Assembly: GCA_038087875.1 (NCBI GenBank) | Contig: CM075989.1 | Location: 18,540,001 to 18,600,000 of the forward strand | Origin: Malacoraja senta | Lineage: Eukaryota | Length of the DNA stretch: 60,000 bases | Direction: 5' to 3' | Part shown: positions 1 through 60,000 of the stretch, in pieces | Layout: the number at the start of each line of letters is the position of its first letter | How positions within the stretch are numbered: the stretch's first letter is position 1 | The notes under the pieces: model-generated | Told to the model about the DNA's origin: nothing | The model's input: the letters and a program-made list of their open reading frames with translations, nothing else | Databases searched by the model: none | Program-made: the position numbers and the translations under genes

Positions 1-781
1 CTGTTAGGTGGCCTGTACAAAACTCCCACTAGCGTTTTCTGCCCCTTAGTGTTTCGCAGCTCTACCCATATCGATTCCACATCCTCCAAGCTAATGTCCT
101 TCCTTTCTATTGCGTTAATCTCCTCTCTAACCAGCAACGCTACCCCACCTCCTTTTCCTTTCTGTCTATCCCTCCTGAATATTGACTATCCCTGGATGTT
201 CAGCTCCCAGCCTTGGTTACCCTGAAGCCATGTCTCTGTGAACCCAACTATATCATAGTCATTAATAGCTATCTGCACATTCAACTCATCTACCTTATTA
301 TGAATGCTCCTTGCATTGAGACACAAAGCCTTCAGGCTTGTTTTTACAACACTCTTACCCCTTATACAATTATGTTGAAAAATGGCCATTTTTGATTTTT
401 GCCCTGGATTTGTCTGCCTACCACTTATACTTTTCACCTTACTACCTATAGGTTCTACCCTTATTTTACACCCCTCTGTCTCTCTGCTCACACATTTAAG
501 AAACCCACCACCTCTTATTCTCTGTTTATTATCTTTTTCTTCTTTCCCACCTACATGTTGGGTGCTTCCCTTCTCTGCCTCCTGCCTCACACCCTGTCTA
601 CTAGCTTTCTCTATTTGAATCCCTCCCCCCAACCGTTCTAGTTTAAAGTCTCCCCAGTAGCCTTTGCAAATCTCCCCACCAGGATATTTTTCCCCCATCG
701 GTTTCAAGTGCAACCCGTCCTTTTTGTACAGGTCACACCTTCCCCAAAAGAGGTCCCAATGATCCAGGAACTGGAATCCCT
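1..781 (-). mobile_element. CR1 LINE fragment: ORF1 C-terminus (SGNH/esterase-like), inter-ORF spacer and start of ORF2 APE endonuclease; runs off the window start
   Basis: Minus strand reads GFQFLDHWDLFWGRCDLYKKDGLHL (ORF1 esterase end, ~640-780). It then reads LCLNARSIHNKVDEL...DIVGFTETWLQG...WELNIQG*SIFRRDRQKGKGGGVALL...YRPPN, which is homologous to the ORF at 29957 and has a premature stop at 186-188. Confidence 0.88.
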
Positions 782-787
782 AGCCCT

Positions 788-896
788 TCGTCACCTATTC
801 CTTTTCTCCAGGAGATGCTGCCTGACCCGCTGAGTTACTCCAGCATTTTGTGTCCATCTTCAGTATAAACCAGCATCTGCAGTTCCTTCCTACACA
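788..896 (+). mobile_element. Penelope-like pseudo-LTR/3' end fragment
   Basis: gagatgctgcctgacccgctgagttactccagcattttgtgt...ccagcatctgcagttccttc matches the sequence that follows the GIY-YIG ORF end at 33345-33476. Confidence 0.75.
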
Positions 897-1601
897 TTCC
901 ATACAGACAGTGCCTAGAGTCAGGATCACATCCGGCTATCTGTAAGGCAGCAACTCTACTCTTTCTGTTGTAAAGTGATTTCTGCCCAATTGGAAACTGA
1001 TTCATTGCTGGTCTTCAGGGGATCTGAACTCCATGATAATGTTAGAACTGTAGCTTTTACAAAAAAAATTTAACCAAGAGGTTTCGGAGTTAAATCTTCT
1101 TTGGGGCCTTTACTGGCTTGAACACTTTAGTATGGATACTTCTCAGACCCTTTAATTCGGGAACAATCCCAGTGCAAATGAAGTGAAATCCTCTGCATCT
1201 TTGAGACAAAGGTACCGGCTGAGTTTGTAAATCCCTGGAGAAACCAATCTACATAATAATGAGCACATTATAAATTTGCTGTAAGCTCGCGTTAAGTAAT
1301 AATTTGCCTAATGCTTATACGAGCTTCTGGATATTTCCTCATACGTGTGGTGATGATGAATAGCCATTAAGTAGAATTTTTTTCCCCATACATCTCGGAT
1401 TGTAATTTTACCAAAAGATAAAGGGATATAGAACGGAGGGATTGACAGCAAAATGGAGATTAAAATTAGTTTGAAAACCAGAACTTCTGATGCTGCAATA
1501 AGGTATTAAAAAAAAAAGTGAAACTGGCCAGGTACATCTGTGGCAAGAGAAATGGGTGATATTTTGGGCTGCAGTTCTGTCAATAGAACATGGTATTGGT
1601 T

Positions 1602-1919
1602 TTTAGTTTTAGAGATACAGCGTGGAAACAGGCCCTCCGGCCCACCGAGTCCGCACCGACCAGCGATCCACGCACACTAACACTATCCTACACACCTTAG
1701 GGACAATTTTACACTTATACCAAGTCAATTAGCCAAGAAACCTGTACATATTTGGAGTGTGGGAGGAAACCGAAGATCTCGGAGAAAAACCCACGCGGGT
1801 CACGGGGAGAACGTACAAAATCCGTACAGACAGCACCCGTAGTGGGGATCGAACCCGGGTCCCTGGCGCTGCATTCGCTGTAAGGCAGCAACTCTATCGC
1901 TGCGCCATCCGTGCCCCCC
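1602..1919 (-). mobile_element. tRNA-derived V-SINE (HE1-like), full length
   Basis: A box TGGCGCAGCG, B box GGTTCGATCC, central V-domain ggtttcctcccacactccaaa, CR1-like tail ctgtatctctaaa. Confidence 0.88.
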
Positions 1920-2490
1920 CAAACCATCAACCTGAAATGTTAGCTCCTGTTTGTATGTTAACTGGTGACCACTTCATAACACATCAGTCTGAAGAAGGGT
2001 CTCAAACCAAAACTTCTTCTGTCCATTGTCTTTCTGCTGACTGGTTAGCACGCAACAAAAGCTTTTCACTGTACCTCAGTACACGTGACCATAAACTAAA
2101 CTCAATCTCATTTCCATCCCCAGATGCTGCCTGACCAGCTGAGTTCCGCCAGAGCTTTGTGTTTTTGCTTGTTATCCCGTCAGACATGCCAGCAGGTCCA
2201 GAGTTGCCCCTCGTTCCTGGTGGTATTGACGCAACCCATGTAGTCGGAGCCCTTCCAGACGCCTCGGTCTGGAGGGGCCGCGAGGTGTCATGTTCTGAAG
2301 TCTACCATGTTACGGCACCCGGAGAAATCTATGGTCTAAGGATAGACAACAAAAATGCTGGAGTAACTCAGCGGGTCAGGCAGCATCTCTGGAGAAAATC
2401 TTTGGTCTTCTCCACCAAGAAGACAAAGACTAGTTTATTGAGAAAGACCGGGGGAACAAGGCGCTAATTAACTATAAACAAACCCTGATG

Positions 2491-2620
2491 TAGTTACGAA
2501 GGAACTGCAGATGCTGGAAAATCGAAGGTAGACAAAAGTGCTGGAGAAACTCAGCGGGTGCAGCAGCATCTATGGATCGAAGGAAATAGGCAACGTTTTG
2601 GGCCGAAACCCTTCTTCAGA
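2491..2620 (-). mobile_element. Penelope-like pseudo-LTR fragment with degenerate hammerhead motif
   Basis: Reverse complement reads ctgaagaagggtttcggcccaaaacgttg...ccagcatctgcagttccttc. Confidence 0.75.
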
Positions 2621-2867
2621 GTGATGTGTCAGCTAGATACAGCAAACAGTTGCAGAATGAGACGCCATTTTAATAGAGGGACCTTTTTAAAGAGAACAAC
2701 AACACAAAGTGATTTCTCCGTTCATAATCTTGAAGATAGACTTCAAGGCAACACAAAACATAACATGGTTTGGATGTTGGATTGCAAGCACTATTTTTCC
2801 TTTCAAAGGTGGGGGAGAGGGGAGAGAATGTTCCAAAGTGGCCAGAAATACAGCAGTGCCAGATTGA

Positions 2868-3180
2868 AGATTAGATTAGATTAGATTAGATTTTATTCCT
2901 TGTCATTTGAACCTCAAAGAGGCTCAAACGAAACTCCATTTCCACAGCCATACAAACAAAACAATTCTTACACGACACACAAACAATTCAATTTACAGAA
3001 AAACATCCATCACAGCGAATCTCCTCCTCACTGTGATGGAAGGCAAAGTAATTTCTCTCCCCTGCACCATTTCTCCCGATGTTGAAGCCCCAGGCGGGCA
3101 ATGTTAAGTCCCACGGTCGTTGAGGCCGCGCCGGGCGGTATACGGCCTCGCTCCGGGCCCAAAAGTCAAAAAGTTGGAGA
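2868..3180 (-). mobile_element. Unclassified GC-rich non-autonomous retroposon, 3' part (family also at 13850-14380 and 34511-35300)
   Basis: Shared core ctcactgtgatggaaggcaaa and simple-repeat tail (agatt)n on the plus strand. Confidence 0.55.
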
Positions 3181-3329
3181 TGTCAGATCCTCGTCTTGAT
3201 CCAGATATAATATTTGGTTGCTGGGATGTAAAGAAATGGCAGAATAAAACTGTTTGTGTTCAGTGTCCTTGGAGTGCTTTTATTATATTCGGATCAAGGG
3301 GACCTAACAGGAATAGCTTGCCTCCCCAT

Positions 3330-3783
3330 TTAGGTTTTGGGAACAGCTCCATCCAAGACCACGATAAATTGCAGCAAATTGTGGACACAGCCCAGATCAT
3401 CACACAAACTAACCTCCCTTCTATTGACTCTAATTATACCGCGCGCTGCCTCGGCAAGGCCAGCAGCATAATCAAGGACGAGTCTCACCCCGGCCACTCC
3501 CTCTTCTCCCATCTCCCACCAAGTGAAAACGCACAACTCCAGATTCAGGGACAGTTTCTTCCCAACTGTTATCAGGCAACTGAACCATCCTACCACAACC
3601 AGAGAGCAGTGGTGAACTACTATCTACGTCATTGGTGACCCTCAGACTATCCTTGATCAGACTTTGCTATTCCCTTAACATATATCTATATACTGTAAAT
3701 GGATCGATTGTAATCATGTATTGTCTTTCTGCTGACTGGTTAGCATGCAACAAAACCTTTGCACTGTACCTCGGTACACATAA
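3330..3783 (+). mobile_element. Rex1/Babar-clade LINE 3' fragment
   Basis: Encodes FGNSSIQDHDKLQQIVDTAQIITQTNLPSIDSNYTARCLGKASSIIKDESHPGHSLFSHLP, the typical Rex1 RT C-terminal region, followed by 3' UTR. Confidence 0.8.
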
Positions 3784-5094
3784 GAGTCATAGAATGATAC
3801 AGTGTGGAAACAGGCCCTTCGGCTCAACTTGCCCACACCGACCAAGATGTCGCAGCTAGTCTAGTCCCACCTGCCCGCATTATGTCCACGTCTCACGTAG
3901 CAATAAACTAAACTGAACTGAAGACTGGGAGACTTTGACCTCCACCACGACCTATCAAACCCTGTGTCTTGGCATGTTGCACTGAGCTATTGTTCATGGT
4001 TTGAGCCATTTGATCAAATTTGATGCAGCTGGGACAATGTATGAAGAATATTGATGTTCATAAATATATAACGTTTGATAATCCTTCATTACTTCATTAA
4101 AATATTTAAACCACTTCCAACTCAGTCCTGGAGGCTACAGTATTTTTCAGTTCTGGACAGTATCTTCAATTGGATTTTTTGTCAGATGGAAAATGTCAGT
4201 GGAAATTAGATTTGGCTGATCTTCAGTTAATCTGAACTTTCCACTCTGAATTGATTTGCATTGAATATGTTTTTATGCAACGGTTAAAATCGTTAATATT
4301 AGCTGCAGATTGGAGCTACATCCAATTAAATACAAGTGCTGTCCATCATAGTGGAATTAAAGCTGTCAAACTTACTTATTTCTGAAATAAAAAACATGCT
4401 CAGCCTATAAATCTGAGCAAAACGGATTTTGTTTCTTAAAATGTAATATTTCATTCATAATTCAGTGTCTAACAGCATTATTTTCCCATTCTGGATGATT
4501 ACAAACTGTAGAGCAAGGACACCCTCACTTTCACAAGTGGCTAAGTGCAACATTTCAGAATGCAAAGCTTGTCAGCATAATTCACTCATGGCCATTCTAT
4601 CAATGGCAATCCATAATGAATGTGCATATGGAATTTATATTTATGAGGCTGCTCTCCAAGTCACCTGCTACTTGTTATGTTAATTAAGGGGGAACGAGAG
4701 TGGAGGGCAAGGGGGCCCTCAACGCAACAAATCCCGGCACTATAATTAAAACAATACTTGTATATCTGAGGCTAACTTTGGTTTCCTTTTACGGGTTCTA
4801 CCTCTGGCAGTGTCTCGCCACTCTGAATCTCGCCTCGCACCTGGAGATGCGCTTGGGTTCCAGCTTACAAGTGTAGACTTGAGTGGCGATTGTTTTTCTT
4901 GAGACTCTGCAGGCTCCCCCTTGCCTCGCACACTTGTCTACTCCTGATTCTCCTCCTGCAGCTGTTTTTGCGAGTCTGTTCGCAATAGTCTGGAGCACAT
5001 CGATTAAACTGGCTGTGCCGCACTCTGCCGTGTGTTCATTCTCTTCCACTTGCTTCTTTTCCCACTCAATGCCGCTGTATTGTAGTTAAAAACA

Positions 5095-5253
5095 GTGTAG
5101 GAAGGAACTGCAGATGCTGCTTTACACCGAAGAAAGGTACAAAATGCTGGAGTAACTCAGCCGGACAGGCAGCATCCAAGTGTCTCGACCTGAAACGTCT
5201 CTCCAGAAATGCTGCCTGTCTGGCTGAGTTACTCCAGCATTTTGTGACTATCT
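5095..5253. mobile_element. Inverted pair of Penelope-like pseudo-LTR fragments
   Basis: aaaatgctggagtaactcagccggacaggcagcat ... atgctgcctgtctggctgagttactccagcatttt forms a fold-back. Confidence 0.75.
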
Positions 5254-5444
5254 TAATGTTGGGAACGTTTCGGGAACCTCTACAGATGGAGGATTTCTAT
5301 TCCCGATTTTTCCCTCCAAACCCCCACCTTATCAGCTCAGAATTCACTCTCTCACCTCTCTACATCCCAGCCTCTTTACCCACAACTAACAGGCCCCTTT
5401 TAAACGTTCTTCCTTCACTAAACGTTTGGCCAGACTTCAAGAAT

Positions 5445-6140
5445 GTTTAATTGCCTCATATACTGGCAACAGGACAATGAAATTCTTGCTTGCTGCAGCT
5501 TAACGGCCTCATTAATGCATGTTAATAATACGATAGATTAATACGATAGTAATACTAAGTAACCAAACCATAACTACGTCATGCAACCCAAACGGATCCT
5601 AGTTGCTGAGGTCAGTGTTGTGCAGTGTTCAAGAGCCTGATGGTTGCTGAGAAGAAGCTGTTCTTGAACATGGACGTCACAGTTTCCAGGCTCCTGTATT
5701 GTCCCTATGGTAGTGGTGAGATGAGAGATGGTGTAGGTTTTTGAGACGAGCTGCCTTTTTGAGGTGAGCGCCTCCTGCAGGCCCCTTTGATAGTGGCGCG
5801 GATAGTGCCTGTGATGGACCAGGCAGTGTCCACCGCTTGCTGCAGCCTTCTTGGATCCTGGGCATTGGAATGACCAAACCTGGGGCTAGGATGCAACCGG
5901 TCGTACACCTGTGGAAGTCCGATTAAAGTAATTCATTGAACTGCCGACCCTTCTCAATCCTCGACGTGAAGTAAAGGTGTTGATGCTTTCTTTGTGCTTG
6001 CGTCAATGTGCTGGGTCCAAGACAGACCTTCAGAGATGTGCACGCCCCTGGAAGCTGTTGACTGAAGCTGTCCTGCTGATGGGAATTGATTTGTACATCC
6101 TCAGCTTTCCCTTCCTGAAGTTGACAATCGCTCCTTGTAA
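5445..6140 (-). mobile_element. Degenerate Rex1/Babar LINE 3' fragment
   Basis: Minus strand FGHSNAQDPRRLQQAVDTAWSITGT, homologous to 3330-3600. Confidence 0.7.
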
Positions 6141-6556
6141 TACAATTTAGTGACCAGGTTCCTGAAAGACGCTGTGTTTGGCTCACCAGCAATTTTATCA
6201 CAATTTAAATTCACTACGCATTTTGCTTTGAACTATTTGGGCGGCACAGTGGCCCAACGGTAGATCACAAGTGATAGGAGTAGAATGAGGCCATTTGGCC
6301 CATCAAGTCTACTCTGCCATTCAATCATGGCTGATCTACCTCTTCCTCCCAACCCCATTCTCCAGCCTTCTCTTCATAACCTCTCACTAATCAAAGGGTT
6401 GCTGCCTTTCAGCACCAGAGACCAGAGCTCGATCCAGACTGCCTGCATGGAGTTTGTACATCATCACTGTGACCACGTGGGTTTTCTCCGGGTGCTCAGG
6501 TTTCCTCCCACATTCCAAAGACGTACAGGTTTATTGCCTTCTGTAAATTGTCCTTA

Positions 6557-7232
6557 AGCCCCTGTCCCACTTTCACGACCTAATTGGCGACCTCTGCCGA
6601 GTTTGCCCTTGGCTCATACTCGCAGCATGGTCGCCACGAGGTCGTAGGAGGTCGTAGGTCACTCTTCCTCACGCTCGTGAGTGGTCTCCGTGTACTCGTG
6701 GCCTCAAGTAGGTCGCGGCGTTTTTTCCAGCCTGATAAAAAATGTCCACGAGTAAAAAAAAGGTCGGCATGGAAAACATTGATACTTTTTACTCGTAGGT
6801 AGGTTGTAGTAGGTCGTGATGGTAGTCGTAGGTAGTCGTAGGTAGTTGTAGGTAGTTGTAGGTAGTCGTAGGTAGTTGTAGGTAGTCGTAGGTAGTTGTA
6901 GGTAGTTGTAGGTAGTCGTAGGTAGTTGTAGGTAGTTGTAGGTAGTTGTAGGTAGTTGTAGGTAGTTGTAGGTAGTTGTAGGTCGGTAACTGGCCCGAGA
7001 AAAAAAATGCAAACATGACATCATTTTATCATGTGATAATTTTCCACTCGTAGCTAGTCATAGTTGGTCTTAGGTGTGGAAGACTGAGGTCGTAGACATA
7101 GTCGTGGGAGGTCGTAGACATAGTCGTAGGAGGTCTTTTACTTCGGCGAGTCAACACGACCTTGACATTTTTTTCAACTCGTCTAGGGTCTTCTAAACTC
7201 GTGGATTAGGTAGTCCAAGTGGGACAGGGGCT
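6557..7232. mobile_element. PIF/Harbinger-type MITE (676 bp)
   Basis: Perfect 16-bp TIR agcccctgtcccactt/aagtgggacaggggct, TTA target-site duplication at 6554-6556 and 7233-7235. Confidence 0.88.
6795..6983. repeat. 10-bp tandem repeat (GTAGGTAGTY)n inside the MITE
   Basis: Directly visible, roughly 18 units. Confidence 0.95.
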
Positions 7233-7814
7233 TTAGTGTGTAGGATAGAACTAGTGTACGGGTGATCGCTGGTCGGCGTGGACTAAAGGGCCTGTTTCCA
7301 TACCGTATATCTAAACTTAAACTAAACTAATTTGCTCTCAGCATGGGAGGGAGGATTGCGTTTACATGGGGTTACTGTTCCGCAGTGGTTAAACTGGTAA
7401 TTTACACCTTGCTGAGTATTTTTATGAGAAACTTGCTGCTTTGCTATTTCCCATGGTAATCTTTTAATTTCTGACCAAAGTATCATCTTGCCCAGCAGAT
7501 GGTGAGCAGCCATTGGTTTTGCCTTCAGGCTTCCCTGTAACATTGAGGCTCTAGTTTCACTCAGAGGAGACGTGAACAGTCGAGCTGCCCCCACCTCCGA
7601 CAAAGGTGGTCTTGTGATTATAAAGTCTTCTCTCTCTGGAGAGACGAAATGTAGGACTGGAGGCTGCAGGAGGGAAGTGGAGCCCTCCAGCACAAAACAC
7701 CGCAGGGTGTGCAGGTCCACTCTGCCCACTCAACGCATAATACAATCGCTCTAAGCTACAGCCCGCTCTAAGGTACTTTCTGCAAGCTTAACTATGGAAC
7801 TGGTTTTGTTTAAT

Positions 7815-8398
7815 TTAGTTTAGAGATACAGCGTGGAAACAGGCCCTTCGGCCCACCGAGTCCGCACCAACCAGCGATCCCCACACATTAACACCATCCT
7901 ACACACACTAGGTACAATTTACACTTATACAAAGTATACAAACCCAAGCCTGTACATGTTTAGAGTGTGGGAGGAAACCGAACGTCTCGGAATAAACCCA
8001 CGCGGTTTCGGGGAGAACGTACAACTCGGATTTGTACAAGCTTGGGTTTGTATACTTTGTATAAGTGTAAATTGTACCTAGTCTGTGGAATTCTCTGCCT
8101 CAGAGGGTGGTGGAGGCCGGTTCTCTGGATGCTTTCTAGAGAGAGCTAGATAGGGCTCTTAAAAATAGTGGAGTCAGGGGATATGGGGAGAAGGCAGGAA
8201 CGGGGTACTGATTGGGGATGATCAGCCATGATCACATTGAATGGCGGTGCTGCCTCGAAGGGCCGAATGGCCTACTCCTACTCCTACTCTTGTCTATTGT
8301 CTAATACACTGTAGAGACAGCACCCGTAGTCGGGATCGAACCGGAATCTCTGGTACTGCAAGCGCTGTAAGGCAGCAACTCTACCGCTGCACCACCGT
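7815..8398 (-). mobile_element. V-SINE split by a plus-strand CR1 3' end (8082-8302)
   Basis: SINE tail at 7815, V-domain ~7965-8020, head with B box ~8310-8398; the CR1 piece ends in (ctattgt)n. Confidence 0.8.
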
Positions 8399-8951
8399 TA
8401 ATGTAACTGGGCAAAATAGTTCTCTTTTTGTTTATAAACTAAATTTCAAGTAATGACATTTCTGGCTTGGAGGTGGTCATTGACATGATTTAATGTCAAG
8501 TCAAGTCCAGAGTCAAGTCAAGAGAGTTGATTGTCATGTGTCCCAGATAGGACAATGACATTCTTGCTATTGTCATTTTTGTTTTCATGAAAGGACGTCA
8601 TTTTACTGCATTGGTTTAAAATATTTGGTGTTCGGCAATAAGTGTGTTTAAGCTAACACTCTGGGGAGAAAACAACACTTCCTTACACAGGCTTAATCTG
8701 TAACAGAATCAGGATTTGTGGCCTAAATGGAAATTCTATCCCTGTTTCCTTTCGGCACTGAATGAATATGTTCTGTTGCCTCGTGCCTGCTTTTACTGTG
8801 ATCAGAGTAAAGTCTAGCCTTTCAGTGTGAATAGTAAATAGTAAAGTGGGTGGTCATAGAAGGACGCGGATTGTAGCGTATAAATGAAAAGACCAGAATT
8901 GTAACAGTGCTTTCTTGACTCAAGGACATCTTATTGAAACATATAAGATTA

Positions 8952-9588
8952 TGGCCTTTATAACAAGAGGAATCGAATATAGGAGCAAAGAGGTCCTTCT
9001 GCAGTTGTACAGAGCCCTAGTGAGACCACACCTGGAGTATTGTGTGCAGTTTTAGTCCCCTAATTTGAGGAAGGACATTCTTGCTATTGAGGGAGTGCAG
9101 CGTAGGTTTACAAGGTTAATTCCCGGGATGGCGGGACTGTCATATGCTGAGAGAATGGAGCAGCTGGGCTTGTCCACTCTGGAGTTTCGAAGGATGAGAG
9201 GAGATCTCATTGAAACATATAAGATTGTTAAGGGTTTGGACACGCTAGAGGCAGGAAACATGTTCCCGATGTTGGGGGAGTCCAGAACCAGGGGCCACAG
9301 TTTAAGAATAAGGGGTAAGGCATTTAGAACGGAGATGAGGAAACACTTTTTCACACAGAGAGTGGTGAGTGTGTGGAATTCTCTGCGTCAGAGGGTGGTG
9401 GAGGCCGGTTCTCTGGATACTTTCAAGAGAGAGCTAGATAGGGCTCTTAAAGATAGCAGAGTCAGGAGATATGGGGAGAAGGCAGGAACGGGGTACTGAT
9501 TGTGGATGATCAGCCATGAACACATTGACTAGGGGTGCTGGCTCGAAGGGCCAAATGGCCTACTCCTGCACCTATTGTCTATTGTCTA
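8952..9588 (+). mobile_element. CR1 LINE 3' fragment (ORF2 C-terminus + 3' UTR)
   Basis: [10 protein letters not shown]...RRMRGDLIETYKI...TRGHSLRI...FFTQRVV; tail (ctattgt)n. Confidence 0.92.
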
Positions 9589-9724
9589 TCTCAAAATGTC
9601 ATCAAATATTTTCAAAGTGAACTGACAGTGGAAGTCAATGTGTGCTCAGAGCTCAATGAATGGGATTAAATGTATAAAAGTTGTAGATACAAGGAACTGC
9701 AGATGCTGGTTTACAAGAAACCTG

Positions 9725-10080
9725 GTGTCAAGGATAGATGTGGTGGTCAAAAAGGCTTTTGGCACATTGGTTTTCATCAGTCAGAGTACTGAGTATAAAA
9801 GCTGGGAGGTCATGTTGTGGTTGTCTAAGAAGTTGGTGAGGCTGCAGTTAGAGTATTGTGTTCAGTTCTGGGTACTATATTATAGGAAAGATGTTGTCAG
9901 GTTGCAAAGGGTACCGAGATGAGGATGTTGCCAGGACTCGAGGGTCTGTGCTACAGGGAGAGGTTGAGCAGGCTGGGACTCTCTTCCTTGGCGCGCAGGA
10001 GGATGAGGAGTGATCGTATAGAGGGGCATAAAATCATGATGGGAATCGATTGGGTAGATTCACAGAGTCTCTTGCCCAGA
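9725..10080 (+). mobile_element. Older CR1 ORF2 fragment
   Basis: LVRLQLEYCVQFW, MLPGLEGLCYRERLSRLGL. Confidence 0.8.
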
Positions 10081-11009
10081 TCAGGCAGCATCTCTGGAGA
10101 ACATTAGCAGGTGATTTTTGGATCGGGACCCTTCAGTCTGAAGAATGGTCCCGACCTGAGACGTCACCTATCCATGTTCTCCAGAGATGCTACTTGACCT
10201 ACTGAATTACTCCAGCACTCTGTGTCTTGTCCTGAAGTAATACTTCATTAATCTTGGCCCCCCAACCAGTCTTCTGAGAGGAGATCCTCCAACCACCTGA
10301 ACGTACACAAGAAGCATAGGTCTGATTACCGCATCTAAAAGATGATACACCCAGAATTTTCACTTGAGTCTTTGAGGATGGAATTTGAACCGCCAACCTT
10401 CTGATTATTGGATGTGTACATTGCGTCTTAACGCCATTCAACACAACTACCAGGTTTTCCCTCCTTCGGGCTAGAACGTTACACAGCCACTGGTCTATCC
10501 CAGATACTCAAGAAATATCAAGTGGAAATTGAATTTGTTCATTGCATTTAGGAGCTTGCGACATTGAATGGAGTGTAATGAATCCAAGAGAAGCAATTCA
10601 TGTCATGTCAAGAAAAAGCAATTGAAATTCACCTTCCAACTCTTTAACATAAAGGACAATGATCGGGCTTTGCAATAGCTGCGGAGAATCGTTTCAAAGG
10701 AGAACAATCAATGTTGAAATGATTCCTGTGAAACTGTGTCAATTGAATGGAGTCATGTGCCTATCGGTATTTAACATCTCTCAAACAGGCAGCACTACGG
10801 TGAAACTAGTACATCAGCTCCCTCAATGCTGCTGCTCCACAATTCAATCCTGACATCTTATCTCTATGAAGGTTGCACCTTCTCCCTGTTTATTGTACAG
10901 GTTTTCCCCAAATGTTCTGGTTTCCTTGCACATCAAAACATGTGGGTTATTTGGATTATCTCTGGTGTGTAAAAGTGGATGATGTGGAGAAAGTCACGTG
11001 GGTTAGTGT

Positions 11010-11415
11010 CATTCTCCGTGGATTGTCACCTTGTCGTGGTGGAGAAGCTTGTGTGGACCTGAGATCCTGAGAGCGATGCCGTCTGGAGCTATGCTCCTGG
11101 TAGGGCCACCCATGGCAGTAAGGTCAAGGGGGAGGTCTCTGACAAAGAGCAATCCAACCAAGACCTCAACAGTGGAATAGGCGGAGGGTGATGGCTGACT
11201 TTAGTGGAGCGTCACAACGGCTGGGAAGGCAGATGAAGGCTGCAGCAGGAAAGGGTCCCCAGTCGTCTTGGACTCCATGCCACTGGATTCTGACCCAGAT
11301 CTGTCAAGTACCGTGGGGTGGCTGTCTGTGCACCAGTCTCCCCGCGTTAAACAAAGTCACGCACAGGTGTCCTCCCTGAGAGGACAGCCATACTCGTTTC
11401 GAGTGACCGCCGATG
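11010..11415 (+). mobile_element. RTE-clade-like (Rex3/Expander-type 5' end) non-autonomous retroposon
   Basis: 5' motif ggattgtcaccttgtcgtggtggag...gagctatg...ggtagggccaccca resembles RTE 5' UTRs as recalled; 3' end gaccgccgatga; agtgt duplicated at 11005-11009 and 11416-11420. Confidence 0.65.
11012..11155 (+). ncRNA. Predicted HDV-like ribozyme with extended P4
   Basis: P1 ttctcc/ggagaa, P2 ggattgtc/ga(g)caatcc, P3 acc/ggt, L3 ttgtcgt, P4 base gacct/aggtc, J4/2 C-AAA at 11143-11146. Confidence 0.6.
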
Positions 11416-11436
11416 AGTGTAAATGAATGCTTGATG

Positions 11437-11739
11437 CCTCCTTTCCCCTCCATAGCCATTTCACCAGTTCCACTGTTCCCCACATTGTTTCTCTTGAGGT
11501 CACACCTTCCCGAGCCAACAATGGATCTACCAGGCACCGCACGGCCACTCGTGGTTGGCCCTGGTTGGTCCTCGTCTTCTCTCGCCTCCAGCTCTTCACC
11601 TCCCCACCCCCTACTTTCAGTCTGCAGAAGGGTCCCGACCCGAAACCTCGCCCATCCTTTTTCTCCAGAGATGCTGCCTGACCCGTTGAGTTGCTCCAGC
11701 CCGCTTTGTGTCCATCTCTGGTATAAACCAGCATTCTAC
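11437..11739 (+). mobile_element. Penelope-like 3' fragment with degenerate hammerhead motif
   Basis: ctgcagaagggtcccgacccgaaac at 11622; tgcttgatg duplicated at 11428 and 11740. Confidence 0.65.
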
Positions 11740-11756
11740 TGCTTGATGGTCAATAC

Positions 11757-12177
11757 TCGCTAGAAGTTAGGAGATTGAGAGGGGATCTTATAGAAACGTA
11801 CAAAATTCTTATGGGGTTGGACAGGCTAGATGCAGGAAGATTGTTCCCGATGTTGGGGAAGTCCAGGACAAGGGGTCACAGCTTAAGGATAAGGGGGAAA
11901 TCCTTTAAGACCGAGATGAGGAAAAACTTTTTCACACAGAGAGTGGTGAATCTCTGGAACTCTCTGCCACAGAGGGTAGTTGAGGCCAGTTCATTGGCTA
12001 TATTTAAGAGGGAGTTAGATGTGGCCCTTGTGGCTAAGGGGATCAGGGGGTATGGAGAGAAGGCAGGTACGGGATACTGAGTTGGATGATCAGCCATGAT
12101 CATATTGAATGGCGGTGCAGGCTCGAAGGGCCGAATGGCCTACTCCTGCACCTATTTTCTATGTATCTATGTATCTA
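11757..12177 (+). mobile_element. Young CR1 3' fragment
   Basis: RGDLIETYKIL...GYGEKAGTGY*, near-identical to 23036-23337 and 52753-53325; tail ctatgtat. Confidence 0.92.
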
Positions 12178-12249
12178 ATACCGATTCAATGGGCTGAAGG
12201 GCCTGTTTCATGCTGTGTGACTCCATCACGGTAACCCCATGAACTTCTT

Positions 12250-12472
12250 CATATGGAGTATGTACGTTCTCCCGGTGACCGTGTGGGTTTTCTCCAGGTG
12301 CTTTGGTTTCCTCACACACTCCAAATACATGTAGATTTGTACGTTAAATGGCTTCAGTAAATTTCCCCTTGTGTGTGGCAAGCAAAACTAGGTCTAACAT
12401 AGAAGTAGTGTACGGTATGATCATTGATCGGTGTGGGCTGAAGGTGTGTTTGCATGCTGTAGCTCTAAACTA
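12250..12472 (+). mobile_element. Diverged, 5'-truncated V-SINE
   Basis: V-domain gtgggttttctccaggtgctttggtttcctcacacactccaaa and tail ctctaaactaa. Confidence 0.75.
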
Positions 12473-13490
12473 AGTATATGCATAACCCAGCCCGGGAAGG
12501 GAACATACTGGACCTTGCGTTGGGAAATGAGCCAGGCCAGGTGGCTGCTGTTTCAGTGGGAGAGCATTTTTGATCTTGTGATCACAACTCCATAAGTTTT
12601 AAGGAAAGACACAAAATGCTGGGACAACTTGGTGGGTCAGGCAGCATCCCTGGCAAACCTGGATAACTGACATTTTTCAACCAGAGATGCTGCCTGACCC
12701 GCTGAGTTACTGCAGCTCTTTGAGTCTATCTTCGTGTAATCCTGTCCCACATGAATCTTTCCCAGTGAGGGTATATTAGTCCAGAAGTTGCTTTTGGACA
12801 GCGTGAACTCCATAGCATGCATCTTTTTCTCGAGAAAGTGCACTTATTATATTTGAAATAATGAGGAGAAAGCTTTCTTTGTAATATTACTATCTGCACC
12901 CTGTGAGACACATAGAGGTACAATTCAATAACAATATTAATGTCAATAGTGCCAATTAACTTCAATTTGGCTCCTGACCTACCAACTTTGCCTCCCTGTT
13001 TGGAAGGCTATTTTATTCCTACTGGTCTTCTGAGGATTTTGCTCCGAGCAATATCATCGTACAACGTGGTAACTTAACCCAGCTGTGTCTTTGCTAATAT
13101 ATATTTTTTCTTTCGCTGGAATTTATTTCCTCCTTTGCTAATTCTCCATCTCTTGTGAGTTGTGCCTCCAGGCTGGATATTTGCTCAGTCAGAGAGAAGC
13201 GGTAGGGAGGCTACTTTTGATTCTGGGGAGCCCACTGGAGAAAGGATTTCGGAATAGCCTGCAGTTTGTATCTTCAGGAGGTTGCTTTTGTTTGCCGTCC
13301 TGTGCCAGCCGTTTTAAAGACTGCAAGCCTCGCCTACAGCACTTGGCAGTGGCTATGTTGGCCTGTGAACACCAGCTGAGTGTGCTGCAAACATTCAGTG
13401 GGTCAGGCAGCATCTGTGGTGGGAGACACTTTGCAGGCACTTTGCAAGGGTGGGTGTAGTTGGAAGGGAGAGTGTAGAGTGTGATGGGGA

Positions 13491-13790
13491 GTTTAGCGAT
13501 TGCAGCGTGGAAATGGTCCCTTCGGCCCACCGAGTCCACTCTGACCATCGAGCACCCATACGCTAGTTCTATGCCTACTCATCCTACACTCAGGGGCAAT
13601 TTACAGAAGCCTATTAACCTCCAAACCTGCTCATCTTTGGAATGTGGGAGGAAACCGGAGCACCTGGAGAAAACCCACGTTGTCACAGGGAGAACGTACA
13701 AACTGACTACAGACAGGACCCGCAGTCAGGTCCAAACCTGGGTCTCTGGCGCTGTGAGGCAGCAACTCTCTGCTGCGCCACTTTGCCACC
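13491..13790 (-). mobile_element. V-SINE
   Basis: Head, V-domain and tail all present. Confidence 0.82.
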
Positions 13791-13849
13791 CCTTTTAAGT
13801 AGAGGAGTGGAAGTTAATATTGTTGTGTTGGTAATTTGATTTTCAAAGG

Positions 13850-14380
13850 TCTTTTACTGTCACGTGTACCGATTAATGTACAGGGACATGCAAATTACCA
13901 TGCAGCCATACTAAAGAAAAAGCAACAAGACACACAGCTACATACAAGTTAACATAAACATCCACCACAGCAGATTCCCCACATTCCTCACTGTGATGGA
14001 AGGCAAAAAACTCCAATCTTCTTCCTCTTTATTCTCCAGCAGTCGGGGCAGTCTAACCATCCGTCGGGGCGATCAAAGCCCCCACAGCCGGTGGTTGAAG
14101 CTCCCGCGTCAGGGTGATCAAAGCCCTCGCATCGGGGAGATCGGTGCTCTCGGTCTTTAATCAGAGACGGACGGAGATACGATACGAGAAAAAAATCGCA
14201 TCTCCGTCGAGGTAAGAGATTAGAAAAAGATTCCCCCAACCCCCCCCCCCCCCTCCCCCAGATAAATCAAACCAAAGAACACTGAAAACATACATTTAAC
14301 ACATACTATTAAAACATCAAAGAAGGAAGGGACAGACAGACTGTTGGTGAGGCAGCCATTGCTGGCGCCACCCAGTGGAG
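13850..14380 (-). mobile_element. Unclassified GC-rich non-autonomous retroposon
   Basis: Core ctcactgtgatggaaggcaaa, poly-C run, Rex1-like tail gtacacgtgacagtaaa; colinear with 34511-35300. Confidence 0.6.
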
Positions 14381-14667
14381 TAATTGATTACCTGAGCTAA
14401 ATGGTATAAGATGGTCCTTGTGTTTAGAGATACAGAGTTTAGATGCTTAAGTAATTGTTAAATGGTGAGGGTGGGTAATGTTGACATTTGAAGGAACCAG
14501 TACCCCAGTCACTGAACGTCACTATACAAATGCAGCAAGCAAGTTGGAGGATCATTAGTCTATTAGCCCTTGAGGGAGGATGTAAGTACAGGAGGAAAGA
14601 TGTCTTGTTGCAGTTACACGGGGCATTGCTGCGACTGACTCAAATTGCGTACACTTTTAGTCTCAAA

Positions 14668-14936
14668 GTTTAGTTTAGAGATACAGCGAAGAAACAGGCC
14701 TTTTGACCCACTGAGTCGACATTGACCAGCGATCCCCGCTCATTAACTCTGTCCTACACACACACTAGGGACAATTGTTTACATTTATACCAAGCTAATT
14801 AACCTACAAACCTGTACGGCTTTGGAGTGTGGGAGGAAACCAAAGATCTCGGAGAAAACCCACGCGGTCACGGGGAGAATTTGCAAACTCCGTTCAGACA
14901 GCACCCGTAGTCAGGATCGAACCAGGGTCTCTGGCA
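14668..14936 (-). mobile_element. V-SINE inserted in an old CR1 fragment (~14540-15110)
   Basis: Tail, V-domain and B box present; the flanks encode CR1 motifs (YRRKDVLLQL / SLEFRRMR). Confidence 0.82.
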
Positions 14937-15505
14937 CCGCTGCATCACTGTGCTGCCTAGTTATTGCCATGGAGGGAGTGCAGGGGACACTCTCTAGACT
15001 GGTGGATGGGGATGTTTGCTATACAAAGTGAGACTGAGATAAGCCTATGTTCTCTGGAGTTCAGAAGAATGAGGCATAATCTCGTTGAAACTTGCAACAT
15101 TATTTCGGGGCTTGGTGCCAAGTTTAGAAAAGTAATTCCCAGAAAATGTATAATGTTCATCCAAAGAAATTGGGGGGTCCTCAAGATTCCAGAATTGGAC
15201 GAGCAGGGATTTCATCAAAAGGATGTCAAACCTGCTTGGTCTTTTAATAAAATCATGGCTGATTGTTGGTCCATCTACTCTTGGTAACTTTTCACATCTT
15301 TGATAAGTGTACGTGTACCTCTACTGGTAACCTAATGATGTTCAAAGACATTGCTTCCAACATTTGAGGAAGAGGCTTCCAGAGGCCCTCTGTAAGAATG
15401 TCACATCTATAACAATAATGTTTTGCCTCATCCATAACCTAACATGGTTATCTGCAATTTGTGAACGTTGGTCTATAAGAAGAAACATTCTCTCCCCTTC
15501 TTAAC

Positions 15506-15810
15506 GCCAGCATGGTGGCGCAGCGACAGAATTGCTGCCTTACAGCGCCAGAGACCTGGGTTCCATCCTGATCATGGGTGCGGTCTGTACGGAGTTTGTA
15601 CGTTCTCACTGTGTCCGTGACCTCGTGGGTTTTCTCCGGGAGTCCCGGTTTCCTCTCACACCTCAAAGACGAACAGGTTTGTCGGTTAATTGGCTTAAGT
15701 AAAACTGTAAATTGTCCCTAGTGTGTAGGATAGTGCCAGTGTACGGGGTGATCGCTGGTCAGCATGGACTCAGTGGGCCGAAGGGCCTGTTTCCATGCTG
15801 TATCGCGAAA
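15506..15810 (+). mobile_element. V-SINE
   Basis: A box tggcgcagcg, B box ggttccatcc, V-domain, tail. Confidence 0.85.
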
Positions 15811-16074
15811 GTCAACCCAATTAAGACCTCTTTAGGATCATTTGTTTCACTTTCAGTCCATAGCAGACTATCAAATGATGATGCCTGTCCCGCTGAGTTA
15901 CTCTAGCATTTTATGTCTATCTTCGGTATAAACCAGCATCTGCAGTTCCTTCCTACACATCCCGTCTGCTCCACTAGGAAATCTCCTCAAGGTGTGCCTA
16001 CTTCAAAGAAGTTCTCCTTTCTCCGACGGGAATTCACACATAGCCCTTCCATATCTGTCTCCCTCTCACGACCC

Positions 16075-16170
16075 TCAGTCTGATGAAGGGTCTCGACCCA
16101 AAACGTCACCCATTCCTTCTATCCAGAGATGCTGCCTGTCCTGCTGAGTTACTCCAGCATTTTGTCTATC
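16075..16170 (+). mobile_element. Penelope-like fragment with CTGATGA hammerhead motif
   Basis: ctgatgaagggtctcgacccaaaacgtc (GAAA mutated to AAAA). Confidence 0.75.
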
Positions 16171-16270
16171 AAATCAGTGATTTGGAACCGTTCTAAATTT
16201 GAACAGGAAGCTCCAATAGTAAGTTGAGACAATCTTACAAGAGGAAGAGGAGTTTCTTTTGGCATAGTTA

Positions 16271-16874
16271 AAGGCCTGTCTCACGAATCTGCGGTCATTG
16301 GCAGCGAAACGGGAAGAATCTGCCGCCATAGACCGCGCACTCGTGAGAACGTACAATTCCCGGGCCGTGCGGCGGTGTTCCCAACACCGCGCGGTGCTAA
16401 AATAAAATCGACAATGTTGAAAACACTATACTCACCGCACAACCTCCACCAGTGATGCACAAGTGCGGCACGGCCGCTCGCACGGGCCGCCGCCAGTGTG
16501 GGTCGAGCGCCGTGCGTCAAACCTCCTCTGCCACAGCCTCCGCCAGTGAGGCATGTGCCGCCGCCAGTGAGGCACGTGTGCTGCGTGGCCGCAGTCACAG
16601 CCACCGCTACAGCGCCGCGATCAGGATGGCCACTGCCACAGCCGCCGCTAGTGAGTCACGTGCGGCGGGCCGACGTCATCGCAGTCGGCCCGCCCTTTTT
16701 TTACTTACCGCAAGCACGTGGGACCCGCCGTGTTTGAATTAACTCGGCCCCCGCGCAACATCCGTGCGGCGCTCCGGTGGATAGGCTCGACGCTCTCGCC
16801 GTTGCCGCGCGGTCCTCGCTACCGGCGACGCCGCGCTTCACCGCCGATGACCGCAAACAGGTAAGACAGAGCCT
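16271..16874. mobile_element. GC-rich PIF/Harbinger-type MITE, copy A
   Basis: Ends aaggcctgtctcacga ... taagacagagcct; flanked by TTA at 16268-16270 and 16875-16877. Confidence 0.8.
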
Positions 16875-16877
16875 TTA

Positions 16878-17410
16878 AGGCTCTGTCCCACAGGTTTGCG
16901 GTCATTGGCGGTGAAGTGCGGCGTCGCCGGAAGAGGGGACCGCACGGCAACCACGAGAGCGCCGCACGGATGCTGCGCGGGGGCCGAGTGATCTCCGTAC
17001 GGCCGGTTCCACGAGCTTGCGGCGTCGGGTGATGACGTCATCGCGCAACGCGACGCGCTACGCGATGACGTCTTTCGGATCGCGGGGCTGTGGCGGTGAC
17101 CGTGCCGCACTCGTGCCTCACTGGCGGCGGCTGTGGCGGCGGCCGTGCCTCACTGGCGGCGGCTGTGGCGGTGAAACTTCGACTCACGGCGCTCGTGCCG
17201 CACTGGCGGCGGCTGTGGCGGTGACCGTGCCGCACTCGTGCCTCACTGGCGGCAAGAAATTATTTTTAGACAGTGTTGACTTTTTGTGAGCCCGGCACCG
17301 CACGGCCTCGGCGGTGTGCGTTTGACCGAACCCGCGGTCTCTGGCGGTCCACGAGCGGTAGATACTTCCTGTATCACCGCCAATGACCGCAGACTCGTGA
17401 GACAGGCCTT
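16878..17410. mobile_element. GC-rich PIF/Harbinger-type MITE, copy B (inverted relative to A)
   Basis: Ends aggctctgtcccac ... tcgtgagacaggcctt; TTA at 16875-16877 and 17411-17413. Confidence 0.8.
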
Positions 17411-17754
17411 TTATCCTTTATCTCTCAGCAATCACTGGACACATGCTGACTGTTGCAGCAATTGGGATCTTTCAAACAAGCCTGCCCCCTCCTGATGAAC
17501 AAGGGAACAACAATTACAACTGAAGATAGACACAAAATGCTGGAGTAACTCAGCGGGACAGGCAGCATCTCTGGAGAGAAGGAATGGGTAACATTTCAGG
17601 TCGATCCTTCTTCAGACTGATGTCAGCGGAGAGGGAGATACATAGATAAGGAAGTGTAAGGTGTGAAAATAGGACAAAGGGAATGTAGATCAAGGAAAAT
17701 GTAGAATGGATCATTGTTAGTTAGTAACAACTAAGCAAACAGAGATAAAATGTA

Positions 17755-18025
17755 AGGTAGACAAAAATGCTGGAGAAACTCAGTGGGTGCAGCAGCATCT
17801 ATGGAGCGAAGGAAATAGGCAACGTTTCAGGCCAAAACCCTTCTTCAGACTACAATTAACCTACAAACAATTTATTGGATAATTTATTACATACTGTCTG
17901 AAGAAGGGTTTCGGCCCGAAACGTTGCCTATTTCCTTCGCTCCATAGATGCTGCTGCACCCGCTGAGTTTCTCCAGCATTTTTGTGTACCTTCGATTTTC
18001 CAGCATCTGCAGTTCCTTCTTAAAC
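17755..18025. mobile_element. Inverted-pair Penelope insertion with intact hammerhead core
   Basis: Fold-back arms 17755-17850 and 17896-17990; aaacagagataaaatgta duplicated at 17737-17754 and 18022-18039. Confidence 0.82.
17898..17925 (+). ncRNA. Minimal type I hammerhead ribozyme motif
   Basis: CUGAAGA-A-[GGGU UUCG GCCC]-GAAA-C-GUU; stem I is weak. Confidence 0.55.
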
Positions 18026-18164
18026 AGAGATAAAATGTAGTCGGAGACAGTAAGACAGGTCGGAGAACTGGGAAGGGATGGAGAGAGAGGGAAAGCAAGG
18101 ATTACTTGAAGTTAGAGAAGTTAATGTTCATACCGCTGGGGTGTCAGCTGCCCAAGCGAAATAT

Positions 18165-20645
18165 TTTTTATTTTTTAAATTTTTTTTAAATTTTATTTAT
18201 TAGAAGCACATTACGTTACAACCACATCCATTAGTACTCGTCACATATATTTTATTATAATTAATGTACTCCGTTTGTTTTGTTTTTTACATTAATAAAG
18301 GGAGAGGATAAGATTAAGAGAAAGAGGAAAGTGAAGGAAAAGGTGAAAGTGTAAAAAAAAAAAAAACCGTGACAACAAGAAAGAACAAAGACCCTATAAG
18401 AAAAAGAGTTAAGATGTAGACCCTAGAAAAGAAGAAGAAAAAGAGAAAGGAAAAAGAGAAGAACAAATACCTTTTTTATCAGCATCCCGCAAATGGGACA
18501 TACCAAATCTCCAATTTTCATCCCCCCCCCTACCCGACCTCAGTTTTTTTTTAAGTACCTTTGCACCCTATATTTGTAATAATTCTATAAATGCCGACCA
18601 CGTCAGATGGAAGTGATCTGGTTTACCTGCCAGGAGGAGTCTTATCTCTTCTAGGTGTAATGTTTCGAACATATTTGAAATCCACATGTTTATAGTTGGT
18701 ATTGGAGCGTTTTTCCAAAATTTTAGGATTAACTTTTTTCCAGTTATTTACCCATAGTCTATTGGTTTCTTTTGAAACACATTTAGTTCTGGACTATCTT
18801 CCGTTATTCCGAAGATAATCCATTCTGCTTTGGGTATCAGTTTTATTTTAAATAATTTTGTAAAGATTTCAAAAATGTCAATCCAAAATTTTTGAATTTT
18901 TGTACAAAAGACAAATGAGTGCGCTATAGTAGCTTCTTGAGATTGACATTTATCACAGTTTGATGATATATTTGGGAAAATTTTATGGATTTTAGTTTTA
19001 GAATAGTATAATCTACGTAAAATTTTGAATTGTATTAAAGTATGTCTTACATTTATCGAACATTTATGCACTTTTAATAAGTATTCATTCCACTTTTCCT
19101 TTGAGATTTTAATAGCTAAATCTTGTTCCCATTCTCTTCTAATACCTTCCGTAGATGGTATTTCTACATTTAAGATAATATTATACAAATATGATATTGA
19201 ATTTGCTGAATCAGCTTTTATCTGCATTGCATCATCCAAAACATCTGCTGAGCTATTATAATGATCTTTTATATATTTTTTCAAATAGTCACATATTTGA
19301 AAATATTTAAAATATTGATTATTTCCAAGTTTATATTTTATTTGTAATTGCTGAAATGATAGTAATTTTCCAGTTTCATACAGGTCACCGAACGTTTTAA
19401 TTCCTAGTCTATCCCATTGTATGAAGGCTTTATCTGTAGTAGAGGGATTAAACAAATGGATTAACTATGGGAGATAAAAGTGAAAAATTTCTTAATTTTA
19501 AATTTTGTTTTATTTGTTTCCAAATTCTGATTGTACTATGTATGATTGGGTTCTTATTATAGTTTATGTTATTCAGTTTCGTTGGTGAGAGGAGGATCGC
19601 TCCAATGTTTCTAGAGGAGCAGTCCTCTCTCTCCATTACAATCCAATCCACTTGCTGAGCAAAATTATCCATCAGTTGAATCATATTTTTAATATTTACT
19701 GACCAATAATAATACATGAAATTAGGGAGTGCTAAGCCCCCTAGTACTTTGGGTTTGTTCAGGTGTGTTCTTTGTATTCTATGTGATTTATAGTCCCATA
19801 TAAAATTAGTAATGTCTGAGTCCAGTTTAAAAAAAAACTTCTTTGGTAAGTATATAGGAATCGATTGAAATAGGTATAAAGTTAGTGGAAGAAAGATCAT
19901 TTTTATTGCATTTATTCGGCCTATTAAAGACATCGGGAGCGTTTTCCAAAATTTAATTAATGTATTTAATTTATTAAGTAAAGGCTCAAAATTTGCTTTA
20001 AACATACCTTGATATGTTCTGGTAATTTCGATTCCCAGGTATTTAAATTTTTCTGTAGCTATTTTAAAAGGGAATTTTAAAAGATGTGTTGAGTCTTTCG
20101 GTTTTATTGACATAATTTCACTTTTATTCCAATTTATTCTGTATCCAGAAAAAGATCCAAAGTCTTCAATTAAGTTTAATATATTTGGTATAGTGATTTG
20201 AGGTTTTGTAATGTACAGTAATATATCATCCGCGTATAAAGATATTTTATTATTTGAGTATTTAGTATTATACTCATGGATATCGGGATGTATTCTAATT
20301 TTTTCTGCTAGCGGTTCAATTATAAGAGCAAACAACTGTGGTGATAATGAGCACCCTTGTCTATTTCCCCTTGATAGTTGAAATTTCGAAGTTAATATAT
20401 TATTAGTTAATATTCTAGCTGTAGGTTTATTATATAGTAATTTAATCCATAAAATAAAATTCTTTCCCAATTGGAATTTTTCTAATACTTTATCCATATA
20501 ATTCCATTCTACTTGATCAAATGCTTTTTCAGCGTCCAGCGAAATAATTGATAATTCTTGTTCTTCAAATTTATGTGAATGCACTATATTGAGTAAACGT
20601 CTCATATTATTAGCTGAGCATCTCTTCGGGATAAACCCCGTCTGA
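18165..20645 (-). mobile_element. 5'-truncated L1-clade LINE with poly(A) tail
   Basis: 15-bp TSD gcccaagcgaaatat (18150-18164 / 20665-20679), AATAAA and A-rich tail at 18165-18201, AT-rich ORF2. Confidence 0.93.
18568..20643 (-). pseudogene. L1 ORF2 (RT + CCHC domain), truncated and frameshifted near 19450 and 18770
   Basis: QTGFIPKR, SLDAEKAFD, GNRQGCSLSP, ISLYADDILLY, YLGI, CDKC-x8-H-x4-C. Confidence 0.92.
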
Positions 20646-22019
20646 AATATGCACCTTATATTCCGCCCAAGCGAAATATAAGGTGGAGTTCCTACAATTT
20701 GCGCTGGGCCTCACTCTGCCCAGGACAGAAAGGTTACAACTGGTTGCTTCACTACACGCATCATTAAATCCTGACACATTAGTGTCACTTGAATTTGACC
20801 TAGAAATATGTAATAAATTCTCTAATAAATTATCTAATAAATTCTCACATCATCAAAACTTAACATTTAAACAGGCAAGCTTGCAGCACAGAACAAAACA
20901 ATTTTTTTTAAACCCTCAGTGATAGCTTTACTTGAAATGATCATTAAGAAATGTCATAGCTGTAGTCAACTTGACAGACAATCTACAGGTCATCTACTTA
21001 AAGAATTTATTACATTGCAGGATGAATTGTACAATTACTGACTCGTTGGAACAGCAGTTAAACAGTCAAAATGGATTGATATTCCAATGTGATAACACAG
21101 CTCTGTGACTTGCTTAGAATCAATTGTTGGGCCATTCCCAGCCAGAGTTGAGATAATCTCATGTTATATCAAAGCACATCCTTCGTGTTGTGAGAGAGCT
21201 TCTCGCAACTGCAGCATTGGGTTTCCAAGTCTCTGATAATAGTCTGCATGAATCTATACCATCGTATCATCAATCTGTCCTCTGCTTCCAAGTACCAGCC
21301 CTGCAGGCATTCCTTGGTCTAAGTCAATGAGCTGGATACCCCCCCCCCCCCCCCCCCCCATCCTTGTACTTGCCTCAACTACCTTCTCTGGCACCTTGCT
21401 CCATAAACCCACCACCCTCCGAGTGGAAAAATCTGTTCCTCGGGTTCCTATGAAATCTTTCCCCACTCACTTTAAACCTATGTTCCCTGGTACTTGACTT
21501 CCCTACCTTGGAAACAGAATAGATCAGAGACAGATACAGAATATTGAAACCAGGAACTGCAGATTCAGGTTTACCAAGAAAAGCCACAAAATGCTGGAGT
21601 AACTCAGTGGGTCGGGCAGCATCCCTGATAATGCTGATGGTACTTCACTGTACCCAGGTATATAGCTACATGTGACAATAGTCACATGTACCTACTGTAT
21701 ATACCTGGGTACAGTGAAATTCTTTGCTTTGCATGCACTGCAGTAAATTCATACAACAGATAAGCACAAGCATAGATAAGTACAAAGGCAATTGTCTAAT
21801 ACAGTAGACTTAACTGAGTTGCCACATTTCTGGCTCCCACAAAGTTTCAAGAGTGCAGCCTTAAAGGCCCATTGGAATGGATCTGCAGTACCTTGTGTCC
21901 ACAGTTAGTTTCTACAATGTCAATGGATGAGCCAGCCCTCGGCCTTTGTAGGGCCCTCGGACACCAGCTTGCAGCGCTCAGCAAGCACAGAAAGGACTCC
22001 ACTTGTTGATGTGACAAGA

Positions 22020-22545
22020 TCAGAGCATTTGGAGTGATACAACACAAATGGGCCCTTTGCCCAACCTGTCCATGCCCATCAAGATGCCTGATTTAAGCTA
22101 GTCCCATTTGCCAGCGTTCGGTCCAGATCACTCTAAACCTTTCCTATCCATGTACCTGTTGCTGTACTTGCCTCAACTACATCCTCTGGCACCTTGCTCC
22201 ATATACTCACCACTAGAAAATCTGTTCCTTGGGTTCTTATTAAATCTTTCCCCACTCACTTTAAATCTATGTTCTCTGGTTCTTGACTCCCCTAACCTGG
22301 GTAAAAAGACACTGTACATTGACGCTATCAATTCCCCTCATGATTTTAAATTCCTCTAAGATCACCCCTTGGTCACCTCCTGTGCTCCAAGGAATAAAGT
22401 CCTAGCCTGCCCGATCTCTCGCTAAACTCAGGCCCCTGTGTCCTGGCAGCATCCTCGTAAATCTACTATTCACTGTGAAGGTCTTGCCTTGGTTGGACTT
22501 CCCAAAATGCAACCCCTCTTGCTCCTCTGCATTGAACTCCCTGTC
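22020..22545 (-). mobile_element. Old CR1 3' fragment
   Basis: Minus-strand homology to the CR1 C-terminus/3' UTR; similar piece at 21370-21520. Confidence 0.75.
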
Positions 22546-22838
22546 CAAATGTCTTGAGGTTGTTAATGTTCCATTGGAGGTTTAACAATGGCAAACCTGT
22601 ACACTTGCATTTCAACACAATTACAGAAGCTGCAGTTTGTAATACCCTAATTAACCACAGGAAATCAATTAAACTTCCATTTTTATGGACTATTCTTGAT
22701 GTAAAAAGACTCTTAAAAAAAGTTAACCTCTTTGAATTAAAGGTAACTGAGCTTTAAGTACCATATTGTAAGTGGTGTAGACACAAAGCTGGAGTAACTC
22801 AGCGGGACAGGAAGAATCTCTGGAGAGAAGGAATGGGT

Positions 22839-22866
22839 GACGTTTCGGGTCGAGACCCTTCTTCAG
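22839..22866 (-). ncRNA. Minimal hammerhead motif in Penelope fragment (22778-22870)
   Basis: Reverse complement ctgaaga-a-gggtctcgaccc-gaaa-c-gtc, core intact. Confidence 0.55.
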
Positions 22867-23035
22867 ACTGTGATGTAGCACTATTTCTTGGTAATACTAC
22901 GAAATGGAATCGTACAGCAAGGAAACAGACCCTTCGGCCCAATTCATCCATGCTGACCAAGGTTCCCTATCAAAGCTAATCCCATTTGCCTGAGTTTGGT
23001 TCATATCCATCTAAACCTTTCCTATCCATGTACCT

Positions 23036-23337
23036 AGATACATAGATACATAGAAAATAGGTGCAGGAGTAGGCCATTCGGCCCTTCGAGCCTGCACCGC
23101 CATTCAATATGATCATGGCTGATCATCCAACTCAGTATCCCGTACCTGCCTTCTCTCCATACCCCCTGATCCCTTTAGCCACAAGGGCCACATCTAACTC
23201 CCTCTTAAATATAGCCAATGAACTGGCCTCAACTACCCTCTGTGGCAGAGAGTTCCAGAGATTCACCACTCTCTGTGTGAAAAAGTTTTTCCTCATCTCG
23301 GTCTTAAAGGATTTCCCCCTTATCCTTAAGCTGTGAC
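23036..23337 (-). mobile_element. Young CR1 3' end nested in an older CR1 3' UTR
   Basis: Near-identical to 11876-12177. Confidence 0.92.
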
Positions 23338-23589
23338 AATGTCTTTTAGTGGGACAGGTTTAGAGGGATGTGGAACCTGTGTAGATTGGACATGTTGGCC
23401 TGTGTGAGCAAGTTGGGCCAAAGGGCCTGTTTCCACGTTGTAAGACTCTATGACTCTAATGTTATCGTTGTATCTTTTTCAACTACTTCCTCTGGCAGCT
23501 CTGACATTTAATAAAATCATTAAATATTTTCCACCTCAGATGTTGTTGCCAGGCTTACGAGTAGCTCAGATATAATCTTTCAACTATTA

Positions 23590-24320
23590 CAAAAATGATT
23601 CCAGGGATGACTGGATTGTATGAAGAGCATTTGAAGGCTCTGGGCCTGTATCCACTGGAGTTTAGAAGGAAATCTACCAGACAATGAAAGGCCTAGATTG
23701 AGTGGATGTGGAGAGGATGTTTCCAGTAGTGGGAGAGTCTAAGACCAGAGGGCACAGCATCAGAATAAAAGGACGTACCTTTTAGAATGGAGATGAGAAG
23801 GATTTTTCTTTAGTCAGAGGGTGGTGAATCTGTGGAATTCATCGCCACAGAGGGCTGTGGAGGCCAAGTCAATGAGTACTTTTAAAGTACAGGTTGGTAG
23901 GTTCTTGATTAGAAAGGACATCAAAGGTTACATGATGTAGGGGTAACATGAGGGGGAACTTCTTTACTCAGAGAGTGGTAGCTGTGTGGAATGAGCTTCC
24001 AGTGGAAGTGGTGGAGGCAGGTTCGATTTTATCATTTAAAAATAAATTGGATAGTTATATGGACGGGAAAGGAATGGAGGGTTATGGTCTGAGCGCAGGT
24101 ATATGGGACTAGGGGAGAATACGTGTTCGGCACGGACTAGAAGGGTCGAGATGGCCTGTTTCCGTGCTGTAATTGTTATATGGTTATATGGTTATATGGT
24201 TACAGGGAGAAGGCACGAGAATGGGGTTGAGGGGGAAAAATAGATCAGCCATGATTGAATGGCGGAGCAGACTTTTTGGGCCTAATGGCCTAATTCTCCT
24301 CCTATGCCTTGTGGTCTTAT
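23590..24320 (+). mobile_element. CR1 3' fragment with a second CR1 subfamily nested at ~23938-24200
   Basis: Inner copy has (ttatatgg)n tail and a ggttaca duplication; it is near-identical to 48785-49060. Confidence 0.85.
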
Positions 24321-24629
24321 GATAATTGACCAAGCCCCAACTGAATGTGACCACAAGTGCAGTACTTAACAAAGGATTGTCTAATGAGTATAGAATAACA
24401 CCGCATTTGAGCCACAGTCATTGCTGGATAACCTCCCTGATTCTAAAACCTAAATTTATATTGTCTGATTATTGCAGAATGATCTTTTTATAATTTCATT
24501 TTTAACTCATTGAAATAATTTCAGTTTTTCCCCATAAAACAAAGTGCTGGAGTAACTCCAACAGGTCAGGCAGCATCTCTGGAGAACACCGATAGGCGAT
24601 GTTTCCTGAAAGAATTCCCCTTCAGTCTA

Positions 24630-25138
24630 TGTTAATTGCCGTGTATACCAGCAATGCAATTCGTACTTGCTGCAGCTTTAGAGGCCCCTTTAATGCAATA
24701 TCACACAAATATCCAGCGATCAGCAAGACAATGATAAAGAATCAATATTTGGTCACCTGACAATAAGTGTAGAATCAAAGAATGTAGAGCATCCAAAATA
24801 AAGTCGATAGTGGGTCTTTGCTGAGGTTAGTGTTGCGCAGTATGGTTGCTGAGAAGAAACTGTTCTTGAAGCTGGAGCTCGTGGTTCTTCGTCTCCTGTA
24901 CCAGCTCCCTGATGGTAGTCGTGAGATGAGTGCGTGGCCATCCTTGTGTGGGTTTTTGATAGTGGCTGTCTTTTTGAGGCAGCGCCCCCTGTAGATATTC
25001 GACGGTGGGGAGGTCAGTACCCATGATGGACCTGGCGGTGTCTACCGCTCTCTGCAGCCACCTTTATTCCCAGGCAACTCAGTTGCCGAACCAGGCCATG
25101 ATGCAACCAGTCAGCGGGCTCTCTACAGAGCACCTGCA
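24630..25138 (-). mobile_element. Degenerate Rex1/Babar 3' fragment
   Basis: Homologous to 5445-5910 (WFGN...MGTDLPTVE). Confidence 0.7.
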
Positions 25139-25737
25139 GCAGTCAAGATCCAAGAAAGGGCAATTTCAAACCCTGGCGATCACCAGTTGTTCAAAGTCAT
25201 TTGTAGCCACCTTCCACCGGTTACCGCCAGTACAATCTGGGCTTTGTTCGTGTGGTGGTGACTGTGATAGAATGGAATAATGTTCCCCCTGGGTGCAGTG
25301 TCAGGGGAGAGGACTCTTGGGTCAGTTTATCTGCCAGTTCCTCATGTAGACCACCATTTAGTTTAGTTTATTGTCGCGTGTACCAAAGTGAAAAGCTTTT
25401 GTTGCGTGCTAACCCATCAGCGTAAAGACAATACATGATTACAATCGAGCCACTTACAGTGTGTAGAAACATGACACATGTTCTTCTACTGCTGCAGTGA
25501 AGTACCTTCAACTCCTCCTGCAAGAACATTTTTTCCACTGCTTTTGGTAACCTCTGAGTCCGTGCTATTTAATTTATTGCCAATTAATTCCCTGTAGTTG
25601 CTGCTAATTATCATTGTACGGTGCTCTTTACGGAGAGAGGATCTTCATCCAGTCAATTTGATCTGCTTTCAAACTTTGGTGACAAGGTGGTGAGACAATG
25701 TGCTGAACTAATACCTGTAGAAGTCAAGGTTGTAAAA

Positions 25738-26255
25738 GGGCATACAGTGACACAGTGGTAGAGTTGCTGCCTCAGTGCTACAGATCCAAGTTCGATCCCG
25801 ATTACGGGTGCTGTTTGTACCTTCTCCATGCGACCGCGTGGGTTTTCTCCGGGTGCTCCAGTTTCCTCCCACACTCCAAAGACCTATAGGTTTGTAGGTT
25901 ACCAAAGAGACACAAAGTGCTGGAGTAAGTCAGCGGGTCAGGCAGCATCTCTGGAGGAAAAGGATGGGTGGCGTTTTGGGTCCGAATACTTCTTCAGACC
26001 CGAAACGTCACCCATACCTTTCCTCTAGAGATGCTGTCTGACCCACTGATTTACTCCAGCACTTTGTGTCTATCTTCGATATGAACCAGCATCTGCAGTT
26101 CCTTTCTACGCAGGTTTGTAGGTTAATTGGCTTCTGGAATTTGTAAATTATCCCTGGTGAGTAGGATATTGCTAGTGTATGGGGTGATCACGGGTCAGCA
26201 TGGATTCGCTGGGCCGAAGGGCCTGATTCCACACTGCATCTCGAAAGTAAAGTCT
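25738..26255 (+). mobile_element. V-SINE split by an inverted-pair Penelope insertion (25902-26111)
   Basis: aggtttgtaggtta duplicated at 25888-25901 and 26112-26125. Confidence 0.82.
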
Positions 26256-26887
26256 AATACAAGCCTCCATTACCACTGCAGTTTCTTTTCCTAACTTTTC
26301 TGGAATTTGATGCAGTATAAACGGGTTGGTTTAAATTGACTCCAGCTGACACTTGGGACAAATCAAAGCAGCTGGAATTCCAGAATAAACAGAAGTGTAG
26401 ATAGCAGTGATTAGAGATTGATTAGAGAGGGAAGTACTTTGCAATCAATGTCAGATGCCAATGAAAGCCCATCAGTCATGTGTGTCAGTGGTAAAGTGAC
26501 ATCTCTGCAGTAAAGTTGTATCATTTATCCTGGTGCAAATTAATTGAACAAACTTCTGCCATACTTAGCAGTTGCTGCCAAATTAAACAGAACAGCAAAG
26601 TCACAATACCAGCAAATCCTACTCCATTTCCCCTTCTCTGAATAATTAAAGTGGGCTGCAACAGAACGGCATCATTGATTTTGTTCACATCCTTCCTTGC
26701 ATTTACGTGGTGCCAATATCAGCGCTCCCGTATTGTTGAGTTTATTAGACACACAGCATGGAAACAGACCCTTTGGCCCAACTTGCCCAAACCAGCCAAC
26801 ATACTCCATCTACACTAGTCCCACCTGTCGTCATCCCCCCCCCTACCCCCACCCCACCTCATCTTAAACCTGTCCTCTAGTTCTTTG

Positions 26888-27252
26888 CTGCCTCATAAAG
26901 GCTGGCAGCATCATCAAGGACCCACACCATCCTGGCCACACACTCATCTCCCCGCTGCCATCAGGTAGAAGGTACAGGAGCCTGAAATCTGCAACATCCA
27001 GGTTCAGGAAAAGCTACTTCCCCACAGCCATCAGGCCATTAAACTCCTCAAACAAAACTTTAAACATTAATAGCCCATTGCACTTTATCTGATTATTTAT
27101 TGTGTGTATATATATATTCAATAGTATATGGACACACTGATCTGTTCTGTGTCTATTCATGCCTTCTATATTCTGTTGTGCTAAAGCAAAGCAAGAATGG
27201 CATTGTCCTATCTGGGGCACATGACAATAAACTCTCTTGAATCTTGAATCTT
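26888..27252 (+). mobile_element. Rex1/Babar 3' end
   Basis: KAGSIIKDPHHPGHTLISPLPSGRRYRSLKSATSRFRKSYFPTAIR; tail (cttgaat)n. Confidence 0.8.
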
Positions 27253-27769
27253 GATTCCCCTACTCTGAGCAAGCGACTGCGTTTACCCGATCTATTCCAA
27301 ATTATTTTGTACGCCTCCATAAGATCACCCCTCATCTTCCTGCGCTCCATGTAATAAAGTCCTAGCCTGCTCAACCTCCCCCTATAGCTGAGGCCCTCGA
27401 GTCCTGGCAACATCCTCGTAAATCTTCTCTGCTTGACAACATCTTTCCCAGATGGGGATGAAAGCTGAACACAATACTCGAAATGTCTTATGGTTTGATC
27501 TAAAGCACATACAACATCAAACCGCCTGCCAACACTCCAAAAATAAAATCTAACTCAGAATGTTTGCATTAAGATATCATAAGAGAACATATACAGAAGT
27601 CAAAGGGGTTGTGTTGCACTGTAGCTCATCCATTCATCTCTGGACTGGGCTCCCAATGCAGATATTAACTATTTCTCAAGTTATTTCAAAGTTTTTGCCT
27701 CCATGATCTTATTAGGAATCTCATTCCACACGTTGATCAAGGCTTATGTTCATTATTGTCACATGTCCA

Positions 27770-28056
27770 GAGTACACAGGTTCAAGGTGAAGGGGAAAAG
27801 ACTTAATAGGAATGTGAGGGGTAACTTTTTCACACAAAGGGTGGTGGGTGTATGGAACAAACTGCCAGATGAGGTAGATGAGGCTGGGACTATCCAACGT
27901 TTAAGAAACAGTTAGACAGGTACATGGATAGGACAGGTATGGAGGGAAAGGGACAAAGCGCAGGCAGGTGGGACTAGTGTAGCTGGGACATGTTGGCCGG
28001 TGTTGGCAAGTTGGGCCGAAGGGCCTGTTTCCATGCTGTATCACTCTATGACTATG
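27770..28056 (+). mobile_element. CR1 3' end (HER1-like tail shared with the SINEs)
   Basis: RGNFFTQRVVGVWNKLP; ends ggccgaagggcctgtttccatgctgtatcactctatgactatg. Confidence 0.82.
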
Positions 28057-28736
28057 TAGCTACCAACAGCGAAGCTTTGTTTTGCATGCTATCCAAACTG
28101 AACAGATCAGATATACCATATATACAATCAAGTCATATTCAAATACAATAGAGAAAGCAATGGGGAAGATACAGGATGCAGAATATAGTCCTCGGCATTG
28201 TAGTGCATCAGTTCTGGAGACAAAGTTCAATGTCGTAGCGGTGAATTGGATGGTACTCTAGCTTATGCAAGGTTTATTCAAAATCCTGATAACAGAAGCT
28301 GCTTCTGGTCAATCTGCAAACTGCTAACATTCTGACACCTGGTCAGAATTTACCCTTTTTATTAGTTGGACGTGTCTGGTAGTCCTGCTTTCAAGTTGGG
28401 CCGAAGGGACTGGTTTCATGCTGTCTGACTCTAGAACACAGGGTTAAGTTTGAATATCTCTCCCTCAATGCCCTGGAGAAAGTGGTGGTGAGCTTCCATC
28501 AATCGCTGCAGTCTGCGTGATGTGGTTTATTGCAGGAACTTCAAACAATTGGCTGGTTTGCTGAGGAACCTCAGGGGAGAGGCTATTAGTCAGTCACTGC
28601 GAGTCTGGCTAGTGTGGAAACAGAGTGGGGAAATGTAACTGATATTCTTCACTGCAGTGTGGGACCGGCTTCGATGACAATCCAATAGTTTCATGGTCAA
28701 CCCTATTTATTTCACTGAATTTAAATTCCCCTGCAG

Positions 28737-29061
28737 GGCGGTGCAGCGGTAGAGTTACTGCCTTACAGCCAAGGATACTAGATCTTTGTTTACAGCGGCA
28801 GGCACCCAGGTTCGATCCCGACTACGGGTGCTGTCTGTATGGAGTTTGTACGTTCTCCCCGTGACCTGCGCGGGTTTTCTCCGAGAACTTTGGTTTCCTC
28901 CCACACTGCAAAGACGTACAGGTTTGTAGGTTAAACGGCTTGGTATAATTGTAGAAGATTGTCCCTAGTGTAGGATGGTCTGTTAAAGTGCGGGGATCGC
29001 TGGTCGGCGCGGACTCGGTGGGCTGAAGGGCCTGTTTCCATGCTGTATCTCTAAACTAAAC
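28737..29061 (+). mobile_element. V-SINE with a 19-bp insertion in its tRNA head
   Basis: B box ggttcgatcc, V-domain, tail ctctaaactaaa. Confidence 0.85.
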
Positions 29062-29955
29062 AAAAGCACCTGTGGTCAGAATCGAACCAGGTTCAAGAGT
29101 GAGAGAATATGTGTCAATGGGCTGGGATAACATTCTGCTGTCGGGTGCGTGGCTGTTGTTCAAGGCCCTCGGGTTGTTGCGGGAGGGTTGTGCTGAGAAC
29201 AATAACAAGCAGCACTGGGCCAAACGTGGAGGTGGCTGCAGATGATCAGCGTGAGGTGGGAACTGAGCCGGTCCCTTATTTAAGAATAAAGTTTCAGAAA
29301 CGTTGCTTCCAAAGGATGGTAAATGGTTCAATGTGACTCACTACAGGATTAGCCCATTAGTCAGAACATACAGCAATGAAGCCGGGAAAACTGCTTCTGG
29401 GCAAGGTCATTAGTTCCCTCCAGTCAGCAAAGCTGTCTGTTTTTACAGCATCAAATGCATCACTTGTTCCCCTCTACTAACCCTCTCCTCTGCCTGGCAC
29501 AACCTGTCCCCGCCCTCAACGACTTCTCCTTTGACTCCTCTCACTTTCTTCAGGTTTAGTCTAGACATGCGGCGTTGGTCATGTCTGACCCTACCTCACT
29601 ACCCTTGTCCTGTTTACTCCCCCCTATACCAACAGTCAGCCTGAAGAAGGGTCCCAAGCCAAACCCTGTCTGTCCATTCCCTCCACGGTTGCAGCCTGAC
29701 CTGCTGAGTTCTTCCAGTGTTTTGCCTGTCATCGCACCTCAAACAACAAGGGAACAGTCACAACAGGAATGGTGCAGGGAAAGGTGGGGTATGACAACAT
29801 ACAACATCTCCCAATAATCATTTCGCTTGTGATTAAAAGCTTGTGTTCATGAGGAATCAACATATATTTAAATCGCTTCGCCCAACACCTCCGCTCAGTT
29901 CGCATTAATCAACCTCAACCTGATCTCCCGGTGGCTCAGCACTTCAACTCCCCCT

Positions 29956-32900
29956 GCTGTATCTAAATGCACGGAGTATTCGAAATAAGATAAATGAATT
30001 AACGGTGCAATTAAGTACATATAGTTATGATATCGTGGCCACTACGGAGACATGGCTGCAAGGGGATCAGGATTGGGAGTTAAATATAGAGGGGTACTCG
30101 ACAATTAGAAAAGATAGACAGGAAAGAAAGGGAGGAGGGGTGGCCCTTTTAATAAGGGAGGGAATAACGGCAATAGAGAGGAAGGATATTGCGTTGAAGG
30201 ATCAGGATAGTGAAACAGCTTGGGTACAGATAGAGAATAACAAGGGGAAAAAAACACTAGTGGGTGTAATTTATAGACCTCCAAATAGCTGTGACGCTGT
30301 TAGTCAGAACATAAATCTGCAAATAGTTGACGCATGTAAAAAGGGAACTGCTGTAATCATGGGGGACTTCAATTTTCATATTAATTGGGCAAACCAAACT
30401 GAGCAGGGTAGACTAGAGGAAGAGTTTATAGAATGTATTAGAGACGGGTTCCTAGAACAGTATGTCACAGAACCGACAAGGAGGGAGGCAATCTTGGATC
30501 TGGTCCTGTGTAATGAAGCAGGATTAATTAAAAATGTCATAGTTAGGGACTCGTTGGGAACAAGTGACCACAATATGGTCGAATTCCATATTCAAATAGA
30601 AGGAGAGCAGGTTGAAACTCAGGCTAGGGTACTTAGTCTAAATAAAGGGGATTATGAAGGTATGAGGACTGAGCTGATCAAAGTTGACTGGGATAGCAGA
30701 CTCAAGAATAAGACGGTACATGAGCAGTGGTGTACGTTTAAGGATCTACTGTATAACCTTCAAGAAAAATGTATTCCTATGAAGAAAAAAAGGGGTAAGG
30801 GAAAGAACAGTCAGCCATGGCTCAGTAAAACTATAAAGGATAGTATTCGGCTGAAGGCAAGGGCATATAAGGTAGCTAGAGATAGTGGGAGGGTAGAGGA
30901 TTGGGAAGCATTTAAAGGTCAGCAAAAAATAACTAAGAGATTAATTAAGACGGGGAAAATAGACTATGAAAGGAATTTAGCGAACAACATAAAAACTAAT
31001 AGTAAGAGTTTTTATAGCTATATAAAAAGAAAAAGGGTGGCTAAGGTGAACGTTGGTCCATTGGAGGGTGAGACTGGAGAGTTGTTGGTGGGGAACATGG
31101 AAATGGCAAAGGCATTAAACGAGTATTTTGTATCAGTCTTCACCATAGAAGACACAAAAAATATTCCAACGCTGGATAAACAGGGGGCGGTAGGAATGGA
31201 GGAGCTAAATACTATTAAGATCACCAAGGAGGTGGTATTAGGGAAATTAATGAGACTGAAGGAGGATAAATCCCCTGGGCCTGATGGATTACATCCAAGG
31301 GTCTTGAGGGAGATAGCGGTGGGGATTGTGGATGCATTGGTGATAATTTTCCAAAACTCCCTGGAGGCAGGAACGGTCCCAGTGGATTGGAAAATGGCCA
31401 ATGTAACACCTATATTTAAAAAAGGAAGTAAACAGAAGGCGGGTAACTATAGACCGGTTAGTCTAACATCGGTGGTGGGTAAAATGTTAGAGACAATTAT
31501 TAAAGAAACACTAACGGGGCACTTGGATAAACATGACTTCATCGGACAGAACCAGCATGGTTTTGTGAAGGGGAAGTCCTGTTTAACGAATTTGCTCGAA
31601 TTCTTTGAGGAAGTAACAACCCGGGTGGATAAAGGGGAACCGGTGGATGTGGTATACTTGGACTTCCAAAAGGCTTTTGACAAGGTGCCACATAAGAGAC
31701 TATTGCTAAAAATAAAAAATTATGGGATTGGGGGTAATATATTAGCATGGGTAGAGGATTGGCTAACAAATAGGAAGCAGAGAGTGGGGATAAATGGTTC
31801 ATACTCGGGATGGCAACCGGTAACTAGCGGGGTTCCGCAAGGGTCGGTGCTGGGACCCCAGTTGTTCACAATTTATATAAATGATTTGGAGGAGGGAACC
31901 AAGTGTAATATATCAAAATTTGCGGACGATACAAAAATGGGAGGAAAAGTAGGGGATGAGGAGGATAGGAAGAGTCTGCAAAAGGATATAGATAAGCTAG
32001 GTGAGTGGGCAACAACTTGGCAGATGAAATTTAATACTAATAAATGTGAAGTCATTCACTTTGGGAAAAAAAATGATAGGGCAAGTTATTTTCTAAATGA
32101 GGTGGAGCTGCGTTGTAATGCAACGCAAAGGGATCTAGGGGTAGTAGTACATGAATCACTAAAAGTTAGTATGCAGGTGCAGCAAGCAATCAGGAAGGCC
32201 AATGGAGTTTTGGCCTTTATTGCTAGGGGGATTGAGTATAAAAACACGGAGGTCTTGCTGCAGCTGTACACAGTATTAGTGAGACCACATTTGGAATACT
32301 GTGTACAGTTCTGGGGTCCATACTTAAGAAAGGATGTACTGGCCCTGGAGGCAGTGCAGCGAAGGTTTACAAGATTAATTCCTGCAATGAGGGGATTGAC
32401 ATATGAGGAAAGGTTAAGTAGGCTGGAACTCTACTCTTTGGAGTTTAGAAGAATGAGAGGCGATCTCATTGAAACATATAAGATCGTGAGGGGCCTTGAT
32501 CGGGTGGATGCACCGAGGATGTTCCCAATGATCGGGGAAACTAGAACTAGGGGACATAGTTGTAGAATAAGAGGGGGCTCTTTTAAAACTGAGATGAGGA
32601 AGAACTTCTTCACCCAGAGGGTGGTTAATTTATGGAATTCACTGCCCCAGGGAGCAGTGGAAGCAGAAACATTAAATATATTTAAGTCTAAAATAGATGT
32701 TTTTTTAGCTGCCAAGGGGATAAGGGGCTACGGGGAGAGGGCAGGGATATGGACCTAGGTATGGTTAGTATAGTAAGACCTGAGTGATCTCCTGGACAAG
32801 TGTCGATCGCCTGGATTGGGGTCGGAGAGGAATTTCCCGGATTTTTTTCCCGAATTGGACCTGGGTTTTTATCCGTTTTTTTGCCTCCCCCAGGAGATCA

Positions 32901-33096
32901 CGCGGTTCTTGGGGTGGAGAGGGGTGATAGCGATATAAAGGGGAGGGTAGTGTCTTGTGTTCTGTGTCTTGTGTCTACTGTTTGTGGGTAAGGGTGTCTG
33001 TTTAGTGTTCAGCCATGAGCGAATGGCGGTGCGGGCTCGATGGGCCTGGTGGTCTACTCTCGCACCTACTTTCTATGTTTCTATGTTTCTATGTTT
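29956..33096 (+). mobile_element. Young 5'-truncated CR1 LINE (near-complete ORF2 + 3' UTR)
   Basis: Starts at LYLNARS, ends in (ttctatgt)x3 tail. Confidence 0.96.
29957..32758 (+). CDS. CR1 ORF2: APE endonuclease + reverse transcriptase (uninterrupted frame, native start lost)
   Basis: LNARS, TETW, YRPP, GDFN, LDL, SDH (EN); NYRPVSLTS, QHGF, YLDFQKAFDKV, SGVPQGSVLGP, FADD, RDLGV (RT); no stop over ~933 codons. Confidence 0.95.
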   Translation: MYLNARSIRNKINELTVQLSTYSYDIVATTETWLQGDQDWELNIEGYSTIRKDRQERKGGGVALLIREGITAIERKDIALKDQDSETAWVQIENNKGKKTLVGVIYRPPNSCDAVSQNINLQIVDACKKGTAVIMGDFNFHINWANQTEQGRLEEEFIECIRDGFLEQYVTEPTRREAILDLVLCNEAGLIKNVIVRDSLGTSDHNMVEFHIQIEGEQVETQARVLSLNKGDYEGMRTELIKVDWDSRLKNKTVHEQWCTFKDLLYNLQEKCIPMKKKRGKGKNSQPWLSKTIKDSIRLKARAYKVARDSGRVEDWEAFKGQQKITKRLIKTGKIDYERNLANNIKTNSKSFYSYIKRKRVAKVNVGPLEGETGELLVGNMEMAKALNEYFVSVFTIEDTKNIPTLDKQGAVGMEELNTIKITKEVVLGKLMRLKEDKSPGPDGLHPRVLREIAVGIVDALVIIFQNSLEAGTVPVDWKMANVTPIFKKGSKQKAGNYRPVSLTSVVGKMLETIIKETLTGHLDKHDFIGQNQHGFVKGKSCLTNLLEFFEEVTTRVDKGEPVDVVYLDFQKAFDKVPHKRLLLKIKNYGIGGNILAWVEDWLTNRKQRVGINGSYSGWQPVTSGVPQGSVLGPQLFTIYINDLEEGTKCNISKFADDTKMGGKVGDEEDRKSLQKDIDKLGEWATTWQMKFNTNKCEVIHFGKKNDRASYFLNEVELRCNATQRDLGVVVHESLKVSMQVQQAIRKANGVLAFIARGIEYKNTEVLLQLYTVLVRPHLEYCVQFWGPYLRKDVLALEAVQRRFTRLIPAMRGLTYEERLSRLELYSLEFRRMRGDLIETYKIVRGLDRVDAPRMFPMIGETRTRGHSCRIRGGSFKTEMRKNFFTQRVVNLWNSLPQGAVEAETLNIFKSKIDVFLAAKGIRGYGERAGIWT

Positions 33097-33564
33097 CCCA
33101 TTCCCAATCCGACCTTTCTGTCCTGGGCCTCCTCCATGGCCAGAGTGAGTCCCACCACAAATTGGAGGAGCAGCACCTCATATTTTGCTTGGGTAGTTTG
33201 CACCCTAGCGGTATGAACATTGACTTCTCCAATTTCAGGTAGTCCCTGCTTTCTCCCTCCTTCCCCTCCCCTTCCCAGCTCTCCCACAGCCCACTGTCTC
33301 TGCCTCTTCCTTTCTTCTTCCCGCCCCCCCCCCAACCCCACATCAGTCTGAAAAAGGGTCTCGACCCGAAACGTCGCCCATTCCTTCGCTCCATAGATGT
33401 TGCCTCACTCAAATTGAGATTCTCCAGCTTTGTGTCTATCTTTGATTTTTCCAGCATCTGCAGTTCTTTCTTAAACATATATTTAAATCGTGGCACATGG
33501 AATTAGAATGGTACGACTAATGTGAAAGCTTGGACATGGTTTCCACCATATTTTGATGACCTCA

Positions 33565-34095
33565 AGATTTAATTTTAGTTGTCATATATACTGCCAATGG
33601 GACAATTAATGCTTTCTTGTTGCAGCTTAACAGGCCCATGAACACAAAATTTATCGTAGTATTGATTATATATTGATAACACTAATACTCGGTAACCATC
33701 ATGATGCAAAAACTGAGAGTCTGTAGTGCAACTAGGGGGACACAGTCCATGGGAGATTGAAGTTGCCGTGTGTCTATCTCCGGTTTAAACCAGCATCTGC
33801 AGTTCCTTGTGTCGGAAGGAAGATAGACACATAAAAGCTGGAGTAACTCAGCGGCACGGGCAGCATCTCTGGAGAGAAGGGATGGATGACGAAGGGTCTC
33901 GACCCGGAACATCAACCATTCCTTCTCTCCAGAGATGCTGCCTGTCTCGCTGAGTTACTCCAGCTTTTTGTGTCCGTCTGCAGTTCCTTCCAACATACAC
34001 ACTTTGCCGAGGTTGGTGTTGTTCAGTGTTCAAGAGCCTGACAGTTGTTGGGGAAGAGGCTGTTCTTGAACCTGGTGGTCACAGTTTCCAGGTTT
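33565..34095 (-). mobile_element. Old Rex1/Babar 3' end containing a cluster of Penelope fragments (33768-33995)
   Basis: Homology to 5445-5700; three pseudo-LTR pieces in alternating orientation. Confidence 0.65.
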
Positions 34096-34510
34096 CTCTG
34101 CAGTCTAGTAGCGTGCTGAGAGTGCGGCCAGGGAGGTGTGTCTGTGATACATCAACGGCTGTCTGCTGTATGTTTGGGGTTTGGCTCTGCTTTTTCCAAT
34201 TGGCCTCAAACATTGTTGATACTGGAAGATGCATCATGACCGCGCTCTGCGTTATCTGTTGCAATGTAGTCGTGACGAAAACAATTGTTGGCTAACTCTC
34301 CTTCCCTTCAAATTATCTGGCCATTTATCTTGTGGAGGGCAGTTTTGTAAGACTCGGCCTCCCACAACTGTTCCTGCACAGCTGAACAGCAGCTGAAACA
34401 ATAAACAGTCACATGAAGGTCCAGTGTTCGTTCCAATGTCTCTTTACATACGAGGGCAGAAGCTCTTTTGCAACTCACTTTATACTATTGACCAAATTTT
34501 GTGTCCTTTG

Positions 34511-35300
34511 ATTTGATTCAATTTATTGCCATTGCACTTTTCAGTGCAACGAAATGGTTTAGCCTGCAGTCATAACATAGAATAAATAACAAAAACACAC
34601 ACTCAACACAGTTTAACATCCACCACAGTGAGTCCACCAGGCACCTCCTCACTGTGATGGAAGGCAAAAAGTCCCAAAGTCCATGTCTCTTCCCTCCTTG
34701 CTCTCCCTCTGCGCTGAGGCGATCCAGGCCTCCGATGTTGTGACCCCGCCGGGTGATGGTAAGTAAGTCCCGCGGCTGAATCCGAACGGGCCGGTTCAAA
34801 CTCCGCGGCCCAGGGCGGTCGAAGCTGCCGAAGCTCCCGCCCTCCAGTCCAGCGGACGCAGCTGTTGTTGCGGGAGCTATGGAAAAACAGGTCACCAACC
34901 TGTGACCTGCGAGCTCCCGACGATGTCGTCCACTGGCCCTCGCCGAGCCTCTGAGGCTCCGAAGTCGGGTCGGAAGTCGGGTCGCAACGCCACCACAGCC
35001 CCGAAGTCGGCCAGCCCCGCGCTGGCAAGTCCCGTCTGGCTCTGCCTCCCGAGCCCCGAGGTCGGTGCCAGATGGAGGCCGCCAGCTCCGCGATAGGCCT
35101 CAGCGCAGACGGAGACGGAGACGGGGGATACGGCAAGAAAGGTGGCATCCCCCCCCGAAGGAAGAGCCAAAAAACATGCTTCTCCCACCCCCCCCCCCCC
35201 CCCCCACACATACACAACTAAAATAAACCGAAACAAACCGCAACAACGGGACAAAAGAAAACAAAAAAAGAAAAGACAAACGGACTGCAGGCGAGCCGCC
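34511..35300 (-). mobile_element. Unclassified GC/CpG-rich non-autonomous retroposon
   Basis: Same core and layout as 13850-14380; tail caataaattgaatcaaatcaaa on the minus strand; no coding motif. Confidence 0.65.
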
Positions 35301-35767
35301 CTTGGTCCTGCCCTTGAGTTACAATCGAGAAAGCTGTACATACACAAGCCGTTGGCAATATTTCATTAATGTGCTATAGAGTCGATGCCATTGCTTCAGG
35401 GAATGTGTGCGTCAGGCCAGCATCCTCGTGTAGCCAGCATCCATGGTTCGGTCGCTACTGTTGTCTTCATGCCAGTGGGAGGAGGTTGGTGATCGCGCCA
35501 ACTTGGATTCGGCCGCATCAAGACTTCCATGTCTAGTCCCAAAATATCGTGAGACAGATGGAGATGGGGCAGCCAAGATCCACAAGAAACATTCTCTTTG
35601 CCGGTGGATCGGTTCAATAATAAAGTGCAAACAGCCTGCTGAGCTTGGCAGGGGAGAAAAGATACAAAGATAGCCGAGAGGGAAAGAATGTGCATTTCCG
35701 TAGTGCCGTTCCTGATCTCGTATCAATACATTTTGATTTGGCCCGATAAACTAGAGTAGTATTAAGG

Positions 35768-35957
35768 TTGGCCCAGCAGTAGAATTGCTGCCTCACATCG
35801 CCAGAGACACGTGTTCAATCCTCACTACGGGTGCTGTCTGTACGGCGTTTGTACGTTCTCCCCGTGACCTGATTGGGGTTTTCTCCGAGATCTTTGGTTT
35901 CCTCCCACACTCCAAAGGTGTTCATGTTTGTAGGTTAATTGGCTTTGGTAAATTGTC
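35768..35957 (+). mobile_element. V-SINE, 3'-truncated
   Basis: Head and V-domain present. Confidence 0.78.
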
Positions 35958-36054
35958 TGAATCACCTCTACCCCCATGTTGGAGGTGATGAAAATATCGG
36001 AGGATTCAGTTTCGTTTATTGTCATGTGTACCAAGGTACAGTGAAGAGCTTTTT

Positions 36055-36465
36055 GTTGGTGGTGCGTTGGACGCGGAGGCCGGCGGGGTTGAAAGGTGAG
36101 GACCAGGGGAACTCTATCCTTGTGGCCTCTGGGGGGGGGGGGGGGGGGGGGAGAGAGAGAGGGGGGGAGTGAGAGCAGAACTAGGGGACACAGAGGGGAA
36201 GTGGGTGACGGATCCAGCTGTGATAACCGGGGGGGAAACATCTGGCCCGTCCTGGAATGGAAAGCCTCGTCTTAGGAGCAGATGTGACAGAGGTGGAGGA
36301 ATTGAGAGTAGGGGGCAGGGTGTGGGGAAGTGTAGTCCAGATAACTGTGGGCGTCTTTGTGAGTTTGTAGTAGACGTCAGTGCTTAGTCTATCTCCTGTG
36401 ATGGAGATAGAGAGATTAAGAAAGGCGGAGTGCTGACAGAGATAGTCCAGGTGAATTTGAGGACA
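36055..36465 (-). mobile_element. Penelope-like RT thumb/linker remnant
   Basis: Minus strand AFLNLSISITGDRLSTDVYYK and KDRVPLVLTFQP match the PLE motifs FLD...TD(V/I)Y.KPT and R.PLV.TY.P. Confidence 0.7.
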
Positions 36466-37072
36466 ATTCAGCACTCTGCCCTCAGTGCTGGGAATTTTAG
36501 CCTGAATAACGTTGAGGAACTTGAACACAAATCCGTCTGATTTGGCATATTGGTGTGAGGGACTGGGATTTGGGGGAATGTGTGGTTGGGATATTCAGGG
36601 GAGAGGTCTGTGGATGCGTAAGGTACAGGCCTGACATTTGAAACACAGACACAATAACATGGCTTCACCCCATGTATTTTATTCTCAATTTGTACCAGAA
36701 GATCAAAATAGCAAGAGCTATAAAAGTATGCTTTTGTGCTGATATTCTACAATTTCCCTTTAGTCAGGCCTGGGAGAGTGTATTACTATAACACTTCTGA
36801 CAATCCACGTGTCACTGAATCAGTAAGTTTAACAGATAACAGTTTTAATGTGTCATCTACAGCAATGAAATCCAGTGAAGTGTTAGATTAAAGCCACATT
36901 GTCCCACAATGGGTTTTTTTTCTCAATTAAATTGCGATTAAAAAGCATTCACTTCCCAGTTAGAGACCGTGAATAAATCATCATAAAAAAAACTTTTCAT
37001 TCACTATTTATTTTTGATAATTTGCTCCGTATTAGACCTTTGCCACAGATCATCCCAAACTGCCAATCGGTG

Positions 37073-37620
37073 GGTAGGAAGGAACTGCCGATGCTGGTTT
37101 AAACCGAAGATAGACCCAAAATGCTGGAGTAACTCAGCGGGTCAGGCAGCATCTCGGGAGAGAAGGAATGGGTGACGTTACGGGTCGAGTCTGAAGAAGG
37201 GTCTCGACCCGAAACCTGGATAGAGTGGACATGGAGCGGATGTTTCCACTAGTGGGAGTGTCCAGAACTAGAGGTCACAGCCTCAGAATTGAAGGACGTT
37301 CTTTTAGGAAGGAGATGAGGAGAAATGTCTTTATTCAGAGGGTGGTGAATCTGTGGAATTCTTGGCTGTCGAGGCCATCAATGGATATTGTTAAGGCAGT
37401 GATAGATAGATTCTTGATTAGTACAGGTGTCAGAGGTTATGGGGAGAAGGCATGTGAATGGTGTTAGGAGGGAGAAATAGATCAGCCATGATTGAATGGC
37501 GGAGTAGACTTGATGAGCCAAATGGCCTAATTCTAATTCGTTATGACCTTATGAAACGTCACCTATTCCTTTTCTCCAGAGAAGCTGCATGAAACGCTGA
37601 GTTACTCCAGCTTATCATGT
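37073..37620. mobile_element. Inverted-pair Penelope fragment with a CR1 3' end (37216-37552, plus) inserted in the hammerhead core
   Basis: gaaac duplicated at 37211-37215 and 37553-37557; CR1 tail ttatgacc. Confidence 0.82.
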
Positions 37621-38349
37621 CTCACTTCTGCCAAAGAATGGTTGAGGTAAATCCACTCGTGCTTAGTACAGCAAGGTGTGTGTGTGGGGAGCTCTGAAGA
37701 TTAAAGCAACTCAGTGGAGATAGAAGAAATCAATTTCATGCTGATCTGATTTCGTACAGAACACTCTCTAGATCATTTCACCTGTGCTAAAAACAGAGAT
37801 GGTTATGTTCTCTTCAAAAACTGTATATGGTCTAATCTGAAGAAGCGTCTCAACCCAGAACGTCACCTATACCTTTTCTCCAGAGATGGTGCATGACCCG
37901 CTGAGTTACTCCAGCTATTTGTGTCTATCTACTGTATATGGGCCAGCTATCCCTCCTAGACACTGTTTTTGAAGACAGCTGTTGTCCTGTGACCAGCCCA
38001 AGCAACAAAACACGTTTTTCTTTCAATATATAGAGGAAATGTAAGGAGATGCATAGGCTGGAATCTAGAGGGACTCAGCAGGTCAGGCAGCATCTGTGGA
38101 GGGAATGGACAGGTCCTGACCTAAACATCATCTGTCCATTCGCTCCACAGATAAATGGCACCAAATGCTGGAGTAACTCGGCGGGTCAGGCTAATCTCGA
38201 TAGGACGAGGTCGTCAGGGTGGCACAGCGGCATAGCTTCCTCTGACTGCAGTTGGGGCGGTGTGGAAAAGAGAGGCAGGTGTGGGGCAAAACTTGGCAAG
38301 TGATAGGTGGATACATGAGGAGGGTTTGCTTGGCAGATGGGTGGAGTAA

Positions 38350-38540
38350 AGGGCCTGTCCCACTTGGGTGTCACTTACGCGTCACGCAGGTGGCGAGCGA
38401 AGATTTTGTGAATCCCAAAATCCTGGGGCGCCGCGCGTCACCGCCTACTTCACCACGCACCGTGCACACGTCGTGCGTCGTGACGCGTAAATGATGTCGC
38501 GTAAATGACACGCAAATGACGCCCAAGTGGGACAGGCCCT
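38350..38540. mobile_element. PIF/Harbinger-type MITE (191 bp)
   Basis: TIR agggcctgtcccacttggg (19 bp perfect, ~35 bp imperfect); TAA TSD at 38347-38349 and 38541-38543. Confidence 0.9.
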
Positions 38541-39515
38541 TAAGTGACAAAGGCAAGAGGTGAAAAGGAGACAAAAGCGTGTCAGACAAGGAGAGAAGAG
38601 GAGGAGTGGAATGTACTGTCTGCCCATTCCCTCCAAAGATATTTCAGAGTTGGAGAAGTCGGTCAAACATGGAGACGACGGGACAAAGTGTCAAAGTTGG
38701 AGCCGGACCTCATGATAGCAAATGTTAGGAAATATTTCTACTTGCAGAGTTTGGTAGAAGTTTGAGAATAACGTTTTGAGGTTATTAGATTTTTGTCAAG
38801 CTAAGGTATTATGAGATTTGAGGAACATGACTGGTATCAGATTACAAATCAATAACGATTTCTTTGACTGACGGAACAAACTCGAGGAGTTGGCAGTCTT
38901 GCATTCCTCCTTGCAAGAAGCTCCTGCAATGAGAGGTGCAACGGTGCTGTCCAGAGACGTGCCGATCATTTAATTTGCAGTACGCAGGACTGTGCACTTT
39001 GTCACTATTCCCTGTGTAATCTGCCCATGCGTTTCAACGTTAACAAGTTTAATGGCAGGAACATTGGAATATAAAATCATGAGGCGAATAGGTGGGATGA
39101 ATGCACAGTCTTTTACTCAGGACCAGGGAGTCCAAAACAAAGGGGCATTTGTTTAAGGTTAGAGGGGCAAGATTTAGTGCAAATCTGAGGAGCAACTTAT
39201 TCACTCAGATGGTGGTGGGTATATAGAACAAGCTGCCAGAGAAGGAAGTTGAGACAGGTACTGTAACAGCATTAAAATACATTTGGACAGGTACAGGGAT
39301 AGGAAAGGTTTAGACGGATATAGGCTAAATTCAGACAAGTGGGACTAGCTTAGACGCGGCATTTTAGTTGGGCCTGTTTCCACTTCTATAGCTTCCCCTG
39401 GCAGCTCATTCCACATACGGACTATCCTCTGAAAATGTTGCCCCTGAGGTCCCTCTTAAATTCTCCCCTCTTACCTTACACCTATGCCTTCTAGTATCAG
39501 ATGTGAAGCAAAGTT

Positions 39516-39654
39516 CAAGAAGGAACAGCAGATGCTGGAAAATCAAAGGTAGACAAAAGTGCTGGAGAAACTTAGCGGGAGTGGCAGCATCTATGGAGCG
39601 AAGGAAATAGGCAACGTTTTTCAGGCCGAAACCCTTCTTCAGACTGATGCAGGG
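39516..39654 (-). mobile_element. Penelope pseudo-LTR insertion with 20-bp TSD
   Basis: atcagatgtgaagcaaagtt at 39496-39515 and 39668-39687, plus an extra partial copy at 39655-39668. Confidence 0.8.
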
Positions 39655-40160
39655 TCAGATGTGAAGCATCAGATGTGAAGCAAAGTTTGTTTTGGTTGAT
39701 AGATACAGCATAGAAACAGGCCTCTTCGGCCCAGCGAGTCCACACCGAACATCGATCATCCGTTCAGATTAATTCTATGTTATCTGACGTTCATATCCAC
39801 TCCCGACACACTAGGAGTAATTTACAAAACCCAGTTAACCAAAAGATACAAAGATGAATGGGAAAGTACATTTAGGGATTGAGAACAAAAGGAGGTGACA
39901 AAGTGATACGTACTAGTTCAATGTGTGGGCAAAGTTCGGATAAGTGGGGGGAAAACGGGAAATAGTCCATTTTTAGCATGAAAAACAAATGGAAAGAAAC
40001 ATACTATGGAAATGGTGAGAGAATGCACTGGTGTGTGATGCAGAGCATCCTGGTTATCCTGGCCCTTCATTCACAAAATAAAATCAATGGTTATACCTCA
40101 TATTTTGCTTGGGCAGCGTACAACCCAGCGGTATGAATATCGAGTAGGAAGGAACTCCTA

Positions 40161-40297
40161 CTTCTTCTTCTTGCGTGTGGCATGCACAGCCTAAAGTTGT
40201 AGGTCAACTTGTTCTATTTGACCTTGTTTGTGCACGTCCGGTTGATTGCATTAGTCGAAGCAGGATGGACCACGTGAAGGTTCCAATCTCCCACCCC
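40161..40297 (-). mobile_element. 137-bp ribozyme-headed SINE-like retroposon with (GAA)n tail
   Basis: 11-bp TSD aggaaggaact at 40146-40156 and 40298-40308; tail gcaagaagaagaag; no tRNA A/B boxes seen. Confidence 0.85.
40244..40297 (-). ncRNA. Predicted minimal HDV-like self-cleaving ribozyme (54 nt)
   Basis: P1 GGGGUGG/CCAUCCU (G1-U wobble), P2 GAUUGGA/UGCAAUC, P3 ACC/GGU, L3 UUCACGU, UUCG mini-P4, J4/2 CUAA. Confidence 0.82.
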
Positions 40298-41000
40298 AGG
40301 AAGGAACTGCAGATGCTGGTTTACGAAGATAAGACACAAAAAGTTTGACTAACTCAGCGGGTCAGGCAGCATCTCTGGAGAGAAGGAATGGGTGACGTTT
40401 CGGGTCGAGACCCTTCTTCAGACTGAGAGGAAGGGGAAAGGGGAACGAGAGAGATATAGACGGTGATGTAGAGAGACATAGAACAAAGGAATGAAAGATA
40501 TGCAAAAAAGTAACGATGATAAAGGAAACAGACCATTGTTAGCTGATTGCTAGGTGAGAACGAGAAGCTGGTGCGACTTGTGTGGGAGAGGGATGGAGAG
40601 AGAGGGAACACAGCAGTTACTTGATGTTAGAGAAATCAGTATTCCTACCACTGAGTTGTAATATTAATTTCTCCAACTTCAAGTAACCTTTGCTTTCCCT
40701 CTCTCTTCATCCCTCCCCATCCCAGTTCTCCGACTAGTTCTACTGTACTCTTGATTAAATATTACCATAGTGCCGCATAGTCACCTTCCCCTCAGCTAAC
40801 AATGAACCATTCTACATTTCATTACCATCTGCTCCGATCTGTCATTTTCCCACCTTGCCCTTCATATCTCTAGATTCAGTCTCCCCTGACTCTCAGTCTG
40901 AAAATGGGTCTCAACACGAAACATCACCCATTCCTTCTCTGCAGAGATGCTGCCTGTCCCGCTGTGTAAAGCAGCATCTGCGGTTCCTTCCTACCCATCA
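40298..41000. mobile_element. Two Penelope 3' fragments in inverted arrangement (minus 40298-40660, plus 40661-40995; upstream piece at 40095-40141)
   Basis: Homology to 33170-33476 and 17520-18164; intact hammerhead core on the minus strand at 40394-40421. Confidence 0.8.
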
Positions 41001-41202
41001 ATGGTCCTACCATTGGGTTGTCGACACCCCCGATGGAACATGAAATGGAGAAACAAGGAACTGCAAATACAGGAATCTTGAGCAGAGAAGAAATTGCTGG
41101 AGGAACTCAGCAGGTCAGGTAGTGTCTTTGGAGAGGCACATCGGGAGCATCGGATGCAGTTGCGAGAAAGGCATTATTTTGTAACTGGATGTTATCGTCC
41201 TT

Positions 41203-41605
41203 GGAAGGATGAGAGGAGATCCTATAGAAACATATAACATTCTTAATGGATTGGACAGGCTAGATGCAGGAAAAATGTTCCCGATGTTGGAGTCCAGAAC
41301 CAAGGGCCACAGTGTAAGAATAAGGGGTGGGCCATTTGGGACTGAGATGAGGAAAAACTTTTTCATCCAAAGAGTTGCGAATCTGTGGAATTCTCCGCCA
41401 CAGAAGGCAGTGGAGGCCAATTCACTGGATGTTTTCAAGTGAGAGTTAGATACAGCTCTTAGGGTTAACAGAATCAAGGGATATGGGGAGAAGGCAGGAA
41501 CGGGGTATTGATTTAGGATGATCAGCCATGATCATATTGAATGGCGGTGCTGGCTCGAAGGGCCGAATAGCCTACTCCTGCACCTATTTTCTATGTTTCT
41601 ATGTT
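41203..41605 (+). mobile_element. CR1 3' fragment
   Basis: MRGDPIETYNIL...FFIQRVANLWNS; tail ttctatgt. Confidence 0.9.
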
Positions 41606-42125
41606 GTTTGAAAAGAAAGCATGTCAGAGTCTCAATAGAGGTGGATGTAAAATCACTGCAATCCATTAAGTCTAATGCGGCTCACACAGGTTCTGAGCTT
41701 GGTTTGATAGTTTCATTACACTGCATTGCAAGATAAAACTACCTGACAGATGACTCCTGAGCATTCACACAGTCAGACAGGTGGAAAAACTATGGACAAT
41801 TTTCAATCTGTTATAGGTTGCTTGAGCTCCCATAACTTTTGAATTATTAACCTTGTAGCTAGAAAAGTTACACAGGATATGAATTACCAAAGAGCCCAGA
41901 ATTTATGAATGAAGTTCAGTGATGCATAGCAAAGCTCGTCCAGGACTGAGGGCAATTTGCTACCACTCCAGTGTTGAGGAATAGAAGATGCTTACACATC
42001 GTTTTATTTAATGTGGGAAAGTGTTGCACATCACTTAGCACACAGACCTGACAGAATGAGGTCTTTGTCCACTCGTGCTAAGGTCCAGGACAATTAGAGA
42101 ACAAGCCGTTCAGCACAGACTTGGT

Positions 42126-42171
42126 ACACACACACACGCACGCACGCACGCACACACGCACACACACACAC
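42126..42171. repeat. (CA)n/(CACG)n microsatellite
   Basis: Directly visible. Confidence 0.95.
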
Positions 42172-42251
42172 ATGTGGTTATGTGTACTGAGCAATCACAG
42201 ATGCAACTGTGTGAGACTGTAGACACACAGTCTCATGTGTACAAACTTGTG

Positions 42252-43181
42252 TACACACTCACCTTCTCTCTCCCTCTCACACACACTCACACCAACACAC
42301 CTTCTCTCTCACTCTCTCTCTCACACACACTCACACCAACACACCTTCTCTCTCACTCTCTCTCTCTCACACACTCACACCAACACACCTTCTCTCTCAC
42401 TCTCTCTCACACACTCACACCAACACACCTTCTCTCTCACTCTCTCACACACACACACCAACACACCTTCTCTCTCACTCTCTCTCTCACACACACTCAC
42501 ACCAACACACCTTCTCTCTCACTCTCTCACACACACACACACACCAACACACCTTCTCTCTCTCTCTCTCACACACACACACCAACACACCTTCTCTCTC
42601 ACTCTCTCTCTCACACACACTCACACCAACACACCTTCTCTCTCACTCTCTCACACACACACACACACACCAACACACCTTCTCTCTCACTCTCTCTCTC
42701 ACACACACTCACACCAACACACCTTCTCTCTCACTCTCTCTCTCACACACACTCACACCAACACACCTTCTCTCTCACACTCTCTCTCACACACACTCAC
42801 ACCAACACACCTTCTCTCTCACTCTCTCTCACACACACTCACACCAACACACCTTCTCTCTCACTCTCTCACACACACACACAACACACCTTCTCTCTCA
42901 CTCTCTCTCTCACACACACACACACCAACACACCTTCTCTCTCACTCTCTCACACACACACACACCAACACACCTTCTCTCTCACTCTCTCTCTCACACA
43001 CACACACACCAACACACCTTCTCTCTCACTCTCTCTCTCACACACACTCACACCAACACACCTTCTCTCTCACTCTCTCACACACACACACACCAACACA
43101 CCTTCTCTCTCACTCTCTCACACACACACACACACCAACACACCTTCTCTCTCACTCTCTCTCTCACACACACACACACAC
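42252..43181. repeat. Compound minisatellite, ~38-44-bp unit accaacacaccttctctctcact(ct)n(ca)n
   Basis: More than 20 units; no G on the plus strand across the array. Confidence 0.95.
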
Positions 43182-43814
43182 GCGCTAGCACTTGCTCATG
43201 CACACACCCAGACACACACATACACACTCTCTTCGTCTTTGGCCACCCTCCTTCTGTATCCCTACCCTCGTCTCTCACCCCTTGTGCCCTGTGATCTAGT
43301 GCTTGCCCAGACAGTGTATCGCAGCGAGTCCCGTGAGAGAGACTGCAGAAAGCTCTTGGAGAAGCATTCGGGCTCTGCACACGCCTTGTGTATGAATCTG
43401 AACGTCTGCAACGTTCTGCATCTGGGCTAAGAGTTAATGAACACGTTACACTAAGAACCTTGCATTATCCCCAGAGTGTATTTACTAATTACGTTATTTT
43501 CCTTCTGCTGTGAAGATATCTGCAAGAGCACTTTGGGAAGACGATTTTATGTTGCATTTCAATCATCTCCACAAGCAATGGTGAAACTCTTTACTTTGGT
43601 GTGTTTGTGATTGATGGGAATTTTGTGGGTGAATTCCTCTCCCACCCCATCCCCCCTCTTTAATTGCAACCCTTTTGTATTTTTTTTAATGTTCTTTTTT
43701 TTTCTATTTGTAACAAAGGCTTCTGCAATCGTCTTGCATTGAATCTTGTACATCATTAAACGAGAAACATTATTTGTAGGAACAGTTAATACAGACATTG
43801 TGTTTATAAGATAA

Positions 43815-44052
43815 TGAGGTCATAAGTGATAGGAGTAGAATTGGGCCATTCGGCCCTTCAAGTCTACTCCGCCTTTCAATCATGGTTGATTATCTCTCCC
43901 TTCTAACCCCATTCTCCTGCCTTTTCCCCATAACCTCTGACACCCATACTAATCAAAAATCTATCCTTCTCCACCTTAAAAAATATCCACTGACTTGGCC
44001 TCCACAGCCTTCTGTGGCAAAGAATTCCACAGATTCACCGCCCTCTGACTAA
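43815..44052 (-). mobile_element. CR1 3' end
   Basis: Reverse complement of the type at 37330-37552 and 53660-53900. Confidence 0.85.
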
Positions 44053-45578
44053 AGACTAAACTTGTTCTTTAAAATATTCCCTTGATCCCCAGCCATGGAA
44101 TCAATATTGATCCTTAAATGATATGTGTGTGATGTGACCCAGCTAATCCAACCCTCAGCCCCTGAGAGTCACTGAGATGACAGGAGATTATGTCACTGCT
44201 GCTGAATGGTCAATTATAAATATTAAATGTGTCAAAATAAAATTACAAAGGAACATTGTAGATGTACATATTTATAGACAAGACATGCAGAGCCCAAGTG
44301 AAGTTTGATTAGAATCATACTGCCTGGAAATAGGCCCTTCAGCCCATCTTGCCCACGCCAACCAACTTGTCCCATCTACCCTAGTCCCACCTGCCTGGAT
44401 TTGGCCCATATCCCTCTAAATGTACCCATGTACCTGTCCAAATGTCTCTTAAACATTATGATAGTTACCTGCCTCAACTACCTCCTTCAGCAGCTCATTC
44501 CATAAACTTACCACCCTTTATGTAAAAAAAAAATTTACCCTCAGTACCTATTAAATCTCTCCGGCCTCACCTTAAACCTGTGTTCTCTGGGTTAATGCAG
44601 AGTCTTTTGCCCAATCTATTCCTCTCGTGATCTTGTACATCTCTATAAGATCATCCCTCACCCTTCTGTGCTCCAAGGAGTAAAGTCCTAGCCTGGAATG
44701 GAATGTCAACTTGAAACTATATACTATCGATGTTCTTTGGCGATCACTTGTCCACTGATGGTTGGAGCATCCTACTGGCCAGCCTCGTCTCCACCACTGG
44801 TGAAAATCTTCTTGTCCCATAGTCAAGGGATTGAACATGTTAAGCTTCAGGACATCTCAGGATCTTTCCAGGCTTGCACTGCACACCCTGCCTACAAGGC
44901 AGAATTTTGGTCACGAAAAAGCTTGTTGACTCCAGAGTCTCCTCAAGTGAGGGACACACCAACGAACGTTCGTCAGACACACTGGGAGAACTGCAATATT
45001 AACAGAAACATCTTCTTAAACTTTTTTTGAAAGTTTCTGCTTTTGGAACTATTAACGATCCAATACACCATAAGAACTATCACAATTCCTGTCCAATATA
45101 CGCAGTCAAGTGAATTTTAAACCAAACATAAATCTAACTGGATAACAAAATAAATTGGTGCTAATTTGGAACGAGGTAAAAAATAAACTGTGCGTCTGGA
45201 GTTTGCTCTTCCTCTCCAGTCAGTGGGGCATCAATGGGGCATCAAGTGGCAAACTACAGCTCACCTTGTCACCATTCTCCAGGGCATCTGACAAAGTTAC
45301 AAGCATAGGAAGCAGGCAGCTTCAAGGATGTCATCTCTGGAGAAAAGGAATAGGTGACATTTCAGATCTGGAGTCGAAGGAAGAAGGGCCTCGACCCAAA
45401 ACGTCACCTATTCCATTTTCCCCAGAGATGGTGGCGCCCGTCCCGCTCAGTTACTCCAGCTTTTTGAGTCTATCTTCAATTTAAACTAGCACCTGCAGTT
45501 CCTTCCTACAGCTTCAAGGATATCCCAGCCTTAAACAACTGAGCAAAATACAAAGTGCTGGAGGGACTGACTGTTGAC

Positions 45579-45850
45579 GGGCGGCATGGCGGAGCAGCGG
45601 TAGAGTTGCTGCCTTACACCCGCCAGAGACCTGGGTTTGATCCTGACTGTGGGTGCTGTCTGTAGGGAGTTTGTACGTTCTCTCTGTGACCGTGTGTTCC
45701 GCTTTTCTCCCACACTACGAAGACATAAAAGGTTTGCAAGTTAATTGGCTTTGGTAAAGATTGTACGTTGTTTTTAGTGTGTAGGATGGTGCTAGTGTAC
45801 GGGGATTGCTGGTCCGTGTGGACTCGGTGGACCGAAGGGCCTGTTTCACA
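45579..45850 (+). mobile_element. V-SINE with internal deletion
   Basis: Head ggcggcatggcggagcagcggtagagttgctgcc, tail gaagggcctgtttc. Confidence 0.8.
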
Positions 45851-46614
45851 TATGGACAACCCTCAGAGAACATGTTGCTCCTGAGGTCCCTCATAAATCT
45901 CTCCCCTCCAATATCAAGCCTATGATACGTAGAATGCCCTACCCTTGGACAAAGACTGTTCACTTTATCCGTGCCCCTCGTGATGTTATACAATTCAATG
46001 TCATCCCTCAGCCTCCTGCACTCCAAAGAAAAAAAAGTCCCAGCCTGTCCAACCTCTCCCCATAACTCAAGCCCACAAGCCCAGGTAGCAACCTGGTGAA
46101 TTTCTTCTGCACCTTTTCCAATTTAATGACATCCTTTCTGTAGCTGGGTGGTCAGGACTGCACTCAGTATTCCAACTTGGCTTCACCAGCAGCTTGTACA
46201 TCTGCATCGTGATGTGCCAAATTCCAAAGGAAGGAAGTGCTACAGAGGTACAAGTATTTACAGGGTTTTAAGTAACATCCAGAGAAGAATGGTCATGAGA
46301 TTGATCTATTTGAGGACTCCTGGCACTTTTTCTCGAAAGTATTGGCCTTCTCAAAAGAAGTACCGGACGACTTTATCCCTGACAATTACCCTTTTCTTTC
46401 CATTTCCCACATCTCTAATCTTGCTTTCCACAAACACGCCACATCAATTTAGACTGAGCAGCAATAATAACAAGAACTACTTGCACCATAGAGTGGAAAA
46501 CTAATGAACTGATGTTAATCATTTGGGAGCTGGGAAACAAAATGCAATCACTGGTTCAAATTAAATTCAACGGTCTGCACAAGATTTGATTCTGTCACTC
46601 AGAGAAAGGGATTG

Positions 46615-47089
46615 ATTTAGTTTAGTTTAGAGATACAGTGCGGAAACAGGCCCTTCGGCCCACCGGGTCCAGCGATCCCCGTACACTAACACTAACACCA
46701 TCCTGCACACACTCGGGACAATTTGCAATTGTTCCGAAGCCAATTAACCGGGTAACCTGTACTTTTTAGGAGTGTGGGAGGAAACCGGACTCCTGGAGAA
46801 AACCCACGCGGTCACGGGGAGAACGTGCCAATTAACCGGGTAACCTGTACTTTTTAGGAGTGTGGGAGGAAACCGGACTCCTGGAGAAAACCCACGCGGT
46901 CACGGGGAGAACGTGCCAATTAACCGGGTAACCTGTACTTTTTAGGAGTGTGGGAGGAAACCGGACTCCTGGAGAAAACCCACGCGGTCACGGGGAGAAC
47001 GTGCAAACTCTGTACAGACAGCACCTGTAGTCAGGATCGAGCCCGGGTCTCTGGCGCTGCAAGGCAGCAACTCCACCGCTGCGCCACCA
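46615..47089 (-). mobile_element. V-SINE with internal perfect 88-bp triplication (46739-47002)
   Basis: Units start at 46739, 46827 and 46915. Confidence 0.88.
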
Positions 47090-47711
47090 TTCAGCATGAA
47101 CTATGGGACTGAGAATTTAACAACCCTTCTGGTATTTAATTTTTTTTTTCTCTCTGGCAAAATGTCCTTTTACCGCTGATCTTGCAACAAACTCACGGAC
47201 TCCAGCACTTAGTTCATCTGATGCAAAGTGGCTCCGTGTCTTCAGGCATGACGACTACTTGTCAGTCTGTGCTAACACGGCTCTTTATAGAAAACATCCA
47301 GTGGAGCGTTGAGCTTACGCCAGGATCGCGGGCATCACAGTGCTCCTATCCGTGGCAACCTATAACATTGGAGCTGTGACCAGGGCAAACAGGCCACTTT
47401 ATTTAAGATGAAAAAAACCGCACAAGGCCATTATATCTAATGCAGTGCAAGCAGTGTGTTGATATTGGAGTGGGTTTTGTCTTGTCGATAGCGATGCATT
47501 ATAAAACATTTATCACTTTATGGACCATCGCTTCTCAGCCTTCTCGCAGTGTACACCATGAAAATAACCCTCTTGGCAAGAGCTGGGTTTCAGAACCAGG
47601 GGACGGGTCTGGAGGGAAATGTTTGTGTGAAGTGTTTCTGAATATCGCTCGGCTGTGCAGACTGCCTTTGATTGTTTTGTAGCACAAAAGGCACAAGAAT
47701 GAAAGTAGGTC

Positions 47712-47896
47712 GACAAAAATGCCGGAGAAACTCAGCGGGTGAGGCAGCATCTATGGAGCGAAGGAAATAGGTGACGTTTCGGGTCCAGACCCTTCTTCAG
47801 CCTTCCTTCGCTCCATAGATGCTGCCTCACCCGCTGAGTTTCTCCAGCATTTTTGTCTACCTTCGATTTTCCAGCATCTGCAGTTCCTTCTTAAAC
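47712..47896. mobile_element. Inverted-pair Penelope insertion; intact hammerhead core on minus 47773-47800
   Basis: TSD aatgaaagtaggtc at 47698-47711 and 47897-47910. Confidence 0.82.
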
Positions 47897-48184
47897 AATG
47901 AAAGTAGGTCATCAGCTTGAGAGTAAAACCAAATCATTGAAGGATTTTTGTTTAGAGATACAGTCTGGAAACATGCCCTTCGGCCCACCGAGTCCATGCT
48001 GACCATCGATCACCAGTTCTATGTTATCCCACTTTTTCTCATCCACTCCCTACACACCAGGGGCGATTTACAGAGGCCAGTTAACCTACCAACCCAACAC
48101 CAGGGTTGTGCGTGTCAGAGAGATTAGTCCTGGTGCAGGTGTGGGTGAAGTAATTCAACATGATCTACCCAGAGAATCGTCATA

Positions 48185-48400
48185 GACTCAAAGAGGCAGC
48201 TAGCATCATCATGGACCCACACCACGCTCCCATTTCACTCCTGCCATCAGGAAGAAGGTATATGAGTCTGAAAACTATGACTTCCAGGTTCAGGAACAGC
48301 TTCTTCCCAACGACAATTGAACACTACAAACACCAACTAAATTTTGAACTACGAGTTATCTTGGTTGCATTAGAGACTTTGGGCTTTTGTTTTTGCGCTA
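48185..48400 (+). mobile_element. Rex1/Babar 3' fragment
   Basis: RLKEAASIIMDPHHAPISLLPSGRRYMSLKTMTSRFRNSFFPTTI. Confidence 0.78.
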
Positions 48401-48412
48401 TATTTATATGGA

Positions 48413-48701
48413 GTGGCGCAGTAGTGGAGTTGCTCCCTTACAGCACCAGAGACCCGGGTTCGATCAGGACTACAGTTGCTGTCTGTATGGAGTTTGCATG
48501 TTCTCCCCGTGACCGCATGGGTTTTCTCCGGGTGCTCCGGTTTCCTCCCACACTCCAAAGACGTACAATATTATAGCTTAATTGGCCCTCTGTAAATTGT
48601 CTCTAGTGTGTAGGGTAAAACTAGAGTACGGGTGATCGCTGGTCGGCACGGACTCGATGGGCCGAACGGCCTGCTTCCATGCTGTATCTCTAAAGACTAA
48701 A
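48413..48701 (+). mobile_element. V-SINE
   Basis: A/B boxes, V-domain, tail. Confidence 0.86.
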
Positions 48702-48784
48702 ACAGATTCAATGGTTCAATTATACTTTATTTGGCTATTTTATTTATTTAACTTTTTTTTAACTTGTTCATTATATATGATTTG

Positions 48785-49060
48785 AGAAGTAAGGGACAAA
48801 AGTTTAGGGGTAACATGAGGGGGAACTTCTTTACTCAGAGAGTGGTAGCTGTGTGGAATGAGCTTCCAGTGGAAGTGGTGGAGGCAGGTTCGATTTTATC
48901 ATTTAAAAATAAATTGGATAGTTATATGGACGGGAAAGGAATGGAGGGTTATGGTCTGAGTGCAAGTAGATGGGACTAGGTGAGAGTAAGTGTTCGGCAC
49001 GGACTAGAAGGGCCGAGATGGCCTGTTTCCGTGCTGTAATTGTTATATGGTTATATGTTA
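48785..49060 (+). mobile_element. CR1 3' end, (ttatatgg)n-tail subfamily
   Basis: Near-identical to 23938-24200. Confidence 0.88.
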
Positions 49061-49857
49061 TATATTATCTATTGAGTTATGTGTTTACAAACTTGTTACG
49101 CTGCCGCAAGTAAGAATTTCATTATTCCATTTCAGTCCGTATGATAATTTAAAACACTCTTCACCGAGTGGGTTAAAAAAGGCGGGACATTTTTTGAGTC
49201 AGCATTCACCACTGATAGCCTTTCGGTTCTGGGTTCTGTGAATGGCAAATTATGAGAATGGAAAGCTCTCGGGAACTATGAGTTTAAGATATTTCTGGAG
49301 CCATGGAGCTGAATATCGGAGCTCTGTTGAGTTAGTGAAACAAATGCAATTGCCTCCTCCTCCCTCACAACCCAGATGGCCTTTCCACAAGACCAGGTTC
49401 AATTTCCAACTTCGTGCCCAACTCCTACCTCCTGCCGAGTTGCAACACTAACATATTGCTCCTGGCACAAAAGTAGCTCAAATATGTTCGATGCTAAGGG
49501 GTTAATTAAATTTAAAATAGTTTTGACCAGAGGAACATGAGAAACTCCCACGAAATTCTAATGGGAGAAACAGTTTTTTTTCCCTGAAGGATTTCATGAA
49601 CTTCTGCAATAATTGTGGTTAAAACTGGTCCATGAGGTCCTCCTGTTACTGCATCCAAATGAAACCCCAGTGGTAACGGATTAATGTGGGCCACATGCAT
49701 GGATCTCATCACTGAACATTCACAATAACCCCAGAAAAAATATGAGAGAGGTCCATCTGAAAAACTCATCCTACTTGTTCCAGTTCATTGTCGTACAGTG
49801 AAGTACAGGTACAATGTAAATATAGTTTGCAACAGCAACACAGGTGCATAGACTCAG

Positions 49858-50165
49858 TCTTTAGACTTTAGAGATTCAGCATGGAAACAGGCCCTTCGGC
49901 CCACCGAGTCCGTTCTGACCAGTGATCACCCCACACACTAGCCCTATCCTACACGCTACGAACAATTTACAATTTACAGAAGCTAATTAACCTACAAACC
50001 TGTGCGTCTTTGGAGTGTGGGAGGAAACCGGAGCACCCGGACATAACCCTCGCGGTCTCGGGGAGAACGTGCAAACTCCGTACAGACAGCACCCGTAGTC
50101 AGGATCGAACTCAGGACTCTGGCGCTGTAAGGCAGCAACTCTACCGCTGCACCACTGTGCTGCCC
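49858..50165 (-). mobile_element. V-SINE
   Basis: Full head, V-domain and tail. Confidence 0.88.
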
Positions 50166-50374
50166 AAGCTCTGTGAAATGACACATAAGTTTCCAAAAGA
50201 AAGACTGTTTCCAAAAAAAAGACATTAGTGGAAAACCATAATTAGCAAAGAAAAAAAATGGTGCCCATTAGAGCAAGAGGTGGTCCGTGGTGATCTGTTG
50301 TCGAGGCAGTTGGGGGCAGATGCTTTAGCAACATTTAAAAGATGTTTGGACAGGTACATGGATAGGAAAGGTTT

Positions 50375-50765
50375 ATAGAAACATAGAAAATAGGTGCAGG
50401 AGTAGGCCATTCGGCCCTTCAAGCCAGCACTGCTATTCAATATGATCATGGCTGATCATCCAAAATCAGTACCCCGTTCCTGCTTTCTCCCCATATCCCT
50501 TGATTCCTTTAGCCCTAAGAGCTAAATCTAACTTTCTCTTGAAAACATCCAGTGAGTTGGCCTCCACTGCCTTCTGTGGCAGAGAATTGCACAGATTCAC
50601 AACTCTCTGGGTGAAAAAGTTTTCCCTCATCTCAGTCATAAATGGCTACCCCTTATTCATGAACTGTGACCCCTGGTTCTGGACTCCCCCAACATCGGGA
50701 ACATTTTTCCTGCATCTTCCCTGTCGAATCCTCTAAGAATTTTATACGTTTTCTATAAGATCCCC
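50375..50765 (-). mobile_element. CR1 3' end nested in an older plus-strand CR1 3' UTR
   Basis: Tail atagaaacatagaaa; host resumes at agagggatatggg (50768). Confidence 0.86.
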
Positions 50766-52055
50766 ATAGAGGGATATGGGCCCAACGTGGCAGGTGGGAC
50801 TAGTGGAATTGGCCCATCTTGGTCGGAATGGACAAGTTGGGCCGAAGGGCTGTATCCATGATGTACGACTTTATGGGTATTCAGAGAGATATCGGATCGC
50901 CCCTTACTATTAGTTCAGATGCAAGAGGGAGCAGTTGATTTACTAGAGGTCTTTTGCAACGAGATGCAAAGAATCAAAAATACTATGTGAACCACTGCCT
51001 CGCCACAGTAGTGCGGCCCTCTGTGGGAACTGTTGATCACATTCCAGCATTCTGCTAATATGCCCCGTAAATCACCAGGTTATTTTGCTTTAATGATAAT
51101 CATTATAATTTAAAAGAAAAACTTCTGACGTGCCTTTCACGGAAATATTTAAATTAATACTTTCTTGTGCAATCAGCAACGAACCATAAAAAATAAAATA
51201 AACCATGTCAGCCATCATTACCACATGGGATGCATACATTTTTTCGGGAACTTTAATTACAATTATGTTGTAGAAAGCCTAACACAGCAGCCCATTCTTC
51301 AGGTCATATAGAGGTTCATACAGTGCGGAAACAGGCCCTTCGGCCCAACTTGCCAACACTGGCCAACATGTCCCAGCTACACTGGTCCCACCTGCCTGCG
51401 TTTGGCAGGTATCCCCCTAATCCTGTCCTAATCCTGTTTAGTTGTTTCTTAAACGTTGCGACAGTCTCTGCCTCAACTACCTCCTCCGGCAGCTCGTTCC
51501 AAACACCCGCCATCCTTTGTGTGGAAAACTTTACCCCTCAGATACCTATTACATTTTTTCCTTTTCAGATTCAATAGGAATCTGTGGGGTAACTTTTTCA
51601 CACAGAGGGTGGAGGGTGTACGATCGTATCGCATTTATTCAGGACTCAGACAGATACATTTCTCCAAAAATGTCCAATTGTTGTCTATTTGTGACTGTCT
51701 CATGTTTTTACTCTGCATCGGAGTAATCACCATTACTGAACAGAGATGCAACTTACAGGGATATTAAATTAGTTCAGTACAGGCTGACTCCTGGGATTAG
51801 AGAGAAGAAATTTGTTCGGTTGCAACAAATTCCAATCAGTTAATGGAAAATTCATTTCACCCTTGCACAGTTGAGCAAACGGCAAAATACATGTTCAGGT
51901 TTATACTTAATTTTGTAAAATTATATCTTGCAGTATCGGGAAACCCAATATCTTGTCTTGGTCTTGGTTTCTTGGTCCTCCAAAATATTCCAAATGGAAT
52001 TTAAACTGGAGGTTTAGATTTAGAAATAAATCATAAACCACTCTTTATTTAGTTA

Positions 52056-52340
52056 TGTTTAGAGATACAGTGTGGAAACAGGCCCTTCGGCCCACTAAAT
52101 CCATGCTGATCATCGATCGTCTTTTCACACTGTATCTGTTATCCCACTCTAACACTCCCTACACACTAGGGGCAATTTACAGAGGCCGATTAACCAACAA
52201 ACGTTTGTGATGTGGGAGGAAACCGGAGCACCTGGAGGAAACCCACACAGTTGCAGGGAGAACGTACAAACTCCACACAGACAGCACCCAAGGTCTCCGG
52301 CGTTGTGAGGCAGCAGCTCTACCAACTGCTTCACTGTACT
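52056..52340 (-). mobile_element. Diverged V-SINE
   Basis: Tail, V-domain and partial head. Confidence 0.78.
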
Positions 52341-52752
52341 GTCCTTGATCACTGTGAATATTTCAGTGCAGGCTTGATTTATCACAAAACAATGGTTCTG
52401 TTTAAAAACCTATTTTAAGCAAGCCATACTGTTCAATGCTTCTCTCCTGCCCAATACAACTTGATGAGCAGGATGACCATACATGAAAGTGGTGTCGCAG
52501 GTAGGCAAGGTTGTGAACAAGGCTTTTCATAAGCTAGCCTTCATCGGTCAGGGAATTAAATATATTTTACCGTTTTGTCTCCCTCTTCCCATTCCACTGC
52601 TAACCTTTCTGCCCTGGGCCTCTTCCATTGTTAGAGTCAGGCCACACACAAACAGCTTACGGCCCAACGGTATGAACATTAAATTCTCCAATTGTAGGTT
52701 ACTACAAACCCTCCCTTCATTCACTCCCCCCCCCCCCCCTCCCCCTACTCTT

Positions 52753-53325
52753 CACCTGGAGTATTGCGTACAGTTTTGGTCTCCTAATCTGAGGGAAGAC
52801 ATTCTTGCCATAGAGGGAAGTACAGAGAAGGTTCACCAGACTGATTCCTGGGATGTCAGGACTTTCATATGAAGAAAGACTGGATAGACTCGGTTTGTAC
52901 TCGCTAGAATTTAGAAGATTGAGGGGGGATCTTATAGAAACGTACAAAATTCTTAAGGGGTTGGACAGGCTAGATGCAGGAAGATTGTTCCCGATGTTGG
53001 GGAAGTCCAGAACAAGGGGTCACAGTTTAAGGATAAGGGGGAAATCTTTTAGGACCGAGATGAGGAAAACATTTTTCACACAGAGAGTGGTGAATCTCTG
53101 GAATTCTCTGCCACAGAAGGTAGTTGAGGCCAGTTCATTGGCTATATTTAAGAGGGAGTTAGATGTGGCCCTTGTGGCTAAAGGGATCAGGGGGTATGGA
53201 GAGAAAGCAGGTACAGGATACTGAGTTGGATGATCAGCCATGATCATATTGAACGGCGGTGCAGGCTCGAAGGGCCGAATGGCCTACTCCTGCACCTATT
53301 TTCTATGTTTCTATGTTTCTATGTT
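52753..53325 (+). mobile_element. Young CR1 3' fragment inserted in a Penelope remnant (52585-52750 / 53326-53430)
   Basis: [14 protein letters not shown]...GYGEKAGTGY*; tail (ttctatgt)x3. Confidence 0.92.
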
Positions 53326-53431
53326 TCACACCCCCACCCCTGTGCCCCACCTAGACACGTACCTATTTCTCCCCTCCCCTTCCATCTCCATTCCTTCCTC
53401 TACCTCCACCTTCAATCCTTTTGCCTCACAC

Positions 53432-53902
53432 CAGAAATGAGTGGGGTTGACCTATGATGAGCATTTGTCGGCACTGGGCCTGGACTCGCTGAGGTTTACA
53501 AGAATAAAGGGGGATCTCAATGAAACATATAGAATAGTGAAAGGCTTGGATAGAGTGGATATGGAGAGGATGTTTCCACTAGTGGGAGAGTCTAGGACTA
53601 AAGGTCATAGCCTCAGAATTAAAGGACGTTCTTTTAGGAAGGAGATGAAGAGAGATTTCTTTAGTCAGAGGGTGGTGAATCTGTGGAATTCGTTGCCACA
53701 GAAGGCTGTGGAGGCCAAGTCAGTGGATATTTTTAAGGCAGTGATCGATAGATTCTTGATTGGTACGTCAGAGGTTATGAGAAGACAGGAGAATGGGGTT
53801 AGGAGGGAGAGATGGATCAGCCATGATTGAATGGCGGAGTGGGCGATGGGCCGAATGGTCTAATTCTACTTATGACCATCTGACCTACATGACCTTATGA
53901 CC
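53432..53902 (+). mobile_element. CR1 3' fragment, (ttatgacc)n-tail subfamily
   Basis: GLTYDEHLSALGL...FFSQRVVNLWNSLP. Confidence 0.88.
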
Positions 53903-55409
53903 TTCTGTCATTCCATCTCTGGCCTTTGTCCAACCATCTGCCTATCAAAAACCCTATTCTCCTGAATCCACCTAGTACTTGCCAGATTTTGTCCTGCCCT
54001 CCTCTCTTCCAGCTTTATCTCCCTACCACCATCAATCTGAAGAAGATCACCTATCCATATTCTGCAGAAATGCTGCCTGGCCCGCTGAGTTACTCCAGCA
54101 CGTTGTGTCTTATTTCGTTAACCAACATTTGCAGTTCCTTAATTCTACAATTGAACATAGAGGTTGGGCCATTATGTTACAGTTGTCCGAGATGTTGGTG
54201 AGGCCACACTTGGAGTAATTGCGCTCAGTTTTGGTCTCGTTGCTGTGGGGAAGATGTCATTAAGCTGCCTGGTCAGTTCTACTTTCTCTTCCCTCTAATG
54301 TATAAATAACCGGGCGAATATTGCTACGTGGATATTTTCCAAAATTGTTCCTTTCTATTTCAGCAAAACCAGTTGAAGTACAGCACTCAATTTAATGGAC
54401 AAAAGGACGCAAAGTGCTGGAGTAACTCAGTAGGTCAGGCAGCATCTCCGGAGATCTCTGGAATCTCTCAATTTAATGGAATATTTTGCATTCTGTGAGA
54501 CTGCATCTCCCTCTGCTGGACGGCTAATATAAAAGGCAAGGCAGCTCAGACAGTCCACTGCATCCACCCTGACAGACCAGTCCCTATTAATTACACTCGG
54601 ACAAGTACATGGATGGGTATATGGGTAGAGGGATATGGGCCAGGCATGGACTAATGAGACTAGTATTAATTGGGTATCTTGGTCGGCATGGATGAGTTGG
54701 GCCTAAGGGCCTGTTTCTATGCTGTGTGACTCCAAAAATAGACACAAAATGCTGGAGTAACTCAGCGGGACAGGCAGCATCTCTGGAGCGAAGGAATGGG
54801 TGACGTTTTGCGTCGAGACCCTACTTCAGACAGTGGGACTCCATGACTATGGTTCATGTGGATTAGGCATAGAGATATTCTCCAAGATTCAATTCGAGAA
54901 GCGTTCAAAACTCCAACATCGGAAGTATTTTGGGCAATACATGAGGTAGTTCCGAATGGACCAGAGTTGCCTCCACATTTGACGTTTATTCAATTGAATC
55001 TTGGAAAGTGGCTGAATGGCGGAGGAGACGATGGGCCGAATGGCCTAATTATGCTCCTAGCACTTATGAACACATAATATAAATTGCATTTTTATTACAG
55101 ACCAACTCTCAGTGAAGCTGCTCTGCTAAATACAACCCCATCCAGCTGGCAAGGGGTTTCCGTGATAAACCCAACCTGTTCCTTCCTGAGGTTTTTGCGG
55201 ATATCATGCAGGTTGGCTGAAAACCTGCCTTCCCTATTATTCTCTCGATGACACTGCTTTTAACTCCGAAGATGCCAAAGCCAATTCACTGTTGTTCCTC
55301 ACTCTAAAGTCGCAACATGAAGGCTCTTTGCAAAGCCAAACATAAAGCAACAGGAGACGGCAAACATCTGTCGAGGCCCCATGTTATAATTACATTCCTT
55401 TTTGTAATA

Positions 55410-55810
55410 GTCATAGAGTCTTACAGCATGGAAACAGACCCTTTGGCCCAACTTGCCCACAGCAGCCAACATGGACCCATCTACACTAGTACCATCTACA
55501 CTTGTCCCACCTGCCTGCGTTTGGCCCATATCCCTCTAATCCCAGTCCTATCCAAGTACTTGTCTAAGTGTTTCTTAAACATTGCGATAGTCCCTGCCTC
55601 AACTAGCTCCTCCTGCAGCACGTTCCACACACCCACCACCCTTTGTGTGAAAAAGTTACCCCTCGGGTCCTATTAAATCTTTCCCCCCCCCTCACCTTAA
55701 ACCTATGTCCTCTGGTTCTTGATTCTCTGGACAAGAGACTCTGTGCGTCTACCCTCTCTATTCCTCTCATTACTTTGTACACCTCATTATGATCACCCCT
55801 CATCCTCTTT
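55410..55810 (-). mobile_element. CR1 3' fragment (HER1-like)
   Basis: RMRGDHNEVYKVMRGIERVDAQSL...TRGHRFKV. Confidence 0.82.
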
Positions 55811-55914
55811 AACACTTCAAATACTTTAACACTTTCATTGCAGAAATATTAGCTGCTATTAAAAATCATGCTTTTAATTTCTCCCCTGAAATCTCTGACC
55901 TAATTCTCTAAGCT

Positions 55915-56125
55915 AGGTGTAGAAATTGGGAGTTCATGTTGAAGTTAGATAAGACGTCGCTGAGACCACATTTAGAGTATTGTGTTCAGTTTTGAACACC
56001 ATGTTATAGGAAAAATGCTGTCAAACTGGAAAGGGTGCAGAGAAGATTTACGAGGATGTTGCCAGGACTCGAGGGCCTGAGCTATATAGGGAGAGGTTGA
56101 GCAGGCTCAGACTTTATTCTTGTAG
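55915..56125 (+). mobile_element. CR1 ORF2 fragment
   Basis: [10 protein letters not shown]...LERVQRRFTRMLPGLEGLSY. Confidence 0.8.
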
Positions 56126-56376
56126 CTCAGGTGGATAATGGGGTGATCCTCATCCCTGATGTGAACAATGTCCTCACTGACTATTCTTAAGGTTTCCAGG
56201 AGAGGGAGCTATTGCATCCGATCAGAAGATTAACCCAGCAGCCTGGCTTACTGACAGACAGTTTGGTCAACATGATCAAGATACCTATAAATGGAGTACA
56301 TTAATTGTAAGAAGACATAAGTGACGAGTACTAATGTATGTGGTTGTAATGTAATGTACTAATAAATAAAAATTAA

Positions 56377-56576
56377 NNNNNNNNNNNNNNNNNNNNNNNN
56401 NNNNNNNNNNNNNNNNNNNNNNNNNNNNNNNNNNNNNNNNNNNNNNNNNNNNNNNNNNNNNNNNNNNNNNNNNNNNNNNNNNNNNNNNNNNNNNNNNNNN
56501 NNNNNNNNNNNNNNNNNNNNNNNNNNNNNNNNNNNNNNNNNNNNNNNNNNNNNNNNNNNNNNNNNNNNNNNNNNNN
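56377..56576. other. Assembly gap (200 N)
   Basis: Run of N. Confidence 1.
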
Positions 56577-56725
56577 TGTCACCCTGTCACTGACCCTACC
56601 CCTGTCCTCCACCCCACCCATCCCCATACTTATTGTTATCTCCCTCCTTCAATTCCCAACCCTACCCCTCTCCTTTCTCCCCCCCCTCCCCGCTATCATC
56701 CTTCCTCACCCCCCTCGCCCACCAG

Positions 56726-56772
56726 TGCACGGATAATGCAGGCGGCAGTGATGCAGCGGCTCCTGTCATTCC
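56726..56772 (+). other. Candidate 47-nt exon
   Basis: Long pyrimidine tract then ccaccag| ... |gtgagt; TE-poor flank; product not recognised. Confidence 0.3.
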
Positions 56773-57859
56773 GTGAGTGTGTGCTAAGCCCGAATTAACT
56801 TGTGTCTAAGCCTTGCCATAGTTGCACGGGTCGGTGCCTGTTACTGCTGCATTAATTCTTTACCGGCTTCTCACCCTAAGCAAATACCTGTGTAGTTGTT
56901 CACCGCAGCTCTGCAGCTCTCACATGATTTTTGATGAATTGTGAGTATCAGCACAATCAGATATCTCCCTGTTCTGTTTCAAGGGAAGAAACTATTGCCA
57001 TTATTATTGCTGTAACGGTAGGGATTGGCTGATGGTGTAATATGTTGTGTGCTGCTTGCTGACTTGATCGCATTAATAAATCATGGTGCTGAAACAGTCT
57101 GACTGTGACCCCCTTCAGAATTTCCAACAGGTTTCCATAACTTGTTTTGTTATAGTACTGCAATTGTGCCAGAACAAAACTACGCACAGATGCAATCTGG
57201 GATACTGCATAACACATAGTCCGTAACTGCAGTGTTTATTTTGGATGAGAATGATGAGACAGAGGGATTAGATCATACAGTACAAATCATTGAAATCAGG
57301 TCTTGCAGTTTATAAGTACAAAACGGAAACAAATTTCCTTCACAGGCTAAATAAATGTCTGTAACCACTTCAGTAAATGTTGTGCCTTAATAGGCTTTTG
57401 TCATCAACAGTGGTTGATAATTCCTAAGAAATCTAATGCATTCGTCCTTTTAATGAACTCATGCTATTTGAATTAATACAAAAGTAACCGAATCTTGGTG
57501 AGAGTTGCAGTAGCAGAGAAACGTGCCACATGGTTACGTTGTGTCAAACATTCCCTGCAGCAAATGCTGGCTTTAACTCATTAGAGTTTTTACAAAACTA
57601 AATTTAGTTGTGACTTTTTGATTATAAATCAGATTTGTATAATACAACTGTAGGCTAAATACAGTTGACACAACTGCTTTGAGTTCAGGACAGTGGATGT
57701 TCTGTGGATATACAAAACAAAGGAATCAAGGGATGTGCAGGAAAGTAGCTTAGATTATAATATTAGTTACGACTTTATTTGAAGGATGAACCAGGCATGA
57801 GGAGCGGGATTGGCTGCTCCTATTTATGTTCTTGTGTTCAACTTTAAGTATGTATTCTA

Positions 57860-58170
57860 AGCCAAAAGTGTAGTTTTGCAGCACCTAGCAAAGTAGGGAG
57901 AATCCAGGGAACTACAGGTTGGTGAGCCTCACATCAGTAGAAGGAAGAAATTGGAGAGAATTCTTTGCAATAGGATTTGCACTCATTTGGAAGAGAATGG
58001 GCTAATTAGGGATAGCCAACACAGGTTTGCACATGGCAGGTAGTGTTTCACTAACTTGATTGAGGTTTTTTTTAGGAGGTGACAAAGGAGATTGATGAAG
58101 GTGGGGTGGTGGATGGTGTATACATGGATTTTAGTAAGGCTTTTGACAAAGTTCTTCATGGTAGGCTGAC
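57860..58170 (+). mobile_element. Old CR1 RT fragment
   Basis: PGNYRLVSLTSV, SQHRF, VYMDFSKAFDKV. Confidence 0.8.
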
Positions 58171-59269
58171 ATTTTCTTCTGATGCATTCACTTACACACC
58201 AGGGGCAATTTACAATGGCCAATTAATGTACCAATGACACCTCTCTGGGATGTTGGAAGAAGCCTATATGGTCACAGGGAAAGCAAGCAATCTTTAGTGC
58301 TAGCGCCTCAGGTCAGGATTGAACCCAGGCCTCTGGTATTGTGAGGAGTGGCTCTACCAGCTGTGCCATCATGCTGCCATTTCTCCAGTCAATTTTGACA
58401 CAAAGGAATGTCAGATAGTTACCCAGATAATCAGGGTAGTTGGTCAGTCAGGCCAAATCAGCTTCTCCTCATTCATTAATGACCTTTCGCCCATCTTGAG
58501 ATCACAAAGCTGGCTTTTGCAGATAACTACACATTATTCAATCCCATTCAACAGGATATAGATGGTCAGACTTTATTTACAGCAGAGAAATAGACCTTTC
58601 AATCGAGCACATCCAATCTTTCTTCGTCTATCTACACCAATCTCACTTGCCCATATTAGGATGACATCCTCCTTTGCCTTGCCGGTTTAAGTATCTGTGT
58701 ACATGTCTCTTAAATGTAGTAATTGTCTCTGATTCCACTACCACCTCTGACAGCATGTTATAGATACCATCCACACTCTGGGTAATAACAAAAACCGAAT
58801 GCTCATATTCCCATTAAAACTTCCTACCTCTCACTTTCAATCTATGTCCAAAGATATACACAAAGTGCTGCAGTAACTCAGTGGATCAGGCAGCATCTCT
58901 GGAGATAAAGGATAGGTGGTGTTTCGGGTCGGAACCCTTCCTCTGACCTGCTGAGTTACTCCAGCACTTTGTGTCTATCTTTGTTATAAACCAGCATCTG
59001 CAGTTTATTGTTTCTACTTAAATCTACGTCCTCCTGTTTTGATATCCTTATGATGGTAAAATCTACTCAATCTATGCTTCTTGGAATCTTTCAGGGAAAA
59101 CATGCCAAGCCTATCCAACTCTTCCCATAACTGAAGTCCTCCAATCTACATAACACTTAGTGAATCTTCTTTGCACTCTCTCCAGCCCAGTCACATCCTT
59201 GTTATACTGTGGTGACTAGAAATGCACAGATTGTGTAAGTGTGAGAAGACTAACACTAGTTAAAAAAAC

Positions 59270-59875
59270 AAACAGCATGTTGACGTTTTATTACAAGGAA
59301 GTTGGGATTTAGAATTGGGGAAGTATTGTTATATTTGTACAGCGTGTTGGTGAGGGCACACCTGGAATACTGTACAATGTTGGTCACCTTAATTAGCAAA
59401 CGATATATTGGCAAAAGAGATTCACCAAGCTGATTCCTGGAAAGAGAGGATTGACCTAAAATGAGATGCAAAAGATATTACCGTATATATTCACTGAAGT
59501 TTAGATGAATAACAAGTGCTGGAAACGTCTAAGATGCAAAGGGAACATGAAAGGCTAAATGTTCAGATGTTTCCGTCTGTGGAAGGGTCTAATGAGGTGA
59601 TGTAGATATGAGACAAGAGAAGCAATCATTTAAAACCAAAATGTGTGCTAATTTATTTTTGGTGGTGAGTCTCTAGAATTCTCTACCCCAGAACATTGTG
59701 GTGGCTAGAGATAAAATGTAAATAAATAAATATTTCAAAGATCAGGGAATTGAGGGCTGTGGAGAGCTGATAAAGAAGATGAGTTGTGATCTGGTACTAA
59801 TCAGCCATGCTTGCATTGAATGTGTGGCAGACCTGTGAGTGTAGGTAGCCTATTCCTGTTTTTAGTGTTCTTTAT
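59270..59875 (+). mobile_element. Old CR1 3' fragment
   Basis: LYSVLVRAHLEYC; degenerate 3' UTR with atcagccatg. Confidence 0.7.
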
Positions 59876-60000
59876 AATTCTTCATATATTGAAACCCTTT
59901 CTGCCCATTATTGTAAACTCTTTATGACAAGAGGGCTTGGCTGGTAAACAGAAAACAATATATGCATGGATTAGCCCCATTGAAGAACTCCCTGATAACC

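Follow-up and report, generated by a model that had tools for sequence, protein, structure and literature searches.

The repeat at positions 11011–11415 of the window (the whole 60,000-nucleotide stretch of Malacoraja senta contig CM075989.1 analysed here) is, very probably, an internal-deletion copy of an RTE LINE whose 5' HDV-like ribozyme would cut a read-through transcript before the first C, yielding the RNA that the LINE proteins would copy. Directly observed were the origin of the element, the scattering of its copies, flanked by target duplications and ending in (GAT)n, the 5' end common to these copies and the compensatory changes in P1, P1.1 and P4. The features of this non-coding dispersed repeat of 405 bases are listed below.

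11005–11009, + strand: left target-site duplication, 5 bp; the identical 5 bases are at 11416–11420
11011–11155, + strand: HDV-like ribozyme fold with predicted cut 5' of 11011 (alignment and covariation; family and LINE 5' ends at 11011)
11011–11017, + strand: P1 5' strand, 7 nt, pairing with 11041–11047 (compensated in the sister family and relatives)
11020–11027, + strand: P2 5' strand, 7 bp with 11149–11155 or 8 bp with a bulge (family and cross-family alignments)
11028–11040, + strand: P3 (3 bp) and the 7-nt L3, in which G11033 pairs with C11048 as P1.1 (alignments)
11041–11048, + strand: P1 3' strand (11041–11047) and the P1.1 partner C11048 (alignments)
11055–11138, + strand: large branched P4, 84 nt (13 of the 25 pairs of its five helices change on both sides)
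11063–11066/11122–11125, + strand: second helix of the branched P4
11077–11083/11114–11121, + strand: P4 helix closing the three-way junction and enclosing hairpins 11085–11097 and 11103–11111
11143, + strand: J4/2 cytosine predicted to be catalytic (C in all 49 family rows)
11156–11375, + strand: remaining LINE 5' UTR segment (11012–11375 aligns with the 5' end of six LINE loci at 87–93%)
11376–11377, + strand: deletion junction, about 3.5 kb of LINE missing (LINE alignment; at least 244 exact genome matches to the junction pattern)
11378–11415, + strand: last 38 bases of the LINE 3' UTR (92–97% to 10 of 10 LINE loci)
11391–11405, + strand: 6-bp hairpin within the LINE 3' UTR piece (predicted fold)
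11416–11420, + strand: right target-site duplication, matching 11005–11009

The agtgt duplication that the original prediction had placed around the element is present on both sides (11005–11009 and 11416–11420); because it measures only 5 bp, against 6–13 bp in other copies, it is the weaker support. The window copy ends in a single unit of the (GAT)n tail, and longer tails are found in other copies. The absence of an ORF was borne out insofar as no protein homology was detected, but ATG-initiated frames of chance size, up to 62 codons, do occur. A search of the M. senta genome (1.94 Gb) returned 3143 first-look candidates, and the best 40 of these, when scored, all covered nearly the full 406 bases, the 39 other than the window copy at 93–95%. 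Thirty loci were read: they have (GAT)n ends, target duplications and, with the exception of two near-duplicate pairs, unrelated flanks. The first 20 bases of the element have at least 538 exact matches in the genome; this count and that for the junction are lower bounds, as only exact patterns were counted, and the copy number lies between hundreds and a few thousand. Divergence from the column majority has a median of 2.0% among the 28 best distinct copies (4.4% for the window copy), and the family as a whole is older than this median implies since those copies are the top hits. The element was amplified in its own right after the deletion, one junction being shared by many copies with separate target duplications and distinct flanks. 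Other deletion junctions, with nearly the same 5' boundary and 3' pieces of about 35–150 bases, were seen at seven further loci (L087, L088, L090, L084, L085, L096 and L100) retrieved with a pattern selected for the 5' boundary; with several distinct junctions, the deletion seems to have occurred or been remodelled more than once. Splicing was rejected as the cause of the deletion because there is no GT donor at the junction.

LINEs of the RTE clade have a single ORF with AP endonuclease and reverse transcriptase (RT), a short 3' UTR and a tandem-repeat tail. A pattern anchored on the 3' end of the element, from which the element's own upstream bases were excluded, gave 215 genome matches, most of them the terminal part of a reading frame that encodes a zinc-finger-like motif at its C-terminus. 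When ten of these LINE loci were extended to 5 kb, the last 38 bases of the element were common to all ten and its first ~365 bases were also found in six, of which five are colinear over 3.5–3.9 kb and one is inverted. Four of the five full-length copies start at the same C as the element, and the fifth has a short junction duplication. Both ends of the element thus recur in full-length LINE copies of this genome, and the element is a derivative with an internal deletion, made of the first ~365 and the last 38 bases of the 3.9-kb LINE, which upholds the proposal of a bipartite non-autonomous RTE derivative. The LINE has a 5' UTR of ~690 nt, of which about half is retained in the element, a 3' UTR of ~54 nt, of which 38 bases are retained, and a (GAT)n tail. 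No small-RNA-derived head (tRNA, 5S or 7SL) is present in the element, the whole 5' part aligning with the LINE 5' end from the first base. The LINE frames match the Pfam endonuclease (PF03372) and RT (PF00078) domains, and together with the short 3' UTR and the tail this is the RTE anatomy; all five full-length copies, once translated, are interrupted by stops or frameshifts, and as the frames are broken the ORF is presumed to be single. This anatomy, with a by-eye UTR match to named RTE families, points to an RTE-type parent LINE: 11156–11375 resembles the RTE-2_Croc, RTE-7_PM and IdioSINE2 lines printed in the Kojima 2018 supplement (PMC5786205).

A DUF6451-bearing RTE family was rejected as the parent, as it shares no end with the element in the 20 loci read out of 150 scored. 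It is a separate RTE-like LINE family (L051–L070) with (AAG)n ends, whose copies are 87–95% alike.

The first 145 bases of the element are likely to form an HDV-like ribozyme, as judged from sequence comparison. The pairings originally proposed are present: P1 at 11012–11017/11041–11046, P2 at 11020–11027/11147–11155, P3 at 11028–11030/11038–11040 around L3 (11031–11037), the base of P4 at 11056–11060/11133–11137, enclosing 72 nt, and the ggagc-tat-gctcc sub-hairpin at 11085–11097. The inner P4 pairing proposed at 11077–11082/11112–11117 fits the element family by eye but not the relatives, in which a shifted register (11079–11083/11114–11118) covaries. The parts follow the nested double-pseudoknot order P1, P2, P3, P1.1, P4, with a P1 of 7 bp and a P3 of 3 bp, and the J4/2 C with its A-rich turn and the U...C-G of L3 are present, as in HDV-like ribozymes. 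We aligned 49 rows comprising the element and LINE 5' ends, two near-duplicates included. The J4/2 cytosine, correctly placed at 11143 by the original prediction, is C in every row; P1.1, a single C11048–G11033 pair with the purine on the loop side, is G-C in 46 of 48; U11031 and G11036 of L3 are kept in 48/49 and 45/49, respectively; and the core is fully intact in 23 of the 49 rows. A core descriptor matched once in the window, at this element, and 200 shuffled windows gave one match; having been built from this candidate, the descriptor biases the control towards the fold. Neither at the gathering score nor at E values up to 1 did any Rfam ribozyme family match. A further HDV-like ribozyme was sought in the window with Rfam, with a model of this family and with a looser descriptor, the last of which failed to detect even this copy; none was found, and the first ribozyme implied when the original prediction called this one 'second, unrelated' was thus not located.

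Conservation among the 49 rows starts at 11011, which is C in 36. The original prediction held that the first ~3 nt of P1 were lost from the window copy; in fact only one base, the first of P1, differs (A for C at 11011), as 11011 is C in 36 of 49 rows and 11012–11017 match the majority. Within the fold the window copy departs from the majority by three changes, this one and two G-to-A changes in P4. With A facing G at the cut-site pair, it is likely to be a slower or dead copy. Copies starting with A were considered as a 'CA-start' subfamily, but the base before the A-start form is C in 12, G in 26 and T in 18 of 56 matches (A not counted); these copies are a junction variant and not a subfamily. 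Among 30 copies of the element, the best target duplication ends exactly before +1 in 7, and 14 more leave 1–4 extra bases.

A sister family of 310 bp is present in the same genome (888 first-look candidates, 40 scored). It is about 72% alike over the fold; its P1 differs in sequence yet pairs in full, and in 11 of 20 copies the best duplication stops immediately before +1. Its 3' half is different and its tail is (AAGT)n (L005:2032–2340, + strand; L033–L050); none of the LINE loci examined proved to be its parent. A metagenome scan yielded 12 related stretches (L071–L082), several of which continue into endonuclease-like coding sequence. These stretches have the same ribozyme core, which heads short tailed elements or LINE-like starts.

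The covariation check called for with the original prediction was made on a 14-row alignment of four rows from the element family and LINE, two from the sister family and eight of the 12 stretches from the metagenome (the four omitted were two carrying an insertion, a duplicate and a truncated one), and compensatory changes were found. Paired cells amount to 88%, compared with 80% in shuffles and 31–48% in slid controls. Both partners differ in 15 of the 36 pairs, of which 13 belong to the P4 helices and one to P2, the remaining one being P1.1. P1.1 is G-C in 11 rows and A-U in three, the latter coming from two lineages; no A-U form was found in the M. senta genome. Pairwise mutagenesis has shown that the P1.1 pairs of CPEB3 and HDV are rescued by Watson-Crick swaps (PMC9901934). 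P1 was counted apart because the length of J1/2 varies: in 13 rows, 7/7 pairs form in six, 6/7 in two and 5/7 in five, counts that are inflated since the best of nine offsets was taken. A C-G pair at +1 is present in 8 of these 13 rows. The J4/2 C is found in 11 of the 14 rows and missing from three. P3 and L3 give no covariation signal, being invariant and fixed by the search pattern, and the folding energy of P4 is no better than that of shuffles (z from -1.1 to 0.6, five sequences). Of the three metagenome stretches with an A-U P1.1, two have U in place of the catalytic C.

We propose that a copy of the element would be transcribed by read-through from a neighbouring host promoter rather than from a promoter of its own, and that the HDV-like fold would cut the transcript before +1. 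The LINE protein, acting in trans, may then bind the 3' hairpin and tail and reverse-transcribe the RNA at a nicked target site; the copy so made would begin at +1 with zero to four extra bases. Among the sequencing runs listed as containing the element, none is recorded as RNA and 23 are of uncertain type. RNA reads were taken from a single stranded poly(A) run on a related organism, of which 6% was examined, 528 reads aligning to 11012–11415. In an exon control the first mate read against the RNA in 28 of 28 reads; the dominant read-through copy is therefore antisense and silent on cleavage. Sense depth is about 30 at the first bases and 50–70 inside the element, and starts at +1 show no pile-up among the matches listed, where the listing threshold and 336 loose-end rows beyond the listing could hide one.

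The strongly expressed copy, which has two changes in the 3' strand of P1, lies antisense in a polyadenylated host transcript of the related organism; its flank was not found in the M. senta genome. The exon used as strand control (L093:982–1531, - strand) is the last coding exon of a NET1/ARHGEF3-like gene, and a 5'-truncated copy of the element lies just upstream of it in the same direction.

The same origin would also be compatible with a 5' end that is defined by an RNA polymerase II promoter inside the LINE 5' UTR, the fold then being secondary, slow, vestigial, or a protective or translation structure. There is a precedent in L1Tc, in which the first 77 nt act as promoter and as ribozyme alike (PMC3185411). 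The 220 nt of UTR kept past the ribozyme, the same 5' segment retained by several deletion variants (found with a pattern selected for it), the departure of C at +1 from the HDV consensus and the lack of a pile-up of read starts among the matches listed could all be read in this way. Yet in two families with different P1 sequences the 5' end coincides with the first base of P1, the J4/2 C is kept in every one of the 49 rows, and a tRNA-headed squid SINE that by eye shares the UTR segment and the tail starts only past the ribozyme (PMC5786205), as expected if cleavage would remove the SINE head. We regard a promoter-defined 5' end as unlikely.

A base G at +1, the classical HDV consensus and described as invariant in HDV-like ribozymes in a review (PMC8495972), is not what the family has: 36 of 49 rows have C and the window copy has A. 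G1 is not strictly required, as C1 ribozymes cleave in vitro, cleavage 5' of C1 having been mapped for trypanosomatid HDV-like ribozymes (PMC4035085). One could instead suppose that P1 has 8 bp and that the cut needs a flanking G one base upstream, only the minority of copies inserted after G being active; a G at -1 could pair with C11048, G1 is the usual cut-site base, and R2 ribozymes borrow P1 bases from the target (PMC3774820). But daughters would then begin with G. The original prediction, which anticipated a consensus P1 extended to G, did not survive comparison with the genomic copies: G precedes only 64 of the 538 exact matches to the first 20 bases and T precedes 210, and this frequency of G is below the 26% of sampled flanks. 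In the 49 rows the preceding base is T in 24, A in 14, C in 6 and G in 5. An upstream G would moreover consume the sole partner of P1.1, which covaries from G-C to A-U; it has indeed been argued that with G at -1 P1 becomes longer and a one-pair P1.1 is disrupted (PMC3185411). We consider a G-extended P1 highly improbable, and from these alignments P1 is best described as 7 bp opening with a C-G pair, not 8 bp beginning with G. For HDV, the order of bases at -1 is U > C > A > G (PMC1874588). That T is overrepresented and G scarce before the copies follows this order, and is explained as easily by junction chemistry. That the pairings are a chance structure in an ordinary LINE 5' UTR is scarcely credible: the lack of an Rfam match and of a P4 energy better than shuffles would suit it, but compensatory changes across distant relatives, the HDV-like spacing of all core parts and the coincidence of the fold with the element boundary speak against it.

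Self-cleavage before the first C is thus the reading we prefer, and a wider one may be entertained, though it is less likely than not: the element could be the vertebrate face of an animal-wide subclass of RTE ribozymes absent from Rfam, with a C-G cut site, a reversed one-pair P1.1 and a conserved three-way-junction P4 that persists in derivatives without coding capacity because it has a separate function. Were this so, P4 might activate the ribozyme, shield the uncapped 5'-OH end or dock the LINE protein, and hundreds of intact copies could cut host pre-mRNAs that hold them in the sense direction. Within a single genome lie the parent LINE, its shortened derivative, hundreds of point variants and a sister family whose P1 is compensated, a natural test set for the formation of RTE 5' ends by self-cleavage, which in vertebrates is mostly a prediction. 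Knowing the role of the 5' fold would be of practical use as well, since RTE UTRs serve in gene-writing templates (PMC13708176).

Other repeats were observed in the window. An uninterrupted 944-codon endonuclease/RT frame at 29924–32758 (+ strand), which we take to be a CR1-type LINE ORF2, suggests a young copy. Two adjacent frames of 420 and 238 codons in an AT-rich stretch (18748–20710, - strand) are presumably of L1/Tx1-type ORF2. A long, GC-rich, near-perfect inverted repeat at 16787–16965, with weak Rfam miRNA-type matches below threshold, is possibly a MITE, and similar hairpins are present at 17806–17940, 40573–40728 and 47729–47840.

The basic biology is known: RTE ribozymes, bipartite RTE derivatives and ribozymes with C at +1 (the L1Tc family) are already in print. 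RTE elements are reported to carry 5' HDV-like ribozymes and to give rise to bipartite derivatives (PMC5786205), both of which are also described in PMC7245038, and RTE ribozymes are cited in PMC6765202 and PMC3774820. Neither this family nor an RTE ribozyme with a branched P4 appeared in the literature searched, with Ruminski et al. 2011, Repbase and Dfam lying outside the comparison. Like the element, RTE-N2_Lch, RTESINE2, WALLSI3, MAR4_MD and Bov-A consist of the 5' and 3' ends of an autonomous RTE joined by internal deletion, with a microsatellite tail, target duplications, no ORF and no small-RNA head (PMC5786205); the host and the parent family are different.

The printed 5' UTR lines of RTE-2_Croc, RTE-2_LCh, RTE-7_PM, RTE-7_CPB and IdioSINE2 match 11160–11375 by eye, and the tail of IdioSINE2 matches 11378–11410 (PMC5786205 supplement). 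IdioSINE2, from squid, differs by its tRNA head and, in the printed line, by being without the ribozyme part: by eye, its RTE-derived part starts just after the ribozyme and stops at the same 5' UTR boundary. This agrees with the proposal by Kojima that an RNA-headed SINE has to lose the ribozyme. Also by eye, the 'unknown' tail of IdioSINE2 matches the 3' end of the LINE, the hairpin having the same stem and a different loop, which suggests a source for that tail.

L1TcRz (L1Tc/NARTc) and the SIDER ribozymes, all from trypanosomatids, share with the element the C at +1, a one-pair P1.1 and the retention of the ribozyme in an internally deleted non-autonomous partner (PMC3185411, PMC4035085); they belong to the ingi/L1Tc clade, measure 77–126 nt and have been assayed, whereas the fold described here is about 145 nt and predicted. 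The RTE 5'-end ribozymes of Ruminski et al. 2011, known here through the papers that cite them (PMC5786205, PMC6765202, PMC3774820), likewise have a nested double pseudoknot at the very 5' end with a predicted boundary cut; in comparison with what those papers describe, the element may be set apart by its C-G cut-site pair, the L3-side purine in P1.1 and the 84-nt branched P4.

Follow-up and report, generated by a model that had tools for sequence, protein, structure and literature searches.

The window, by which we mean the whole 60-kb stretch of DNA that was analysed, holds on its minus strand a 137-nt element that, to judge from its sequence, is an internally deleted LINE of the NARTc, RIME and R2-SIDE kind, its ribozyme being the parent LINE's own 5′ end. 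The first 54 bases of the element are predicted to be a self-cutting RNA of the minimal HDV-like type. The features of the locus are as follows.

40244..40297, minus strand: predicted minimal HDV-like ribozyme, 54 nt, element positions 1-54, corresponding to the 5′ end of the parent LINE
40291..40297, minus strand: P1 5′ strand; the element begins at G1 (40297), where cleavage is predicted
40282..40288, minus strand: P2 5′ strand; a C-to-G change at 40283, specific to the window copy, breaks one pair
40269..40281, minus strand: P3, the 7-nt L3 (UUCACGU; UYCACGU in other families) and the P3 3′ strand
40262..40268, minus strand: P1 3′ strand; a C-to-U change at 40265, specific to the window copy, leaves a G-U pair
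40255..40261, minus strand: the P1.1 G (40261) and a 6-nt stub replacing P4
40251..40254, minus strand: J4/2, whose C at 40254 is the predicted catalytic base; in the LINE, an AUG at 40251-40249 shares the frame of the ORF
40244..40250, minus strand: P2 3′ strand
40229..40236, minus strand: predicted end-to-end stem, 5′ strand (positions 62-69), derived from the LINE 5′ end
40208..40223, minus strand: junction filler (positions 75-90), which differs among subfamilies and partly coincides with the hot spot of second priming at LINE positions 71-81
40161..40207, minus strand: the last 47 nt of the LINE, with the final codons D-L-Q-L, the stop at 40193-40191, the 3′ UTR and an (AAG)n tail
40181..40188, minus strand: predicted end-to-end stem, 3′ strand (positions 110-117), within the LINE 3′ UTR
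40298..40308, unstranded: target-site duplication (TSD), copy adjoining G1
40146..40156, unstranded: TSD, copy beyond the tail
40298..40447, minus strand: abundant host repeat, not part of the element, which is inserted in its 3′ end

In this copy the joints of the predicted ribozyme are a 2-nt J1/2, a 7-nt L3, a single C-G pair in P1.1, a UUCG stub and a J4/2 reading C-U-A-A. P1 is formed by 40297-40291 with 40268-40262, opening on a G1-U pair, and P2 by 40288-40282 with 40250-40244, six of the seven positions being paired. An earlier sequence-only reading of the locus had placed P1, J1/2, P2, P3, L3, P1.1, the stub and the J4/2 C at 40254 just where we located them on the minus strand, and the 11-nt TSD that it named is exact (40298-40308 and 40146-40156) and adjoins G1. 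Four bases (40160-40157), probably a decayed tail, lie between the tail of the element and the 3′ copy of the TSD. The host repeat beneath the insert, which resembles the HE1/HER1 tail of sharks and rays, has 38 matches in the window, and its empty form continues like the downstream flank. An HDV descriptor run on both strands of the 60-kb window matched this element alone. At E values up to 10 Rfam had nothing on the element, the 29 weak matches that it returned from a 1.5-kb search region all falling elsewhere; ARAGORN found no tRNA on the element, and no host gene was identified around the insert. The feature is confirmed as real and as more than a product of chance.

The window copy departs from the majority of 27 equal-length copies at seven places, three of them in the ribozyme, and the majority P2 is fully paired (7/7, versus 6/7 here). 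When nested structures were folded, the window copy was predicted to adopt a different hairpin and copy L006 to form P1 plus P3. This modelling indicates that the window copy likely misfolds; the impairment suspected in the sequence-only reading is probable, given the broken P2 pair and the predicted misfold, and a mutated dead-end insertion is the best explanation of this copy. The hairpin that had been described downstream of the ribozyme survives in part: its outer stem (gtgcaca/tgtgca) is family-wide and joins LINE 5′-derived to LINE 3′-derived sequence, whereas the inner one (aggtcaa/ttgacct) depends on a change at position 76 in the window copy and was rejected as a family feature.

Elsewhere in the window, a 944-codon stop-free frame with APE and RT (29924-32758, plus strand) is apparently the intact ORF2 of a LINE of another family, and RT and zf-RVT fragments within an AT-rich stretch (18748-20710, minus strand) are probably the remnant of an L1-like LINE. 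A long imperfect inverted repeat at 40574-40729, which collects many sub-threshold Rfam microRNA matches, is likely a fold-back repeat.

A DNA search of the genome (1.94 Gb) returned 2,797 candidates, 40 of which were scored and showed 93-100% identity. With a 22-nt pattern of the ribozyme core, allowing at most one mismatch, at least 8,129 genome matches were obtained, and none with control patterns. We sampled 40 of the first 41 core matches listed, dropping one already in the set; 39 of the 40 were short two-part elements of about 130-145 nt, one interrupted, and several subfamilies were represented. The window subfamily is a minority among them, its junction 24-mer having 419 exact genome matches. 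The multicopy retroposon family postulated from the single copy is borne out by the abundance of the core, the TSDs and the subfamilies. Related sequence, with half of the words, was also present in six of 23 listed sequencing runs of other organisms, under three organism codes. Contigs of two sequencing runs, guessed to be RNA, contain the family and the LINE junction, which bears on neither expression nor ends.

Some copies have features of their own. L375 and L376, a single duplicated insertion, carry a second junction type, in which the LINE 5′ end is retained as far as about position 86 along with a little more of the 3′ sequence; it reflects either an independent or an ancestral deletion at the same hot spot. 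Nine short-element copies at G000:C1:229.15-229.35 Mb were multiplied by tandem segmental duplication, and L033 and L074 are complex fold-back insertions containing 5′-end pieces in both sense and antisense orientation. L216 shares the 19-nt upstream flank of the window copy in the host repeat, and L187 and L243 share a second site there; these shared sites reflect either a site preference or the mere abundance of the target.

The parent LINE was reached through sequencing-run contigs placed along a copy, which in two runs had a loose end at position 91. A motif from this loose end had 333 genome matches (control, 0) that read as the C-terminus of a LINE ORF, and the ORF ends in the element's own last codons. 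Walking upstream led to two near-full-length copies of about 3.05 kb, L099 and L097, which begin with the element's ribozyme (positions 1-74, 92%) and end with positions 91-137, both ends being 88-92% identical. A LINE sharing both ends, which the sequence-only reading had foreseen as the mobiliser, thus exists; the notion of a SINE with a new kind of head fell, since both ends are shared with the LINE and the ribozyme is the LINE 5′ end. The short element outnumbers the LINE about twenty to one, a rough ratio counted with different patterns. A negated pattern for a LINE junction at the wrong place gave three matches, all damaged short copies.

The parent copies are broken, and the ORF frame was read across L097 and L099 and against the reference protein P0001. 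Pfam identified APE (PF14529) and RT (PF00078) on the LINE segments, in a compact single ORF; an RNase H family was detected neither in the four segments nor in four homologs that are intact. The homologs are about 1,000 aa long, many of them on contigs of 3.1-3.8 kb, and the best is 72% identical. No named Vingi was among the protein homologs returned. The C-terminus of the parent LINE resembles that of Vingi. A 2026 review (PMC13708176) describes Vingi as the compact, single-ORF, RNase-H-less sister of Ingi, and on these structural grounds, as read from sequence, the parent LINE is Vingi-like. Of the mobilisers proposed earlier the Vingi-like one therefore stands, sharing both ends, and an RTE parent was rejected, the parent being of the RNase-H-less Ingi-like type. 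The exact ribozyme pattern had no match in metagenome contigs, and homolog scans gave none in viral contigs and 44 loci in prokaryote genome contigs, without a full-length close relative. More distant LINE relatives (L130, L136, L138) have cysteine-rich N-terminal extensions and no ribozyme match near the ORF start.

We scanned 80 metagenome loci of related LINEs (382 kb) for the fold. The strict HDV descriptor matched two of them: in L117 the match lies immediately before the ORF, and in L172 it is on an inverted 5′ piece. L121 was added by a relaxed scan, which did not require the 9-bp P2 seen there, inspection by eye added more F2 copies and the degenerate L107, and no fold was found by the descriptor scans at L103, L105 and L109. 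An HDV-like fold with different stems thus heads three other Vingi-like families, F2, F3 and F4, that are 32-44% identical to P0001. In six sequences from four families 93% of the cells are paired and 10 of 17 pairs are changed on both sides, a count that is partly circular because the descriptor that picked out the F2 and F3 folds requires pairing (their location at LINE starts is not circular) and that is lowered for P1 because MAFFT misplaced this stem in two of the six rows. With this partial circularity, covariation accompanies the fold claimed for the single copy, which is kept both across copies and at the LINE 5′ ends of the unrelated families F2, F3 and F4.

The order of a nested double pseudoknot, P1 (7 bp), P2, P3 (3 bp) and P1.1, is present, as is the conserved core (the L3 bases, C first in J4/2 and the purine wobble at position 1), with a G-G mismatch at position 1 in the F4 copy L121. 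All four clean families keep the catalytic C, the U, C and G bases of L3 and the cleavage site at the first base of the element, and the predicted catalytic C44 is retained in 37 of 38 copies of the window family. P4 is absent in G000, where a 6-nt stub stands in its place, and the P4 regions of F2-F4 measure 18-26 nt. J1/2 is 2 nt here (3 if P2 is read as 6 bp) and 2-3 nt in all families. The frequent changes in the free part of the ribozyme among 39 G000 copies, G8A in J1/2, A32G (which keeps a G-U pair) and U45G/A at the variable J4/2 base, spare the fold; a selection test gave a Fisher p of 0.012, or 0.055 when A32G is counted. Whole-element folding was no better than that of shuffles, as expected for a pseudoknot.

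The 5′ ends were analysed in copies chosen by their junction, that is, by the middle of the element alone: 70 of the first 78 matches listed, after dropping one already in the set and seven from a tandem cluster. In these copies, whose mean divergence is 5.1%, the 5′ ends pile up at G1, as the earlier reading implied: 68 of the 70 reach positions 1-7 and two are truncated. The base directly preceding G1 is T in 37 of the 68 full-length copies. A TSD was found in 48 of the 70 (10-13 nt long in 40) and directly adjoins G1 in 39 of those 48. An extra G ahead of G1 occurred in one independent insertion among the 48 TSD-bearing copies.

Such ends would also fit an internal promoter. The first ~75 nt might be mainly an internal Pol II promoter, comparable to Pr77 in L1Tc, with transcripts beginning at +1 or slightly above it and the ribozyme doing no more than trim or protect the RNA, so that the element would not be promoter-less; this is a possibility that we take seriously and still judge the less probable one. 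It is compatible with all the 5′-end data, the first 77 nt of L1Tc are described as both promoter and ribozyme (PMC3185411, PMC4035085), Kojima 2018 (PMC5786205) expects Pol II transcription of bipartite LINEs, and thousands of copies in several subfamilies imply steady transcription. A capped template, however, should often add a G, and the single insertion with an extra G may be taken to favour, weakly, an uncapped template. Moreover, it is the fold that is conserved between families, and not the sequence upstream of L3. We keep predicted self-cleavage as the preferred account of the G1 ends.

The second feature shared by element and LINE is a complementarity between their ends. Positions 62-69, derived from the LINE 5′ end, are an 8-bp complement of positions 110-117 in the 3′ UTR, and the G000 stem contains the palindrome GUGCAC. 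In all five families examined, the stretch of 30-35 nt that follows the ribozyme is predicted to pair with the final 30-35 nt ahead of the tail. The register is common to the families in spite of unrelated ends: pairing opens 4-7 nt downstream of P2 and closes 6-9 nt short of the tail. The z values of this pairing were −2.6 to −5.6 in F2 (one of four F2 copies gave −1.5 at 30 nt), −2.6 to −2.8 in F4, −2.9 to −4.0 in F5, −2.1 to −2.3 in L117 and −2.5 to −3.2 for the G000 majority; in copy L135 the pairing was not significant. The stems of F2 and F5 are about 20 bp long. Ranked against windows from the element's own body, the true pair was in the top 5% both ways in 5/5 families at 30 and 35 nt; these window sizes were chosen after a first look at the data, and at other sizes F2 fails at 20-25 nt, G000 is marginal at 40 nt, and G000 and F3 fail at 50 nt. 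In a cross-family control the true partner was best in three of five rows. The stem strands of the short element vary by about 2%, versus 18% in the adjoining linker. No compensatory change was seen in the stem within families, and the TG/CG differences of F2 look like CpG decay. It is likely, on this modelling, that the two LINE-derived halves pair into an end-to-end stem which the full LINE RNA forms as well.

Inverted copies of the LINE bear on the same ends. We mapped 70 LINE 3′ ends from the first 72 of the 333 matches, two that were already in the set being dropped, one of them inverted; no full-length LINE was among the 70, three of which run off the locus. Fourteen of the 70 carry an inverted 5′-side piece, always from the first 420 nt and never from the middle, for which the chance under uniform priming is about 1e-11. 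Nine of the inverted pieces start at 71-81 and 11 end at positions 3-19, the sense part lying 1.6-2.9 kb further on. In 9/14 a TSD encloses the entire inverted structure and shares 1-7 nt with the inverted start, as is characteristic of twin priming (PMC2912911). More inversions were present among 30 longer copies, a set that overlaps the first; in one of them the pieces are adjacent (230/232), and one further copy has a rearrangement of a different type. Inverted 5′ pieces also occur in family F2 (L127, L172). The inverted strands stop within the first bases, which independently points to G1 as the end of the template RNA, and end pairing together with inverted 5′ pieces suggests an RNA looped end to end.

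We think it unlikely, without dismissing it, that the end complementarity is incidental, the LINE protein binding both RNA ends separately and the A-rich stretch at 70-81 being simply the easiest annealing site for AT-rich overhangs. The R2 protein is reported to bind both UTRs (PMC6765202), and the dependence on window size, the cross-family control and the lack of compensatory change within families all fit this explanation. What speaks against it is that five families with unrelated ends pair in one register and that the F2 and F5 stems reach about 20 bp. A likely end-to-end stem is the reading we retain.

In engineered Agam-2 constructs, P1-P2 spacers of 0-1 nt gave little or no cleavage and 3 nt gave more (PMC4908430), so the 2-nt J1/2, near these slow lengths, counts against activity. 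The whole ribozyme core is retained in 17 of the 70 junction-chosen copies; so few intact cores are expected after insertion and give activity no support. It would be rather improbable, in our judgement, that the fold is real and catalytically weak or silent, serving as a protein-binding, nuclease-blocking or translation-initiation module for which the short element keeps it. The short J1/2, the one-pair P1.1 and the missing P4 agree with such a module, as does an in-frame AUG, located in J4/2-P2 of the G000 LINE and, in F2 and F4, 3 nt beyond P2; non-catalytic roles have been described for the R2 ribozyme (PMC13708176, PMC6765202). On the other side, the catalytic C, the U, C and G of L3 and the first-base cleavage site persist in the four clean families, L1Tc is reported to be active with one P1.1 pair, and a J1/2 of 2-3 nt common to all families looks like the natural form. 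In the LINE, the AUG inside J4/2-P2 (L099:712-714) precedes the first APE motif by 43 residues, and the first Met of P0001 does so by the same distance; the AUGs after P2 of F2 and F4 were seen in L173 and L121, and F3 has none.

An origin as an ordinary Pol III SINE headed by a small RNA, hinted at by a loose B-box-like stretch at positions 37-45 judged by eye, was most improbable and is refuted by the collinearity of the head with the LINE 5′ end, ARAGORN finding no tRNA and Rfam no family on the element.

We consider it probable that the element consists of LINE ends joined by filler, that its 5′ 54 bases cleave themselves, that the LINE protein copies it in trans and that its ends form a stem. 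The element comprises the first ~75-80 and the last 47 bases of a 3-kb Vingi-like LINE with a short filler between them. Transcription would come from upstream, by host read-through or from a start at or above +1, and co-transcriptional cleavage before G1 would leave a 5′-OH end shielded by the pseudoknot. The LINE protein may then copy the RNA in trans from its 3′ tail by target-primed reverse transcription, the stem holding the RNA 5′ end near the integration site with positions 70-81 beside the 3′ tail. Annealing of the second target strand at 70-81 and copying to G1 would yield the inversions, and a template jump of the polymerase, leaving 47 nt short of the 3′ end and landing near position 80, would yield the short elements with their two junction types; the short RNA so formed would keep ribozyme, stem and tail. 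A stem at the integration site would thus explain the second priming at 71-81, the birth of short derivatives and near-complete full-length insertion. More tentatively, and with somewhat less than even confidence, we suggest that Vingi-type LINE RNAs in general cleave at G1 and loop through a stem between the 30 nt following the ribozyme and the 3′ UTR, which would place both ends at the integration site, the 137-nt element being the minimal loop of P4-less 54-nt ribozyme, closing stem and tail.

Ribozyme-headed deleted LINEs are a kind already described, and some LINEs and SINEs are known to employ HDV-like ribozymes (review, PMC6765202). NARTc (from L1Tc) and RIME (from ingi) of trypanosomes are non-autonomous elements built of the 5′ and 3′ ends of Ingi-group LINEs; ~77 nt at the 5′ end are common with the LINE and form an HDV-like ribozyme with a 3-bp P3 and 1-2 bp in P1.1, and NARTc and SIDER ribozymes cleave at +1 (PMC3185411, PMC4035085). 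The window element differs from them in its parent without RNase H (Vingi-like), its animal host and its 54-nt ribozyme without P4, and neither a stem joining the ends nor inverted 5′ capture is mentioned in the available text on NARTc and RIME. R2 SIDEs and R2/R1 SIDEs of Drosophila likewise join a 5′ HDV-like ribozyme to a LINE 3′ end, are named so because they are not Pol III elements, and have a template jump proposed as one origin (PMC3414825). They are described as site-specific in 28S rDNA, longer (R2Dwi_SIDE, 529 bp) and derived from an RLE-type parent, whereas the window family is dispersed, 130-145 nt long and present in over 8,000 copies. The internally deleted derivatives of Vingi-1_EE in the hedgehog (Kojima 2018, PMC5786205) belong by structure to the same clade and have the same bipartite build.

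The ribozyme itself resembles the minimal HDV-like, or theta, ribozymes (bioRxiv 10.1101/2023.06.13.544163) in lacking P4, in its short J1/2 and in having C first in J4/2. Those come from metagenomes and gut phages and lie next to tRNAs, and the available part of that paper lists no match in human, mouse or protist genomes; the window ribozyme, in contrast, heads a retrotransposon of an animal genome. L1 twin priming also gives an inverted 5′ segment with TSD microhomology, in about 30% of young L1 copies (PMC2912911) against 20% here. In the window LINE, unlike L1, the inverted piece comes from the first 420 nt, 1.6-2.9 kb away from the sense piece, and usually reaches the first bases of the RNA. 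The two pieces of L1 inversions are usually near neighbours.

The literature searched, a body that stops short of Repbase, Dfam and patents, contained no report of the window family, of a Vingi ribozyme, of end pairing or of twin priming with Vingi; for the family and the ribozyme it also leaves out Ruminski 2011, Webb 2009 and Kojima 2011, which could contain either. Within that scope, a ribozyme in the Vingi clade (absent from the 2018 list), an animal genome with thousands of copies of an HDV-like ribozyme that lacks P4, and a non-LTR retrotransposon RNA whose two ends pair would each be new. Why only a few clades form two-ended derivatives was stated as unknown by Kojima 2018 (PMC5786205), and the predicted end-to-end stem bears directly on this question. 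If the loop is true, it would explain why the Vingi clade yields two-ended short elements, and inversions only from the extreme 5′ end.
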